Shown here: positions 1 to 64,000 of the stretch, in pieces
Position numbering within the stretch: the first letter of the stretch is position 1
Layout of the letters: the number at the start of each line of letters is the position of its first letter
DNA from: a virus
IMG/VR virus record: IMGVR_UViG_3300023184_000033
Coordinates: 1-64,000 of that record
Direction: 5' to 3' (one strand)
Length of the DNA stretch: 64,000 bases
The notes under the pieces: model-generated
Seen by the model: only the letters and a program-made list of their open reading frames with translations
What the model was told of the DNA's origin: nothing
Database searches by the model: none
Position numbers and translations under genes: made by a program

Positions 1-170
1 CAACAGGTATGTCCACATAGACCAATTATACACCACTATAAGATAGGAGGCACCAGCCACAATGGTAATATTGTAAACCAGTATCATAAAAACAACAAAA
101 TTATTACTCATACAAATCCTATATATATTAGTATAAACACTAATATCGTTACTACTAATAAGGTTCAAAA

Positions 171-314
171 ATGTTAAAAAATATTCTCAGTTTCTTCCAA
201 GGTATGACTTATCAAAGCCGTCTAGAAGAATATGTTGCTTCTAAGCATCCACAAAACACAGGTGATGTTGAGAGATACACTTTAGAATACCAACGTGCTT
301 CATATTGGGCTTAA
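171..314 (+). CDS. small hypothetical protein (47 aa, MLKNILSFFQGMTYQSRLEEYVASKHPQNTGDVERY...), loosely DUF3563-like
   Basis: ATG at 171 after AAGG, TAA at 312-314; below the ORF-track cutoff, read manually. Confidence 0.5.
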   Translation: MLKNILSFFQGMTYQSRLEEYVASKHPQNTGDVERYTLEYQRASYWA

Positions 315-619
315 GTTTTCTTTTCCCATCTGATACCAAGAAGATTCAGTAACCACCTGCGGTAGAATGGTGGTTCTTCTTTTGTCCTAAAAACCGTTGT
401 CTCGGTATCAATCTGCAATTTCGAAGCAGATACACTAACCCAAGTATTTTCGTTACCATTCGATTGCAAGAAATATGGACTTGCACCAGTAGCACCAATA
501 TTGTTTATAGATGGCCAAGTAAGCTTTGGTCTATCACACTCAGAATAATCTAAGTCTAACTCAGGTTGTTCAGTAAGTGTCCAGAAAAATTTAAATTCAG
601 TCTGATACATGGTCGGCAA
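311..619 (-). CDS. hypothetical protein
   Basis: ORF in tightly packed minus-strand run. Confidence 0.55.
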   Translation of the reverse strand: MPTMYQTEFKFFWTLTEQPELDLDYSECDRPKLTWPSINNIGATGASPYFLQSNGNENTWVSVSASKLQIDTETTVFRTKEEPPFYRRWLLNLLGIRWEKKT

Positions 620-869
620 CCGGACTACGTTTACTTAAATACGCATCTGCATATTTTCTCTTAGATTCTTCCACATCATAACCAACCGGTTTGAATAAAG
701 CTGGATACAGAGGGTGAAGAAGTTTCTCAGTAATTCGTTTTGAATATTCTTCGAGTACTTCCACTTCGTTTTTTCCTTTAGAGATTAATCGCATAGCTCT
801 TTCCATTTCAAACTTTATAACTTTTTCGGACCATTCTGAAAATGATTCGTCATTGTAGGTTAGTTGCAT
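597..869 (-). CDS. stand-alone glutamyl-tRNA reductase (HemA) dimerisation-domain-like protein
   Basis: EMERAMRLISKGKNEVEVLEEYSKRITEKLLHP resembles the HemA C-terminal helices (EL.RA...L..G.....VL...A..LT.KLLH.P). Confidence 0.6.
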   Translation of the reverse strand: MQLTYNDESFSEWSEKVIKFEMERAMRLISKGKNEVEVLEEYSKRITEKLLHPLYPALFKPVGYDVEESKRKYADAYLSKRSPVADHVSD

Positions 870-1161
870 TGGCTTCTGGAAGCGCTTGGAAAACAGTTGA
901 CCATTGCTTTAGTTTCTCAACTTTAGCAACAGCTGCAAAGTCTACGGATTCAACTGAAATAATACCCAAGTCCATCATAATATCCACCATAGCAACCAAG
1001 TCACCAACCTCTTCTTCTAAGTGTTGACGATTGGTTTTAGGTTTACCTGGTTTGATATTATCCATACCAAATCGGTTACACTTACTAATCGCTTGAATAA
1101 CTTCAGCACACTCTTCAGCCAAAATGGCCATCACTTCTTCTTCTTGATTCATATTAATCAC
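850..1161 (-). CDS. MazG-like NTP pyrophosphohydrolase
   Basis: EECAEVIQ...EEEVGDL acidic helix motifs. Confidence 0.8.
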   Translation of the reverse strand: MINMNQEEEVMAILAEECAEVIQAISKCNRFGMDNIKPGKPKTNRQHLEEEVGDLVAMVDIMMDLGIISVESVDFAAVAKVEKLKQWSTVFQALPEANATNLQ

Positions 1162-1366
1162 TCAACAATTGTTGTTTTTCTAAAATAAAGGATTCTGCAA
1201 AGTCTTCAGCTGCATCCAATGTCGGTAATGTTTCACGATAAAAGAATTTATTGTTCACATACAAATTAACCAGGTAACCTAGGTCAGTATCGTATACCAA
1301 TGCTTTCTTATCGGCGGTTGTTGAATTGTGTTCAGATAACAGTATCATTATTTCCTCCATTAACAT
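1154..1366 (-). CDS. hypothetical protein
   Basis: ORF; ends AEDFAESFI, similar to neighbour's AEDLAANYV. Confidence 0.55.
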   Translation of the reverse strand: MLMEEIMILLSEHNSTTADKKALVYDTDLGYLVNLYVNNKFFYRETLPTLDAAEDFAESFILEKQQLLSD

Positions 1367-1541
1367 AATTTGCAGCTAGGTCTTCCGCATCTTCTTCGTT
1401 AAACCCACCTTCGATTCCAATAGTTTCACCATCTCTAAAAAATTCTACAAAAAAAGGAAGTACAACTCCAGTTGGTATATACAATACCTTGGCTACCAGG
1501 CGGCCACAATCGCCAACAAAATCTACAATTTCTTCTATCAT
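1332..1541 (-). CDS. hypothetical protein (possible paralog of 1154..1366)
   Basis: ORF overlapping the upstream stop codon. Confidence 0.55.
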   Translation of the reverse strand: MIEEIVDFVGDCGRLVAKVLYIPTGVVLPFFVEFFRDGETIGIEGGFNEEDAEDLAANYVNGGNNDTVI

Positions 1542-3642
1542 GCTATCATTCCAATAAATCGGTTAAGTACTACTCGGTTCATTACACGATTTTTAGTATA
1601 CTTACTAAACGCTGAAACCAAGCCACGTCTGGTGACGTTTTCTTTTACATCAAATTCTACGTCATCTTCAGTATCTAGGCTCTCGGATCTTAGAAAATAA
1701 TATTCATCAAAACCGGCAGTTGTTACTACCAAAGTTTTTTCTTTTCTAAATTTCAACTTGATAGAATCAAAGTCAGCTGTCTTCGGAAAGAATTCACGTG
1801 TTCTACTCATCTCACGGCCGGCCAACACATAAAAACCAACAACATTACAACCTGTACGTTCTTTCAATAACTTAACCAATATAGAAGTATTCTTCATTCC
1901 AAAAGAAGAATAATCCACAATCTCTTGTGATTTCGTTACAGGATCACGAATAATCATTTGTTTCTGTGAACGTGGAATATAAACACCAGGTTCATATGAA
2001 TCACTATCAGTAGATGTAATATAACCATCTGGTCGTTTGACAAACACGTTTCTCCAAGAATGACCTTCACCGTCAGTTAGAAACACAGTATTTACAACTT
2101 GAAGTTTATAATTCTTTTGAAAAGCAGGAACAATTTCCATGGCCGCCAAAACAGCTTCATTCAATGGAGTGCCACCAAGACCAAACAAATCAGAACGATA
2201 GTAACGGCTATTTGAAATTTTCAGAAGCAAGTTACAACCATAAGAATATTCTGATGCAGTCATCTTACTCGACAAGAAATTAATTAAACGGAATCTACCG
2301 ATATCGATATCACCTTCAATTGGTTCTTGATTGTAATTATCAGGTGTTTCAGATGAGAAAGCATACACTTCATAAGGAATGCTTACTTTCTTACAAAACA
2401 TTGTCAGAGAAATAAGTTGTTTAACTGTATTCTCTAAGTGGTTTGTCATCGAACCAGACCAATCAATGAACATAATCAAACCATGTGACTTACCACCTGG
2501 AATAACTGTCATTTTACGGAAGATATCTTCAGAGAATTTGTAAGAATAAATCTTGGACATGTCCAGTTCACCAGTCTTGGCAATTGAAGCACGTTTAGAT
2601 TGTTCTGCGTTTTTACGCATTTCAAATTCTTTAGCAAGATATGAAACTACCTTGTTTGTTTCTTTACGAATCTTTGCAAAAGACGTTGAGTGTGTTATAA
2701 GTTTAGCCAGTTCTGGTTCATAACTACGGAAATCTGCATACACATTCTTGTATTTCCAGATAACTTTTTCCATATTCAACTTTGGCAGGTTGCCGTAGTA
2801 ATATGCACTACCTTTTTCCGCATAAAGTTTGGTTTGATTCTTCTTAAATTCTTCATCTGTTAATGACCGGATTTCACCATCATCTTGAGATGATTCAGAA
2901 CCACCAGTACCAGATTGAAAATCACGATTTTCTTTCTTTTCGCCTTGTGGACCTTCATCTGCATTTTCATCAGATGAACTTGCATCTAAATCATATTCAT
3001 CTTCGAAATCATCATTATCATCAAATTGAAATCCGTCTTCTTCTTCGGTTTCTTCTAAACCTTCTTCAAGCATCTTGGCTTTTTTCTTCTCACGCTCTTC
3101 TTTAGCGTAGATACCAATCATACGAGCAACTTCTAAAACGTCTTCATATGATTGAGTTTTTTCAATTGCATCAACCAATACACGTTCTTGAGTATTAAAA
3201 ACAATTCCTTGAGTTGGACCACCTTTGAAAAATAGATTCAATCGGTCAAGAATATTCATATCATTAAGGTCTGCACCTTTAGTGCCAAAGAAATCTTTCT
3301 CAATCAGTTCTTTATAACCACGAACAAACGAACTACGAATACCAGGATATTTGTTTTTGATTTTACGTTCAATGCGAGCATCTTCAACCATATTAGCAAC
3401 GGCTTGCAAACCTTCATCAAAAGCAAGTTTTAAACCATCTTTAGGTGTGTAAAGTGCATGGCCAACTTCGTGAGCAATAAAAAGATCATACAGATAACTA
3501 GAAATGTCATCATCAAGTTTAGGAATAATCAAAACACGCTTTTCCACATCAAAAGATGCAGTCTGCACAGCACGTTGTTCTACGTGTAGATTTTCTGTAG
3601 CCATCAATTTAGCTAGAAGTGATTTTGATTCAGAAATTTGCA
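1538..3642 (-). CDS. CobT-like metallopeptidase / VWA-domain protein typical of large T4-like phages
   Basis: HEVGH zinc motif, acidic linker, MIDAS DWSGS, GGTPL, FLTDG; likely start MQISESK after GGAG. Confidence 0.8.
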
Positions 3643-3667
3643 TGGTTTCTCCGTAAGTAATATAGTA

Positions 3668-3695
3668 ATTATACAGGCTCCACACAAATAGTCAA
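3668..3695 (-). promoter_or_regulatory. sigma70-type early promoter TTGACT-16-TATAAT
   Basis: consensus boxes upstream of the CobT-like gene. Confidence 0.65.
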
Positions 3696-3739
3696 GCGAA
3701 TTTGTGTCAAAAACCTCTATGTTGTAAAAAAACAACATT

Positions 3740-3952
3740 TTACTCAGTTTTGGTATCTTTTACCTCAGTAATGTACAGATTTCCGTCTTTTTCTTCTACA
3801 TTTAAGAGTGTTCCCTCTTCCCAACCCATTTCCTTAAGGATTTCGGGTGGAATTGTGAGAACGCTATCACCGGATCCGTCTCCAGCGTCTTCAATTGTTG
3901 TCGAATATGTCTTGCTGTTCATCATTTTTCTTTGTCCAAGCGTGGAAAACAA
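3740..3952 (-). CDS. AbrB/MazE/SpoVT-family DNA-binding protein
   Basis: GDSVLTIPPEILKEMGWEEGTLLNV swapped-hairpin signature. Confidence 0.75.
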   Translation of the reverse strand: MFSTLGQRKMMNSKTYSTTIEDAGDGSGDSVLTIPPEILKEMGWEEGTLLNVEEKDGNLYITEVKDTKTE

Positions 3953-4196
3953 TATCTAGGCCCTGCCACCAAAGCAATTCATCGGAATCGATTGGTTTTT
4001 TAAGATAATCCATATTAGGTTTGGTATGTTCTGTCATTCTTTAGTGTCCCTTAGTGTTAAATGAAAATCAATTGCTCTGTTTAATTCCACGGCGAGCTCC
4101 GTGTTCTCTTTTACAAGAAAGAAAGCGACTTGGTCTAGGGGAACTTTTTGTAGATAGTATATAATCTCATCAATTCCTTGTAGAATCTCATCTTCT

Positions 4197-4346
4197 TCAT
4201 TCGGTGAATACATTTTTTAACTCCTTATTGGGATGTTTGACCTTTCGAGCATAGTCTACTACACTTTTATGTCTTTGTAAAGGTTTAATTGGTGTGCGAC
4301 ACACAGGACGTTGTATTTTTACAACAAAAGATATTTTTTTACTCAT
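4197..4346 (-). CDS. small basic protein (49 aa) with YARKVKH motif
   Basis: manually read ORF MSKKISFVVKIQRPVCRTPIKPLQRHKSVVDYARKVKHPNKE... Confidence 0.45.
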   Translation of the reverse strand: MSKKISFVVKIQRPVCRTPIKPLQRHKSVVDYARKVKHPNKELKNVFTE

Positions 4347-4347
4347 T

Positions 4348-4695
4348 TTATCTTCTCATGTTAGATATTTCTACAGCTTCCGTGTTATTAAACACAGGAA
4401 CAGCATTTGATTTGTGAAGTGTTGCAATACCGATGACTTTATCACCAGTATAAACTTTTGGAGGTGCTTTGGGAGCTGAACCCGTATCTGCTGAATTGAG
4501 ACTTGGGTAATATGGTGTTTCTCGGACAAAAGCTTTTGGTGTGTTAAATGTTTTAACACTCTTACTAGAGAAACTTGAACGGGAAAAGCTCGGCATTGGC
4601 TTGTTTACTTTATCAAGCCATTGCTGGTATTCCTCACGCACCTGCTTTGGTGCTAACTTTCTTTTAGACTTCTTAATTGTACCATGAATAATCAT
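4348..4695 (-). CDS. conserved T4-like phage hypothetical protein
   Basis: GIATLHKSNAVPVF motif; GGAGG RBS; own promoter. Confidence 0.7.
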   Translation of the reverse strand: MIIHGTIKKSKRKLAPKQVREEYQQWLDKVNKPMPSFSRSSFSSKSVKTFNTPKAFVRETPYYPSLNSADTGSAPKAPPKVYTGDKVIGIATLHKSNAVPVFNNTEAVEISNMRR

Positions 4696-4716
4696 AAAAC
4701 CTCCAACAGAATTATG

Positions 4717-4745
4717 ATTATAACACAGCTACATTTTAAAGTCAA
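4717..4745 (-). promoter_or_regulatory. sigma70-type promoter TTGACT-17-TATAAT
   Basis: consensus boxes. Confidence 0.7.
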
Positions 4746-4769
4746 TATGCGTGTTGTTTTTACACAACA

Positions 4770-4958
4770 CTAGTTACGGGGATAATTATCTTCATAATCC
4801 TCATAATCCTCATAATCTTCTTCCATGAGTTCTTCTTCATATACTTGACGCAATATTTTTTTTCTTGATACTGAATCAAATCTCTGTTTTCTAGATTCGT
4901 AACCGGAGTCCTCAGAAAAATCTCCGTTTCTACGAAATCTACTATCCAACTTAGTCAA
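4770..4958 (-). CDS. small acidic hypothetical protein
   Basis: ORF with AGGAG RBS, YED repeats. Confidence 0.55.
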   Translation of the reverse strand: MTKLDSRFRRNGDFSEDSGYESRKQRFDSVSRKKILRQVYEEELMEEDYEDYEDYEDNYPRN

Positions 4959-5042
4959 TTTAATTTCTCCTACTTTTTGACTTTAAAAAACAAACACCTC
5001 CCCAAACGGGGACAAAAAAAGAATTATGGAATACATTTTAGA

Positions 5043-5468
5043 TTATGGTAATAGTTGTGGAAAGGCTTCTTTAACGAATTTGTAGTCTAGTCCCTTGACA
5101 CCTTGGTCTTTTTTGAAGATACCAACAACCACTTCTGCTTCACGTGGTTCTAGGGATTCTAGTAATTGAATAATTAGTTCGTTTCGCTTTCTATCATCTA
5201 GTTTTTCTGCGGTAGCATCACCTTTTCGGAACAAATATAACTTTCTCATTTCGGTGGAAAGTTGACAAGGTGAGTTGCCGGGAATAGTTGATTTGGATCC
5301 CATATAGTTATCAGGAACATCGGTAATTTTCCATTGCCAATCTGGATGGAATGTGAGTTGCAATACATCAACAAGTACTTTTGTTAAGTTCTTTTCAATG
5401 ACTGCCATTCTCTCTTTTTTGTTCTTACATTCTTCAAACTCATCAAATATTTCATAAACATTTTTCAT
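5043..5468 (-). CDS. conserved T4-like protein next to RNase H (DUF6433-like)
   Basis: KRNELIIQLLESLEPREAEV...VKEAFP motif and synteny. Confidence 0.7.
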   Translation of the reverse strand: MKNVYEIFDEFEECKNKKERMAVIEKNLTKVLVDVLQLTFHPDWQWKITDVPDNYMGSKSTIPGNSPCQLSTEMRKLYLFRKGDATAEKLDDRKRNELIIQLLESLEPREAEVVVGIFKKDQGVKGLDYKFVKEAFPQLLP

Positions 5469-6319
5469 TAGAATTCCTCAATTACGTCCATTAAATTTTT
5501 AAGTTTCTTTTCGATAAAATAGTTCAATAAACCAGAACGTGATGCAACAGGCACCGTATCGTATGTATTTATAATTTTATCTTTTAATTCACCGGGAATG
5601 TTTGTCAGGTCAATAAGAATTTGATTACGTGAGAAACCAACACGAGCCTCTTCGGATTCCCATTTGTCAACATCTTCATTCAGATATTTTTCAATTATAC
5701 CCTTAGTGATTGCCTTCTGGCGCAAATCACGAACAAAACAATCACTCGGTGAAAAGATGTTAGGAATGCCATCACCTTTGTCACCACGAATAATCTTCTC
5801 TTTTAATTCAAGAGCAGGATTTTCTGATTTAACATACTTCTTCATTGAAGGATTATATTGTTTTACATTAGAACCATAACGTTGCAATTGTAAGAAGTCT
5901 CCATCACTAGAAAGAATTAGAATCTTTTGGTGTGGTGCATACAATGGTACTAAAGTACCAATGATATCATCCGCTTCTGCTCCCTCAACATCCACCACTT
6001 TATATGGAAAGTGTTCACGGAGTTCTTGCTTGAATTTTGCAAGCATATCAAAAATCAGGTGCCAATCCAAATCGGATTTCTCACGTGCTTTTTTGCGGCC
6101 TGCTTTATAGAATGGAAAGTATTCTTTTCGCCAGTATTTACGGTTATCGCAACAGAGTACGACTTCACCATATTCATTTTTAAATTGTTTGATGTTGTAC
6201 CGCAAGGTATTCAGAATCATATGCCGTACAAGGTCTTCTTCAATCTTGATACCTTTTTGTGCATTAATCTGAGCCATCAAACCACCAAGTAGTACTTGGT
6301 TCAAGTCAATTAAAATCAT
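5468..6319 (-). CDS. rnh: T4-type RNase H / 5'-3' exonuclease
   Basis: YWRK..FP.YKAGR, EADDIIG, SSDGDF.QL, GDKGDGIPN. Confidence 0.95.
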   Translation of the reverse strand: MILIDLNQVLLGGLMAQINAQKGIKIEEDLVRHMILNTLRYNIKQFKNEYGEVVLCCDNRKYWRKEYFPFYKAGRKKAREKSDLDWHLIFDMLAKFKQELREHFPYKVVDVEGAEADDIIGTLVPLYAPHQKILILSSDGDFLQLQRYGSNVKQYNPSMKKYVKSENPALELKEKIIRGDKGDGIPNIFSPSDCFVRDLRQKAITKGIIEKYLNEDVDKWESEEARVGFSRNQILIDLTNIPGELKDKIINTYDTVPVASRSGLLNYFIEKKLKNLMDVIEEF

Positions 6320-6352
6320 TATAAACCTTTTTAGTTTCGTGTAAGGCCTATT

Positions 6353-6706
6353 CTAACATGCACCTTTGAGATTGTCAAGCCAGTGTTTGACTATTTCTTC
6401 GGATGTTGTTGTTTTCCGTGCAATTATACCATACCAACCACTTGGTATTAAATTGGAAATATATTCCAGAGGATCACCTAAAATTGCCGCAAAGTGGTCA
6501 AGTTTGTCGAATTTTTCTTCATCTTCTTCGTGGTCCTGAAACAGTATAATATCATATAGTTCACCGACTTGGTTTCCACCAACTTTTTCACCAGGATTTG
6601 TATAACTGTTTAGTTCAACTTTTATTTGTGATTCTTCTTCTTCATTTTCAAAAAATGTTAATACATCAAAGCTTTTATTTTTGAGATGTTTTAGATTTTC
6701 TAACAT
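6353..6706 (-). CDS. hypothetical protein
   Basis: ORF in operon. Confidence 0.6.
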   Translation of the reverse strand: MLENLKHLKNKSFDVLTFFENEEEESQIKVELNSYTNPGEKVGGNQVGELYDIILFQDHEEDEEKFDKLDHFAAILGDPLEYISNLIPSGWYGIIARKTTTSEEIVKHWLDNLKGAC

Positions 6707-6720
6707 TAATTATTACTTTC

Positions 6721-7146
6721 TTATAACTGTCTTTTGCATAATTTTTGTATATGTGATTTTCTGACTCTCACCATAATCCATGTATTGTAATAATCATCAC
6801 TTATCAATGCATCACTGATAAACTGTTCTTTTGCTTCGAGATAACTACATTCACCTTTACTTTCACATAAATGTGTTATTTGACGTTTGAAATTTTCAAC
6901 ACCATGAGTTTCAACATCTTTCTTTAGTTCTTCATTTGAACCATAGTAAGTCTGCCAATCAGATGGTGCTTTATATTTCTTCTTTTTACCTTTGACCTGT
7001 TTGGTCTTAGAAAAGTAAAAGAGTTTTTTACCAATGTATTTTCGATTAGTTACTAGGTTTGTTATTAGATAAACAAACCCATAATTTTCACCAACCAGGT
7101 CTTCAGTAAAATCGTTGTTGTTGTATTGCCAGTTTATGTGTCCCAT
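6721..7146 (-). CDS. GIY-YIG family endonuclease (T4 DenA/endo II-like)
   Basis: GFVYLITN...KYIGKK, YYGS, E..EQF, YYN. Confidence 0.8.
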   Translation of the reverse strand: MGHINWQYNNNDFTEDLVGENYGFVYLITNLVTNRKYIGKKLFYFSKTKQVKGKKKKYKAPSDWQTYYGSNEELKKDVETHGVENFKRQITHLCESKGECSYLEAKEQFISDALISDDYYNTWIMVRVRKSHIQKLCKRQL

Positions 7147-7322
7147 TCCTCATCCATATCATCACTATCATCTATATAGTCTTCTGATACGGAGAGTTCT
7201 TCAATGGGTTCACCACAGAAGGGACAATGTTCTGGTAAGTCTGTTGATACGATTTCTTCAACATAAGAAACTTCATATGTTGATTCACAAGATGCACATT
7301 CGGCTGAAACTGATTTTTCCAT
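7134..7322 (-). CDS. zinc-ribbon protein
   Basis: CASC...CPFCG. Confidence 0.7.
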   Translation of the reverse strand: MEKSVSAECASCESTYEVSYVEEIVSTDLPEHCPFCGEPIEELSVSEDYIDDSDDMDEEWDT

Positions 7323-7331
7323 TTTTATTCC

Positions 7332-8318
7332 TTAATTGGCCCAAACATCATTCCAATTTCCAGAAAGAGCTCCCTTCGCATAATCGGTTGCTCTATTCTC
7401 AAAAAAGTTTGTATGTGTTGGTGCGTTAATCATTTCCTCTACCCACGGTAAAGGATTTCTTTTCACTTTAAACACACCTTTAAGTCCCAAAGAAATTAAA
7501 CGGCGGTCTGCAATATAACGAATATACTTCTTAACTTCCTCTTGCGTTAACCCTTCGATTCCGCCAAGGCTGAAAGATAGTTCAATAAACTTGTCTTCCA
7601 ATTCGACCATGCGTTCTGCAATGGTGTAGATTCTTCCTTTGAGTTCGTCATTCCATATTTCCTTATTTTCTTCTATGTAGGTACGGAATAACTTAATCAT
7701 ATTTTCAGCATGTTGTGTTTCATCTACAATAGACCATGTAACAATCTGGCCCATGCCTTTCATCTTACCCATGCGTGGGAAGTTCAACAACATAATGAAT
7801 GAGGAGAATAACTGCATACCTTCAGTAAAGGCGGAGAACACGGCAATGTGTGTTGCAGTATTTTCTTTTGTTGTATTTTTTAGTGAAAGGTCTAGAACAT
7901 AATCATGTTTCTCTCTCATCTCTGCATATTCTAAAAATTCATTGTATGTTGTTTCAGGTAAACCTAAAGTTTCAATCAAATGTGAGTAAGCAGCAATGTG
8001 TAAGGCTTCACGTGCAGCGAAACCTAGAAGCATCATTCTTACTTCAGGTTGCGGAAAGTAAGGTAGATAATTGTTGACATAACCACCAGCAACGTCAATG
8101 TCACCTTGTGTGAAGAAACGAAAAATGTTCGTGAGAAAAGTTTTTTCTTCAGTTGTTAATTTCTTCTTCCAATCCTTAACATCTTCCATCATTGGAACTT
8201 CTGTGTGGAGCCAATGACTTTGTTCATGTTTTAACCATGCATCATAAGCCCATGCATAGTTAAATGGTTTAAAATAATTTCTTTCGTCTGTAAGTTTTAT
8301 ATCGTGTTTCTTAATCAT
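7332..8318 (-). CDS. nrdB: ribonucleotide reductase class I beta subunit
   Basis: EALH..AY, EGMQLFSSF, DETQH, NFFE..ATDY. Confidence 0.95.
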   Translation of the reverse strand: MIKKHDIKLTDERNYFKPFNYAWAYDAWLKHEQSHWLHTEVPMMEDVKDWKKKLTTEEKTFLTNIFRFFTQGDIDVAGGYVNNYLPYFPQPEVRMMLLGFAAREALHIAAYSHLIETLGLPETTYNEFLEYAEMREKHDYVLDLSLKNTTKENTATHIAVFSAFTEGMQLFSSFIMLLNFPRMGKMKGMGQIVTWSIVDETQHAENMIKLFRTYIEENKEIWNDELKGRIYTIAERMVELEDKFIELSFSLGGIEGLTQEEVKKYIRYIADRRLISLGLKGVFKVKRNPLPWVEEMINAPTHTNFFENRATDYAKGALSGNWNDVWAN

Positions 8319-8560
8319 TTAATGAATTCCTGAATTTGGTCGGCCATTAGTACGCCAGTTTTACGTTTAACTTCTTTACCGTCTTCAAATAAAATTAGTG
8401 TAGGTACTCCACGAATACTATAAAATGTTGCGGCCGCTTCATCTTCTTCAATATCAATATTAACCAACTCAACTTCACCCATATCGACATGTTTGAAATT
8501 ATTTGATAACGATTTACATGGAGCGCACCATGTTGCTGAGAATTTTAATAGTTTTTTCAT
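8315..8560 (-). CDS. thioredoxin
   Basis: WCAPC, RGVPT. Confidence 0.9.
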   Translation of the reverse strand: MKKLLKFSATWCAPCKSLSNNFKHVDMGEVELVNIDIEEDEAAATFYSIRGVPTLILFEDGKEVKRKTGVLMADQIQEFIK

Positions 8561-8562
8561 TT

Positions 8563-10353
8563 TTATCCTTCACAGGCTATGCAGTCATTACCCATGGCAA
8601 TTTCTGTCATATCCAATTCTTTAATTACTTGTCTTTCGATTTTCTTAGATACTTTATCTGCTTTACCAATCTTTTCAGAACGGCAGTAGTAAAGTGTCTT
8701 CAATCCTTTTTTCCATGCCATGAAATGAATAGCATGAATATACTTAATGTGTGCATCTGGTCTAAAGAATAGATTCAGTGATTGTGCTTGGTCGATGTGT
8801 TCTTGTCTGTCTGCTGCGAGGTCGATGACCCAACGTTGGTCAATTTCCATAGAAGTTTTGAAAACTGATTTTTCATCATCAGTAAGAATATCAAGATGCT
8901 GGCAGGAGCCATCATTAGCAATAATAGAACTCCAAGCATCAGCATAAGCTTGTTCATTTCCATTTGTCTTTTCCTTTACGATAAAATCTAACCAACGGTT
9001 CTTATTCAGATGTGAGCCAGAAAGCGTATCCTGACGATAAGCGTTAGCACGATAAGGTTCAACACTAGGGCTAGTATTTCCCATAATGATAGACGAAGAA
9101 GCATTTGGAGCAATAGCCATAAGATGACTAAAACGTTTACCAGTGCCACTAGCATCTGGAGCCTCACCTCGTTCTTCACCCAATTTAAGATTCGCTGCAT
9201 CTAATTTGTCCCGAATGTTTTTGAAGATTTTTCTATTTGATACTTTTGCAACAACACTCTCAAAGGGAATTTTGTTACGTTGTAAGTAAGCATGAAACCC
9301 AAGAGCGCCAATACCAATGCTACGCTCACGTTCAGCAGAATATTTAGCTCTGGCAATTGAACTTGGAGCGTTATCAATAAAATACTGAAGAACGTTATCA
9401 AGCATTTCTGCCACATCCTTAAGGAATAGTTCATTGTCTTTCCATTCATCATAAGTTTCAAGATTCAATGAAGACAAACAGCAAACAGCAGTACGTTCTT
9501 CATTGGTCGGTAAAATAATTTCAGAACACAGATTTGATTGGTGTACTTTTAGTCCAAGGTTTTTTAACCATTGCGGTAAAAAACGATTACTTGTATCAAT
9601 AAAATGTATATATGGTTCACCTGTGTGCATACGTAGTTCGAGAATCATCTGCCACAACATCTTAGCGGAAACCACTTCTCTTATTTCTTTGGAATTTGGA
9701 TCAATCAACTGCCACGAATCATCTACTTCAGAATCTAACATGCATCTTTCAATAATGTGCATGAAGTCATCGGTAATGTTAATACCATGATGTAGATTCA
9801 AACAACGTACATTGGGGTCACCTGTTGGTTTACGCATCTCCAAGAAGGGAATGATATCTGGATGAGAAATATCTAGATAAGCAGCATAAGACCCACGGCG
9901 TGTTGTACCTTGTTTGTATGCATGTGTTGATGCATCATAAGTCTTCAAGTGAGGCATTACACCAGTAGATTTATCACTCGCTGAACGAATACCAAATCCA
10001 ATACCCACACCACCACCCATCATTGACAACCAACTAGTTTCACTAAAGTTGTTGACTAATCCTTCCGCAGTATCCTCAATGTAATTAAGGAAACATGATA
10101 TAGGCAGACCACGCTTACTGCGACCAAAAGATAAAATGGGAGTAGAATAAGAGAGCCAATGCTTACTGCTATATTCGTATAATCTCTGTGCATGTTCTTT
10201 GTTTGTTCCAAATGATTTTGATACAAATGCAAATCTGTGTTGCGGTGATTCCTCATCATCCTTCATGTACGATTCTTTTAATCGTTTAATTCCCAATTCA
10301 TCAAAAAGTTTGTCTCTTTCTAAATCGATGTTTATACCTAGGTACTCTGACAT
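8563..10353 (-). CDS. nrdA: ribonucleotide reductase class I alpha subunit (short, no ATP cone)
   Basis: SCF, SNLCSEI, APNASSS, KTLYY, C-terminal CIACEG. Confidence 0.95.
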   Translation of the reverse strand: MSEYLGINIDLERDKLFDELGIKRLKESYMKDDEESPQHRFAFVSKSFGTNKEHAQRLYEYSSKHWLSYSTPILSFGRSKRGLPISCFLNYIEDTAEGLVNNFSETSWLSMMGGGVGIGFGIRSASDKSTGVMPHLKTYDASTHAYKQGTTRRGSYAAYLDISHPDIIPFLEMRKPTGDPNVRCLNLHHGINITDDFMHIIERCMLDSEVDDSWQLIDPNSKEIREVVSAKMLWQMILELRMHTGEPYIHFIDTSNRFLPQWLKNLGLKVHQSNLCSEIILPTNEERTAVCCLSSLNLETYDEWKDNELFLKDVAEMLDNVLQYFIDNAPSSIARAKYSAERERSIGIGALGFHAYLQRNKIPFESVVAKVSNRKIFKNIRDKLDAANLKLGEERGEAPDASGTGKRFSHLMAIAPNASSSIIMGNTSPSVEPYRANAYRQDTLSGSHLNKNRWLDFIVKEKTNGNEQAYADAWSSIIANDGSCQHLDILTDDEKSVFKTSMEIDQRWVIDLAADRQEHIDQAQSLNLFFRPDAHIKYIHAIHFMAWKKGLKTLYYCRSEKIGKADKVSKKIERQVIKELDMTEIAMGNDCIACEG

Positions 10354-10372
10354 TGTTGTTGCCTTATAATTA

Positions 10373-10720
10373 TTATTTTACGAATTGTTTTAGTTCTGGT
10401 GGTGTCCATCCTTCAGGCTTCAACACTTTACCATCTAGTCTTTTGTTAACTTTTCCTGTCTGTGTGTCAATTTTAGCTAAATTGGAACGAGCAACTTCAT
10501 TCCAAGCTCCACTTACATCATAACCTTTCATGTAACAGAAACCCAAAATCACCCAAATCATATCCATACACGCATCTAGTTTTTCAACTTCATCATTCTT
10601 ATTATTTGCTTGAATAAACTCATTGAATTCTTCAACAATCAAATTGCGATACAAACTTGCATTACTAAGAGACTTCTCTTGGTCACATGCTTCAATAAAT
10701 TTTACTACATCATTATACAT
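10373..10720 (-). CDS. MazG-like / PRA-PH-like nucleotide pyrophosphohydrolase
   Basis: EEFNE, D...D, SNLAK, DGKVLKPEGW. Confidence 0.85.
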   Translation of the reverse strand: MYNDVVKFIEACDQEKSLSNASLYRNLIVEEFNEFIQANNKNDEVEKLDACMDMIWVILGFCYMKGYDVSGAWNEVARSNLAKIDTQTGKVNKRLDGKVLKPEGWTPPELKQFVK

Positions 10721-11360
10721 TAATAAATTCTCTAATCATAGGAAAAATAGGTTCAATTGCATCAGCACAAGCTAATGCTATTTGTTGGTGTTCTTTTTGT
10801 GTTCCGTTGGCGGAACGGAGTTGTATATAGTGTACCCAGGAACGTAGAGTTCCGTTCATGTACATGCGAGAACCGGTCATACCTTCAGGCAGTACAGCAC
10901 GTGCTTGTTCCTTTGCAATACCATTTTCTAATGCCCACTTGTAGGCATTGTTGGATGCTTCGAGTGATTTGGTTTGATACGTTTGCCATTGCAACTTCAA
11001 AATAGGATCTTCCGTTTCAATACTGTTTTGTCTGTTTTTTGTATCTTGTAATCTTGCTTCACGTAGTTCGAAACCAAGGTCTTCAACACTTGCGTATCGT
11101 TGACTAAACTCTTGGAAACTAAAACTACGATGACGTAAAATCTGTCTTGCAATATCTCTTGTTGTGTAAATTTCTAAACACACACTAACCATTTCTAATG
11201 GTGACCAATGTTGATTTTTCATCAAATAACGAACCAACTTTTCAGACGTATCACTATTGTTTTGGTTTGCGGGATTTGATACTCTCGCACAATAAGCAAT
11301 CTGGTCTAACAAGTTCTTACCATCAGAACTTTGCGAATAATTAACCAATTCAACTCTCAT
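10713..11360 (-). CDS. thyX: flavin-dependent thymidylate synthase
   Basis: RHRSFSFQEFSQRY, KEQARAVLP, QKEH. Confidence 0.95.
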   Translation of the reverse strand: MRVELVNYSQSSDGKNLLDQIAYCARVSNPANQNNSDTSEKLVRYLMKNQHWSPLEMVSVCLEIYTTRDIARQILRHRSFSFQEFSQRYASVEDLGFELREARLQDTKNRQNSIETEDPILKLQWQTYQTKSLEASNNAYKWALENGIAKEQARAVLPEGMTGSRMYMNGTLRSWVHYIQLRSANGTQKEHQQIALACADAIEPIFPMIREFINV

Positions 11361-11361
11361 A

Positions 11362-12375
11362 TTATACTTTCTTCCAATTTACAAATTCAGCTTTTGCTCT
11401 TAAATTAACAAAGGTATTTTTACTTATGATATCTTGGATTTCATCCGGTGAGAAACCATCTAGTATCATATCATTAATATCCTTGGAGTCAATAAATGGT
11501 GGCCAGATTACCACATTAAAGTGATTATCGATGGCTTTATCTATCTGATTACATATCTCTTTATTTCTAGGTTCATTGTCAAATATCAAAGTAATGTTGT
11601 TTTTTTCCAACATATTAGATGCACCTTCTAAATGAGAATCGGCAGTAGCCACCGCATTATCTATAAACAAGGAGTCAATAGGACCTTCAACCACATAGAT
11701 CATCTTCTCCTGATTGATCCTGTCGAGTCCGAACAGTTTATTCTTAGTCTCATCTATCTTGATGGTGATATATCTTAGTTTAGATTCACCCAATGCACGA
11801 CCTTGAAATGCAATTAAATTTTTGTCTTGGTCGTAAAAAGGAATCACCAATCGCTTATCACCCTCAATGAGACCATCTTGTTCTAAATCAAGTGATTCAA
11901 CAAAAGCTTTAAAGTCTTCTGCATAGTATAACCGACTGAGACATTCTTTTGGAATCTTTCTTGATGTAACATAAGTTTTTGCAAAATGTGTTTTTGGTAG
12001 AGACTCAATACTAGGTAATTCTAGATTTTTTTGAAATACTGGTGTTGGTGCTTTGAATTCTTCAAACTTAGGTTTTGTATAGTTGTTGTTTCCAGTTTCA
12101 CCGTGTTTATACCGTTCTAGTGCATATTCTTTCACCAACGTTTGGTCTACCTTCTCTAAGAAATTATAGAAAGTGGTACTTGCACCACAGTTGTGACACA
12201 TGTAGAAATAATCGTTGGATTTTCGGTAAACATAACCACGACATTTGGTTTTGTTTTTTTGTGAATCACCACAGAGAGGGCACCTGAAATTATACAGGTC
12301 AGATTTTTTCTGTGTGAATTTTTGAAGCTTGGGGGAAACCCGAAGCAGAAAAGCACGGTCAATGAAAACGCTCAT
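11362..12375 (-). CDS. 61: DNA primase (gp61)
   Basis: CPLCGDS...CHNC zinc finger, EGPIDS, DNEPRN, KDIND Toprim motifs. Confidence 0.95.
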   Translation of the reverse strand: MSVFIDRAFLLRVSPKLQKFTQKKSDLYNFRCPLCGDSQKNKTKCRGYVYRKSNDYFYMCHNCGASTTFYNFLEKVDQTLVKEYALERYKHGETGNNNYTKPKFEEFKAPTPVFQKNLELPSIESLPKTHFAKTYVTSRKIPKECLSRLYYAEDFKAFVESLDLEQDGLIEGDKRLVIPFYDQDKNLIAFQGRALGESKLRYITIKIDETKNKLFGLDRINQEKMIYVVEGPIDSLFIDNAVATADSHLEGASNMLEKNNITLIFDNEPRNKEICNQIDKAIDNHFNVVIWPPFIDSKDINDMILDGFSPDEIQDIISKNTFVNLRAKAEFVNWKKV

Positions 12376-12401
12376 AATGTATATATCAAAAGGGAAAGGG
12401 A

Positions 12402-12821
12402 TTAGTTCATCAGTTTCACTATTGTATCAGGATTTACGTGACTAAGCAACCATGAAAGTACAAGTATGCCGCCGGCAACCATCCACTTCCATTGTAGGAT
12501 TTGATCCAGTTGTTTGCGCTCTTCTTTGTTATGTGTATTAACAGCGTCACGGAGAGAATCAATCTTCTCCGAAAGACACTTATCCATGGATTGCATTTTA
12601 TCCAAAACGGTATCAATACGTTCATGTATTTCTTTGATATCGCTTTCGGTTTCTAATCGTCTTTTGTCCATGTCTGTATATACCTTAGCAATATGTCTGT
12701 CGTGTTGGTCCACAAGTTTGTCTATGATGATATCCAATTTCCCAGCAATAGAGGTGAGGGCCTCTACTTGGCCCTTTAATTTACCCACATCACCAACTAA
12801 TTCAAGATCCACAGGAGACAT
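12402..12821 (-). CDS. coiled-coil protein with C-terminal TM helix
   Basis: WKWMVAGGILVLSWLL. Confidence 0.65.
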   Translation of the reverse strand: MSPVDLELVGDVGKLKGQVEALTSIAGKLDIIIDKLVDQHDRHIAKVYTDMDKRRLETESDIKEIHERIDTVLDKMQSMDKCLSEKIDSLRDAVNTHNKEERKQLDQILQWKWMVAGGILVLSWLLSHVNPDTIVKLMN

Positions 12822-13027
12822 TATTTGGTTACTTCCAATTTCTTGTGCATTTTAACTTGCTTGCAATCTTGAGTTGGTTTGCCAGTTTTCTTATCCATAA
12901 CAGGTTTTCCTGCTTTGTCGGTTTTGTCTTTGCAAACTTGTTTTACTTCTGCTGCTGCATATGCGTTATTCCAAGATAGGAAAGAAACAGATGCTACTAC
13001 GCATAATACCCAAAATAAATTTTTCAT
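12821..13027 (-). CDS. small secreted protein
   Basis: signal peptide (AYA), two Cys. Confidence 0.6.
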   Translation of the reverse strand: MKNLFWVLCVVASVSFLSWNNAYAAAEVKQVCKDKTDKAGKPVMDKKTGKPTQDCKQVKMHKKLEVTK

Positions 13028-13039
13028 GATTTTAATTCC

Positions 13040-13543
13040 TTAGATAAATGGTTGCGGTGCAGCTGGTGGGGCCAACTTGCCACCAAAGCCAACTGTTACA
13101 GACATTGGTTGTTGAAAGTCTTGTGCTGAGGTTCCGTTAAAACGTGAATCAAAGTTACCTGATGTTGGTGGATTAAAACTGGTTGGTGTACTGAGGCCTC
13201 CTGACGAAGGTGTGCTAGATGTTGTAAACCCGCTCGGTGATCCTGTTCCTGGTACTTGTGCTCCGCCATTATTTGCACCGCCTAATTTTTCTTGTGTACG
13301 ACCAAATGCCGCAATACCTAACACTGCACCCATAGCAATATGGAATAGTCCGGCACCTTGTAGTGTTAATGGATTCCATTGTGTAATTGGTGTATGAGTA
13401 AATGTCTGTAATAAACTCCATAATATTGGGAATATAATCATGTCCATCATACAGACTAACATGTACATCCAGCCCATTGCCGGACGCCACTTAGAATTCA
13501 TCCAATGTTCACTTTCACTCTCTTTTTTAATTTCATCTGCCAT
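13040..13543 (-). CDS. 3-TM holin (gene-transfer-release type)
   Basis: KWRPAMGW...GAVLGIAAFGRTQEK; adjacent to endolysin. Confidence 0.8.
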   Translation of the reverse strand: MADEIKKESESEHWMNSKWRPAMGWMYMLVCMMDMIIFPILWSLLQTFTHTPITQWNPLTLQGAGLFHIAMGAVLGIAAFGRTQEKLGGANNGGAQVPGTGSPSGFTTSSTPSSGGLSTPTSFNPPTSGNFDSRFNGTSAQDFQQPMSVTVGFGGKLAPPAAPQPFI

Positions 13544-14166
13544 TAACTTACTCCCAAAACATGCAGAGCATGTTCATAGTGATTTACACGGTCTTCCAAC
13601 CCAATCGTGCCACCATTTATTCGCTTAGTTAATGTTAAGATATCACCAGCATCGGCCCATTGATTCAATTTATTATTTTCCCAGAACCAACATGCGGACT
13701 GTGCAGCACCCTCAAAGGTAGCCATATATTCCGATGCTTCTTCTGGTGTAATACCAAGACTAGATGAGAACCAAAAATAGTTGTCTTTACCAGTTAATTG
13801 TATTAATCCACGTCCACAATATTTATAACCATCACCACTAGACTCATCTCCATTACCCATACGACTAGCATAGATTCGATTAGCAATAGCTTCTTGTTTG
13901 TTTGGTAATCCACAGTAACGTTGTGCTGTGGATAAATCGAAATACTTACTGAATAATTTAACCAGTGATTCTGGTCTATAATTCAAGTTCTCTTTGATTG
14001 TAGTGAATCCACCAGATTCATGTGAACATTGTGCTATGAAGGCTGCGATACGTTGTGGTGTATCAATTTCATAGTCAGGTAGAAGTTTTGCAAGAACTTC
14101 ATACCAATGGTCAACGAACTTGTTTTTTGGAAGTAATTGTTTTAATTGTTCTTTTGTTAATTCCAT
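13543..14166 (-). CDS. glycoside hydrolase family 19 endolysin
   Basis: FIAQCSHES, ENLNY, GRGLIQLTG..NY, INGG..GL.DR. Confidence 0.9.
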   Translation of the reverse strand: MELTKEQLKQLLPKNKFVDHWYEVLAKLLPDYEIDTPQRIAAFIAQCSHESGGFTTIKENLNYRPESLVKLFSKYFDLSTAQRYCGLPNKQEAIANRIYASRMGNGDESSGDGYKYCGRGLIQLTGKDNYFWFSSSLGITPEEASEYMATFEGAAQSACWFWENNKLNQWADAGDILTLTKRINGGTIGLEDRVNHYEHALHVLGVS

Positions 14167-14177
14167 TTTTGGTTACC

Positions 14178-14378
14178 TCAAACAGCCATAGCTATATTGC
14201 AAGCTTGTACCAAATAACGGAACATTTCTTCGTTGTCAGCACATTCTTGTGCAGCACGAATATCTCTTATTTCTTGTAGTAGATAATTGCGTTCATCTAA
14301 GTTAATATTACCTAGTTGACATTGTTCTGTGATTGCTTGTATTTCAACTTCAAGTGAGTGCATTATCTTCCCTTCCAT
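14178..14378 (-). CDS. hypothetical protein
   Basis: ORF in lysis operon. Confidence 0.5.
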   Translation of the reverse strand: MEGKIMHSLEVEIQAITEQCQLGNINLDERNYLLQEIRDIRAAQECADNEEMFRYLVQACNIAMAV

Positions 14379-14728
14379 GCGTTTTTGGTTACTTCAATTC
14401 TGCTCTGAGCAGTCTTCTTTCCCAATTCACAGAAGGTCTTACTTGCACCTTTATTCATCTTAACAACATGATTGTAAAGACCTTGTATATTGTCTTTTTG
14501 TGGATCATTTCTCCACTCAGTATATTTAGAAATAAATTCTACCTTAGTTACAACTTTTGACCAATCGGATGTTTCACAATTCACTTTACTAATATCCAAT
14601 TCAACTTCAACCAATTGTCCAAATAATACTGGATCATGATCTCTTGGCCAATACTTTGAAACGTTATCTTGTATACTTGCACAACCAGTTAATGCAAGAA
14701 ATGAACACAGTAATATTATTCGTTTCAT
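14363..14728 (-). CDS. lipoprotein
   Basis: lipobox LTGC. Confidence 0.7.
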   Translation of the reverse strand: MKRIILLCSFLALTGCASIQDNVSKYWPRDHDPVLFGQLVEVELDISKVNCETSDWSKVVTKVEFISKYTEWRNDPQKDNIQGLYNHVVKMNKGASKTFCELGKKTAQSRIEVTKNAWKGR

Positions 14729-14985
14729 TTTATACTTTCATACAATTGTTTTTGTACATTATACCACTCAACCCAAGCTTCCTGCTTGATTGAACACTCA
14801 TAATATGTTGTGTAATTAAGTGTTATAGTTTTGGCTATATCACTCAATTTAGGATCTTCAATAACCTTATTCAATTCCGGACATTTCTCCAGTAATTGAT
14901 TTGGAACTTGTGGAAACTTTAGTGTAACGGGAACAGTAGTGCAACCAGTTAAAAATAATAATGTACATAAAAGTAAAAATTTCAT
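14725..14985 (-). CDS. outer-membrane lipoprotein, o-spanin-like (Rz1)
   Basis: lipobox LTGC, Pro-rich, Cys, follows i-spanin. Confidence 0.7.
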   Translation of the reverse strand: MKFLLLCTLLFLTGCTTVPVTLKFPQVPNQLLEKCPELNKVIEDPKLSDIAKTITLNYTTYYECSIKQEAWVEWYNVQKQLYESIK

Positions 14986-15422
14986 TTTGGTTTCTCCGCT
15001 GCATCATTCATAGATTTAATGAATTCTTTAGGAATTTCACATTCACCGCCAGGTAGAAACTTTGTGTCGTACTTGGTCACTTCCCTATCAACATATTTTA
15101 TTATTTCTTGGCCACGGACTCTGACCACTTCTGTCTTCTTAACAATCTTTGTGACTATTTTGACATTTTCTTCTTTTGATTGTTTCTCAACTATAACAAC
15201 CTTATCTTGCATTTCTTTTACTCGAGCAACCCAATCTTTCGATGCATAGATTGAACCACTCATAAAAATACCAAACACAACAAACAAAAATAGGACCGGT
15301 GTGATAGCGGTCCTATAGAGTACTGGTATGAACGGTGTGAATTTAAGTAAGATAATCCCTATTGTTCCGATTGCCAGTATTGCGTAGAATATCCATTCAG
15401 GTAATAAATTTAATAACCACAT
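14982..15422 (-). CDS. i-spanin-like (Rz) membrane protein
   Basis: N-terminal TMs, coiled coil, CEIP..F...NDAA terminus. Confidence 0.65.
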   Translation of the reverse strand: MWLLNLLPEWIFYAILAIGTIGIILLKFTPFIPVLYRTAITPVLFLFVVFGIFMSGSIYASKDWVARVKEMQDKVVIVEKQSKEENVKIVTKIVKKTEVVRVRGQEIIKYVDREVTKYDTKFLPGGECEIPKEFIKSMNDAAEKPK

Positions 15423-15449
15423 GTTTTGTCATTTCAGTATAAAGGTTAA

Positions 15450-15863
15450 TCATACAGTAGATTTTCTAGTTACATTCATCATAATAAGACTTCTCACTTT
15501 TTTCTTACGACTAATTCCAGGTTCACCACCTGCTCCGCCTGTACCAGCAATTGCACCACCACCAACTACGTTTGTTGGTCCTGTTGCGACAGCCATGCCA
15601 TCTTCAATCATAAGTTGATTAAGTTCTTGTTTGTATTCTTCTCTGAGCCTAGTAATCAATTTATAATCTTGCATGGTTAATATTCCCTTTTTGCGGATTT
15701 GAATCAATCTCTCAACCATTTTATGTAAATCGATATCCGATTTAATTTTCTCACGTGTTAATTCCAAAACACGAATGAGTAATGGAATATCAAACGTTAC
15801 TGTGTCTTTAGCATCAGTTCTTTCTACAATATATTCTTTGAAGTTTAGCATTAACAGTTCCAC
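15450..15863 (-). CDS. probable virion/internal head protein
   Basis: MLNFKEYIVE capsid-targeting-like N-terminus. Confidence 0.55.
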   Translation of the reverse strand: MELLMLNFKEYIVERTDAKDTVTFDIPLLIRVLELTREKIKSDIDLHKMVERLIQIRKKGILTMQDYKLITRLREEYKQELNQLMIEDGMAVATGPTNVVGGGAIAGTGGAGGEPGISRKKKVRSLIMMNVTRKSTV

Positions 15864-16582
15864 TTCCTTAATGATAATGCTTTACGTGATGGTTCACCAT
15901 TTGGTTTTTTCATAGGGCCTGGCATACCACCCATGCGAGCACAGAATGACTTTCTTCTATTTGCAGCTTTAGAACCTGGTTTTAATTTAGATGGTGGTGT
16001 TGTAACTGCCATTGATAAGTGTGAACCTGGATTTTCTCTACGATAAGAAGCGATACCTTTTCGATTCAAACCACCTTTAGGGTCTTTTCCTGCTTTACGT
16101 TGCCATGCAGCAACTTCAAACAATTCTTCGTCTGTTAATTGTTCAAAATCAATATCGTGTTCTTCTAACATATCGAAAAGTTCATCATCTGTTAATTCAA
16201 CTTCTTCATTAGTTTTTTCGTTCTTACTAATCAAGTAGTTACCAACAGTATCAATATAGTCTGCTGATAGTGTTACTTTTGCCTGGACCCAACCAGGTAA
16301 CTGTTTCTCATAGTCTTTACCGATATAAGAACGAACCATCTGTATCGCACGTTCCATTTGGTCTAACTGATTTAAGACCATACTACCTTCATCGTCCATC
16401 ATTTTGCCCATAGCGATGGCGATATGATTCTCATCCACTTGAGTTTCTTCAGGAACACAGTTTGGTACTTTCTTACCATTTTTCATTTTCATGCCGACAG
16501 CAGTATAACCAGTCCAGCAAGCATCTTTCAACTTACCTGTTGGTTCTTTAACTTCGTTTACGAATTGTTTAAAAGATTTCAT
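15851..16582 (-). CDS. probable internal head protein (C-terminal RRKSFCARM / DUF6321-like domain)
   Basis: MKSFKQFVNE N-terminus; CWTGY..G.K and RRKSFCARMGG motifs. Confidence 0.65.
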   Translation of the reverse strand: MKSFKQFVNEVKEPTGKLKDACWTGYTAVGMKMKNGKKVPNCVPEETQVDENHIAIAMGKMMDDEGSMVLNQLDQMERAIQMVRSYIGKDYEKQLPGWVQAKVTLSADYIDTVGNYLISKNEKTNEEVELTDDELFDMLEEHDIDFEQLTDEELFEVAAWQRKAGKDPKGGLNRKGIASYRRENPGSHLSMAVTTPPSKLKPGSKAANRRKSFCARMGGMPGPMKKPNGEPSRKALSLRKWNC

Positions 16583-16965
16583 ATGTTTCTGAGTATATCT
16601 GCTACATTGGGTTCTAAAGCTATGTCACATGAATAAATTGTTTTTCCATTAACACCTTTGACTTGGTCAGGCATCAATCTCAAATAATCTAAAAATGTCT
16701 TTAATAAATCGTAATCACGTTCATCAATCTTATAGAACAATATTCTTGATGTAGCTTCAATACCAAAAACATTATTCAATAGTATGATATGATTCAATAT
16801 CAATCTCTCTTTGAGTATCTTTGTGGTTTTATATCTTCTGAACAATCTTTTCAGATATTTTGTTCGTTTGATATCTCCCTCAAACTCAGACATAATGCAT
16901 TGCGGTGAGCTATAACACTTCACCGCATACATCATGAAATTTTCATCGTTTAGGTCATCAAACAT
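16579..16965 (-). CDS. conserved T4-like hypothetical protein
   Basis: KYLKRLF...RLILNHII motif. Confidence 0.7.
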   Translation of the reverse strand: MFDDLNDENFMMYAVKCYSSPQCIMSEFEGDIKRTKYLKRLFRRYKTTKILKERLILNHIILLNNVFGIEATSRILFYKIDERDYDLLKTFLDYLRLMPDQVKGVNGKTIYSCDIALEPNVADILRNI

Positions 16966-16972
16966 ATTATAT

Positions 16973-17002
16973 AAAAAAACCTTACGGTTTCCCGTAAGGT
17001 TA
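16973..17002 (-). terminator. intrinsic terminator
   Basis: AACCTTACGG/CCGTAAGGTT stem followed by T-run on minus strand. Confidence 0.75.
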
Positions 17003-17009
17003 TAGAGTA

Positions 17010-17654
17010 TTAAACGCCACCAAAGATGCCGTTTGCACTTGTGTTTGCGGACTGTGTATTAGCAGCAGTTGGGTTTGCAAGAGCAACAAGAGTTTCTTTT
17101 AAGAAACGTACTGTACCATCATTATTGATTTTACGAGTAATCTTGTTCCATCCAGTGTTTACGTTACCAATCTTAGTGTTAGCAACAGTAGAACCAGCAC
17201 CACCAGTTGTACCTTGTGTGTTAGCAATACGTGTTGCAGTAATAAGAATAGTGTCGTTTGCATAGTTGGAAGATGTTGCACGATATGCAATACCTGTACC
17301 AATGTAAACGTTTTGACCTGAAGCAAGAGTACCCATAACTGGATTTGCTAATCTGATTCGAGTGTTTGCAGCATCAACAACAGTAACTGTGTTATTTGAA
17401 CGCCAGAAAGAAGCTTCGTTACCATCAATAATTGATAAGTCTTTTGCAGACAAAGAAACAGAGTTATTGGCATCTGCGGAATAAACATACATTCCAGCAG
17501 AAATTAATGCAAAGTTTGTGTTTGATGTGACTACGATTGTATTGCCTGCTGTAGTAGCATTGGCTGTGACTAACGATGTAACAGGAGTCACTTCTCTTTC
17601 TAATGAAAAGTGTGGTTTGTTATTCGCTGTATCTGTATTTCCCCATAAGGCCAT
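17010..17654 (-). CDS. virion structural protein
   Basis: MALWG start, A/N/T-rich, GW...R...ETLVA; AATAAATA late-like promoter upstream. Confidence 0.65.
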   Translation of the reverse strand: MALWGNTDTANNKPHFSLEREVTPVTSLVTANATTAGNTIVVTSNTNFALISAGMYVYSADANNSVSLSAKDLSIIDGNEASFWRSNNTVTVVDAANTRIRLANPVMGTLASGQNVYIGTGIAYRATSSNYANDTILITATRIANTQGTTGGAGSTVANTKIGNVNTGWNKITRKINNDGTVRFLKETLVALANPTAANTQSANTSANGIFGGV

Positions 17655-17678
17655 TTTTTTTCTCCTTGAAAACGGTAT

Positions 17679-18653
17679 TTATTTCTTATTTATCTTTTCT
17701 GAACCACTCTGAACCTTGCGGCGCATGATAGGATCAATTTCTATTGTATCTCTAGTTGTACCAGTCAAGGTTTTACCCCCAGTAAGTACGGCTGCAGCTT
17801 GTGGTTTGTTATCACCAAAACTATCTTTAGGATCAACTGTTTTGAATTTAGGTTTCTTACCATAAGTGGCTACAGATTTGTCTTCTTTTTCACCATCATA
17901 TAATTCTTCTTTGACTGATTGTTTCTTTAAATCATTATCAAACTGTTTTGTTGTGGCTTTAAGGATTCCTTTGAATCTCTTATCACCTGTTTTATAATTG
18001 CCTGCTTGGTCAGCAGCCTTGGCAGCTGCACTAGCACGTGTTTTATATCTTGCAAGAAGGTTTGATGTTAATTCAGATAGTTGCAATTCAGGAATCTCTA
18101 AGGATTCCGAATTCAATCTTTTTTCTGCTCTGTTCTGCCCAATGCTTCTCATTGAAAATTTGTGGCCAGCTTTGTTTGCAGATTTTGGATCTTTATCTCT
18201 GATACCTTTACCAATCTTATCAAACTGGTCACCTTGGTCTTTTTCAGACTTCTTGGCATAAGAGTACAATGTATCTTTGTTCAACTCATCCAATTCTTCA
18301 ACCTCTTCATTCTTTTGTTTTGCGTAGTAAGCAGCAAGAGCCATCTTTTGACGTTTCTCTTTAGACTTACCAGCAAACTTAGGATTATCCGAATGAATGA
18401 AATCGTGAATCCATTCACCAGCAGAAGCATCTTTAGAAAGAACTTCATTCATTTCTTGTTCTAGTTCTTCTTTGAATACGTCTTGTCTCGCACCATTGAG
18501 CTTAACCCAATTCAAAAATGAAGATGACTTAGAATAAGAAATCTTTTGTATCGGTGTAAGATTATCATAACTAATACCCCTAGAACTAAGATATCGATTC
18601 AATAACTTAGATTCAGATAACTTAATAAATTGTTTTAGTTTTTGGCCGTTCAT
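17679..18653 (-). CDS. probable internal head/core protein
   Basis: likely start MNGQK; repeated EEVEELDEL modules. Confidence 0.6.
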   Translation of the reverse strand: MNGQKLKQFIKLSESKLLNRYLSSRGISYDNLTPIQKISYSKSSSFLNWVKLNGARQDVFKEELEQEMNEVLSKDASAGEWIHDFIHSDNPKFAGKSKEKRQKMALAAYYAKQKNEEVEELDELNKDTLYSYAKKSEKDQGDQFDKIGKGIRDKDPKSANKAGHKFSMRSIGQNRAEKRLNSESLEIPELQLSELTSNLLARYKTRASAAAKAADQAGNYKTGDKRFKGILKATTKQFDNDLKKQSVKEELYDGEKEDKSVATYGKKPKFKTVDPKDSFGDNKPQAAAVLTGGKTLTGTTRDTIEIDPIMRRKVQSGSEKINKK

Positions 18654-18654
18654 T

Positions 18655-20346
18655 TTAATAACCGTTCGACATTTCTTTTTTGACTTTACCCAAAGCAGCA
18701 CGCAATCTTTCTTTAGGTGACTGTGCTGCATCAGTTACAAAGGGAACTGTATCTGATTCTGGACGCTTACCTTCGGTTTTTAAAGCAGACTTTTTAATCA
18801 TCTTTTTCATGAGAGCTTTGTCTTCTTTCTCATCTTCATGTCCTTCAGATTCTTCATTAGCTTGACGTAAAGCTTTCTGTGCTTGTTTTGTTTGTGATAA
18901 ACCTGGTTTGATTTTATCCATAACATTAGATGCACCAGTCATGTTGCCACCAGCATATCTTTTATCTTTTGCAATACCACCAGCCATCTTCAATTCTTTG
19001 GATGTATATGCTTCAGTCTTCAAAGGAACTTTTGCAGAAGTGTGTTCGTTGTCTTTTTCGAAACCCTTTGGTGCTTTCTTTGGACCAGCCAAAGTATCAA
19101 CAGTCAAACCTTTTGCAGCTTTAACTTCACCAGCTTCATCCAACTCAACTTCTTCTTTTGTTGTCTTTTTAGCTAAATTCATTGCAGCGGTGTAACCAGG
19201 AATACTCGATAGTCTTTTTAGACGTACTGGATCTTTTGCAGTTTCTTTACCAGCTGCAGACAATCTTGCCTGACGATCATCAAAATCTTTTTTAGATTCT
19301 TTGTTGGCTTCATCCAATTCAACATCTTCGTTTCTTTGGATGTTACCTTTTAATCTGTTAACATCTTGTTTGTTTGCTTTTCCAGCACTAGTCACACGAG
19401 CAGGAGTTCTGTGTGCAAGTTTGTCATAGCTTCCAAATGTATGACCCGGCCTTGGATAATGACCTTTAGCATCAGCAGCGCCCTGAACTGCTGCTGCAGA
19501 TTTTGCATCTTTGGTTTTCTTAGCATGATCTGCAAATTTCTGAGGATCGTGTGACTTACCATAATGATAGTCTGAATCAGGATCGGATGCAGACTTAGCA
19601 GCACTAGCTAAAGTTTTTGTTGACAATTCATCTAGTTCTTCAACTTCTTCTTTTTTAAGTTTACTAAGTAACGCTTTTCCTGCTTCGGCTTTCTTATCAG
19701 AAACCATGCGATCTTTAGCCGCTTGAACTTTTGCTTTAGATTCTGCACTAGTTCTATCTACATATTTGCTAGTTTGTTTTTCCTTAGGACCGGAACCTTC
19801 CTCAATCTCAACTTCTTCTTTTTGAGCACGTAGAATCTTAAAGTCTTGTGGATCAATCTTGTTGTTTTTATTCTTATCAATCTCCTTTTGATTACCTTTT
19901 AGACTCTCAATAAGACGGTTTTTAAAGTCTCCGAAAGATTCTTTTTTCATTTCTTTTTTCTTATCAAGTCTTTCAGTTTCTTTTTCACGTTCGTCATCTT
20001 TTTGGCCAGCGCCACCATAACGTGTACCTGCTTTTTGGCCAATGTGACCTTTTGGTTGTGGTCCGGCTTTGTCTTTAACATACTTTTGCATGTCAGCCCA
20101 AGCTTCTATAATTTCTTCAATGTTCTCAGAAACTAAATGACCAGCTTTCTTAGCAGTATTTAAAACATCCGTTCTATCTTTAAAGGAACCATTGAATACC
20201 TTTTTGGCCAAAAATGGCTTATAAACGGCATGATGTTCTGGCTTGATGTGTTTTAACAATATCCTCGCTTGTGGATGGATATCTTCTGACATAGCAGAAT
20301 TAACTGCATCCAATAAACTCTGTGAAATGGATTTTTGGCCGTACAT
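18655..20346 (-). CDS. highly charged probable internal head/core polyprotein
   Basis: repeated (K/E)EEVELDE motifs; EF-hand-like DKNKNNKIDPQDF. Confidence 0.6.
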   Translation of the reverse strand: MYGQKSISQSLLDAVNSAMSEDIHPQARILLKHIKPEHHAVYKPFLAKKVFNGSFKDRTDVLNTAKKAGHLVSENIEEIIEAWADMQKYVKDKAGPQPKGHIGQKAGTRYGGAGQKDDEREKETERLDKKKEMKKESFGDFKNRLIESLKGNQKEIDKNKNNKIDPQDFKILRAQKEEVEIEEGSGPKEKQTSKYVDRTSAESKAKVQAAKDRMVSDKKAEAGKALLSKLKKEEVEELDELSTKTLASAAKSASDPDSDYHYGKSHDPQKFADHAKKTKDAKSAAAVQGAADAKGHYPRPGHTFGSYDKLAHRTPARVTSAGKANKQDVNRLKGNIQRNEDVELDEANKESKKDFDDRQARLSAAGKETAKDPVRLKRLSSIPGYTAAMNLAKKTTKEEVELDEAGEVKAAKGLTVDTLAGPKKAPKGFEKDNEHTSAKVPLKTEAYTSKELKMAGGIAKDKRYAGGNMTGASNVMDKIKPGLSQTKQAQKALRQANEESEGHEDEKEDKALMKKMIKKSALKTEGKRPESDTVPFVTDAAQSPKERLRAALGKVKKEMSNGY

Positions 20347-20348
20347 AT

Positions 20349-22166
20349 TTACTTCTCCTGTTTTTTCTTCTTTTTAGGTATTTCCGTACCAATTAAATTG
20401 TCTTTGTTTGAACTCATGGGTTCTTTATTACTTGCACCACCCAAAACACCACCGACACCCATATCATCTGCACCTGGATTATCGATGGCTTCTTTAAAAC
20501 TCTTAAAACTTCTATATTCTTCTCGGTATGTTACATCGCCAAGACCTGACATAGGATATACTGTTCCTTGTTGGCGTGTATCGAATTCTGGTCCTAGTCC
20601 TGTAATATTTCTCATTCTTTGAGGAACTGTAGGAGAAGTATTACCAAATTTCTTGGCTCTTATTTTGTCTTTGTCTTGGCTGAAGTTTTTTTCCTTGGAT
20701 TGCGGGTAGACTTTGATTGTGGGTTCGCTGCTGGCTTCGGCGTAGATTGCTCCTGGACCTGGACTAAGGGTTCTGGTTCGCTTTGGGGCGTTCCACTTTG
20801 GATCATCGGCGTTGGCGTCTCCTGCACGGTTGTCTGGGATAGCGTCACTTGGACCTGCTGCTCTGGCACCACCGGCGCTGCGGAGTTTTGGACTTCTGCT
20901 GGCTTCTTTGAGCCTCTGAATAAATTTAGAAGAGATTTTAACATTTTCATTTACCTCAAATATAAAATTGGACTTGCTATTTAACGTATTACGATTTTCT
21001 AACCACGAAAAAGAGATATCATTATACGACTTGTAATCGATGAAATGATTAACACCTTTATATATCTCTGTTATATACTCTTCTATTAAATCTAACGGTT
21101 TTGTGTTGTCAAATGTAATGAAGGATTTAAACATCTCAGAGAATACTTTTTTGTTTTCTTGTGATTTTTGCCACTTTTCGTAACGTAAAGATTCGACCAT
21201 CATTTTAGATAATCTGGAGTTTCTCTCTTTACTTACTTCATTTGTGGAATTAACAAAAACCATCATGGAAGAATAACCCATGTCTTCAAGTTCTTCTTTA
21301 ACATAGGTTATTTTTTCAATGTTATCAGCAGAACAATTAATAATCAATGGTTTACGAAAACGAATAGCTTCCAATCGCATATCACCAGTATTTCTTTCAG
21401 CAAGTCTTCCTTTATCGGAAAGATAATCAAAGGCTTGATTTAAATTGTATTCTACAGCAGTAGCTTCAGGAATGGCTTCACGGATAATAATATCTTTACC
21501 AGAACCTGGACCACCAGTTACAAAGATAGCTTTGAAGATGCCACGGTCTGTGGCTTCATGCAAGCCCATACCTTTTCTTGTGTCATGCATCAATTCGTGT
21601 GCATGTTCATCCGAAACATGAGATGGCACACCTTGTTTAAAAGATTTGATATCTTTATTCTTAGCATGTTCACGCATTTTGGTGCCGGACATGCCAGTTG
21701 TACCTTCAGCATCAGGATCACGCTGGCCAGCAGAATGTACATGAATTTTCTTAAAGTTATACAATGCACCAGTATGAGTACCATTGTATTGGTGCAACTT
21801 TTTCTTGTATTCTTCTACTCTATCGGAACCAGCAACCATGTGTAAGTGAGTTACACCTTGTTTGTGTAATTCTGCTGCATGGTGTAAAAACGTTGGATGT
21901 TCTTTACTTGAAGCTTTAAAGTTGGTGCCTGGAGAATATCTCTTCAAGTGTTTAACTTTTTGTGCAGGAGACAAAGGATTCTTTTTTGAATCCTGTGAAT
22001 GTGAAGCAACAACTGTGTGACCAGCACCTTGATTCTTCGCAATTTCTTTTACTTTGTTGATTAATTTTAGGTGACCGGTTGTGGGCGGATTCATTCGACC
22101 AAAGGCCATCACGTGATGTACTTCATCACCTTTTGCTTCTTCAACTAAATCTAAAAAGGATTTCAT
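20349..22166 (-). CDS. HIGH-superfamily nucleotidyl(cytidylyl)transferase fused to P-loop kinase
   Basis: FGRMNPPTTGH, AGSDR, SGTKMR; GGPGSGKD Walker A. Confidence 0.8.
   Translation of the reverse strand: MKSFLDLVEEAKGDEVHHVMAFGRMNPPTTGHLKLINKVKEIAKNQGAGHTVVASHSQDSKKNPLSPAQKVKHLKRYSPGTNFKASSKEHPTFLHHAAELHKQGVTHLHMVAGSDRVEEYKKKLHQYNGTHTGALYNFKKIHVHSAGQRDPDAEGTTGMSGTKMREHAKNKDIKSFKQGVPSHVSDEHAHELMHDTRKGMGLHEATDRGIFKAIFVTGGPGSGKDIIIREAIPEATAVEYNLNQAFDYLSDKGRLAERNTGDMRLEAIRFRKPLIINCSADNIEKITYVKEELEDMGYSSMMVFVNSTNEVSKERNSRLSKMMVESLRYEKWQKSQENKKVFSEMFKSFITFDNTKPLDLIEEYITEIYKGVNHFIDYKSYNDISFSWLENRNTLNSKSNFIFEVNENVKISSKFIQRLKEASRSPKLRSAGGARAAGPSDAIPDNRAGDANADDPKWNAPKRTRTLSPGPGAIYAEASSEPTIKVYPQSKEKNFSQDKDKIRAKKFGNTSPTVPQRMRNITGLGPEFDTRQQGTVYPMSGLGDVTYREEYRSFKSFKEAIDNPGADDMGVGGVLGGASNKEPMSSNKDNLIGTEIPKKKKKQEK
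20660..20944 (-). CDS. possible nested out-of-frame gene (amphipathic N-terminus, P/Q/E-rich, basic tail)
   Basis: GAGG 9 nt before ATG (MLKSLLNLFRG); local GC rise. Confidence 0.4.
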   Translation of the reverse strand: MLKSLLNLFRGSKKPAEVQNSAAPVVPEQQVQVTLSQTTVQETPTPMIQSGTPQSEPEPLVQVQEQSTPKPAANPQSKSTRNPRKKTSAKTKTK

Positions 22167-22169
22167 TTA

Positions 22170-23138
22170 TTATTTGTGACCTAGAGTTTTCTTAAATTTG
22201 TGTAGGTGTTCATCATTATCCAAATCGATGTGACTTTTATTCAGGCCTTTGACACCATCTGGATGAAAAGCAACAGTTCTCGCACTCTTGTTTCCTTTTT
22301 GTTTTTCTCTGATTCTCCATTTACCTTTTCCTGAGATTGAAGGTAAACCATGGCCAGTTTGATCCGTGCCAACTTTGTATGTACCGTGGCCTCCAACTTG
22401 CAACATATGCACATGATGGTCTTTCAGATAACCTTCTGCTGGATGCAAGTTTGGATGTTTAATTTCGATTGTCGTTGCACGACCAGACGCTGTTGCAGGT
22501 TCTTTACTTGGGTCTGGATGATGTGTATTCATGTGTTTTAGAATACCAGATTTAACAATGTGTTTTGCATATTCCGGACGTTTGGCTTTTTGCTCAGGTT
22601 TGATATGCCAACCTTTTTCTGCATTGTGGTGAATCGTCAACTGACCCATTGCGGCAGTTGTACCATTCTTAGTTTCACCATTTAATAGATGGCCACTAAC
22701 GGATCCTGCAATAAAGTGACCTTTTTTCTTATGTTCGACCGTAAAGTCAGTACCGCCAGTTGAACCTGCACCAGACATATGTTTTGGCATTAGTCCATGA
22801 TGTTTCATACGGTCAACGAACTTGGTCTCATAATCGTGACCTTTGTTCTTTGGTGCTTCACCTGGTTTATGTAACTTAGATGCAGGAATAACGTGGTGAT
22901 TTCCAGTTTCATCTTCTGCGTGTACATGTACCTTGTTATTAATATGTTCTACTTTATGAATCTTTACAGCAGAACCTTTTGGTAAATCGTCATGTTCAGC
23001 AGCTAAATTATGTGAGAACTTATTTGAACCCACATGTGGATCAATATATTTCTTTTTGTGTTCTGCACCTATAGGTCCAGAAGCTGTTAATTTTCCACGA
23101 CCAGCTTCTTCATTTAAAAAGGAACCAAATGATTTCAT
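22170..23138 (-). CDS. His-rich PD-(D/E)XK nuclease-like protein with capsid-targeting-like N-terminus
   Basis: KGHDYE...GAGSTGGTD...GETK; paralog of 29545..30258. Confidence 0.6.
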   Translation of the reverse strand: MKSFGSFLNEEAGRGKLTASGPIGAEHKKKYIDPHVGSNKFSHNLAAEHDDLPKGSAVKIHKVEHINNKVHVHAEDETGNHHVIPASKLHKPGEAPKNKGHDYETKFVDRMKHHGLMPKHMSGAGSTGGTDFTVEHKKKGHFIAGSVSGHLLNGETKNGTTAAMGQLTIHHNAEKGWHIKPEQKAKRPEYAKHIVKSGILKHMNTHHPDPSKEPATASGRATTIEIKHPNLHPAEGYLKDHHVHMLQVGGHGTYKVGTDQTGHGLPSISGKGKWRIREKQKGNKSARTVAFHPDGVKGLNKSHIDLDNDEHLHKFKKTLGHK

Positions 23139-24304
23139 TTTCTCACCTTTAATAAGTTTTGTTTAGCAAATTCTGGACGATTAACCAATTTAGTTGGTTC
23201 ATTGTCATGATGAATCACAAATCCTTCTGGTTTAGACTTCTTACCTTCAATGTGGTGTTCGTAATGTCCTTCATGTGTCTCTAAAGAATTTACTAGATGA
23301 TTCTTAGCTTGTGCTAGATGATGGTGCATTGATAACAAATTACCATAGTGTGACTTGTTCTTTTCGATATGTGCAACTTGTGCTTTACCTTCACCAGTCT
23401 TTTCGTTTTTAGACTTTTCAGTCTTAACTTTGGCAGCAGCTTTTTCGTAAACATTTTTTACATGATCCTTGAAACCTTTAACACTAGGAACTAAATCGTG
23501 TCTAACTGTGTGGTTGATATAAGTCGATAAGTGACCATGTTCACCACTATGTGCTGGATGAACAGCATCATACATCTTATGGCCATGTGTATCATGGATT
23601 TCTTTTGCTGCAGCCATGTGTTTTTGAAACCCATGTTCGTTCGCAGTTGAATGTTTAACTTTTGATGTGTCGTGTTCTGCACCGTGAATGTGAACATCTG
23701 GATGCTCTTTAAACTTACTAATGTCTACGTGTGGAGTATTGCTTTTTAAGTCATCGCCATATTGTGTATGAACTACAACGCCGACTTTAGATTTTTTAGC
23801 CTTGTCGGCTTCTTTTCCGTGAGCTGTATAAGTGATGGTGTTTGGAGTGAACGAAACACTCTCATGCAAAGTCTTTGTATCTACATGGTGCATCACATCA
23901 CCTTGGAATACACCTTTCTTAGGTGTAACTTTTGGTAGATGTTTTAATGCGTGTTTTAATGTTGTTGCAAGACCTGGCGCATGGCCATGGTTCTTATCAA
24001 TATCAGCTTCAGTATGGTTGATTTTTGGATTCTTGTTGAACGCAGACTTGGTTGCAACAAAAAACTTACCATTTTTAGGATGATGGCCAAAGACAATTGA
24101 TGGTGAACCATCATATTTCATTGTCAGGTTGGTACTTTTGTGACCAGAAGTCATGTGTGCATGAGCTTTATGTAAAGCTGCAAATGCATGTTCAAAACCA
24201 GCATGGCCGTGCATCAAAGGACGGTCTTCAGCATGGTGAATATGTTTTAACTCGGAACCTTCTTGGTCGGCTTCCTCAGATAAGAACGATTTAAATGTCA
24301 ACAT
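23135..24304 (-). CDS. His-rich DUF6267-like protein with ATP-dependent (RNA) ligase-type motifs
   Basis: KYDG (motif I), FQGD (III), EGFV (IV), KLVNR (V). Confidence 0.65.
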   Translation of the reverse strand: MLTFKSFLSEEADQEGSELKHIHHAEDRPLMHGHAGFEHAFAALHKAHAHMTSGHKSTNLTMKYDGSPSIVFGHHPKNGKFFVATKSAFNKNPKINHTEADIDKNHGHAPGLATTLKHALKHLPKVTPKKGVFQGDVMHHVDTKTLHESVSFTPNTITYTAHGKEADKAKKSKVGVVVHTQYGDDLKSNTPHVDISKFKEHPDVHIHGAEHDTSKVKHSTANEHGFQKHMAAAKEIHDTHGHKMYDAVHPAHSGEHGHLSTYINHTVRHDLVPSVKGFKDHVKNVYEKAAAKVKTEKSKNEKTGEGKAQVAHIEKNKSHYGNLLSMHHHLAQAKNHLVNSLETHEGHYEHHIEGKKSKPEGFVIHHDNEPTKLVNRPEFAKQNLLKVRK

Positions 24305-24352
24305 TGTTTGTTTACCTTCTAGAATTGCAACACACTCTGGTTGCTCAAGAAC

Positions 24353-24360
24353 TATTTATA
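24353..24360 (-). promoter_or_regulatory. T4-type late promoter TATAAATA
   Basis: exact consensus ~50 nt upstream of 23135..24304. Confidence 0.75.
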
Positions 24361-24432
24361 CAACATTTCAGTTTATGGTCCGAAACTTTCGAAATGTTGC
24401 CTTTGATACATAGTGACAAAAATTGTTGGGTT

Positions 24433-25149
24433 TTACCAGCTGGTTCCCTCAAAGTCTAACCAATATGTAGAAACCTTGCCTTTGCCACCCAACAAATAGA
24501 ACGGCATTGTGTGCATCAGACCTCGGCTGGAGTTAATATAACACAATTCCTTAGGTCCACGTTCTAAAGACCATGCAAAATGTGATGTTCCAGTATCTCC
24601 GCCAAAATATCTTTCGCATTCCATGATATGTTGTAAGTTTTCTAAAAAATCTGTACTTATTTTAAAACTCTCTGGAACTTCACATGGTAACAGATTTTTG
24701 TTGGAAAGGCAAATTATTTTTTCATAGTCTTCAAAACCAACGCTATAGTAATCTATTTGTCTCTGAAATTCTTCCTTAGGCCAGTTTCTATATGTGTTAT
24801 ATGGTGCATCAAATACTGGACAAATAACAATCTTCTTTTTTGGATCAGTATAGTTTACGAACTTTACAAGGTCACCAGAAATGTCTCGGTAATCCCACAG
24901 ATTGACACGGCACCAAGATAATGATTCGTTGCCTGAAAATGCAGAAAGGTAATCTGTAGGTTGCCACAATAACCAATTATGAAATTTTAAACAATGTTCT
25001 GTTTGACTAATAGTACCAGGTTTTAAGAAAAATTGCAATTTTGGCTGATTGTGTTTCTTTCGTAGGTGTGCAACAACATTACAAACACCGACAAGGTCAC
25101 CCATCCTCAAAGGACCACCAAATGTTCCAGGTTCAATATTGATAATCAT
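24433..25149 (-). CDS. GT9 (heptosyltransferase)-like protein
   Basis: MGDL N-terminal motif, RNWP, GGDTGTSHFA. Confidence 0.6.
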   Translation of the reverse strand: MIINIEPGTFGGPLRMGDLVGVCNVVAHLRKKHNQPKLQFFLKPGTISQTEHCLKFHNWLLWQPTDYLSAFSGNESLSWCRVNLWDYRDISGDLVKFVNYTDPKKKIVICPVFDAPYNTYRNWPKEEFQRQIDYYSVGFEDYEKIICLSNKNLLPCEVPESFKISTDFLENLQHIMECERYFGGDTGTSHFAWSLERGPKELCYINSSRGLMHTMPFYLLGGKGKVSTYWLDFEGTSW

Positions 25150-25940
25150 AACAATTTCTGTAAGTCTTTTGCGTGTACTAGTTTTGCTTTACGATTCAAG
25201 TAAAAGTGTTTCTCAAATACTTTATCTATATTTTTACCATTATCCCAAGTTACATCATCACCGACTCTGAATTCTGGATTCCAGTCTTCTGCTTTCCAAA
25301 CAACATAACATTCTTTGTTCAACAGGTCAGCAATCATTCCGATGCCAGTAAAGTTGGTAATAAATGGTTTCTTTGAATTCTTAATAATATAACAATTCGT
25401 TAAGATATCCTTATTGTAGTCAATAAAATCATAACCATCCAAATATGATAACACATTAGTTTCTCTACGTGCATCGATTTCTGCATCATCCCATCGGTCA
25501 CCAACGTAATAACTGTCACCAATATATGCATCAACATTAGGAAACTGTATCTCAAAATTATCATTTACTTCAAATTGTAAACCATATCTATCTTTTAACC
25601 AGTTTTCATAACGACAAGTTTCGATTGGTCTGTTGGGATCATTTTTGTCTTCTCTAGTCCAAGAACTAAGAATAACAATCTCACCATAGATAAAAACATC
25701 ATCATCAAATTCTACTGAATTGAATAAGTCTTGGTACATCAAAAACTCTTTGATGCCTTTGAACTTCTTCATTTCATGTCTAATAACAAAATCAACCTTG
25801 CCATATTTTTGTACAAGACCAGATAGAACTGGAAGTGATTGTACAAAATCACCTAGGTTCGCAGTACAGTTAAGATAAATCTTCATGAAAGTCCTTGAAC
25901 GCAATAAACCAATCTTCACTTGAAACCTTATGTAATTCAA
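25146..25940 (-). CDS. GT-B/GT9-like protein
   Basis: LGDFVQSLPV...TGIGMIA; likely start MKIYLN. Confidence 0.5.
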   Translation of the reverse strand: MNYIRFQVKIGLLRSRTFMKIYLNCTANLGDFVQSLPVLSGLVQKYGKVDFVIRHEMKKFKGIKEFLMYQDLFNSVEFDDDVFIYGEIVILSSWTREDKNDPNRPIETCRYENWLKDRYGLQFEVNDNFEIQFPNVDAYIGDSYYVGDRWDDAEIDARRETNVLSYLDGYDFIDYNKDILTNCYIIKNSKKPFITNFTGIGMIADLLNKECYVVWKAEDWNPEFRVGDDVTWDNGKNIDKVFEKHFYLNRKAKLVHAKDLQKLL

Positions 25941-26706
25941 ACAATTCAGGTCTCAACAAATACGAAATCAACAATAGTGTTTGGTCATCATCAATTGAAT
26001 TATTTTTAATTAATTCTTTTGCAGAATGTACAATCAACACTTCTAATAGTGGCCACATTGTTTTGGCGGCCACAATACAAGGTCCAGTAATATGAACATC
26101 ATTATTTGCAATGATATCAGAGATGAATGTGCCTTCAACATAATCTTTTAGATTGAAAACATGAATCTTATCTTTACTGAAAGGATACTTCCAATGTGTA
26201 ACACCATTTAATGTTTCTTCGTTGCGGCAATAACCAAAATCTAACCAAGCAATCAAATCTGTTTTCACTAGATCCAATTGAATTGCTCTACTGACAAATG
26301 TGGACTTTAGTGCATTGACCAAAACGTAGTCAGCATTCCAGTATTCTGGATTTTTAACTTGTGCAGGATTAATTAGTGCTTGATATTCTTCACTCTCTTG
26401 CACCTTTTGAATTTGTTTTCTAAATTCCATAAAAGGTGTTGGGAAATCAACGACATTAATTTCGGTGTTTTTACCTTTTCTGATTTTCTTAATTTGTTCT
26501 GAAAATTCTTCAGAGGTAAAAATAATCATATCATTATCAAGTTTTGCAAGGTGAGCAAATCTTTCGAAATATGTGTCATTGCTTCTTTGTAGATAATGTG
26601 GCAGTCCACGCTCTGGTGTCCAGTTTCCACGACCAATATCAAAAAAAGCTGTTACAATAGTAATATCATTCATAGTAGTATTTCTTATAGTTATTAACGA
26701 TTTCAA
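25870..26706 (-). CDS. HtrL/YibB (WlaTC)-family glycosyltransferase-like protein
   Basis: ITIVTAFFDIGRG.W, WLDFGY, DDDQ. Confidence 0.8.
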   Translation of the reverse strand: MKSLITIRNTTMNDITIVTAFFDIGRGNWTPERGLPHYLQRSNDTYFERFAHLAKLDNDMIIFTSEEFSEQIKKIRKGKNTEINVVDFPTPFMEFRKQIQKVQESEEYQALINPAQVKNPEYWNADYVLVNALKSTFVSRAIQLDLVKTDLIAWLDFGYCRNEETLNGVTHWKYPFSKDKIHVFNLKDYVEGTFISDIIANNDVHITGPCIVAAKTMWPLLEVLIVHSAKELIKNNSIDDDQTLLLISYLLRPELFELHKVSSEDWFIAFKDFHEDLS

Positions 26707-27400
26707 TTTCAGGTGATAAGTTACTTATAAAGCCTTCATAATCAAATCCAGGTTTGTGATTGTGTGTATCCGTTAGTCTTTGATTGACAGTATAACCCCT
26801 GTTGCATAGCAAATAGTAAACAACCATGAAACAATCATTGTAACCAATTGTTGGATAAACTGCCTGTATCTCATCAAAGTTTTGTTTAAACCATTCTATA
26901 ACTTTATCATAGTTTTTAAGAAATGTTGATGTACAGAAGATAGAACCTCCGCCACAACCATAGTAATCATTCTTACATTCTTGACCTGTAAATTCAGAGA
27001 TTCGTTTAATCAGTTCTGTATGTAATTTGTTACCGTGAGAAATATAATGACCCGCCATCTCCCAATCTTTTTCGATTGTTACTGGCTTGGTCAAATACAC
27101 ATCATCTTCAAGCATCATTATATGCGTTGTATTGCAGTTAAGGCAAGCCTCTCTAAAACGACTAAAGAATTCTAGTACTCCATCGAGTCTATAACCATAT
27201 TCACCAACAGGACCACCAACACGATGAGTGAAATATCTATAGTGTACGTTATATGGTTCTACCAAGTATTCAAAACTGCCTGTTCCATCCACACCCAAAA
27301 AGTATAAACTATTTGGATGGTGTTGTCTTACATTTTGAACAACTTTTTCGGTAGCAGTTTGATATACCGATGCAATATGAAAAAAAGAAATATCAGACAC
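26666..27400 (-). CDS. GT-A fold glycosyltransferase
   Basis: LEDDV, GGGS. Confidence 0.6.
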   Translation of the reverse strand: MSDISFFHIASVYQTATEKVVQNVRQHHPNSLYFLGVDGTGSFEYLVEPYNVHYRYFTHRVGGPVGEYGYRLDGVLEFFSRFREACLNCNTTHIMMLEDDVYLTKPVTIEKDWEMAGHYISHGNKLHTELIKRISEFTGQECKNDYYGCGGGSIFCTSTFLKNYDKVIEWFKQNFDEIQAVYPTIGYNDCFMVVYYLLCNRGYTVNQRLTDTHNHKPGFDYEGFISNLSPEIEIVNNYKKYYYE

Positions 27401-27965
27401 GTTTCAACACCGTTAATCCATTATTGTTAGTTCTACGTTCAATCATTTCCCATTCTAGATGAGAATCGATAAACTCTTGTATGGCGGGCCAGATGCCACG
27501 GCCGCCAAACTCACCATTTACGGCATATGTTGTTGTATCATGAAAACCAATATACTTCTTGGCTTTGTGAGCATGAAGTTCTAATTCTTTTTTAACTTGT
27601 TCATAAACGTGTAGACTATCCACAAACAACATATCACATTCAGGTATTTCAACTTCTCTGGTATCTGCAACATGTAATGTAACTCTACGGCCTGCATCCT
27701 TGGCCTCTTGGAAGTACTCAGGAACGCCTGGAAGTGGTTGATACTCATAACTGTGCAACTCAATGTCATTACGTAGAAAACCACGGGTACTCTGTGCCCA
27801 ACCAACACCCAGTTCAACAACAACTTCACACTCGGAAGATAGTTGTGCTAAGAGTGGTAAATGTTCATGTATGTCTGTATCTTTTGCACAGGCTTCTTTA
27901 TAGATTTGTTCAAAGTTCATTTTATACCTTATACGTAAACATTGCACTGGCGTCTTCTTGGCCAT
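27393..27965 (-). CDS. class I SAM methyltransferase (Methyltransf_24-like)
   Basis: VVELGV, DMLFVDSLH, FHDT; likely start MNFEQ. Confidence 0.8.
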   Translation of the reverse strand: MAKKTPVQCLRIRYKMNFEQIYKEACAKDTDIHEHLPLLAQLSSECEVVVELGVGWAQSTRGFLRNDIELHSYEYQPLPGVPEYFQEAKDAGRRVTLHVADTREVEIPECDMLFVDSLHVYEQVKKELELHAHKAKKYIGFHDTTTYAVNGEFGGRGIWPAIQEFIDSHLEWEMIERRTNNNGLTVLKRV

Positions 27966-28794
27966 ACTTTTTCATGAAGTGTGATTTCCATTCTGGTACA
28001 CGGTCATATTGGTGTACAATATAAAATTCAGCTCCATCACAAGTTTTAATTACACCTTTTTCTTCATCAAAAATAGGTTCCTTTTCTGTTAAGAAAGGTC
28101 TAAAAGATGGCAACTTTGACGGATCGGCAGTTGTGCCGGCATGGCAGGCCCATCCATTATATTGTTTTGCAAGATATGTACAGTCTGTATAAGGAGTACT
28201 TTGAATCAATACATTAAAGACTGCTTGGTCACAAATCGTAATTGGTCTATTGATGCCATTTGTAAAGATGTGGAATATTAAATCTTGAATATAATCTGCA
28301 TATCCACCAAGAACTCCCACATTGTAGATTTCTTTATCTTTATACAACTCATGTACATATGGTCCATAAGCTTGCATTAAATTGTCATTACCCCACGGTT
28401 CATCTTTGTAATACATGCCCTCAGAACCTGCAACAATCCTACGTTCTTTTCTATCTAATAAACGTTCCATAAATTCAAATGGATTACGTTGAAAAATAAC
28501 ATCTTTAACATCTGTTGTAACCACAAAACGATATTTTTCTATATTATTTTTAATATATTCGTGGATGTGATAGAAACGTAAAACGTGAATTGGAATTGAA
28601 GGAGATAAATTAAACTGAATCACTTTAAATCCGTGGTTCTCCAACTCCTTAACTGTTTCAGGTGAAGCATCGGCGGCAACAACCACTTTATCAGTATTAT
28701 CATCTGCAACTTCACAGATTGATTTGACCCAAGGTTTTAGTTGATTAAAATTATAACCACTAAAACCACCAATAATTAAATCTTTTGTACCCAT
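27922..28794 (-). CDS. nucleotide-diphospho-sugar transferase
   Basis: TDVKDVIFQRNPF, N.G, DQA..N, HQYDR. Confidence 0.75.
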   Translation of the reverse strand: MGTKDLIIGGFSGYNFNQLKPWVKSICEVADDNTDKVVVAADASPETVKELENHGFKVIQFNLSPSIPIHVLRFYHIHEYIKNNIEKYRFVVTTDVKDVIFQRNPFEFMERLLDRKERRIVAGSEGMYYKDEPWGNDNLMQAYGPYVHELYKDKEIYNVGVLGGYADYIQDLIFHIFTNGINRPITICDQAVFNVLIQSTPYTDCTYLAKQYNGWACHAGTTADPSKLPSFRPFLTEKEPIFDEEKGVIKTCDGAEFYIVHQYDRVPEWKSHFMKKYGQEDASAMFTYKV

Positions 28795-29489
28795 GGGAAT
28801 TCTCCATTATATTTTTCATTCATTACTTTATTACCATTTGCAAAAAATTCTGGTGTAACTGAACCAGGATTTCCATTTACTCTATAATTGACTGTGTATT
28901 CTCTAGTACATTCAAATCTCGGAAAATGTTCTGCTATAGTATGTAGAAACACTCGGTCCTGACCCCAGCCACCATGCCATGCTGATGCTAATTTTACTGC
29001 AATTTCAGTTTTAATGCAATAGCAATTTGTATCAACATGATTGATTCCATGATAAGTTTGCCACTTACCTAATGATTCACAATCATCATTGCATACAAAT
29101 TCACCATCTTTGTCTATAATAGAACGCAAAGAATAACACCAATCGATGCCATACTTTTCGATGACGTTAATACAGGTCTCTACGTGGTTTGGTTTAAATG
29201 CGTTATCTTGGTCAAGATATAATACATATTGTGTATCAATTAGATGTGTAAACGCTGCATAGACACGATGGCCATAGAAGCCATTGGCACCAACATTAAT
29301 TGGCAAATAACAAACTTTAACAAAACCATTGCCGGCATAATTATCAGCAATTCTTTTAACTTTGTCTTGATTTTCTCTACCATCACAAATTAGATATACT
29401 TGTGTTTCTATTGTTTGGTCTAAGACCGAATCAATTGCATCACGAACTTCATAAGCACCCGTAGTGGGTATAATCACAGTCGCTTTCAT
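28776..29489 (-). CDS. glycosyltransferase family 2
   Basis: TVIIPT, SVLDQT, YLDQDN. Confidence 0.85.
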   Translation of the reverse strand: MKATVIIPTTGAYEVRDAIDSVLDQTIETQVYLICDGRENQDKVKRIADNYAGNGFVKVCYLPINVGANGFYGHRVYAAFTHLIDTQYVLYLDQDNAFKPNHVETCINVIEKYGIDWCYSLRSIIDKDGEFVCNDDCESLGKWQTYHGINHVDTNCYCIKTEIAVKLASAWHGGWGQDRVFLHTIAEHFPRFECTREYTVNYRVNGNPGSVTPEFFANGNKVMNEKYNGEFPWVQKI

Positions 29490-29544
29490 AATTAACCTCT
29501 TGTTAGTTTCAATATTACTTATATTTGTTTCCGAATCAATGCCA

Positions 29545-30258
29545 TTATTTTTTACCTCTAACAGCCAAAGCTTTTAAGTAGTCTTTATCATCAAGGTCTG
29601 AATCTGATTTTTTCAAAGAATTTTTTACCGCTTGAATTGCTGTCGTGAATCTATAATTATAAATTGGACTACTGCCACCACGCTTCAATCTAACTCTCAA
29701 TCGTAAATTTAATTTAAATTCTTCTGTACCCAACTTAGCAACATCTTTACCCATATGGTATAAACCATAACCACCAATTTGTATATAATATGTTTTTTTA
29801 CTATTATAATAATTTGCTACTGAACTTCTTGGTATATCAACAAAAAAATCTTTGAAATTTTTATAATCAAAATCCACATCTTCTTTTTTATATTGGCTTG
29901 TTGGTATTGTGTATCGCCTTGGCGGACCTTTTGGTCCCCATTCTTTATTCACCATAGATGTAACACCAATTTGTGTTAAAAATTCTCTCATCTGTTCAGC
30001 TGAATCTGTTTTGGCGCCAGCAAGTTTCCATTCCTTTTCATCTAAATCATAAACAAGTGAACCTTGACCAAAATCAACATTTAAATCTAACTTAACTTCA
30101 ACCTTATAATCTTTACTTTTAAAAGTTATTTCTGCATCAGGAGCATTTGAATCTGCACCAGCACCAGAAAAAGATTTTCTCTGTACGCCAGCAGCTTTTA
30201 AATTTTTATTGATTGTATTTTCATATAAGAAACCTTTATTACTAGTGTCCATTTGCAC
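29545..30258 (-). CDS. PD-(D/E)XK restriction-endonuclease-like protein
   Basis: KGFLYE...APD...VEVK. Confidence 0.7.
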   Translation of the reverse strand: MQMDTSNKGFLYENTINKNLKAAGVQRKSFSGAGADSNAPDAEITFKSKDYKVEVKLDLNVDFGQGSLVYDLDEKEWKLAGAKTDSAEQMREFLTQIGVTSMVNKEWGPKGPPRRYTIPTSQYKKEDVDFDYKNFKDFFVDIPRSSVANYYNSKKTYYIQIGGYGLYHMGKDVAKLGTEEFKLNLRLRVRLKRGGSSPIYNYRFTTAIQAVKNSLKKSDSDLDDKDYLKALAVRGKK

Positions 30259-30273
30259 TCCAAATGAAAGTAT

Positions 30274-31377
30274 TTATCTAATGATTTGAATGTCTTTCCC
30301 TGAGGTCCAGACTTCAAGTTCATTACGCAAACGACCTTCTGTCTGTAAGGTTTCAAAACGATTAATCGCTTTCTTTCTCCACCATTCCACCAAGTTTACC
30401 AGATTGTGTTTTTCATAGTTTTCACCAGGAATAAGTATATCGGTCTTACAGTTAATGTAATCCACCATGTTATTATATCCATAATTACTTGTATAATATC
30501 TTTTCTTCTCTGTCAACCTTTTAGCCTTCTCAATCGTTGCTTGGAATGTCCCCCCTTCAGGTTTATCCTTTAAAGCAGCTTTAGTTAAAGCAATAATCTT
30601 CATTGATATCTTAAGCTTTCTACTAGAGATATCTTCCTCAACGATTTGGCCAACTTTACTCTCCACAAAATCACGCAACACTTCATAAGGTTTGCCGTGC
30701 ATCATTGGTAGAAAATCCGAATCTGTTAAACCTTGGTATCGTAGAAATGGTTTCATGCCATCATATTGGGACACAGATTTAGTTGTACCATACAAGCTTG
30801 TTGTTTCAAACAAACACAGATTCATTCCATATTTCTTGTTTGCAATTTCTCTTACCTCATGTGAGGTGCAGATAGCCGCCAATAACTTACCACCAAGGTA
30901 GTTGTAACCAAAAGGTTGTGACGGTACGATAACGAAACCCATCAAAGTAGAATCATTGAATCTCTTATTCCATTCAGGTTTCTGCGTAAACACTTGTCCA
31001 AGCATTTCGTTTCTTGGTTTCATGTTGATTACTGGTGAACCAAGCCGGATGAATCCAACGAACTTTCCTGTGGTTGTCTCTCTAACGGCCAAACGAATCT
31101 GTTTACCGACAGGTTGAATATTGATGTGTGATGATGTGATTGCAAGTAATGTTTCCCATGTATCTGGTGCAATCTCAGTCACTTCAAATTTCATATCTTT
31201 TGGATGCATGGAGAAATCAGAAAACAAATCATCTTCAGGTGGAAACAATGAGGATGGAATTTCATTTAATGAATTCATTTTTTGGTCACGCATGTACTCA
31301 TCGATGCGGTCAAAGTTACCAAAATAATCTTCAAAGGCCTTGGCACAAACCAAGGCATCTTCATAAGCTAAATTCAT
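30274..31377 (-). CDS. DUF4338 (DruA-like) protein
   Basis: P.QPFGYNYLGGKLLA, TTSLYG...SQYDG. Confidence 0.75.
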   Translation of the reverse strand: MNLAYEDALVCAKAFEDYFGNFDRIDEYMRDQKMNSLNEIPSSLFPPEDDLFSDFSMHPKDMKFEVTEIAPDTWETLLAITSSHINIQPVGKQIRLAVRETTTGKFVGFIRLGSPVINMKPRNEMLGQVFTQKPEWNKRFNDSTLMGFVIVPSQPFGYNYLGGKLLAAICTSHEVREIANKKYGMNLCLFETTSLYGTTKSVSQYDGMKPFLRYQGLTDSDFLPMMHGKPYEVLRDFVESKVGQIVEEDISSRKLKISMKIIALTKAALKDKPEGGTFQATIEKAKRLTEKKRYYTSNYGYNNMVDYINCKTDILIPGENYEKHNLVNLVEWWRKKAINRFETLQTEGRLRNELEVWTSGKDIQIIR

Positions 31378-32783
31378 ACTTTGAATCCACTAAATTTGTT
31401 CTGTTTACGTTCTCTGTCACCAAAAGTATTTACTGGCTTATCATTGTGACCTGCATCAATCAGGTCATCTTGAGCAGATTGTTCAATATCATATAATCTC
31501 ATCTTGCTTCTATCGATACCCAAGGTAAAACGTTTTAGATAAGTCGGATCATTATAACGATTCTTCAACTGTTTAACCATAATCTGATTCATTGCTTCAA
31601 GTTCTTCTGAAGAAATTAAAGCAAACATCAAATCTGCTGTTGCTGGCAAACCAAAACTCTCACTTGTATCCTCAAGTCCTGGGTCGGAAGAAGTAAAACC
31701 GGATCTTGTGGTCTGAGTTGCAGAAACAATCGGGACTCCATATTCAACGGCAAGTCCACGCAATTCTTCTGCAATTGATTTGACATAAGTGTAAGAATTG
31801 ATATTTGCTCCTGCCTTAATGCGAGAACTACAACAAATGTTAAGATAATCGATAAAGATAATATCAGGTATAAAAGACTTTTTAAGATTGAGCTCATTCA
31901 GTAGTGTCCTAAAGTGTGTAGTTGAAGCCGCTGCGGTTGGATATTCTTTAATGATTAATTTACCCGCACATTTACTACGAACTCTAGCAACTTTTTTATC
32001 ATAAAGGTCTTTTGGAATTTCCATCAAACTATCAATAGTTATATCCAATAAGTTTGCATCAATACGTTCAGCAATCTTTTCTTCTGCCATTTCCATCGTA
32101 ATGTACAAAACATTTTTACCTTGTACCATGGCACCAGCAGCAACGTGACACATGAATAATGATTTACCAACACCAGTTCCTGCCAAGGCAATGTTTAGTG
32201 TCTTTTTAGGTAAACCACCTTTGGTTATCTTATTGAAGAATTCAAGATCAAAAGGAATTCTCTCTTCTTTCTTGTGATAGAATTCATAACGTTCATCGGA
32301 GTTTTCGAGGTAATCATGACCAACGGAGTTATCAAAACTTATCGCCAAGGCGTTCGATAATAGAGTGGGAATCGCACCTTTGTCTTGGGTTTTATCTTTT
32401 CCATCGAGAATAGAAATAGACCCCAATACTGCATTGTAGATGGCTTTCTCTTGACAAAACTTTTCTGTCTTATCAACAAGCCATTGAATTTTGGATTCTT
32501 CGCTTTTAGTTTTCTCAATCTCTTGTAGATAACTTTCACAGTTCTCCACTTCTTCATTTGTGAGATTTCGCCTCTCTTTGACGGCCAAACCAAGTGCTTC
32601 AATCGTTGGTGTAGAATTATAAGTTTCCGTGAATGATGTAATCTCATTATATAATGTTCTATCGGTTCTATCGAAAAAATAGTCTTCTTTTAAGAATGGT
32701 AATACTTTGCGTAAGTAATCTTCATTGTAAATCAGATTCTTTAGAATCGTCTGTTCCAGTTTCATCAATAATATCTCCATCAA
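31374..32783 (-). CDS. 41: replicative DNA helicase (gp41)
   Basis: AGTGVGKS, IIKEYPT, DYLNI, SATQTTR, QLKNRY. Confidence 0.95.
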   Translation of the reverse strand: MMEILLMKLEQTILKNLIYNEDYLRKVLPFLKEDYFFDRTDRTLYNEITSFTETYNSTPTIEALGLAVKERRNLTNEEVENCESYLQEIEKTKSEESKIQWLVDKTEKFCQEKAIYNAVLGSISILDGKDKTQDKGAIPTLLSNALAISFDNSVGHDYLENSDERYEFYHKKEERIPFDLEFFNKITKGGLPKKTLNIALAGTGVGKSLFMCHVAAGAMVQGKNVLYITMEMAEEKIAERIDANLLDITIDSLMEIPKDLYDKKVARVRSKCAGKLIIKEYPTAAASTTHFRTLLNELNLKKSFIPDIIFIDYLNICCSSRIKAGANINSYTYVKSIAEELRGLAVEYGVPIVSATQTTRSGFTSSDPGLEDTSESFGLPATADLMFALISSEELEAMNQIMVKQLKNRYNDPTYLKRFTLGIDRSKMRLYDIEQSAQDDLIDAGHNDKPVNTFGDRERKQNKFSGFKV

Positions 32784-33045
32784 GGTCGGTAAGCATAAGT
32801 TCTACCAACAAGTCACCAGCATACCGTTGGAAGTCTGGATCTTTTTCCATCTTCTTCGGTTTCATAACTGGTGATTCTAACACATAATAAGCAAAAAGTA
32901 AACGAGTTTGAAAGCCTTCATCGGCAAACTTAACTTTTCCGTATTTAAATACCGTATCTTTATATTTGCCATCTAATAATTTAATATGTACTGATTCTTT
33001 ATCATCTTTCGGATAAATGAAACAATAATCAAGGCCTTCAATCAT
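32722..33045 (-). CDS. hypothetical protein
   Basis: ORF between uvsX and gp41. Confidence 0.65.
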   Translation of the reverse strand: MIEGLDYCFIYPKDDKESVHIKLLDGKYKDTVFKYGKVKFADEGFQTRLLFAYYVLESPVMKPKKMEKDPDFQRYAGDLLVELMLTDLDGDIIDETGTDDSKESDLQ

Positions 33046-33280
33046 AATTTATCTCATCAAACTTCTTTTCTTGAATTGTTTTTTCACCAAACACTTTTCT
33101 AGGATTTGCACACATAACACAATTTGGATTACCACAATTCATTACATGTCGTTTATTCAATTTATGTGGTTCTGTTACTGGAATACCATATGCTTTCGCT
33201 ATCTTAATTTGTTTCTTAATATGTGTTTCATCATCATGTAAACGCTTGCTGTGTTTGATTTTTGCGTCTTCGTGGCTCAT
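33038..33280 (-). CDS. small Cys-rich protein
   Basis: CGNPNCVMCANPR. Confidence 0.65.
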   Translation of the reverse strand: MSHEDAKIKHSKRLHDDETHIKKQIKIAKAYGIPVTEPHKLNKRHVMNCGNPNCVMCANPRKVFGEKTIQEKKFDEINYD

Positions 33281-33281
33281 A

Positions 33282-34355
33282 TTAAACTCCGTTCATTGTT
33301 TCCAATTCAAATGCTTCTTCAATGTCTTCTTTTTTCATAATATCAGTTGAGGCAACTTTATATTTACCTTCAACGAAATCTCGAAATGTTTTTTGTTTCA
33401 ATATAGGCATCCAAAATTCTTTGGTGTCTGTTTCTTTGATTCGATATTTTTTATCTTCTATCTCACCAGTATCTCTATTAACTTTAGAGTACCATCCGTT
33501 TGATGGTTTAACCACATGGCCGGATTCCAGAGCAATATCAAGAAGACCAGACCACTTGCTAATGCCACCGTCAAAAGATACAGTAACAGGGATTTTAGAT
33601 TTCTCTTTAACATAACGACTCTTCTCTACATTAATAATAAAATTGTAACCAACAACTTCGGTGCCTTCTTTTTCTTGTTGGCGACCAATGATAAAGATGT
33701 TGTCTGCTGAATAGTAAGAACCCGTTCCGCCGCCGACGATTGCTTTCGGGAACATTCCAATTTCCATGTACGTATGATTAACTACAATCATTGGAATATC
33801 TTTTAAGTTCAAATGTGGTGTTACCATTCTGAACAAAGATTTAACTTGTTTGGCACGTGACATATCAGCCACAGATTTTTCGGCCAAAGCATCTTCGACT
33901 TCTTTTTTGGATGCTAAGTTACCAATAGAATCAATAATGATAATCAACTTATCACCACGTTCCAGTTGTGTTAACTGTTGCATGATATCGAATTTTAATT
34001 GTTCTATGTCGGTAAGTGGTGTATGAAGAACACGACTGGTATCAATACCAAAGGAGTCGAAATAACTTTGAGGAGTACCAAACTCGGAATCATAAAACAA
34101 AAGCGCTGCATCTTTATATTTGTCGAGGTACGATTTAGCCATCAAAAGAGAAAATGCAGTCTTAAAGTGTTTTGATGGGCCGGCCCACATTGTAAGTCCT
34201 GGAGTTAGTCCGCCATCTAGTTTGCCTGACAGTGCTACATTGATAATAGGTACTGCGGTTGGAATCATGTCCTTGTCTGTAAAGAATTTGGACTTAGATA
34301 GAATAGCAGAATCTTTGATGCTACTGTTCTTTTTAATTTTGTCAAGAATACTCAT
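33282..34355 (-). CDS. uvsX: RecA-like recombinase
   Basis: GPSKHFKT, YDSEFG, DSIGNLAS. Confidence 0.95.
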   Translation of the reverse strand: MSILDKIKKNSSIKDSAILSKSKFFTDKDMIPTAVPIINVALSGKLDGGLTPGLTMWAGPSKHFKTAFSLLMAKSYLDKYKDAALLFYDSEFGTPQSYFDSFGIDTSRVLHTPLTDIEQLKFDIMQQLTQLERGDKLIIIIDSIGNLASKKEVEDALAEKSVADMSRAKQVKSLFRMVTPHLNLKDIPMIVVNHTYMEIGMFPKAIVGGGTGSYYSADNIFIIGRQQEKEGTEVVGYNFIINVEKSRYVKEKSKIPVTVSFDGGISKWSGLLDIALESGHVVKPSNGWYSKVNRDTGEIEDKKYRIKETDTKEFWMPILKQKTFRDFVEGKYKVASTDIMKKEDIEEAFELETMNGV

Positions 34356-35444
34356 TTATTTTCCTTTTTCACGAAATGCATATGGATCATCATAATCATA
34401 CTTAGGTTCCAATTTTTTGACTGGAACGTTGTGTTCTTCATAAAAGCCTGGAGCAAGATGCACAGCAACTTGTTCGTGCTCATTACTAATATTTGGATAA
34501 GTTGGTGTTGTTACTTCAAACGTTGGACCAGTTTGAATCCATTCTTCACCAGGATTTCTCACGCCTTCAAAATCAACTGTTGTTTTATTTACAACAGGAA
34601 CCACACTCTCTTTAATTTGTTCGAACTGATTTGTAGTCAAAGGCCCATCATCCTGTTTATAGTTAATTATAACATCATCTTCTTCTTTTGGCAAGACTTT
34701 TTCTGGCTTTTTCATACTCATATTTGCTGCTATCAATAATAACACAGCTAACGGGTCAAACACAAGCATAATTAACATAATTACCAAACGAACTGCTTTG
34801 TCTATTAAATCCTTTTCACCAGATCCATAAATTAATTCGGCAACATATTTTATTGGTCCAAAATCCGATTCTACCTTCTGAAGTTCGGTTGAGAGTGGGG
34901 CCACTTCATCACTAAGAGTTGCCACTTTACGTTGGGATTCTTGTGTCTCTGCCAAAAGGCGTGTGCGTTCTTTCTGTTGGGTTTTACGTAACGCAACTGC
35001 TTTATCGGCACCCTTTTCATCTGTTGAGCGACCCATAACTTGGTCCACAGATTCATCAAGTTGTTTGATTGCTTTGCGATTGGCATCTATATTTTCCTTC
35101 TCAACTTTAATCTTTTCATTATATAATCCAACTTTGTTGGCCAAAGGTGCCATTGATGCTGATTGTTCTAAGTGTGCTTTGGACAAATAACCAAATATAC
35201 CCATCGATGTAATTAACATCAATATTACAACAGCAATTGTTAAATATGTTTTTAATAGAAATGGTGCTTTGTCCCAATTTCGATATAACCAAGATGTTGT
35301 AACAACTTTTGCAAACTCAAGAGAAGAACCCATAAAAACAACTGGCCAAAAAGCACCAACAAAAATTGATGCTAATCCAATTACTGAATAGTATGCGGCA
35401 ATACCCGATAGGAGTAAAGCGGCCAGTAGTGTTAAAAATGTCAT
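34356..35444 (-). CDS. membrane protein with coiled coil
   Basis: N-terminal TMs, GPIKYVA, FDPLAVLL. Confidence 0.7.
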   Translation of the reverse strand: MTFLTLLAALLLSGIAAYYSVIGLASIFVGAFWPVVFMGSSLEFAKVVTTSWLYRNWDKAPFLLKTYLTIAVVILMLITSMGIFGYLSKAHLEQSASMAPLANKVGLYNEKIKVEKENIDANRKAIKQLDESVDQVMGRSTDEKGADKAVALRKTQQKERTRLLAETQESQRKVATLSDEVAPLSTELQKVESDFGPIKYVAELIYGSGEKDLIDKAVRLVIMLIMLVFDPLAVLLLIAANMSMKKPEKVLPKEEDDVIINYKQDDGPLTTNQFEQIKESVVPVVNKTTVDFEGVRNPGEEWIQTGPTFEVTTPTYPNISNEHEQVAVHLAPGFYEEHNVPVKKLEPKYDYDDPYAFREKGK

Positions 35445-37987
35445 GCAAAAAAGTCCTCTAGTGAGCTAACTTTCTCAGTTTTCCATCCCATGCAATCCAA
35501 AACAACTTTAATTGGTTCAAGAAAAGCTTTCGAAAATTGTGTATCATAATCAATATAATTCTGTAATTCAAATTCTTTTGGCAGTCTGCCGGGATAAGAC
35601 ACGACCATATCCTTGAAAGGATTAGGCATTTTGAGATAAGTAAATTTAACTTTCTCACCTTCTTGTATCAAAGGATACTTTTTATCCAAACCTTTTTGTT
35701 TAAGATAGTGGTTATGAAGAATTGCACCTTTTACGTGAATAGGTGTACCCTTCTTATAAAGAGAAAGTGAGTCTGAATAGGTATTTAGCCCATTAAGACC
35801 TCTAGGAAAAGAAATTTCTTCCACAGGAAGTTGATTAAAACTATCTCTAAACTCTTTAATGAATTTATGAATATCATCTTCAGTACCATTTACCATCAAC
35901 TTAACAGCTTCAACCATTTTTACACGAATAATGGAAGGAGTTGAGGATTTAATCATCTCAAGTCCCATGATCTTCATGTGTGGTTCGTTGTACTGTACAC
36001 CTTCGTTGTTATGCACATTTAAGATATAACGTTTCTTGGCAGTCCAGATACCTTTGTCAGATAATCCTTCACGCTTCATTTCCATCTTTTGTTGATATGC
36101 GTGGACATACGTAGCAAGTTCTTGATAACTCTTGTCGATGTATGGTTGTATTTTATCTTCACAGACACGGTCCATGAAGGATATAATTTGTTTAACATCT
36201 GTCTTCGATGAATACACTTTATTAACAAGTGGACCAAGCTTGAGATAAATCGAATCTGTGTCTGAGGCGATAACATAATCTTCGTTTTCTGTTTTCAATA
36301 GTGTATTCAAATATACATTTAATTTATTTTCAATCCAACGAATACTTAATTGACCAGCAGTGGTGACACCCAAGGCCATACGCAAATCATAGAAACGGAA
36401 GTATTGTGAACCAAGAGCACCATAAGCAGAGTTAAGTGATACTTTCTTTGCTAGTTGAATGTTATTGAATTTTGCAATTCGTTTTTCGATTTCATACTTT
36501 TTGGATTCATCGGTTTCATTTTCAAGTTCCTGTGTTGCGTTCAACATCATCTTCTTAAACTTCTTACGATCCTGATACATTTCTTCCATCATTGCAGGTA
36601 AAAAACCTTGAATGTCTGTACGAAAGAATTGTCCGTTTGGGGTAATAGTTGCACCTTCCAAACTTGAAAGGTCAATTTGTTTTTTAAGTAACTTATCAAC
36701 CGATACAACCTGTGACAAAATGTCACGCATTTCATCTGTATAGTCTTCTGGTTTAATAAGAGTCTCTGGTGAAATATTGTATTGCATCATTAGATGAGGA
36801 TACAAAGAGTTCAAGTCAAAACTGGCAACATAGTGATGCAGACCAACTTGTGGATCTTTTACATAAGCACCTTCAAACGCTTCAGTCTTTTCCTGTACAT
36901 CACGTGGAGGAACAACAATACTCTTTTCCAACAGGTAAGAGTATGTCAAAGAATCCCACATACGTGTCTGTGCAAACACATCTTCATAGTTACATTTGGT
37001 ATCATATGCAAGAGTCAAAGCCAACTCAACCAATTTTAACTTGTCTTCAAGTTTCAGGATCAGTTTAACGTCTTTGATGTTGTACTCAATAAACTTCTGA
37101 TAGTTCAATCGGTAAAGAGCATGAAGGTTATCATATTCATCATAGGAAATTTTACCTTCACCAAGTTCAACTTGTGCAATGTTATCCAAACGATATGATT
37201 CCTGTGACTTACCACCTGGCGCATACCATTTGTATAACTCAATATAGTCGAGTGATTCGATACCGACAAGACCATAAGCAATCAACTTACGACCATTGAT
37301 ATTGGTTTGACGTTCAGAGATGTATCTCCAAGGCGACAGATTTCTTGTTTCTTCTTCGCCAAGAATCTTACGGAAACGATTGACAAGATAAGGAATATCA
37401 AAGAACTTGGTATTCCATCCAGTAATCACATCAGGACACTTGGCTTGCCACAGTTGAATAAATTTCTTGCAAAGAGTCCACTCATCTTTACACTTGATAT
37501 AGTTTTCATCACCTTGAACCACATAGTCACCACAACCGAACACATACGTTTCACCATTCAAGTATGTAACAGCAATAGCCGTGATAGGTTCGTTTGCAAG
37601 ATAAGGGTCGGGGAAACCATTTTCAGAACCAACCTCAATATCGATAACAGCAACGGAGACTTTATCTTGATCCCAATCAACCATGCCTTTGTGTTGGTCT
37701 GCAATAAATGCATATTCATATCTGGTGTTACCATAAATCTTTGGTGCACCAGGAAGTCCATCGAATTGTTTTACGAATTCTCTAGCTTCACGAATTGTTT
37801 CAAATTCTTTACGTTCTAGTGGAAGACCATCTAGACTTTTAAAAGACTCACCAGTATTTTTCCTACGGGCAGGCAAATACAAAGACGGCGAGTAATCAAT
37901 TTTAAGTTTGATTCGCTGGCCGTCTTTAACACCTCGATACAGAATACTGCCGCCGAGGTTTTGTACATTCGTATAGAAGTTACTCAA
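35441..37987 (-). CDS. 43: family B DNA polymerase (gp43)
   Basis: DIE exonuclease motif, SFDLNSLYP, K..LNS.YG, SDTDS, KKRY. Confidence 0.97.
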   Translation of the reverse strand: MSNFYTNVQNLGGSILYRGVKDGQRIKLKIDYSPSLYLPARRKNTGESFKSLDGLPLERKEFETIREAREFVKQFDGLPGAPKIYGNTRYEYAFIADQHKGMVDWDQDKVSVAVIDIEVGSENGFPDPYLANEPITAIAVTYLNGETYVFGCGDYVVQGDENYIKCKDEWTLCKKFIQLWQAKCPDVITGWNTKFFDIPYLVNRFRKILGEEETRNLSPWRYISERQTNINGRKLIAYGLVGIESLDYIELYKWYAPGGKSQESYRLDNIAQVELGEGKISYDEYDNLHALYRLNYQKFIEYNIKDVKLILKLEDKLKLVELALTLAYDTKCNYEDVFAQTRMWDSLTYSYLLEKSIVVPPRDVQEKTEAFEGAYVKDPQVGLHHYVASFDLNSLYPHLMMQYNISPETLIKPEDYTDEMRDILSQVVSVDKLLKKQIDLSSLEGATITPNGQFFRTDIQGFLPAMMEEMYQDRKKFKKMMLNATQELENETDESKKYEIEKRIAKFNNIQLAKKVSLNSAYGALGSQYFRFYDLRMALGVTTAGQLSIRWIENKLNVYLNTLLKTENEDYVIASDTDSIYLKLGPLVNKVYSSKTDVKQIISFMDRVCEDKIQPYIDKSYQELATYVHAYQQKMEMKREGLSDKGIWTAKKRYILNVHNNEGVQYNEPHMKIMGLEMIKSSTPSIIRVKMVEAVKLMVNGTEDDIHKFIKEFRDSFNQLPVEEISFPRGLNGLNTYSDSLSLYKKGTPIHVKGAILHNHYLKQKGLDKKYPLIQEGEKVKFTYLKMPNPFKDMVVSYPGRLPKEFELQNYIDYDTQFSKAFLEPIKVVLDCMGWKTEKVSSLEDFFA

Positions 37988-37988
37988 G

Positions 37989-38312
37989 TTAACCTTTTGT
38001 CAAAATCGATTTTTGTGATGGAATTACGATACCGGATCCAAAGACTTGGTTATAGTTGTTAAGAAAGTCTTGTGCAGGTGTATAATAGTACACCACGAAC
38101 TTTTTGGCAATGGTTATTGTGGCATTCTTCGACTTTTGTACCGATTCAGCGTACATTGGAAAGTTTCCAAGACCAATTCCTGGTTGTCCGTTTGGACCGT
38201 TTAGTACCGCAATCGATACAGGATTATTGATAACATATTCGGTTTCCGATTCGATTTCCAAGTCACCCATAACGTCTTCACCGGTAATCAATTTCAATGC
38301 AATGATGTTCAT
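37989..38312 (-). CDS. Sm-like fold conserved phage protein
   Basis: LKLITGED..G, Y...FGSGIVIP. Confidence 0.65.
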   Translation of the reverse strand: MNIIALKLITGEDVMGDLEIESETEYVINNPVSIAVLNGPNGQPGIGLGNFPMYAESVQKSKNATITIAKKFVVYYYTPAQDFLNNYNQVFGSGIVIPSQKSILTKG

Positions 38313-38512
38313 AAAAGTCCTTAATAAAGTTAACACATAAATATATGTACATTATATATGATTTCGTCTGGACATGCAAGGTGTCCGTGTATTGTTTACC
38401 ACAGCAATATCGATTTTAGGAAATCAAAATGGCAGAAGAACAAAACCCCCCCTGATAACTGCCAAAAACTAGGTTTACCATAAATATGAATGAACTATTA
38501 TACGGAGACTTG

Positions 38513-38681
38513 CATGGTAACAAAGAAAGTTACTTCTAGAAGAAAATCGGTAGTGCCAGCCGCACCGACACCAACAAAAAACTTTCCAACGGCCGCTTTA
38601 GGGTTGGCTATGGTTGTTCTTACCAACTATCAAGCCGAAGTAAAACAAGCATTATCATTAATATTAAAAACGCTAACATGA
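38513..38681 (+). CDS. small membrane-associated hypothetical protein
   Basis: GGAG RBS; CATAAATA late-like box at ~38480. Confidence 0.5.
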
Positions 38682-39463
38682 TTATATTAGACAAATTCTT
38701 AGAATTCAAAAAACTACCTTACGTTCTTGCAGGAGTTATATTTCTTTGCAGTCTGGCTGTACTTAGTTGTTTTAAAAGTGCTGAAACTCAATTGAACACA
38801 CTCAATCAAGCTGTTTCGTTTAGTCGAATGATGACAAAATCATCCGATGATTTAACTAATTATGCAAGATATTACGTCACAACAAAAAACGAACAATGGA
38901 AAACTGAATTCAACAATGTGCTTAAAGTACGAAATGGTGAATTAGCTGATGAAAAAGGTATTGTCAAATCATTCAAAGATAGGCTCAAAGAAGTGCCGTT
39001 TTTACAGAGTGAATTAGATACACTTTTAAAAGCGGAGCAGTTAAGCAACAATTTGGCAAAGCTAGAGGTTGAAGCATTTGATTGGACTCAAAAGGGTAAA
39101 ATTGAATTGATTGCTGATGTACAAACTCATCACCACATGGCCGCACAATTATTGATGTTTGGTGATGACTATAAGAAACATAAAAATCAAATCATTCAAA
39201 CAACAAATGAATTTTATTCGGCAGTTGTGAATAGACTGCAATCACAATATTTGTTCTACATGACAACTGCATGGACAATGATAATTATTATTAATATAAG
39301 TTTAATACTTTTAATAGTCTCTATCAAGCACAAAGAAAACGTGGTGGTTGCTAGACCTAAACGAATAATAAAAAAAACACCAGTAAAAAAAGCACCAGTA
39401 AAAAAAGCACCAGTAAAAAAGATAATAAGGAATAAAAATGGCAGAAGTAATATTGCAAAATAA
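38678..39463 (+). CDS. 2-TM protein with MCP/histidine-kinase-type extracytoplasmic sensor domain and no signalling domain
   Basis: SSDDLTNYARYYVTT...RNG...SNNLAKLE; C-terminal KKAPV repeats. Confidence 0.65.
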   Translation: MIILDKFLEFKKLPYVLAGVIFLCSLAVLSCFKSAETQLNTLNQAVSFSRMMTKSSDDLTNYARYYVTTKNEQWKTEFNNVLKVRNGELADEKGIVKSFKDRLKEVPFLQSELDTLLKAEQLSNNLAKLEVEAFDWTQKGKIELIADVQTHHHMAAQLLMFGDDYKKHKNQIIQTTNEFYSAVVNRLQSQYLFYMTTAWTMIIIINISLILLIVSIKHKENVVVARPKRIIKKTPVKKAPVKKAPVKKIIRNKNGRSNIAK

Positions 39464-39995
39464 ACCATTGTCACGTAGTGAACGTGAAGCAAATATCAAA
39501 GACAAAGCAGGATGGTTGATTACTGTTCTAGCCGCTTTACTTGCAATCAATACATACATTTCAAGTGGCAACAGCAGTAAAGTATTGAACAATACAATTA
39601 GTGCAAACAATACTTGGGCATTCTATCAAGCAAAATCGGTTAAACAAACTCTTGCTGAGATGGCTAGAGATGATGCTATCGATAGAAAACAATTTGACAA
39701 AGCAGAAAAGTTAACCGCAAAAATTGATAGATATGAATCTGATCCTGCTACAGGCGAAGGTAAAAAAGAACTAATGGCAAAAGCACGTTCATTAGAAGCC
39801 GAACGTGACCAGATTCGTAAGTCTGGTCCTTGGTTAACATTTGCTGGTTCTGCATTTCAAATTGCAATTGTTTTATTGACTGCAAGTATTCTAGCAGTTA
39901 GCATGTCATTGTATTGGGGTAGTATTCTAGTTGGACTCGGTGCGGCATTACTTATGAGTCAGGGTCTGTGGCTGTGGCTGCCAATAATTTTATAA
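39438..39995 (+). CDS. DUF4337-like membrane protein
   Basis: W.FYQAKS.K, FQIAIVL..ASIL. Confidence 0.75.
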   Translation: MAEVILQNKPLSRSEREANIKDKAGWLITVLAALLAINTYISSGNSSKVLNNTISANNTWAFYQAKSVKQTLAEMARDDAIDRKQFDKAEKLTAKIDRYESDPATGEGKKELMAKARSLEAERDQIRKSGPWLTFAGSAFQIAIVLLTASILAVSMSLYWGSILVGLGAALLMSQGLWLWLPIIL

Positions 39996-40200
39996 AATGT
40001 ATTGTCTTTTTATTATTATTTGTAACAATAGCAAACGCTGAAAATTCAAAAGACAAACTTAAACCCAATGAAGCAAGAGTCTGTGCTCGGTGGATGTGGA
40101 CGGGTGATGTATTTGACCGTAAAGTTTATTGTGTTGAATGGGTAATAAAAGATTGCTCGAATAGACTGTATATAGACATATGTAAGCGTGGTAATTAATT

Positions 40201-40815
40201 ATGGATCCAATTACCATCGGACTTGCATTTACAGCTGCTCAAAGCGCAGTGGGTTATATAAAACAAGCTATTGCACTGGGCAAAGATGTTCACAGTCTTA
40301 CCGGTCAGTTCAACAAATTTTTTGAATCCTCAGATGCAATACATCGTGAGCGAGCAAAGATAAAGGCTAAAGGTAGCCGTCTAGGAAAAACTGACGCTGA
40401 ACTTGGCCACGAAGCACTTCAAATTGCCATGCATAGTGATGCTCTACGTACATATGAGCGTGAACTTAAAGACATGATTCTTTGGCAATTAGGTAAGCCT
40501 GAAATGTGGGAACACATGATTAAGGAGCGTACCAGATTATTCAAAGAGCGTGCAGAAGCTGAACAGGCTGAAGCGGAGCGTCTATTAGCACACAAGAAAA
40601 AAATGGCAGATATGTTTATCTTTGCCATGTATTTTATAGCAGGGTCTGTTATTTTATTTGCAATAGCTATGGGTGGTGTTGCAGTATACGGTGCGGCTGA
40701 AGAGAAAAGAATTTATGAAGAAAAAGTAGCGGCAAGAGCCGCAGTCATAAGAAGACAGGCAAAAGAAAGAGAAGCAGCAGAGAAAAAAGAAATAGATAAC
40801 TACACAAAAAATTAA
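40201..40815 (+). CDS. coiled-coil membrane protein
   Basis: MDPITI start; paralog-like to 40940..41710. Confidence 0.65.
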   Translation: MDPITIGLAFTAAQSAVGYIKQAIALGKDVHSLTGQFNKFFESSDAIHRERAKIKAKGSRLGKTDAELGHEALQIAMHSDALRTYERELKDMILWQLGKPEMWEHMIKERTRLFKERAEAEQAEAERLLAHKKKMADMFIFAMYFIAGSVILFAIAMGGVAVYGAAEEKRIYEEKVAARAAVIRRQAKEREAAEKKEIDNYTKN

Positions 40816-40939
40816 CATGTACTTTAATATAATAATTACTTTTAACGATATGCTTTTCATGTTATGCATGATACCCTTGGTCGCAGTATTCTGTGTAATG
40901 TTTTCAGACTGGTTGAAAGATAAAGACCGATACAAGTAA

Positions 40940-41710
40940 ATGGATCCATTAACATTATTTGCTTTAGCCAATGGAGCTGTATCCGCAGTTAAAGCCGGAT
41001 GTAAACTTTACAAGGATATTAAAGGTGCTGCAGGTGATGTAAGAGATGTGTTAAAGGATCTTGATGACCAATTTCATAAATTATATCCATCGGGCGCTAC
41101 TACATCACAGCGTAACGCTTACGTAACTGAAAAGAATCGTGTTATAGAGCTTAACAAAAAAGGTGGAGATACTGCGGGTATCTATACTGAAATTGGAAAT
41201 CATCTAGGTACGTACTATGATAACTTAAACAAGTGTATAGCCGTCTTTGAAGAAGAAGAACGTAAAAGCAAAAAAGAATTATATGAAGGTGATGACAGTT
41301 TAGGTAAACGTGCGCTGCAGCGTGTTCTAATGAAAAAACAATTAGAACAAATGGGAGTTGAATTACGTGAATTGATGATATATCAGAGTCCACCTGAGTT
41401 GGGTGCTTTGTATACTGAAGTAGAAGAGATGATGAAAGAGATGGGTAAAGAACAAAAAGTTCTTTTGGTAAATAAAATAAGGCGAGAAGAAGTGCAAGCA
41501 AAAAGAAGAGCTGCACGTATGAGACAATTAAAACAAGAGGCTATAATAGGAATTGTAATTTTAATTATTGTTTTTGTTTTTGGATTCACTATGATGTGGG
41601 TTGCACATGATAGACAACAAAAATATCCTCAATACGGCAATGAACTATTTCCGAAGAATGAAGAAACCCGCCGTAGAGAATCCGAAACACAAATATACAT
41701 TGGCCGTTAA
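40940..41710 (+). CDS. coiled-coil membrane protein
   Basis: MDPLTL start, C-terminal TM. Confidence 0.65.
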   Translation: MDPLTLFALANGAVSAVKAGCKLYKDIKGAAGDVRDVLKDLDDQFHKLYPSGATTSQRNAYVTEKNRVIELNKKGGDTAGIYTEIGNHLGTYYDNLNKCIAVFEEEERKSKKELYEGDDSLGKRALQRVLMKKQLEQMGVELRELMIYQSPPELGALYTEVEEMMKEMGKEQKVLLVNKIRREEVQAKRRAARMRQLKQEAIIGIVILIIVFVFGFTMMWVAHDRQQKYPQYGNELFPKNEETRRRESETQIYIGR

Positions 41711-41745
41711 TGATTACGACATAAATAATAGAAAAGGAGATAATT

Positions 41746-41862
41746 ATGTTAGATATTTTACTTTGGGTAGCAGTAGGGGCATTTATTGGTTGGAATTTAC
41801 CTCAACCATTTTGGGCTAAAATGATGCAAGAAAAAATACAAGCAATGATAGCAAAGAAATAA
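41746..41862 (+). CDS. small membrane protein (MLDILLWVAVGAFIGWNLPQPFWAK...)
   Basis: AAGGAG RBS; CATAAATA upstream. Confidence 0.6.
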   Translation: MLDILLWVAVGAFIGWNLPQPFWAKMMQEKIQAMIAKK

Positions 41863-42041
41863 TGTCATACTCGCAACAGGTTATTGACCATTATGAAAAC
41901 CCCAGAAATGTGGGTAGTTTTGCTAATGGTGATAATACCGTTGGTACTGGCATGGTTGGTGCACCTGCTTGCGGTGATGTTATGAAGCTTCAAATTAAAG
42001 CAGCTATCCACGACTATCAATTAAAGTGTTTATGCTCATGA
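41862..42041 (+). pseudogene. iscU: internally deleted IscU Fe-S scaffold (59 aa)
   Basis: MSYSQQVIDHYENPRNVGSF...[14 protein letters not shown] fused directly to C-terminal AAIHDY. Confidence 0.85.
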
Positions 42042-42349
42042 TTAATGTAACAGAAGCCGCAAAGAAACAACTTGATGAAATCCTTATGGATGATGTATCA
42101 ATGAAATATGTAAGAGCATTTATCTCTGGTGGTGGGTGTTCTGGTTTTAACTATGGATTTACACTCGAAGCCGATAAAGAAGAAGATGACTTTGTTATTG
42201 ACAATCTTTTAGTTGATGCTTTAAGTATGCAGTATTTTGATACTGCTACTATTGATTTCACCAGTGATAAACTAAAAGGTTCACAGTTTGTCATATCAAA
42301 CCCTAATGCAAAATCGACTTGCGGTTGTGGTAGTTCATTTAGTGTATGA
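42038..42349 (+). CDS. A-type Fe-S carrier (IscA/ErpA/HesB family)
   Basis: [22 protein letters not shown]. Confidence 0.92.
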
Positions 42350-43104
42350 AATACCGCACAATATTCATAAGTGATGTTCACTTAGGAACTAACGATTGCC
42401 AAGCAGCCAAGTTAAACAACTTTCTCAAACACAACACCTGTGAAACCTTATATCTTGTGGGTGATATCATTGATGCTTGGAAAATTCAACAGAACAAATG
42501 GCGTTGGAAACAATCTCATACTAATGTAGTTCGTAGAATTCTCGGTCACGCCAAGCGTGGCACCAAAGTTGTTTATGTTGCGGGAAATCATGATGAGTTT
42601 TTGAGGCCTATGATACCATACGATTTTAGTTTTGGTTTGATTGAAATTAAGAATCAAACAGAACATATTGGTGCCGATGGTAAACATTATCTAGTTGTTC
42701 ATGGAGACTTGTTCGATGGCATTACTAGACTTGCGCCATGGATATCATTCTTAGGAGACAAAGCATATGACTTTGTACTATCACTAAATGCTAAATTTAA
42801 TTGGGTTCGACACAAGTTTGGATTTGGTTATTGGTCATTAAGCCAGTATCTTAAATATAGAGTAAAGAAAGCTGTAGACTTTGTGTTTAAGTTTGAAGAG
42901 AATCTAGCCAACTACTGTAAGAAGCGTGGCTTTGATGGTGTTATATGTGGACACATACATCACGCAGAGATAAAAGAAATCAACGGTGTTACATATATGA
43001 ATGATGGTGATTGGGTTGAGAGTTGTACAGCATTGGTAGAACATCATGATGGCCATTGGGAAATTGTAACATGGACTCAGGAGAACGACAATCATGTTGA
43101 GTGA
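42346..43104 (+). CDS. UDP-2,3-diacylglucosamine hydrolase-like metallophosphoesterase
   Basis: SDVHLG, GDIID, GNHD, HGD, GHIH, NDGDWVE. Confidence 0.85.
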
Positions 43105-43801
43105 TAAAATTACTATCGTAGTACCTTGTAAAAATGAAGAAAATTATATTCATCATTTATTGGAACACTTGAAGAATCAAAACATCGGCAATACAAGAGT
43201 AATTATTGCTGATTGTTCCACCGATAATACTAGACAAGTCATAAAGAATAATAGTTCTACAATGAATGTTGAAATTATTGATGGTGGTCCAGTTTCTATT
43301 GCCAAAAACAATGGCGCCAGATTAGTAACCACTCCATACATATTATTCATAGATGCAGATGTTCGTTTCTTTAAACAGAATGTGATTCATGATGCAGTCA
43401 ATACAATTGAATCTAAGAACTTAGACCTTATTGGTTTAAACATCAAGTGTTATGATAATGACAAACGTGCATCTATTGGATTTGCGTTATTTAATGTCAT
43501 GAACCATATTCTAAAATTCTTTTCTCCGTTTGCAGTTGGTGCATTTATGTTAACACGTAGAGATAAGTTTGAAGAATATGGTGGATTCCCCGAAAAGTTT
43601 TCAACATCTGAAGACTACTTCTTATCAAGAATGTATAGTCCTAAAAAGTTTAGAATCATCAATCACCATTTTGGCCAAGATTCACGTAGACTCAAAAAGA
43701 TGGGTTACTTTGGCATGACTGCATACCTAATTAAGAACTTTATCAAGCGTAACGACAAAGCGTATTGGGACAAGCTCGATCCAACCAAATATTGGAACTA
43801 A
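43094..43801 (+). CDS. glycosyltransferase family 2
   Basis: IVVPCKNEE, STDNT, FIDAD. Confidence 0.85.
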   Translation: MLSDKITIVVPCKNEENYIHHLLEHLKNQNIGNTRVIIADCSTDNTRQVIKNNSSTMNVEIIDGGPVSIAKNNGARLVTTPYILFIDADVRFFKQNVIHDAVNTIESKNLDLIGLNIKCYDNDKRASIGFALFNVMNHILKFFSPFAVGAFMLTRRDKFEEYGGFPEKFSTSEDYFLSRMYSPKKFRIINHHFGQDSRRLKKMGYFGMTAYLIKNFIKRNDKAYWDKLDPTKYWN

Positions 43802-43823
43802 AATAACCCATGGAGATTTTTGA

Positions 43824-44513
43824 TTGTTACGTTTACTATTATCTTTATCTTTGGTACTTTCCGTACTTTGCAATCCATTATATGTCTCAGCAAAAGAAAT
43901 AACTGCTGAGAGCTGGTTAATATCAGACAATGGAAATGTTACATCAAGTAAAAACTCAAATCAAGTAAGGTCTATTGCCAGTATAACCAAGTTGATTACT
44001 GTAATGGTCTTCTTGGATATGAATCCTTATCCTTCTGAGAAACACAGAGAGCTTATAAGAAGAAGCTTAATATCTTCAGATAATACAGCAGCTAAAACCT
44101 TATGTAATGATTTTACAGGGGGACATAGAGATTGTATCTTTATGATGAACCTAAAGGCAAGCCAGCTAGGGCTCAAAAATACCAGATTTCTTGAACCAAC
44201 CGGACTATCGATGTTCAACGTCAGTACTGCGGAAGAATTAGTTAAGATTGTGGAAGAAGCGAGTAAGTATCCTCTGATTGTGGAATCGAGCAATACAAAG
44301 AGCTTAAAGATAAAGAAACACGTTTATACTAACACAAATCCGCACGTTAACATGTACAATGTTATGGTGAGTAAAACAGGTTACATTAGAATGTCTGGTG
44401 GTTGTATTGTAATGATGATTAAGACGGCAGAAGGTCTTAAAACTGCCATATTGCTTGGCAGCAAGAATACACATACACGTATTCAAGAAATTGATAGACT
44501 GTTAAAGTCTTAA
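43824..44513 (+). CDS. peptidase S11 D-Ala-D-Ala carboxy/endopeptidase (PBP-like)
   Basis: SITK, SDN, KTG motifs; signal peptide. Confidence 0.85.
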   Translation: MLRLLLSLSLVLSVLCNPLYVSAKEITAESWLISDNGNVTSSKNSNQVRSIASITKLITVMVFLDMNPYPSEKHRELIRRSLISSDNTAAKTLCNDFTGGHRDCIFMMNLKASQLGLKNTRFLEPTGLSMFNVSTAEELVKIVEEASKYPLIVESSNTKSLKIKKHVYTNTNPHVNMYNVMVSKTGYIRMSGGCIVMMIKTAEGLKTAILLGSKNTHTRIQEIDRLLKS

Positions 44514-44587
44514 TGGTTGCAGAGCCTGGAGTCGCACCAAGAACTGAGGATTATGAGTCCTCTGTGATACTGTTTCACCACCCTGCG
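44514..44587 (-). tRNA. tRNA-Met(CAU), initiator-like
   Basis: C1:A72 mismatch, CAT anticodon, encoded CCA. Confidence 0.8.
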
Positions 44588-44594
44588 ATATCAG

Positions 44595-44668
44595 TGGAGC
44601 GGGATGGGAGAATCGAACTCCCGACTTTAGCTTGGAAGGCTAAGGTAATACCATTTTACGAATCCCGC
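44595..44668 (-). tRNA. tRNA-Gly(UCC)
   Basis: cloverleaf, loop CTTCCAA, CCA. Confidence 0.9.
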
Positions 44669-44675
44669 AAAAAAC

Positions 44676-44740
44676 TGGAGCGGCCGCTACGATTCTCACG
44701 TAGACATTAGGTGGACCCCAATGTTGTTGAAAACGACCGC
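44676..44740 (-). ncRNA. D-armless tRNA-like RNA with Gly-type acceptor (GCGG...CCGC-UCCA)
   Basis: 7-bp acceptor stem, T-arm, one long hairpin, no D-arm. Confidence 0.6.
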
Positions 44741-44747
44741 ATAAACT

Positions 44748-44822
44748 TGGAGCGGGCAGAGAGAATCGAACTCTCAACTAAACCTTGGCAAGGTCTTGTG
44801 TTACCACTAGCACCATGCCCGC
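44748..44822 (-). tRNA. tRNA-Gly(GCC)
   Basis: cloverleaf, GCC anticodon, CCA. Confidence 0.9.
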
Positions 44823-44833
44823 ATCTAAATTAG

Positions 44834-44862
44834 ATTGTATCTTATATATGCTTGTTTGTCAA
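44834..44862 (-). promoter_or_regulatory. sigma70-type promoter TTGACA-17-TACAAT
   Basis: upstream of Gly/Gly/fMet tRNAs. Confidence 0.65.
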
Positions 44863-44880
44863 GCGTTTCCGTGGTATACT

Positions 44881-44955
44881 TGGTGGGCCAACTTGGAATT
44901 GAACCAAGACTCAACCGATTATGAGTCGGACGCTTTACCATTAAGCTATTGGCCC
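44881..44955 (-). tRNA. tRNA(CAU), probably Ile2
   Basis: GGGCC acceptor, CCGA-CUCAUAA-UCGG arm. Confidence 0.75.
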
Positions 44956-45136
44956 ATAAATTTAACGTTTAGAATTTTCTCTTTCTATTCGTTCAAATTC
45001 TGCATTTTCATTCTCAGAATCCTGAACTTGTTTTGGATCAGGTTTCCGAAAAATTGCATCGTAATTGTTTGCAAAAGTTTTCTGGTCCACACTAAATGGT
45101 CTTGGACTACTTCCTTTACCACCATCACTCATTTTG

Positions 45137-45385
45137 TTACTCTCCGTAAATAAAAACTATATCATCAATTGAGATGACATAACAATCGTTTAATGTTTTA
45201 GTTGCTGCATTCCAGTTTAAAAGAACTACGTCATCAACGGCAACTGCATCGACTTCAGAACCAATAGCAATTACTTTTGCTTTATCGGCTTCTTCTGAAC
45301 GTGTGAGAATAATTCCTCCAGAAGTGGTCTTATTATTCTCTAAACGTTCAACGATTACTTTTTTTCCTAATGGTTTTAAATTCAT
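45137..45385 (-). CDS. GroES-like co-chaperonin
   Basis: LKPLG.KVIV...TSGGIIL...VIAIG. Confidence 0.85.
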   Translation of the reverse strand: MNLKPLGKKVIVERLENNKTTSGGIILTRSEEADKAKVIAIGSEVDAVAVDDVVLLNWNAATKTLNDCYVISIDDIVFIYGE

Positions 45386-45421
45386 AATATCCTCAAAATG
45401 TTTATATGTCTTTTATATAGT

Positions 45422-45508
45422 TGGTGCGACTGGCCGGAATCGAACCGGCATGCCCTTGCGAGCGAGAGATTTTAAGTCTCTTGTGTCTACCTATTTCACC
45501 ACAGTCGC
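45422..45508 (-). tRNA. tRNA-Leu(UAA)
   Basis: long variable arm, loop CTTAAAA. Confidence 0.9.
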
Positions 45509-45510
45509 TT

Positions 45511-46074
45511 CTACATTGTTGGTCCGTTGCCGTTCCTAAATCCAACTTCACCGCCTTCAGCGGTAATTCTTTTAATAACATCTTCAAAAAGAATTGGTGT
45601 AAAATCTGTTTGTTCAACACAAACACAATGATATCTAGTATCAATTTCATTGCCATTCATTACACGACCTGTATGCAGGTGTCCGTGGATGTTAACTCCA
45701 AATCGGCCAAGACTATCACTATGAATAGGAATATGTGAAAGAATCATTCCGTTCATTACATGATAAGCACGTAGTTCACGAAAATATTTCCGATATTCAT
45801 CATCACGAAAAATGTCATGGTTGCCTCGAATGAGAACTTTATCACCGTTAAGTCTACTCATAATAGGAAGAGCTTTGCGGTTGATAACTACATCACCAAG
45901 ATGATATACTTTATCGTTTGGCCGAACAGTTTCGTTCCAACGTTTAACCATTTCTTCATCCATTTCATCTGGATTGGTCCATGGTCTAATCTTTTCGTTT
46001 GTTTTAGAGTCGGTGAATCTACATACTCCAGCATGACCAAAGTGTGTGTCACTTACAAGAAATACTGCTGGCAT
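45511..46074 (-). CDS. calcineurin-like metallophosphoesterase
   Basis: SDTHFGH, LGD, GNHD, HGHLH. Confidence 0.9.
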   Translation of the reverse strand: MPAVFLVSDTHFGHAGVCRFTDSKTNEKIRPWTNPDEMDEEMVKRWNETVRPNDKVYHLGDVVINRKALPIMSRLNGDKVLIRGNHDIFRDDEYRKYFRELRAYHVMNGMILSHIPIHSDSLGRFGVNIHGHLHTGRVMNGNEIDTRYHCVCVEQTDFTPILFEDVIKRITAEGGEVGFRNGNGPTM

Positions 46075-46090
46075 ATAAAATCCTTTAAAA

Positions 46091-46165
46091 TGGTCCGGCC
46101 TACAGGAATCGAACCCATATTCACGGTGTAGAAGACCGCTGTATTATCCATTATACTAAGGCCGG
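46091..46165 (-). tRNA. tRNA-Arg(UCU)
   Basis: loop CTTCTAC, CCA. Confidence 0.85.
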
Positions 46166-46170
46166 TTGTT

Positions 46171-46247
46171 TGGTGCCCCAGAGGAGACTCGAACTCCTAA
46201 AATCTTGCTTCTAAGGCAAGCACGTATACCAATTCCGTCACCGGGGC
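46171..46247 (-). tRNA. tRNA-Leu(UAG), short variable loop
   Basis: loop CTTAGAA, CCA. Confidence 0.85.
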
Positions 46248-46446
46248 AATTTGGAATAAATTGTAATTATCTTGTAATTTTTCTTATCAATAATATTAAA
46301 TAATATTTTAATCCACGAAAAGGAAAAAAATCAAAGTTCATATTTGGCCACATTTCAATATGACCAACTTCATTTGGTATTCCACCATATGCTTTGTCTA
46401 GTGTTTCTTTAGTAGTATTTTTCATTTCTTAATCTTTCAATAATAT

Positions 46447-46525
46447 TGGTACCCTCGCTCAGATTCGAACTGAGAGAACTCTTCTTTTTGAGAGAAGCGA
46501 CTTTACCAGATTTGTCCACGGGGGC
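46447..46525 (-). tRNA. tRNA-Leu(CAA), short variable loop
   Basis: loop CTCAAAA, CCA. Confidence 0.85.
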
Positions 46526-46529
46526 AATT

Positions 46530-46605
46530 TGGTGCAACCTAGAGGAATCGAACCTCTTTCAATGGCTCTTCAGACCACCGCTATGACCACATCAGCTAAG
46601 GTTGC
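46530..46605 (-). tRNA. tRNA-Phe(GAA)
   Basis: loop CTGAAGA, CCA. Confidence 0.85.
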
Positions 46606-46612
46606 ATATTCA

Positions 46613-46686
46613 TGGTACCTCGTTGGAGAATCGAACTCCCGTATGCACCGTGTAAGGATGCCGTTCTACCATTAAACTACCGAGGC
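46613..46686 (-). tRNA. tRNA-Val(UAC)
   Basis: loop CTTACAC, CCA. Confidence 0.85.
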
Positions 46687-46696
46687 AAATTTACTT

Positions 46697-46770
46697 TGGG
46701 GTGACTAATGGGAGTTGAACCCATACGATCAGAATCACAATCTGAGATGCTACCGCTACATCATAGTCAC
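46697..46770 (-). tRNA. tRNA-His(GUG)
   Basis: GTG anticodon, C73, CCA. Confidence 0.8.
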
Positions 46771-46799
46771 ACCAAAGTAAACTTAATTACTTTGGGATT

Positions 46800-47297
46800 T
46801 TAAACTCCTACCAACTCTTGTTCAGCAAGAATACGTTTCAATCTATCTGCACAGAACGAAGCTGCAGGTGCATCTGGTTTAACCATTGGTGTCACATTAC
46901 ATGTACCTTTGATATAACCAATTGCTTGTTGTACAACACAAGAACTTCCGTGTTCTTCTGACTTGTTAAGGTCTAGATGAACTTCTACATGAAAGTCTTC
47001 TAATGTTTCTGCAAGAGATTGGAATAATTCTGAAACTTTATAAACTTCATTCATAAGCCTCATTGCAGGTTTACTTTTCTTATGGTCATAATCTAATTCA
47101 CGGTCAACAAAACCGAAAATCTTACAACCATGGCGGCCATCAATATGAACAACAACAGCTAAAGCATAGTCGGCATACCACACACCATCCACTCTAACTC
47201 TTTCTGAGTCAGCACCAAGATACACTTTAGTATCTGGTCCTTGATTAGCGAGAAATGACCTAACTTCTTCTATATCGAACTTTCTCATATTGACCAC
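46800..47297 (-). CDS. YkuK/DUF458 RNase H-like protein
   Basis: LGADS, RL..E, EVHLD, KPDA.AAS..AD. Confidence 0.8.
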   Translation of the reverse strand: MVNMRKFDIEEVRSFLANQGPDTKVYLGADSERVRVDGVWYADYALAVVVHIDGRHGCKIFGFVDRELDYDHKKSKPAMRLMNEVYKVSELFQSLAETLEDFHVEVHLDLNKSEEHGSSCVVQQAIGYIKGTCNVTPMVKPDAPAASFCADRLKRILAEQELVGV

Positions 47298-47311
47298 CTT
47301 TTTTTAAAACT

Positions 47312-47385
47312 TGGCATCCCGCTAGGGACTCGAACCCCAACCAACGGTTTTGGAGACCGCTATGCTGCCATTACACCAGCGAGAT
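47312..47385 (-). tRNA. tRNA-Trp(CCA)
   Basis: loop CTCCAAA, CCA. Confidence 0.85.
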
Positions 47386-47391
47386 ATATAT

Positions 47392-47465
47392 TGGTTCTCT
47401 GTAGAAGAATCGAACTTCTGTCTATCGGTTATCAGCCGATTGCTCTACCATTGAGCTAACGGAGA
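47392..47465 (-). tRNA. tRNA-Ile(GAU)
   Basis: loop CTGATAA, CCA. Confidence 0.85.
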
Positions 47466-47468
47466 AAA

Positions 47469-47733
47469 ATGCTCTGCGAACCTCGGCGGTAATTGTAGTG
47501 CATCAGCTCTTCTCCTTTGTATCAGAGTCACATCTCACGCACCTTCCACCCGCTTCCCGACAGGTTCCGTTCTCGTATTGCCAACGCCAGTTCGGTTTAA
47601 CTGCTACATTTGACTGTAGGGACAGATTCTTTCACCAATGTTACTAAAGGTGAACCCTTGTCCGAACCACCCGTGATTAATTATTTCACTTCTCATCCTG
47701 CGGGTCACAGTAGCCACTATCACATGGCACGGT
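47469..47733 (-). ncRNA. unidentified ~265-nt multi-stem structured RNA
   Basis: GC-rich, ORF-free, many nested complementary segments between two tRNAs. Confidence 0.6.
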
Positions 47734-47734
47734 C

Positions 47735-47810
47735 TGGAGGGTCATAGAGGACTCAAACCCCTAACTCAAACTTCGTAGGATTGTGTGATATTCAGTTTCA
47801 CCAACGACCC
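47735..47810 (-). tRNA. tRNA-Arg(ACG), slightly degenerate
   Basis: loop CTACGAA; T-loop TTT instead of TTC. Confidence 0.7.
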
Positions 47811-48215
47811 AAATAATTTTCCTGCATGATGTTTTCTGTGACAATTTGCACACAAACAAGCACACTTATTAATTTCTTCAACAATTTGTTTTTTACTTGC
47901 TTCCGATTTATTAGAGATATTAAAATCTTTTTCATTACTGTTCATATGATGAAAATCTAAACAAGAAGTTTCAGACTCACCACATATACAACAACTTAAT
48001 GTTTCTTTTAATTTAAAAAACCATTCTTTATTTTCTTTTTTATATTTTTTTGCTCTTGTTAAATTTGTTGAATGGTGTTTGTAATAAGATTCTTTACTTT
48101 TTACCTTACGACATTCATCACAAAATGTTACTCTTTTTCCTTTTTCCTTGTTTTTAAAGGCAAACTTCTCTATTGGAAATTCTACCTCACAACAATTACA
48201 TTTTTTCTTTTCCAT
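47766..48215 (-). CDS. HNH endonuclease with zinc-finger N-terminus
   Basis: CNCC..CDEC; CCICG...LDFHH...LCANCHRKHH. Confidence 0.85.
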   Translation of the reverse strand: MEKKKCNCCEVEFPIEKFAFKNKEKGKRVTFCDECRKVKSKESYYKHHSTNLTRAKKYKKENKEWFFKLKETLSCCICGESETSCLDFHHMNSNEKDFNISNKSEASKKQIVEEINKCACLCANCHRKHHAGKLFGSLVKLNITQSYEV

Positions 48216-48236
48216 ATATTCTCCTAGATATAAACT

Positions 48237-48244
48237 TATTTATA
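48237..48244 (-). promoter_or_regulatory. T4-type late promoter TATAAATA for the HNH gene
   Basis: exact consensus upstream of AGGAG RBS. Confidence 0.7.
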
Positions 48245-48262
48245 AAGTTCGTATCTTTGATA

Positions 48263-48338
48263 TGGTAGTGACGGAGGGAACCGAGCCCCCAACCTTTTCC
48301 GTATGAAGGAACTGCTCTGCCGGTTGAGCTACGTCACT
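48263..48338 (-). tRNA. tRNA-Met(CAU), elongator-like
   Basis: loop TTCATAC; atypical T-loop. Confidence 0.75.
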
Positions 48339-48363
48339 ATAATCGACTATAATCGACTATAAT

Positions 48364-48437
48364 TGGTGGAGGATGGGAGAATCGAACTCCCGTAAACAGC
48401 TTGCAAAGCTGCCGTAATCCCATTATACTAATCCCCC
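48364..48437 (-). tRNA. tRNA-Ala(UGC)
   Basis: G3:U70, TGC anticodon. Confidence 0.9.
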
Positions 48438-48443
48438 ATAACT

Positions 48444-48517
48444 TGGTCTCGGTAGAAGGAATCGAACCTTCGTCACGTGGTCCCAAACCACGAATTCTGC
48501 CATTAAACTACACCGAG
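48444..48517 (-). tRNA. tRNA-Pro(UGG)
   Basis: loop TTTGGGA. Confidence 0.9.
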
Positions 48518-48523
48518 AAAAAC

Positions 48524-48594
48524 TGGCTCCAGTGGAAGGAATCGAACCTTCATTGGTTGTATACGGACCATGTTACCATTACATTACAACTGGA
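48524..48594 (-). ncRNA. tRNA-like RNA with aberrant anticodon arm
   Basis: acceptor TCCAGT/ACTGGA-GCCA, canonical T-arm, no 5-bp/7-nt anticodon arm. Confidence 0.55.
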
Positions 48595-48601
48595 ATAAAC
48601 T

Positions 48602-48676
48602 TGGTGCCCCAGGAGAGAATCGAACTCCCACACCCGGATTACAAAACCGGACCTCTACCACTAAGGATACAAGGGC
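48602..48676 (-). tRNA. tRNA-Thr(UGU)
   Basis: loop TTTGTAA. Confidence 0.9.
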
Positions 48677-48681
48677 TATAT

Positions 48682-48760
48682 TGGCTCCGCATTAGAGAAT
48701 CGAACTCTACTAACCAGTGATTAACAGTCACGCCCATGCACCTTGCTCGGGTTCTGCGGA
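48682..48760 (-). tRNA. tRNA-Asn(GUU)
   Basis: loop CTGTTAA. Confidence 0.85.
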
Positions 48761-48768
48761 ATAAAACT

Positions 48769-48843
48769 TGGCGGTTCTAAGGGGTAACGATCCCCTTCTT
48801 CAAGCGTGACAGGCTTGTGTGCGTCCATGAACACTTTAGAACC
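48769..48843 (-). tRNA. tRNA-Asp(GUC)
   Basis: loop CTGTCAC. Confidence 0.85.
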
Positions 48844-48849
48844 TAAATT

Positions 48850-48933
48850 TGGTGGATGCGGTTGGATTCGAACCAACGTGTTGTTACAACCGGATTTACA
48901 GTCCGGCACCTTCGGCCTCTCGGTCACACATCC
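48850..48933 (-). tRNA. tRNA-Tyr(GUA)
   Basis: loop CTGTAAA, long variable arm. Confidence 0.9.
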
Positions 48934-48939
48934 AATTTT

Positions 48940-49013
48940 TGGTAGGGGCACAGAGAATTGAACTCTGGTTAATAGGTTAAAAGCCTACTACTTTACCACT
49001 AAGTTATACCCCC
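48940..49013 (-). tRNA. tRNA-Lys(UUU)
   Basis: loop CTTTTAA. Confidence 0.9.
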
Positions 49014-49138
49014 ATCATTTGTTTTGCTGACGCACTATTTGCTATGCTCAACGGATTCATTTGCAAATTTACCGTTTCTGTACATAGTTACTTAGAGTTG
49101 ACGTTTACTCAATGGCTTACATCAACAAAACAAATGAT
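49014..49138 (-). ncRNA. inverted-repeat-closed structured RNA
   Basis: 19-bp terminal stem whose two mismatches are G:U only on the minus strand. Confidence 0.55.
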
Positions 49139-49139
49139 A

Positions 49140-49353
49140 CCATATTAAAATACATTAGGATGCGATTGTCGTTCCAGAACTTCATCTGGCTTCTCACGGC
49201 TTCGTCTGCCGATAAGACAATCTACACATTACGATTCAACTAATTCCAGCGCAGTCGGATTGCTTCATGTAACTTATAAGGTTCACAGCGGCCTGTGATA
49301 CGTGCCAAATAAGTCACCTACTGGAGTTGGTAACCTAATGTATTTTAATATGG
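49140..49353 (-). ncRNA. inverted-repeat-closed structured RNA starting at tRNA-Glu CCA
   Basis: perfect 20-bp IR CCATATTAAAATACATTAGG. Confidence 0.6.
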
Positions 49354-49426
49354 CGTCCCGTAGGGGATTCGAACCCCTGTGAATAGCGTGAAAGGCTACT
49401 ATCCTAGGCCTCTAGATGAACGGGAC
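49351..49426 (-). tRNA. tRNA-Glu(UUC)
   Basis: loop CTTTCAC. Confidence 0.9.
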
Positions 49427-49445
49427 AATATTAAATACAATCTAA

Positions 49446-49458
49446 TTTTTAAAGAACA
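49446..49458 (-). promoter_or_regulatory. rrn-type boxA-like antitermination site TGTTCTTTAAAAA
   Basis: close match to boxA TGCTCTTTAACAA; duplicated at 50557-50569. Confidence 0.65.
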
Positions 49459-49604
49459 TTTGCTAGTAATTTTTCAACTAGCGGCCTCGGGGATTCGATC
49501 CCTCTGCATTGCAATCAAGCACCAATGTTCCTCATTGGTTTTTGTGTTACCTGTGTTCCTCACAGGACTTGGTTGGATCAACTAATTTCTCAATCGATAC
49601 ACGT

Positions 49605-49632
49605 ATTATATACGAACCGGTTGGTTTGTCAA
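49605..49632 (-). promoter_or_regulatory. sigma70-type promoter TTGACA-16-TATAAT
   Basis: consensus boxes with tandem GTTGT-N6-ACAAC palindromes upstream. Confidence 0.75.
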
Positions 49633-49679
49633 CCACTTTCTTGTTGTATTTTTACAACGTTGTTTTTATACAACATATA

Positions 49680-49757
49680 TGGAGGTGCAGGTGAGATTTG
49701 AACTCACGATTTTACAGTTTTGCAGGCTGTTGCCTTGGACCGCTCGGCCACTGCACC
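49680..49757 (-). tRNA. tRNA-Cys(GCA)
   Basis: loop CTGCAAA, U73. Confidence 0.9.
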
Positions 49758-49764
49758 ATATTTT

Positions 49765-49852
49765 TGGCAGAGAGTATGAGATTCGAACTCATGCACCGCT
49801 TTCGCAATGACGGTTTAGCAAACCGCTCCTTTAACCACTCAGGCAACTCTCT
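49765..49852 (-). tRNA. tRNA-Ser(GCU)
   Basis: long variable arm, loop TTGCTAA. Confidence 0.9.
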
Positions 49853-49857
49853 AAACT

Positions 49858-50226
49858 TTATCCTTCTTTATTCAATGAAACACTTTCGGAATAGTAGCCG
49901 TTAGACTCACCATACCAACGAATGTCAACATAACCTTTGATAGTTGCTAGCTTGTAGAATGTCCATGTGAACGAATCTTGGTATTCTGATACTTCAGCAC
50001 CTTCTGGATTTTCATTGCTTGAAGATTCTTCAGCAACAAGCAATGGAACACCAATCAAGTCTTGAACATCACCAACAACGGACTCAACCGAAACAGATTC
50101 GCAACAATCTTGGTAATGGTACATGTTGTACACTTCACCATCAACAGTAACAAACTTAATGTTGTCACTGCCAACATCAACTTCTTTTAAAACTTTTCCT
50201 AGCAGAGATTCAAAATTTACGTACAT
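49858..50226 (-). CDS. conserved phage protein (HYQDCCESV...WYGESNGYYSE)
   Basis: AAGGA RBS before MYVNF. Confidence 0.75.
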   Translation of the reverse strand: MYVNFESLLGKVLKEVDVGSDNIKFVTVDGEVYNMYHYQDCCESVSVESVVGDVQDLIGVPLLVAEESSSNENPEGAEVSEYQDSFTWTFYKLATIKGYVDIRWYGESNGYYSESVSLNKEG

Positions 50227-50245
50227 ATAATATCCTTTATAAAAA

Positions 50246-50337
50246 TGGCGGAAGACAGAGGAGTCGAACCCCATCCCATTTCTGAGAACCTGGTTTTCAA
50301 GGCCAGTCGCAGGACCATCCCCGCTGCATTATCTTCC
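50246..50337 (-). tRNA. tRNA-Ser(UGA)
   Basis: long variable arm, loop CTTGAAA. Confidence 0.85.
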
Positions 50338-50339
50338 GT

Positions 50340-50470
50340 TGCCATATAGAAACTCTCTGTAGGATTTGCACCTAATTGTAACCTTATCTTCCTTGCAGGT
50401 TCTTGTATTGGTCGACTTTTACAAGTTTACTGTTTTCAAGTGTAGTTACACAGAGAGTTTTTATATGGCA
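50340..50470 (-). ncRNA. inverted-repeat-closed RNA with a T-arm-like hairpin, starting at tRNA-Gln CCA
   Basis: 21-bp IR with one mismatch; TAGG-TGCAAAT-CCTA. Confidence 0.6.
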
Positions 50471-50539
50471 GGGGATACAAGAATCGAACTTGTACTAACA
50501 GATTCAAAGTCTGCTGTGCTACCACTACACAAATCCCCA
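50466..50539 (-). tRNA. tRNA-Gln(UUG)
   Basis: loop CTTTGAA. Confidence 0.9.
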
Positions 50540-50556
50540 ACAAAATACAATCTAAT

Positions 50557-50569
50557 TTTTTAAAGAACA
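50557..50569 (-). promoter_or_regulatory. rrn-type boxA-like site
   Basis: TGTTCTTTAAAAA just before first tRNA. Confidence 0.65.
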
Positions 50570-50632
50570 ATTTTGTATTGTAACAGACACGATGGTCTTC
50601 GGCAATACATGGTGTTGTTTTTATGAAACACC

Positions 50633-50667
50633 AAACAAAAAACCCTTAGATGTTTAGTCTAAGGGTC
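50633..50667 (-). terminator. attenuator terminator
   Basis: GACCCTTAGA-CTAAACA-TCTAAGGGTT then TTTTGTTT. Confidence 0.8.
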
Positions 50668-50694
50668 TTGTGTTTAGAATCTTTTTAGAACTTT

Positions 50695-50805
50695 TTAGTT
50701 CATCCTCTCCACACAAAACCCGGCTGGCCATGGCATATCGGCACAATTAATACTTGTGCGATACTCTGACTGTAACGTAAAGGGTTTATGGGATATGAGA
50801 GACAC
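50695..50805 (-). CDS. putative attenuation leader peptide containing all 20 amino acids (MSLISHKPFTLQSEYRTSINCADMPWPAGFCVERMN)
   Basis: GTG start after GAAAG; 36 codons; overlaps antiterminator strand. Confidence 0.7.
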   Translation of the reverse strand: MSLISHKPFTLQSEYRTSINCADMPWPAGFCVERMN

Positions 50806-50838
50806 TTTTTTCTTTCGATTAATTTAATTTATGTATGT

Positions 50839-50867
50839 ATTATATATGTATATATGAGGATTGGCAA
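50839..50867 (-). promoter_or_regulatory. sigma70-type promoter TTGCCA-17-TATAAT of the tRNA operon leader
   Basis: near-consensus boxes; palindrome at 50904-50919. Confidence 0.75.
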
Positions 50868-50921
50868 GAGGTTTTATGGTTTTTTTGTAACTATTTGAAA
50901 TATGTTGTAAAAAAACAACAA

Positions 50922-51431
50922 TTACGGGTACTCTTTCCATCCTAGAGGTTCAATTTCCAACACAGGTGCATCTATGTTGTAGATTTCTTGGAACACTTCC
51001 CACAGTTTTTCTTTAATAGCAAACTTTGCAAAAAGGCCTGTCTCCATGCCGTGTGCTTCAACTTCCCAAGGACACAACCAGTAGTCTTCACCGGTTTGTC
51101 TTTGTCCTTTCCAGCGAGTCAAAGATTCGTTTGTTTCTCCGTAAGCAAACTGTTTGATGTGTACCATTTCATGTGCAATGGTCTTTAGAATATCCTTTGC
51201 GTTCATAAGAGAGTACACTTCAATTTCAAATTCTCTTGGTTTGTTGCTTTCGTTGCAATCAACTACATGAGCATAACCCATAGCATCCATAGTGTCGTTG
51301 AATTTGATTTTAATTGTCAGATTTTCTGCCATTTTATCAGACAACAATTCCTTAGCGTAAAACATGGTGGCACGCTTCACATAGGGGCGAAATCGTTCTT
51401 TGTCTGGACAACCAACAATACTTAGTTTCAT
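50922..51431 (-). CDS. zincin-like metallopeptidase
   Basis: AHEMVHIKQ, PWEVEA. Confidence 0.75.
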   Translation of the reverse strand: MKLSIVGCPDKERFRPYVKRATMFYAKELLSDKMAENLTIKIKFNDTMDAMGYAHVVDCNESNKPREFEIEVYSLMNAKDILKTIAHEMVHIKQFAYGETNESLTRWKGQRQTGEDYWLCPWEVEAHGMETGLFAKFAIKEKLWEVFQEIYNIDAPVLEIEPLGWKEYP

Positions 51432-51497
51432 TTGGCACCTAAAATAGTAGTTAATTATATTTATTTACTATCGAGTTTGTGTGCTAATAATTTCACC

Positions 51498-51938
51498 TTA
51501 TGAAACGTGTACTATCTCTACTCCACACTTCCCTAAGAAGGTTAAACCATCTTCATTTCGATAATGTTCACCAAAGTATACTTTTTTAATTCCGGATGTA
51601 AAGATTTGTTTTGCACAATCAATACATGGTGCATGAGTTAAAAACATGTCTGCACCATCACCAGACTCCGTTGACTTGGCTAATTTTGCAATTGCATTGG
51701 CTTCCGCATGAATGACTTCTGGTTTAGTTTTATATTCGTAACGACCAAATTCATCATCACCAATACGAACTAGATTTTCACATTCATTTGTCCAACCAGG
51801 AGGCATTCCATTATAACCAATACTCAATACTCTATTGTCTTTAACAACAATTGCACCAACTTTGAGTCTTATAGCTGTAGACAGAGATGCATAAATCTGA
51901 GCCACCTTCATGTGTGCATCAATAAACTTTTGTTTCAC
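51498..51938 (-). CDS. cd: dCMP deaminase
   Basis: GYNG, HAEANA, PCIDC. Confidence 0.92.
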   Translation of the reverse strand: MKQKFIDAHMKVAQIYASLSTAIRLKVGAIVVKDNRVLSIGYNGMPPGWTNECENLVRIGDDEFGRYEYKTKPEVIHAEANAIAKLAKSTESGDGADMFLTHAPCIDCAKQIFTSGIKKVYFGEHYRNEDGLTFLGKCGVEIVHVS

Positions 51939-52728
51939 CTAAAGCCTCTTTTGTTTTTGTCATGTCTGCCCGTGTATATTTTTGATACGAATTCTTCAAT
52001 TCTTCCGGCATTGGAGTATAATTCACAACAGATGGATATTTTTTACCGATCTCTGTAGCAACTTCTAAGAAACTCTTAGTGGTTCCTGTACCTAAATTAA
52101 AAAGTCCACTCTGTTCAGTTTTCATGAACATTAAATGATATTGAACAATCTCACTCACATGAATAAAGTCTCTGTAATATAAATTTGACATGTCAAATAT
52201 TTTTATTTTTCCGTTAAGTTTAGCTTGTTGTGTAAACTTGTGATATGGACTTGCTTGGTCACCTTTGTGTTCTTCACCTTCTGGTCCATACACATTAAAA
52301 TACCTGAATATCTGTGTTCTGGCACCCATTGGATGACGTTCAATATATCTTTCACTAAGATACTTAGACCACGCATAAGGTGTTCTTGGATCAACCAAGG
52401 CATCTTCTCTAAATGAACTTACTAATCCATAAACACTCGCAGAACTAGAGAATTGAAAGTTTACACCATAAGTTTTGCAAGAACCATAGAGTTGTCTAGT
52501 AAAATCATAATTTTGTCTCATTACTTTTTCAACATCACGTTCGGTTGTAGAACTAATGGCACCCATATGAATAACCCAATCTTGTTCCATAACACTAGGC
52601 ATGTTGCCATCATCCCAATCAAAAGTAGAAACGTTATGTCCTTCTTTCTCTAAGGCAACCAACATGTGTTGGCCAATAAAGCCTTTGTGACCAGTTAATA
52701 GTATGTTCATTTCCACATCCAAATCCAT
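51919..52728 (-). CDS. hldD: ADP-L-glycero-D-manno-heptose 6-epimerase
   Basis: G..GFIG, GAISSTTE, SSASVYG, YAWSK, RYFNVYGP..EHKG, YQKYTRAD. Confidence 0.85.
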   Translation of the reverse strand: MDLDVEMNILLTGHKGFIGQHMLVALEKEGHNVSTFDWDDGNMPSVMEQDWVIHMGAISSTTERDVEKVMRQNYDFTRQLYGSCKTYGVNFQFSSSASVYGLVSSFREDALVDPRTPYAWSKYLSERYIERHPMGARTQIFRYFNVYGPEGEEHKGDQASPYHKFTQQAKLNGKIKIFDMSNLYYRDFIHVSEIVQYHLMFMKTEQSGLFNLGTGTTKSFLEVATEIGKKYPSVVNYTPMPEELKNSYQKYTRADMTKTKEALGETKVY

Positions 52729-53261
52729 TGATAACCATCATAGATTCTTTCGTTACCGATAAGATCCATATATTGTTTGATATAGTAACCTTTGCCTTTA
52801 TTTCCAAAGTTATCATCAACAACGACCATAGTCTTTTCTGTTAACGAAGGACAAATTGCTAGCAATTCAAAAATGTGATGTAAAGAACTTTCGTGTTCTA
52901 TACCTTCATAGAAATCATAACTATCCAAATACAACAAATCAATTTTTTCATCTTTGTTAAATTGTTTGAGAAAAGCAACAGAATCTGATAATACAATATT
53001 TGTATTTGTATTTGTTACTTGTGTTTTAGCAAATATAACATTTGTTGGTGAGTTGTCAACTGAATAGAATCTTCCACCATTTTCATTCAAGTATTGGTCA
53101 AAAATTTCTGTGCTACAACCAGCACCATAATCTTCAGCTTCTCTAATGCAACCAGTTTCTACAATCAAAGGATTATGAATACCCTTTAAATGATTTACCA
53201 TCAGTTGAAAAGATGGTGTTCGTTGCCTTGTTAATTCTAAATGTTGTTCTACTGTTTTCAT
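52707..53261 (-). CDS. SAM-dependent methyltransferase-like protein
   Basis: IVETG, DLLYLDS, VVDDN...KG. Confidence 0.75.
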   Translation of the reverse strand: MKTVEQHLELTRQRTPSFQLMVNHLKGIHNPLIVETGCIREAEDYGAGCSTEIFDQYLNENGGRFYSVDNSPTNVIFAKTQVTNTNTNIVLSDSVAFLKQFNKDEKIDLLYLDSYDFYEGIEHESSLHHIFELLAICPSLTEKTMVVVDDNFGNKGKGYYIKQYMDLIGNERIYDGYQWIWMWK

Positions 53262-53617
53262 TTTTGACTATCACCTTTCATAACACGATAATTATCTTCA
53301 ACAGAATCTGGTGTAGAAACTTCAATAATAGTTCCTGTTTCATCACAGATGATTTGATGTGGTAATAGTGGTGGATTATGCCACACATCACCACGTTTTA
53401 ATTTAACTTCATCCATCTCAGCATTTTTTGTATTGATTACTTTAACAGTAAATTCACCATCAAGTACATACCACGTTTCATCTTTCTCTGCATGGAAATG
53501 CATGGAGAATTTTGCACCTTTACGGAAGTTCAATAACTTGCCGCAGTATTTGTCAGTTGAGGCCCAAATCAATTCATTGCCCCAACCTTTTTCAACGAAA
53601 CCATTTAATCTAGTCAT
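53258..53617 (-). CDS. cupin sugar isomerase (mannose-6-P/D-lyxose isomerase-like)
   Basis: KGWG.E, SMHFH..K.E, H, EVST. Confidence 0.8.
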   Translation of the reverse strand: MTRLNGFVEKGWGNELIWASTDKYCGKLLNFRKGAKFSMHFHAEKDETWYVLDGEFTVKVINTKNAEMDEVKLKRGDVWHNPPLLPHQIICDETGTIIEVSTPDSVEDNYRVMKGDSQK

Positions 53618-54375
53618 AGAATTTCCTCTAACTTTGGTGCATAGACACCCATATGTTGTACTGTCAATGATGAAGCTTTCATTGCTAGTTTAATTGCTTC
53701 TTCAATGTTATTATATTTTAGATAACCAAAAGTTAGTGCAGATAGAAATGTATCACCAGCACCAGTCACATCAACTACCTCAACAAGGTGAGAACCAAAA
53801 ATACAGTTGTCATATCTGACACCTTTATCACCCAATGTAACAATCAATTTATGTGCAAATGTATTACTAGTTACCTTGCTAAATTCTAACTCATTTATTT
53901 TAACAAAGCAACCATCAAAACGCTTTAAATCGGTTTTCTTTGTATCAACAAAAATAGGACCTTTAAATTCTTTACGAATTTCTTCTACCACTTCGTAAGA
54001 GATTGTGCCTTTGTTGTAATCTGAAACAACAATTGCATCATATAATTTTGGAATTTCGGTGGCGAATACCAATGGGTCACATTGAACATCATCATCAATA
54101 CGAACGATGTGTTGTTTACTTTTTAAATCTATCAATCTTGTTTTGCACGAAATACCATTACTCAGAAATGTAACTTTACATCCAAGTGCTTCAAGGTTTT
54201 CTTTAACGTTTGCAGCCATTCCAGGTTTTGTTTCCTCATGTGAGAACTTGAAAACTGGAACTGGTGCTTCGGGACTGATACGTTCAACTGTACCGTATTG
54301 ATACACATCTAGGCAATCATCGCCTATCAGTAATATGTTGAATGATTTTTGTGGTTGAGTGTTTGGTATGTTCAT
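53614..54375 (-). CDS. hldA: D-glycero-beta-D-manno-heptose-7-phosphate kinase (RfaE1/HldA, PfkB family)
   Basis: RISPEAPVPV, SDYNKG, DVTGAGD. Confidence 0.9.
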   Translation of the reverse strand: MNIPNTQPQKSFNILLIGDDCLDVYQYGTVERISPEAPVPVFKFSHEETKPGMAANVKENLEALGCKVTFLSNGISCKTRLIDLKSKQHIVRIDDDVQCDPLVFATEIPKLYDAIVVSDYNKGTISYEVVEEIRKEFKGPIFVDTKKTDLKRFDGCFVKINELEFSKVTSNTFAHKLIVTLGDKGVRYDNCIFGSHLVEVVDVTGAGDTFLSALTFGYLKYNNIEEAIKLAMKASSLTVQHMGVYAPKLEEIL

Positions 54376-54718
54376 AAAATATTATTTCACCGCAATGTTC
54401 TTCACCAATTATTGGCTTGTTACGATAGTCACTTCCTTTTACCATAATATCAGGTTCATATAATTGAATCATGAGTTCCAAATCTTCATCGGTACCGAAC
54501 AGTTTAACTTCATCGACACCTTTTAATCTAGATAACATGAATCTTCTATCTTCTTGATTATTTATTGGCCGTGTAGGACCTTTTAATCGACCAACTCTAA
54601 GGTCTGTATCTATTGCCACCAAAAGATAATCACCTAGACTTGCCGCATATTCGAGCATTTCTAGGTGACCACGATGTAAAATATCGAAAGTGCCATTAAC
54701 GAATATTTTTTTAGACAT
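54317..54718 (-). CDS. hldC: heptose-1-phosphate adenylyltransferase (RfaE2/HldC)
   Basis: NGTFDILHRGH, KG..RP, KGSDY, STTKII. Confidence 0.9.
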   Translation of the reverse strand: MSKKIFVNGTFDILHRGHLEMLEYAASLGDYLLVAIDTDLRVGRLKGPTRPINNQEDRRFMLSRLKGVDEVKLFGTDEDLELMIQLYEPDIMVKGSDYRNKPIIGEEHCGEIIFYEHTKHSTTKIIQHITDRR

Positions 54719-54719
54719 T

Positions 54720-54926
54720 TCAAGTTTTATTCAGAATATTCCGGACAACTTTATCTTTTACCATATCAGGAATAGTTAGATATGGCCACTCTAAAAAGAA
54801 TGGACAAATATTTTGCCATCGGTTGTTCTTCAAAAAATATCCAAATTCTTTAAGGTCTTTTTTAGAATTAGGATCAAAACTCCTGCGTCTAGTTAAAATC
54901 TCTTGGTTAATTTTATTCAATATCAT
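54720..54926 (-). CDS. hypothetical protein
   Basis: CPF.LEWP motif. Confidence 0.6.
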   Translation of the reverse strand: MILNKINQEILTRRRSFDPNSKKDLKEFGYFLKNNRWQNICPFFLEWPYLTIPDMVKDKVVRNILNKT

Positions 54927-55132
54927 TTCACGGCCTCTAAAGAATCTTTACGCAAATAATGTAATTGTTGAGTTCTATCTTGTGATGGCATAAATTTTGT
55001 CACAGGAAGAAAAGTCACACCATCAATCTCATTGGGTTCCCAATGTGTATAGGTGTAGAAAACCTCTCCTGAGCCATTACGCACACGATACTTCTTCAAT
55101 ACGGGTTTGAATTGTGGTTTAGAATTTTTCAT
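54923..55132 (-). CDS. hypothetical protein
   Basis: ORF downstream of promoter. Confidence 0.6.
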   Translation of the reverse strand: MKNSKPQFKPVLKKYRVRNGSGEVFYTYTHWEPNEIDGVTFLPVTKFMPSQDRTQQLHYLRKDSLEAVK

Positions 55133-55141
55133 AATGTATAT

Positions 55142-55176
55142 ATTATATCAAATAAAAAGGGCTCTGTCAAGAGCCC
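55142..55176 (-). promoter_or_regulatory. terminator hairpin overlapping a TTGACA-17-TATAAT promoter
   Basis: GGGCTCT-TGAC-AGAGCCC-TTTTT; the -35 box lies in the loop. Confidence 0.75.
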
Positions 55177-55259
55177 CTAAGGTTATTTGCCTTTTGTTTG
55201 GAAACGTTCCGGATGATTGAGGCGTTCCCACTCCTCATCGGATACGGGCCACCAGTACA

Positions 55260-55697
55260 TCATTCACCGCCTTTGATACCAATTTTCTTGATAGCGTCTT
55301 GGGTTTTGACAATGTTTTCCAACCAAACTTTAAGCATACCATTAACCATTTCGGCATCTTTGATTTCTACCTTATCGTTCAAGGTAAAAACACGTTCAAA
55401 TGCACGATTGGCAATTCCTTGGAACAAGAAGGTTTCATCTTCAGAGTCCTTAGTTGTGCCTTTGATAGAGAGTTTGTTGCCATCCATGGTAACTTCAATA
55501 TCAGATTTTGCAAAACCTGCAACAGCCATTTCGATAACGTATTTGTTATCTTTGACTTGTTTGATATTGTATGGAGGATAGCCCATTGCTTTAGAAGCAG
55601 TTTCTGTGGCTTTACGTAGTGTATTGATGGTATCTTCATAACCAATAAATTGGCTAAAAATATCTTTACCTAAAAAATCTTTCATTAAATATGTCAT
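55260..55697 (-). CDS. small heat-shock protein Hsp20 (IbpA-like)
   Basis: YPPYNI, AVAGF, GIA.RAF.R.F, NGML. Confidence 0.92.
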   Translation of the reverse strand: MTYLMKDFLGKDIFSQFIGYEDTINTLRKATETASKAMGYPPYNIKQVKDNKYVIEMAVAGFAKSDIEVTMDGNKLSIKGTTKDSEDETFLFQGIANRAFERVFTLNDKVEIKDAEMVNGMLKVWLENIVKTQDAIKKIGIKGGE

Positions 55698-55707
55698 TTT
55701 TCACCCC

Positions 55708-55917
55708 TCACTTAGTAAATAATTTAGAAACAACAGTTTGTGCGGCCAAACCAGAAACTTCCCAGGCAGATTTTGCAATCTGTTTGGTGAATACTGTTTG
55801 TGCTTCAACAAATTGTTGTAGTGGTGCTTTGACAGCTTTGTCTTGAATGAAAGTGTCCAACCAAGTAGTTTTATTTGATTGAATGGCGTCAATAGCCATG
55901 TTTGCATAGAATAGCAT
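55708..55917 (-). CDS. hypothetical helical protein
   Basis: AAGGAG RBS. Confidence 0.6.
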   Translation of the reverse strand: MLFYANMAIDAIQSNKTTWLDTFIQDKAVKAPLQQFVEAQTVFTKQIAKSAWEVSGLAAQTVVSKLFTK

Positions 55918-56093
55918 AGTTTGCTCCTTAATTAAGCGAGTTAAAATTTGTCACCCCGAAGGCATGACGGTATTTCCAGGTTACCTTATCTGGTCCAAAT
56001 TATCGTATTGGAGGTGTAATTACACGGACGCCTTTTACCGTAGCATCAAACAGCCCTAAGGTGGGCCTATCATATCATTATTTATATTGGTTG

Positions 56094-56504
56094 TCAACCA
56101 TTTTGTGGTCTTTTACCACCAATATTATATTTCGGTACTAATTGCCATTCACTTTTCTCTTTATGTGAAATGATTTTTATCTGAGATAAAAAGATTGGTT
56201 CCGGTACCTCAATCTGTTGTTTTCGTACCACATCTAATAGACCCCAATCCTGAAGAAGCTTTACGATAGCGTTTCTTCTGGCTAAGTCATTTTCTGTAAT
56301 ATCTGTAGGTTTACCATCTAATGCAAATAATTCTTTAAAGTGTACAATATAGTATTGTCCTCTCTTATGCAGAATATGGCAAGATTGGTAAAGTGTTTGT
56401 TCTTTTTTTGATGCCACACCAATACGAGTTAAAGTTTCTCTTACTTTTAAGAAGTCATCAACTTCCTTTAGTGTAACCTCCACCAAATCTGTGATATTAA
56501 TCAT
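56094..56504 (-). CDS. regA: translational repressor RegA
   Basis: DDFLKVRETLTRIG, LYQSCHILHK, VHFKEL. Confidence 0.95.
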   Translation of the reverse strand: MINITDLVEVTLKEVDDFLKVRETLTRIGVASKKEQTLYQSCHILHKRGQYYIVHFKELFALDGKPTDITENDLARRNAIVKLLQDWGLLDVVRKQQIEVPEPIFLSQIKIISHKEKSEWQLVPKYNIGGKRPQNG

Positions 56505-56893
56505 TATTTTTTCACTCCGCCTTTGTCTGTTCTTATTCTTATTTCAGCGATTTGTTCATCGGTAAGAATAGTCAAAGCTTCTTTGGCCTTGTTATCAGAA
56601 TAACCAAAGTAGACTTTCACACATTCTAAATCTTTTTGGGCCTCGGCTTTTTGCCATGGTTGAAACTTTCGTTTCATAGACCTTACAGTATTTAGAAGAT
56701 AGGCATATTGAAGGTCCTTGTCGAGACCTGGACACTTATTCATCTCATTTGCATAGTATACACAGTCAATATGATAGGACAAGGCCTTGTTTATAATGTA
56801 TGGATTGTAGTCCTTCAAATCGATATCATCATGAATGACAGACTTTTTAGTCTGAAGAATCGATGGAATGATTTCTTTGAATAGATCCGGCAT
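56504..56893 (-). CDS. 62: clamp loader small subunit (gp62)
   Basis: YNPYIINKALS, NEMN, synteny. Confidence 0.9.
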   Translation of the reverse strand: MPDLFKEIIPSILQTKKSVIHDDIDLKDYNPYIINKALSYHIDCVYYANEMNKCPGLDKDLQYAYLLNTVRSMKRKFQPWQKAEAQKDLECVKVYFGYSDNKAKEALTILTDEQIAEIRIRTDKGGVKK

Positions 56894-57828
56894 TACTTAA
56901 ACTCACAATCTGCCATGATTTCTGTCAGGCAGGCCATAAGATTAATTTCATGGTCTGCAACAAAGGCGGCCTGATATTGGTATCTAGCAAGGTGAATAAC
57001 TAATTGTGGTACCGAGTTTGATGTGAGTGCTTCTGATAGTGTGTCATACAACTTACGGTACAAACGTGTTGGATCGTTATCCAAGTTGTTGGTGACCCAT
57101 TTACGACAGGCAGAAAAGTCTTTGTCACGTAGGGACTTGGTCAGTTCACCCATCTGAACATCCGTCACAGATGCCAAAATACCTTTATCGATACAACCAG
57201 ATACGGAATATCGTTGCAATTCATTTAGAACACGGCGATTGTCTGGAAAGTACTTGGTAATAATGGCAGCCACAACTTCTTTGTCGTAGGTGATTTCTTC
57301 TTCTTTGAGAATCCACTCCACACGTTTGAAGAATTGTGAAGCCATCTTTGCTTTGCTGCCATTGATTTTGAAGTCAATGACCGAGCAACGAGAATGAATC
57401 GGATCAATAATACGATTCTTAAAGTTACAGGTGAAGATAAACGAACAGTTACTAGAGAACTCCTCGATTGCACCACGCAATGCAGGTTGCGTTGAATTTG
57501 GATTTAGATAGTCTGCCTCATCGATGATGATGACCTTACGGCCACCAGTCAAAGACATAGACGAAGCATAGTTCTTAATTTTGTTACGAAGAACGTCAAT
57601 ACCAGACTCATCAGAACCGTTGATGATAATATAGTCACAACCCACTTCATTGCAAAGTGCTTTGGCGATTGTGGTTTTACCAACACCTGCTGTACCAGAC
57701 AATAACAGGTTTGGAATCTCTTTACGGTTTACATATTCCTGAAACGTAGTTTTAATGTTTTCAGGAAGGATACAGTCTTCAACTCTACTTGGGCGATACT
57801 TCTCCACCCACAAGATATCGTGATTCAT
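56893..57828 (-). CDS. 44: clamp loader large subunit (gp44)
   Basis: WVEKYRP, GTAGVGKT, DEAD, SRC. Confidence 0.95.
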   Translation of the reverse strand: MNHDILWVEKYRPSRVEDCILPENIKTTFQEYVNRKEIPNLLLSGTAGVGKTTIAKALCNEVGCDYIIINGSDESGIDVLRNKIKNYASSMSLTGGRKVIIIDEADYLNPNSTQPALRGAIEEFSSNCSFIFTCNFKNRIIDPIHSRCSVIDFKINGSKAKMASQFFKRVEWILKEEEITYDKEVVAAIITKYFPDNRRVLNELQRYSVSGCIDKGILASVTDVQMGELTKSLRDKDFSACRKWVTNNLDNDPTRLYRKLYDTLSEALTSNSVPQLVIHLARYQYQAAFVADHEINLMACLTEIMADCEFK

Positions 57829-57858
57829 TCAAAAACTCCATAATATAAAAAATTAACA

Positions 57859-58137
57859 TTACTTAATAGAAGTAATACTTTCAATGAGGGATTCAAGTTC
57901 TTTGAACTCTGCAACCTCAGTTTGTAATGACTGCTTGTGCTGTGTTTTGGCAATGCGTTTAATAATCTTTTTAGGGATTTTTAATTCGTCATGTCCAATT
58001 TCAATGATATCTTTGATTGCTTGATTGTTTGCTTCATTTTTTTGAATGTGTAAAACAATCTCATCGATATAACCTTTGAGAGATTTTAATTGTTTCTCAT
58101 CAAAGGTTCCATATAATGTGGTAACTTGATTAACCAT
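57859..58137 (-). CDS. DsbA/GapR-like dsDNA-binding protein
   Basis: helical pattern IKDII...ELKIPKKII.RIAK..HK. Confidence 0.55.
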   Translation of the reverse strand: MVNQVTTLYGTFDEKQLKSLKGYIDEIVLHIQKNEANNQAIKDIIEIGHDELKIPKKIIKRIAKTQHKQSLQTEVAEFKELESLIESITSIK

Positions 58138-58339
58138 TGCTATTCAATGCGCCTACAATTTCTAGATAAACTGCTTTGACAATCACTTGGCGACCTGATG
58201 TAAAAATTACACAACGTTCCGGTCCAACCTCAGCAACGCCTTCAATTTTATCTTTGGCAATTGCAATGCTGCGTTCAACAACTTGTTGTTGTTCACCATC
58301 ACCGGTAATTTCTAACATTTGAAAATGCATAAAATTCAT
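58130..58339 (-). CDS. hypothetical protein
   Basis: ORF in operon. Confidence 0.55.
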   Translation of the reverse strand: MNFMHFQMLEITGDGEQQQVVERSIAIAKDKIEGVAEVGPERCVIFTSGRQVIVKAVYLEIVGALNSNG

Positions 58340-58340
58340 A

Positions 58341-59009
58341 TTATTCTACCTTAGAGTCTTTCGCTTCAAAAGCGATAAAATATTCAATATCAACGTTGAC
58401 ATTTTTAAAGAAACAGAATCCTTTAAAAGAAATCTGTACGTCATATGTACCAGCAATCAACTTCAGGTTTTCAACTAAGAAAATAACCTTGAATTTGTTT
58501 CCGTTACCTGTTCCAACTTCAACTGAGTTTGTGTGTGCTGAGTCATCTTTAGCATTACAGGCTGTCAACTTAATGGTTTCGCCATCAGATTCAACTGCAA
58601 TATGTGGTGATTGTAAGACCTTTGCGGCATCTATAATGGATGCATAGTCTTCTTGTGTCAACTGGAAAGTAGAATCAATACTGGGAAGCGTCAATACTTT
58701 TTCTGGCGGAGTAACAATCATGTGTTTGGCAGTCTTACGATATGTTGTACGACTACGACCATTTTTGAAAATGACATTTGAGTCATCAAAATCCATCTCA
58801 GGGTCTTTGTTCAAGAAATATACAGACAAGAATTGATTCAAGTCATATACACAAAAATCTTGCGGAAAGTTATCCTTGAGGGTAGCCTTAGCAAGTACTG
58901 TTTTACTGGATGAGATTGTAGAAATCTTATTGCCAGTTTTAAACTCAATGCCGGGGTTAATGCTTGCAAAGTTTTTCAATACATCAACGGTTTCTTTCGA
59001 AAGTTTCAT
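58341..59009 (-). CDS. 45: sliding clamp (gp45)
   Basis: MKLSKET..VLKNFASIN, YDLNQFL. Confidence 0.92.
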   Translation of the reverse strand: MKLSKETVDVLKNFASINPGIEFKTGNKISTISSSKTVLAKATLKDNFPQDFCVYDLNQFLSVYFLNKDPEMDFDDSNVIFKNGRSRTTYRKTAKHMIVTPPEKVLTLPSIDSTFQLTQEDYASIIDAAKVLQSPHIAVESDGETIKLTACNAKDDSAHTNSVEVGTGNGNKFKVIFLVENLKLIAGTYDVQISFKGFCFFKNVNVDIEYFIAFEAKDSKVE

Positions 59010-59407
59010 TTCACTTCTCCATCATTTAAAGAATACATTATATCATGTTCATATAAAAACATCAAGCAGCACATAGCATGTGCCAAGTGATGTATACCAG
59101 ATTCTGGATCCATCTGTTCGCCTTTTTTGTAGGCCCAAATGTGCCGTTCCATTGCATCGAAATATCTACGCTTCGAATCTGGTACTTTTTTCCAATTATC
59201 ACGTTCATACTTCTGAGCACCAAAAGTTAGAACCTTTACTGTTTCCTCTAATGCAAGAGGTGGTAGTAAACCATATTCCAATTTTCCACCATCGAACTTG
59301 CGGCCTGTATTGGGCATTTCGGCCAAAATTGGCCGATTATTATTAAACTCTATTTTGCCGATTGAAAAATCATGAGCAATTGGCGGCAAAGGTCTTATTG
59401 TCATCAC
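59006..59407 (-). CDS. dATP/dGTP diphosphohydrolase (DUF5664)
   Basis: KFDGGK, FGAQKY..DNW, DPESG.HHLAHA. Confidence 0.85.
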   Translation of the reverse strand: MMTIRPLPPIAHDFSIGKIEFNNNRPILAEMPNTGRKFDGGKLEYGLLPPLALEETVKVLTFGAQKYERDNWKKVPDSKRRYFDAMERHIWAYKKGEQMDPESGIHHLAHAMCCLMFLYEHDIMYSLNDGEVK

Positions 59408-60201
59408 ATCTCTCCAACAAAGTTAGCCACTGCTGGCATGTCTCCCTTGAAGTGATATGTACCAATGTGGTCTGTTTTCATCCATGGACACAGGAAGATT
59501 TTACCACCAATGTTTCTCCACCACTGACAGAACATATAATCTTCTGAAAGATAACGTTGAGAATCTTTATCAATAACTGTATCAAAATAGGCATGAATGT
59601 ATCGTGTGCCATCAAAGTGAGCTTGACCAACGTGGTCTGGTTTATAACGAAATTCAGGATATGCTTTTTCCCAAACACTAAACACTTCACGTTTTACCAT
59701 CATAAATCCTGTACCAATTTCAAGTACTTCTAATGGTTCAGACACATTGAATTGTGCAGTACCTTTAACAGGATTAAAAACATAATCACCAGTAATATTT
59801 GCCAAATCGTTTGGTTCAATTTCTGGATTCTTTAGGATAGCAGTCTTCACAGACTTCCATTTAATTGCTTTCTTAGGATACGGGCCACCAATAACATCTT
59901 TATCCAAAGCAAGTAATGCAATCACATCACGTGGATCAAAATGAATATCTGAATCCAAGAATAATAGGTGTGTGCAATCTGAACGATTCAAGAATTCATC
60001 AACAAGATAATTTCTTGCACGTGTAATTAATGATTCATTGAAGAGAAAAGAAAACTTTATTTGAATTCCATATTGAATACAAAGTGCTTGCAAATCAAGA
60101 CAAGCTTTACAGTACAGACCGTGATTCATACCGCCATACATTGGTGTGGCCACAAAGATTTTTTTCTTTTGCAAATCTTCTTTTTTAATTGAAATTTCCA
60201 T
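59404..60201 (-). CDS. GT-A fold glycosyltransferase-like protein
   Basis: ESLITRARN, FLDSD, GTGFM, LSEDY.FC. Confidence 0.75.
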   Translation of the reverse strand: MEISIKKEDLQKKKIFVATPMYGGMNHGLYCKACLDLQALCIQYGIQIKFSFLFNESLITRARNYLVDEFLNRSDCTHLLFLDSDIHFDPRDVIALLALDKDVIGGPYPKKAIKWKSVKTAILKNPEIEPNDLANITGDYVFNPVKGTAQFNVSEPLEVLEIGTGFMMVKREVFSVWEKAYPEFRYKPDHVGQAHFDGTRYIHAYFDTVIDKDSQRYLSEDYMFCQWWRNIGGKIFLCPWMKTDHIGTYHFKGDMPAVANFVGEM

Positions 60202-60211
60202 CTTTTCTCCG

Positions 60212-60252
60212 AAATAAAAAAAAAGGGGTAAGCCAAAGATGGCTTAACCCCC
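60212..60252 (-). terminator. intrinsic terminator
   Basis: GGGG.TAAGCC/GGCTTACCCC stem plus T-run. Confidence 0.7.
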
Positions 60253-60266
60253 ATACTAACGCTTGA

Positions 60267-60527
60267 TTAGAATCCTGCAGCGTATGCAGCACGAATCATT
60301 GCTTTAGTTGGTTTACCTGTACGATAAACTTGAACTTTGCTACCATCACCACGGCGTTTTGTGTTCGTGTAGATTACGTTGCCTTCTTGACGGAGTTCGT
60401 CAATACGAGCAGCAACATTAGAGATACCAAAACGAGCACGTGCTTGTGCAACGCTTAGTGTGTTGTAACCCTCAGACTTGTTCAAGAAGTTGAGAATCTT
60501 TTGTTTTGCTGAAATAACTTTTGCCAT
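60267..60527 (-). CDS. winged-HTH protein
   Basis: QARARFGISNVAARIDELRQEG; likely start MAKVIS after AGGAG. Confidence 0.7.
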   Translation of the reverse strand: MAKVISAKQKILNFLNKSEGYNTLSVAQARARFGISNVAARIDELRQEGNVIYTNTKRRGDGSKVQVYRTGKPTKAMIRAAYAAGF

Positions 60528-60634
60528 AATATAGCTCCTAAAATAATAAAAAATAACGAAATCTTGTTTGCACAAGAACACATATCATAACATTATATAT
60601 GTGTATTGTCAAGCGTTTTACTGGTACACTTAAC

Positions 60635-61900
60635 TTATCTGCCGACCTGGGGCAAATATTTCTTCTTGGTTTCTTCCCAAGAAAGCATAATCAAGTCATC
60701 ATAGAAAAGTGTTTCATATGAAACATTGTTTTTCTTTTTTAACATTGATATGCGACCTTTGGCATATTTGGTTTTCCAAATAGTTGCCAGAGTTTTCTCA
60801 CTAGTGTCAAATGACTTTACCAGTTGGTCATCTGAAATCTGTTTACACAAATATTCATTCGTGTTGTTGTACAGAGGTGAGAAATATATACCACGTTGAT
60901 GTTCGGTTCTAATCAATTCTTTTGGAATCTTTAGTTTAGAATACGCAAAGTTCAACGAACGGTTTTTGTGGTCACGTTTAAGTGGAAGTCCTTGAGTGTT
61001 CTTGGCTTCCCACCATTCAAAGTATTTACGTGTATGGTTTTCTTTAATCCATTCGAATACCATATGCATGGTTTTTCTCTTTGGTTCAAATGCAACCGAA
61101 CCAGAGGAGAATCCCATTTTGTTCCAGTGTTCTAGTCCATCATATTGAGAAAGACCACCAGACTTAGTATTCCCATAAAGAGAAGTAGTTGTAACTCCCA
61201 CCAGGACATCTCCATATCTTTCCTTCCAGTCTTTTTGTACAGTATCGGAAAGACACAACAAGGCCAGTAGTTTACCACCCATATAATTAAACCCTAGTGG
61301 CTGTAAAGGTACTATGGTTGATCCGATGGCTGTATGATTAATCATACCTTGTTGTGTCTTAACATCTCTTGACCAACCAATTGCATTATCTCTTGGAGTC
61401 AAGTCTAGGAAATCGGATGATATACAAATAACACCCAAGTACTTACCTGTTTTATTATCCTTAACTGTATAAAACAAGTTACGACCAATATTAGAGTTGT
61501 TCTTCATTGTAGAAGAAAAGGTGCGAATGGCATTCCATGTTTCTGCCAAGTCACCATTCGACAATTCTAAAACTGGTTCTAAATTCTCATAGTCATCTGG
61601 ATTCTGTGGCATCCAGAAATTACTTTTTACTTTATCAACAATCTTCTTTTGGTCAGGATTCAACATCTGAAGTTCATCACCAAAAAGTGTATTGACTTCT
61701 CTTGTAGGATAACGTTCTTTCACTTCACACCATTTTTGGTATAAGGTATATTCACGTACATCCATTTTAGATGCATATGTCAAATCTTCTGTGAGAGTTT
61801 TCTTGAGTTGTTCTTCATCAATGTGTTCAAAATATTCAGGAGAATTTTTCTCTTGCCATTCAGACCATTGTTTATCAACGTACTCTACTGGAGTTGCCAT
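60635..61900 (-). CDS. DUF4338 (DruA-like) protein, second copy
   Basis: VPLQPLGFNYMGGKLLA, TTSLYG...SQYDG. Confidence 0.75.
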   Translation of the reverse strand: MATPVEYVDKQWSEWQEKNSPEYFEHIDEEQLKKTLTEDLTYASKMDVREYTLYQKWCEVKERYPTREVNTLFGDELQMLNPDQKKIVDKVKSNFWMPQNPDDYENLEPVLELSNGDLAETWNAIRTFSSTMKNNSNIGRNLFYTVKDNKTGKYLGVICISSDFLDLTPRDNAIGWSRDVKTQQGMINHTAIGSTIVPLQPLGFNYMGGKLLALLCLSDTVQKDWKERYGDVLVGVTTTSLYGNTKSGGLSQYDGLEHWNKMGFSSGSVAFEPKRKTMHMVFEWIKENHTRKYFEWWEAKNTQGLPLKRDHKNRSLNFAYSKLKIPKELIRTEHQRGIYFSPLYNNTNEYLCKQISDDQLVKSFDTSEKTLATIWKTKYAKGRISMLKKKNNVSYETLFYDDLIMLSWEETKKKYLPQVGR

Positions 61901-62495
61901 GTTTTAATTTACTCGCATTTTTCTGCAAACGGGATGCCATTGTTAGAAGTTTATCTTTTTTCTTCATACCTTGTTTCAAGGCTAAAGGTTTTACACGACT
62001 AGTGTAACACACTCCGTTCAGATGGTCAAGCTCATGGAGAAAACATCTTGCACTTATACCAGTTAAGTTTTCTTTTTTTAGTTCTCCTAGATGGTTGTGG
62101 AACTCTACCACAATACCAGCAGAACGTTCAATATGCAGGCCTAACAATGGAAATGAAAGGCAACCTTCCGTCATCATTACTTTATCATTGGATTCAGCAA
62201 TCAACTTGGGATTAAAAAATGCCACATATTCATCACCAGCACCCATTACAAATACACGATGTTTAAATCCACATTGATTGGCAGATAATGATACACCACG
62301 ATGGTGTTTACATGTCTCAACCAAACGTGATGCCAATAAAACCGGATCTGTTGGTGGTTTTTTAAAATCAAATTCTGGTAGTACCTCTTTCAAAACCAGA
62401 TCAGTTTCTGGAACCAAATCAAAGAGTTGTACATGCATCATCCGATTCGGTTCAGCCAAATCGTTTGTATTAAATCTAATAATCTCTTCACTCAT
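61875..62495 (-). CDS. def: peptide deformylase
   Basis: GVSLSANQ, EGCLS, HELDH. Confidence 0.9.
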   Translation of the reverse strand: MSEEIIRFNTNDLAEPNRMMHVQLFDLVPETDLVLKEVLPEFDFKKPPTDPVLLASRLVETCKHHRGVSLSANQCGFKHRVFVMGAGDEYVAFFNPKLIAESNDKVMMTEGCLSFPLLGLHIERSAGIVVEFHNHLGELKKENLTGISARCFLHELDHLNGVCYTSRVKPLALKQGMKKKDKLLTMASRLQKNASKLKHGNSSRVR

Positions 62496-64000
62496 TTTTC
62501 AATCCTACTAAAATTGTTTTTCTTGCCAAACTTAATTACACTACGGAACTTATCAAATAGTTGGTCACCCTTATGAGAGATAACAAACACATTTGTATCA
62601 ATACCAATTTCGTGTATCAGCTTTAAAAATTCTTCAGTGCCTACAGTATCCAAAGAAGAATCAAACACTTCATCCAAAATCAATAGATTGGTATTGGTAC
62701 TATTCTTTAGTTTTGCAATCTGTCTCCATGTAAACAATAGAGCCAGATCGATACGCATCTTTTCACCCTCGGAGAAGTTTGCATAAGAGAAATCATCACG
62801 GTGTCTACTCTTAATTGTTTCTTCAAAATTCTCATTGATGTTAAAGTTAACAAAGAAGTCCATTGCAGTTAGGTACTTGTTAATTAACTTGTTCATAACT
62901 GGCAAATACTGTTTGATGATTCTGGTTTTGATACCCGTATCTTTCAACAGATTACTTGCAAATTCGTTGTATTGTTTTTCAATTAATAGTTCTTTGTATG
63001 TTTGATTGTATCCATCCAGTTCAACTTTCAAGTCTTTTAACTTTTGGTTTTCTTCTTCAAGGTTGTCTTTGCGTATGGATAACTCGCCAACTTCTGCTTG
63101 AATTTTGGCAATATATTTGTTTACTGCCGAGATGGTAGAATTGTGTTTTACAATCTCATTGTTATGTTCTTGGACATGTTTAACTATTTTTTGGATTTCT
63201 TCGATTCTTGCATTTGCTTTTTGGATTTGTCCCTCGATATCTTTAACTGCAAGGCTAACCGTTCCCTTTGTTTGATTGATTCCACTAAGCTGGCTATGTC
63301 TGAAGGTGTCAGCGATATCCTGCTTACAGGTTGGACAGGAGTGATTTTCATCGTAGAACTTTTCCTCTTTATCAAGTTTTTTAAGTTTAGATTCCAGTTT
63401 AGATTCTAATTGTAATAATTTAGAACTTTTCTTTTCGATTAATAATTTGTCCGAAATCTTATTTTGCAGTATATCAATGTGTTTATTGATTAATACAATC
63501 TCTTTATTTAATTTATCAATCTGTTGTTCAGACTCAATGATTTCATTTTTCTTTTTATCAATTTCGGCATCATTGTGTTTCTTATGTTCGTCAATATTAT
63601 GTTTTTGCAGTTCAATTTTTTCACCTGCAAGCACCATATCGTATTTGCTTTTGGTAAGATTTTCTTTTACAATAGACATACGTTCCTTCACAAGATTATT
63701 CATCGAGGAAAAGATTTGAATGTCTAGAAGGTCCTCAATGATTGTTCTTCGGTCTGATGAAGACAATTGCATGAACGGAGTGAATGATGCTGAACCAAGA
63801 ATAACAACCTGCGTAAAAGACTTATAGTTTAGTTTAAGAATTGAATTCTCTAATATGTCTTGATAGTCTTTAGCAGCTGCATCTTGATTCAGCAAAACAG
63901 AATCGCAGTAAATCTCAAACACGTTAGGTTTAATACCACGAACAATTTTATAGTTCTTTTGACCAATCTTTAATTCAATTTCAACAATACAATCACGTTG
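62492..64000 (-). CDS. 46: recombination endonuclease subunit gp46 (SbcC/Rad50-like), 5' end outside window
   Basis: CPTC zinc hook, FSEGE signature, LDEVFD; frame is open to the window edge. Confidence 0.93.
   Translation of the reverse strand, partial: QRDCIVEIELKIGQKNYKIVRGIKPNVFEIYCDSVLLNQDAAAKDYQDILENSILKLNYKSFTQVVILGSASFTPFMQLSSSDRRTIIEDLLDIQIFSSMNNLVKERMSIVKENLTKSKYDMVLAGEKIELQKHNIDEHKKHNDAEIDKKKNEIIESEQQIDKLNKEIVLINKHIDILQNKISDKLLIEKKSSKLLQLESKLESKLKKLDKEEKFYDENHSCPTCKQDIADTFRHSQLSGINQTKGTVSLAVKDIEGQIQKANARIEEIQKIVKHVQEHNNEIVKHNSTISAVNKYIAKIQAEVGELSIRKDNLEEENQKLKDLKVELDGYNQTYKELLIEKQYNEFASNLLKDTGIKTRIIKQYLPVMNKLINKYLTAMDFFVNFNINENFEETIKSRHRDDFSYANFSEGEKMRIDLALLFTWRQIAKLKNSTNTNLLILDEVFDSSLDTVGTEEFLKLIHEIGIDTNVFVISHKGDQLFDKFRSVIKFGKKNNFSRIEK

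Follow-up and report, generated by a model that had tools for sequence, protein, structure and literature searches.

The window analysed here, a 64,000-nt stretch of DNA, belongs to an uncultured, T4-like phage (IMG/VR virus record of 163.8 kb) for which GenBank searches returned no close relative. ARAGORN detected an array of 25 tRNA genes, all on the minus strand (44514-50539); two further tRNA-like matches came from Rfam. At the head of the array, between a promoter (P1) and the first tRNA gene, lie a ribosome-binding stretch, a short leader ORF, an intrinsic terminator and a boxA-like element, and every one of these features, tRNA-Gln included, was found where an initial annotation of the sequence had placed it (Table 1). 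That the ORF contains all 20 amino acids and that its codons 1-26 are all different, as the same annotation had it, is borne out by the sequence, and the two internal promoters that it listed within the array are present as well. The earlier reading had missed a second promoter (P2), the greater length of the antiterminator and an upstream segment predicted to pair with the same strand. The whole source genome holds one leader of this type; the second promoter/boxA unit of the genome (49632-49433) has a structured 170-nt leader, and no ORF-plus-terminator switch was found in that unit.

Table 1. Features of the leader region and of the tRNA array that follows it, in window coordinates.
Feature	Position	Strand	Basis or remark
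Promoter P1, TTGCCA-17-TATAAT	50839..50867	-	11/12 consensus matches
Purine-rich ribosome-binding stretch GAAAGAA	50811..50817	-	About 5-6 nt 5' of the GTG start
Leader ORF, 36 codons + TAA, all 20 amino acids	50695..50805	-	Translation of the sequence
Segment 1, codons 5-8, TCCCATAAACCC	50782..50793	-	Predicted anti-antiterminator pairing with segment 2
Central hairpin within the ORF, ATCGC...CGAT base, variable top	50737..50762	-	Fold and conservation
Segment 2, antiterminator 5' strand, codons 29-34, core GGGTTTTGTGT	50704..50721	-	Pairing analysis
Segment 3, antiterminator 3' strand	50663..50680	-	RNAduplex pairs 50680-50664; 11-bp helix adds 50663
Intrinsic terminator (segments 3:4) + U-tract	50635..50669	-	Stem 50669-50639, 12 pairs in terminator scan
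Promoter P2, TTGCCG-17-TACAAT, 3' of the terminator	50577..50605	-	Sigma70-like, 9/12 consensus matches
boxA-like element TGTTCTTTAAAAA	50557..50569	-	Sequence; relatives keep one just 5' of the first tRNA
tRNA-Gln(UUG), first gene of the array	50466..50539	-	ARAGORN
Internal promoter	49605-49632	-	Promoter scan
Internal promoter	44834-44862	-	Promoter scan

Relatives of the leader were gathered from IMG/VR by way of the 169-aa gene that lies just upstream of it (322 IMG/VR relatives), using profile searches of the loci and two pattern scans. The family so defined comprises 24 distinct long leaders (32-44 codons), which fall into four or five clades with peptide identities down to about 25%, and about 14 short leaders (22-25 codons). 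The common layout is a promoter, kept at the same position as P1, the ORF, a G-run/U-rich strand at the end of the ORF, a complement of this strand that overlaps the terminator, and then tRNA genes. The initial annotation had suggested looking 5' of the tRNA arrays of related phages for a short ORF of maintained diversity and for covarying stems; the outcome is described below. When the long leaders were checked for what follows them, tRNA-Gln(ttg) was found within 34-129 nt in 23 of 24; in the exception, L067, a 122-aa ORF is inserted between the leader and tRNA-Gln. This inserted ORF has no Pfam match, is Cys/His-rich and by eye resembles an HNH endonuclease. Elsewhere among the relatives of the 169-aa gene, the tRNAs are preceded by a plain promoter or by a different small RNA, and the device is therefore clade-specific and not universal.

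Beyond this collection the leader has few traces in databases. When the window leader and its long- and short-form relatives were searched against GenBank phages, only tRNA-Gln matches came back, and no leader homologue. Rfam searches at E up to 1 gave no leader, T-box or riboswitch family (Trp_leader, His_leader, Leu_leader, Thr_leader and Phe_leader included), the sole match at that threshold being a chance-level one of the terminator to psRNA14. A protein search with a 44-aa relative returned two clusters only, since gene callers rarely call ORFs of this kind. In the Stenotrophomonas phage DLP_6, a 56-aa ORF lies ahead of the main array (37 tRNA matches), and no terminator was seen there.

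The behaviour of the ORF in the relatives points to translation. No stop codon interrupts the frame in the 25 long copies that were tested or in any short copy that was read (the two alternative frames have 0-5 stops, usually 1-5), and all 16 indel events within the ORF, counted on nucleotide alignments that were not codon-aware, are multiples of 3, compared with indels of 1-7 nt in the spacer after the stop codon. Every copy has a start signal, which is either an SD-like stretch followed by GTG, ATG or TTG, or an ATG 6 nt after the -10 box; in the relatives the SD-like stretch reads GGAG, AGGAA or GAAAGAA and lies 6-10 nt 5' of the start. Copies with the start 6 nt after the -10 hexamer always use ATG, and their transcripts would be leaderless mRNAs. 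The stop codon is always found 27-35 nt 5' of the terminator stem. We infer translation of the ORF. Variation is almost the same at codon positions 1, 2 and 3, so the constraint on the sequence of the peptide is weak, which speaks against a dedicated micropeptide.

At the RNA level, the initial annotation had described an 11-bp helix (50721-50711/50673-50663) that shares GACCC with the 5' arm of the terminator. This helix is present, with one U-G pair, but the antiterminator is longer (50721-50704/50680-50663; -17.2 kcal/mol, compared with -14.6 kcal/mol for the terminator). Segment 3 shares 50663/4-50669 with the folded terminator stem, the GACCC arm included, and antiterminator and terminator are therefore mutually exclusive. 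Family-wide, the antiterminator has predicted energies of -13 to -19 kcal/mol and the terminator of -13 to -16 kcal/mol, with an overlap of 6 nt. The 5' strand of the antiterminator is formed by the last codons of the ORF, with or without the stop codon, which is included in the short forms.

Both helices are conserved and covary, in keeping with the attenuator with mutually exclusive structures that had been proposed from the single sequence. The terminator is the RNAalifold consensus, with 5 of 8 pairs changed on both sides. In the 10-pair core of the antiterminator, measured on a MAFFT alignment that was not fitted to any structure, 81.7% of the cells are paired, compared with 32-58% when the partners are slid, and none of 500 shuffles matched the observed antiterminator pairing or covariation score. 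Antiterminator strands also pair better with their cognate partners (-14.8 kcal/mol) than with non-cognate ones from other clades (-10.3 kcal/mol). The upstream segment (codons 4-9) is predicted to pair with segment 2 in all homologues (-8 to -19 kcal/mol); covariation of this 1:2 helix is weak (cognate -11.9 vs non-cognate -10.7 kcal/mol), and the anti-antiterminator is thus a predicted element only. The basal stem of the central hairpin is kept in all long forms. Since the reading frame relative to this stem differs between groups, it is conserved as RNA, possibly as an RNA polymerase pause hairpin.

In a footprint model of the leader, the antiterminator stays intact when the A site of the ribosome is at codons 1-25 and is abolished when it is at codons 26-36. 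The model thereby narrows the earlier claim that stalling at any codon ahead of the stop frees the antiterminator; codons 1-25 alone would do so. Without a ribosome, the nascent RNA favours the antiterminator and the full-length RNA favours the 1:2 helix plus the terminator, and the default state of an untranslated leader therefore depends on kinetics.

That the leader RNA folds far better than shuffled sequences (z = -5.1) and keeps its central hairpin might also be read as the mark of a structured RNA that senses its signal directly, as a riboswitch, a T-box-like tRNA binder or a protein-bound leader, with the ORF a chance frame within it. We give this reading a very small chance: the frame has been kept in about 40 diverged copies with ORF indels in multiples of 3 only, the start signal is always there, the stop codon keeps its 27-35 nt distance ahead of the terminator, and Rfam, T-box included, gave no match at E up to 1.

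The region between terminator and array bears on how much of the tRNA output such a switch could control. Most long forms carry a sigma70-type promoter plus a boxA-like element between the terminator and tRNA-Gln; in most long-form relatives P2 reads TTGACA-17-TATAAT, and it is missing from L041, L048, L045 and all short forms. Because P2 sits 3' of the terminator, the switch in the window governs only transcripts started at P1, and from its position P2 can bypass it. The internal promoters (49632-49605 and 44862-44834) presumably serve the distal tRNAs. The gap between the U-tract and the first tRNA is 4-9 nt in 12 of 13 short forms and 34 nt in L045, and no promoter lies between them in the short forms or in L045; in these phages the tRNAs are therefore made by read-through only and the terminator has to be conditional.

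Conservation of P2 in most long forms fits a division of the locus into two units, in which P1, the ORF and the terminator would make up a separate small gene, encoding a micropeptide or a roughly 190-nt small RNA, while P2 drives the array and the terminator insulates it. A peptide core of 16 residues is invariant in group 2, and functions in trans are known for an attenuator-derived small RNA, rnTrpL, and a leader peptide, peTrpL (PMC7298713, PMC7968998). However, the invariant core coincides with the conserved RNA hairpin, variation is near equal at the three codon positions, and there is no protein-family or Rfam match. An insulator, moreover, needs neither an antiterminator that overlaps the terminator nor covariation of the two, and the short forms and group 1b have no P2, their first tRNA lying 4-129 nt past the U-tract. 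A separate small gene is accordingly quite improbable as an account of the element.

The amino-acid content of the leader was then considered as a character under selection. For a single 36-codon ORF, the probability of holding all 20 amino acids is ~0.002 under the phage protein composition and 0.003-0.01 under shuffling of its own nucleotides, and 25 random codons are all different with P ~1e-4. These values, which answer a chance calculation that the initial annotation had called for, make the single case only modestly unlikely, and the weight of the argument comes from conservation in the relatives. Completeness recurs there: the set of 20 is full in 19 of the 24 distinct long leaders and short by one amino acid in the other 5. 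In simulated neutral drift from a complete leader, all 20 were kept in 1-4% of runs at 40-60% divergence. When kinds of amino acid are lost at ancestral sites they reappear elsewhere in the peptide in 24 of 25 cases (12 expected, P ~1e-8), and in 11 of 11 cases in a conservative subset free of alignment doubts (P = 2.5e-4). The sole His, for example, has left codon 6 for codon 16 in L079 and for codon 15 in L067; both times it takes the place of an Arg or a Tyr, which is itself regained at a new site. A further relative found by the protein search (P0001) has relocated its only His likewise. Loss and regain of residues are thus compensatory.

Not all of the 20 would contribute to sensing. Gly and Val are confined to segment 2, and Trp lies just before it, 3 codons ahead, so part of the 20/20 count comes free from the RNA strand; given the footprint model, the codons for these three amino acids are probably not sensed. 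About 17 of the 20 amino acids are placed for sensing (range 15-18). Diversity within the sensing codons exceeds chance by 2-3 SD in group 1 and by about 1.3 SD in group 2b. The short leaders, with 14-18 kinds of amino acid, are no more diverse than expected by chance. Under the strictest null, in which all residues common to another clade are fixed, completeness is not individually significant for most sequences, a result that is uninformative because too few free positions remain. At the level of codons, the initial annotation had pointed to a sampling of separate isoacceptors. In all 13 representatives, synonymous-codon diversity beyond the amino-acid diversity does exceed the simulated mean, but it is individually significant in 5 only, and support for such sampling is therefore weak.

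Some of these observations would also be expected if the leader, still a ribosome-dependent attenuator, were a generic translation gauge without amino-acid-specific meaning that reports whether initiation and elongation take place at all (for timing after host shut-off or under translation-blocking stress, for example), with the near-complete amino-acid set a by-product of RNA structure and inheritance. Segments 1 and 2 and the central hairpin dictate Lys-Pro, Glu-Tyr-Arg-Thr and Gly-Phe-Cys-Val; Gly, Val and Trp are not placed for sensing; the diversity of the short leaders stays at chance level; and the strictest null leaves completeness weakly significant. The compensatory regain of singleton amino acids (24/25, 11/11 in the conservative subset, and the His of P0001) speaks against this explanation. 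So does the relation of leader make-up to the local tRNA set, described next. We regard a purely generic gauge as unlikely.

Leader make-up was compared with the tRNA repertoire of the same phages. The five long-leader phages compared have 24-28 tRNAs, and the four short-leader phages 5-13 by Rfam, the 6-tRNA genome being the single complete one among otherwise fragmentary sequences. In that complete genome (G006) the array behind the leader serves Trp, Tyr, Thr, Gly, Asn and Met, and 11 of the 18 leader codons before segment 2 specify five of the array's amino acids (P = 4.5e-4). In L025 all 13 central residues are amino acids served by its own array. Ala and Pro occur in leaders mostly where tRNA-Ala and tRNA-Pro are present, and permutation of the arrays among ten short leaders gave P = 0.022. 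There is also a mismatch, in that the N-terminal Lys, Ile and Phe codons of the short leaders have no tRNA in their arrays. On these comparisons the regulatory codons appear to match the product of the regulated genes, the tRNA set, though imperfectly. The proposal of the initial annotation that the leader is a general sensor of tRNA supply is supported to the extent that leader make-up tracks the tRNA repertoire in relatives, but not as a pan-amino-acid device throughout, since the short leaders lack that property. Because leader make-up follows tRNA sets, a complete leader in front of a near-complete array can be taken as the limiting case of a general rule.

The arrangement of these elements suggests how the switch would operate. 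The first 111 nt of the P1 transcript would be the translated 36-codon leader. If the ribosome has reached the last ~10 codons or the stop codon when the terminator is made, segment 2 would be masked or cut off from segment 3, the terminator would form, and transcription would stop before the boxA-like element and the tRNA genes. With the ribosome still delayed somewhere in codons 1-25, it is the antiterminator that would form first, and transcription would continue into the tRNA genes. Since almost all amino acids are represented among the leader codons, a lack of nearly any charged tRNA, or generally slow decoding, would lead to more phage tRNA synthesis; ample decoding capacity would shut this synthesis down, which amounts to negative feedback. 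That ribosome position selects the hairpin, and the direction of the response, we infer from the sequences of the window and its relatives.

We assign a probability of about 0.55 to the reading that the element is a ribosome-dependent transcription attenuator that heads the array and reads decoding speed for the tRNAs that the array supplies. A more specific proposal is put forward tentatively, at somewhat less than even odds: the leader peptide would be a roster of the array's tRNAs, consulted by trp-style attenuation, and selection would keep a codon for each amino acid served. A phage with a full set would then carry a complete 20-amino-acid test gene, which would act as a homeostat or alarm for the decoding capacity of the cell.

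On its sequence, the element has the features of the leader-peptide attenuator class, apart from those of them that are defined by experiment. Like the classical attenuators (trpL, hisL, leuL, thrL, pheL, ilvL, and pheM of pheST), it has a promoter-proximal short ORF and a series of overlapping hairpins, 2:3 and 3:4 together with a predicted 1:2, of which the last is the intrinsic terminator; ribosome position would be expected to select either the antiterminator or the terminator. As pheST illustrates, leader-peptide attenuation can govern a gene of the translation apparatus. The phage leaders differ in several respects. They have no tandem regulatory codons and are instead maximally diverse or spell the local tRNA set; the genes controlled are phage tRNA genes; segment 2 lies inside the ORF and not 3' of its stop codon; many copies are apparently leaderless mRNAs; and there is no sequence or Rfam match to the classical leaders.

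The closest published analogue is the mycobacterial whiB7 uORF, which is likewise long and diverse and is followed by an antiterminator/terminator. Starvation for many of the amino acids elicits a response from it, as does general translation stress, and its amino-acid make-up sets which starvations are sensed, the M. smegmatis uORF containing all amino acids but Cys (PMC10274678). It differs in that it controls a bacterial transcription factor, is Ala-enriched with a variable amino-acid set and has no link to tRNA genes, and no selection for completeness has been reported for it. In the antibiotic-responsive attenuators of vmlR, bmrB-bmrCD and msrD/mef (PMC9226507, PMC4335068), stalling in a leader ORF also switches a terminator off, but the stalling depends on the drug and the nascent peptide, and the genes regulated are resistance genes. 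That vmlR-type attenuators and whiB7 respond to general translation stress is a precedent for the generic gauge considered above. T-box riboswitches follow a similar logic, in which low tRNA charging leads to antitermination and to more of a translation component; they bind tRNA directly and have no ORF, and none was detected here with Rfam.

In full-text literature searches, no description turned up of tRNA genes or phage tRNA arrays controlled by leader-peptide attenuation. It has long been asked why phages carry tRNA genes and to what use they put them; the answers proposed include matching of codon usage, decay of host tRNA and evasion of tRNA-cutting defences. If the present reading is right, phage tRNA output is conditional and not constitutive, coupled to ribosome decoding speed through a sensor tuned to the array's own tRNAs, and leader-peptide attenuation, known for amino-acid, synthetase and stress genes, would extend to tRNA genes and to viruses. 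The link drawn in the initial annotation to anticodon nucleases (PrrC, VapC, PARIS), with cleavage of host tRNA as the trigger, is speculation. The leader in addition provides a case from nature of a minimal ORF in which the full set of 20 amino acids is maintained, and a leader construct of about 330 nt might serve as a compact sensor of general decoding capacity.

A further resemblance concerns the rrn control region, in which tandem P1 and P2 promoters are also followed by a boxA just 5' of stable-RNA genes; rrn operons differ in having no leader ORF or attenuator between P1 and P2. The boxA-like element TGTTCTTTAAAAA resembles the rrn boxA, TGCTCTTTAACAA, and is a candidate NusB/NusE site.

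The distance from the leader stop codon to the terminator stem was 27–35 nt in every clade among all leader loci, and it stayed in this range even at loci that differed in the distance of the antiterminator strand from the stop codon. Downstream of the terminator, before tRNA-Gln, a second promoter (P2) and a boxA-like element were located by sequence resemblance (see table). The P2 counterpart is the consensus TTGACA-17-TATAAT in most relatives with long leaders (32–44 codons). With the leader promoter (P1), this arrangement is, at the sequence level, reminiscent of rrn operons, which carry tandem P1/P2 promoters and boxA. In one relative (L067), a 122-aa ORF lies between the leader terminator and tRNA-Gln. 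Its Cys/His pattern, judged by eye, resembles that of HNH endonucleases; a Pfam search of this ORF gave no above-threshold match. It may be a mobile-element insertion in the control region.

A second promoter unit is found inside the tRNA array. Its promoter matches the consensus at 12/12 positions and is followed by a ~170-nt structured leader, within which GGGATCGAATCCCC forms a hairpin resembling a T arm; the boxA block recurs ahead of tRNA-Glu as a second copy. When this unit was examined, the ORF-plus-terminator switch was found to be absent from it.

Upstream of the leader lies a conserved 169-aa gene, whose homologues adjoin tRNA arrays in most of 322 IMG/VR relatives. Because its product contains an HEMVH motif and has a sub-threshold SprT-like Pfam match, a zinc metalloprotease is suggested.

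Features in the window, in L067 and in Stenotrophomonas phage DLP_6.
Feature	Position	Strand	Remark
169-aa gene	50922-51431	-	upstream of leader
P2, sigma70-like promoter	50577-50605	-	between attenuator terminator and tRNA-Gln
boxA-like element TGTTCTTTAAAAA	50557-50569	-	between attenuator terminator and tRNA-Gln
tRNA-like Rfam match	50250-50337	-	reads as tRNA-Ser(UGA), long variable arm
Second promoter unit	49427-49632	-	with structured leader
tRNA-like Rfam match	48528-48593	-	acceptor stem and T arm normal
122-aa ORF	L067:4822-5190	+	inserted
tRNA-like 3' end (…GGTTCGATTCCCGCC…CCA) and the frame after it, Stenotrophomonas phage DLP_6	L251:545-760 (KU682439.2, about 102840-103060)		directly upstream of main tRNA array

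In five relatives (L003, L004, L018, L010 and L009), examined over the first 100–330 nt after the 169-aa gene homologue, a promoter is followed by a ~75-nt RNA where the leader would be. The termini of this RNA pair in the manner of an acceptor stem and its 3' end is CCA (GCGGTG...CACCGCTCCA); it may be a non-canonical tRNA-like RNA. Some of these loci have a small basic ORF between this RNA and tRNA-Thr or tRNA-Gly.

In DLP_6, the tRNA-like 3' end is followed by a frame whose end, ANDDSFAPMAIAA, resembles a tmRNA tag; this stretch is unannotated in the KU682439.2 record.

Two tRNA-like matches in the window had been missed by ARAGORN. For the one at 48528-48593, inspection of the anticodon loop gave no canonical reading, and the tRNA-Ser(UGA) match overlaps the DUF7448 ORF (49858-50274) at its annotated start.
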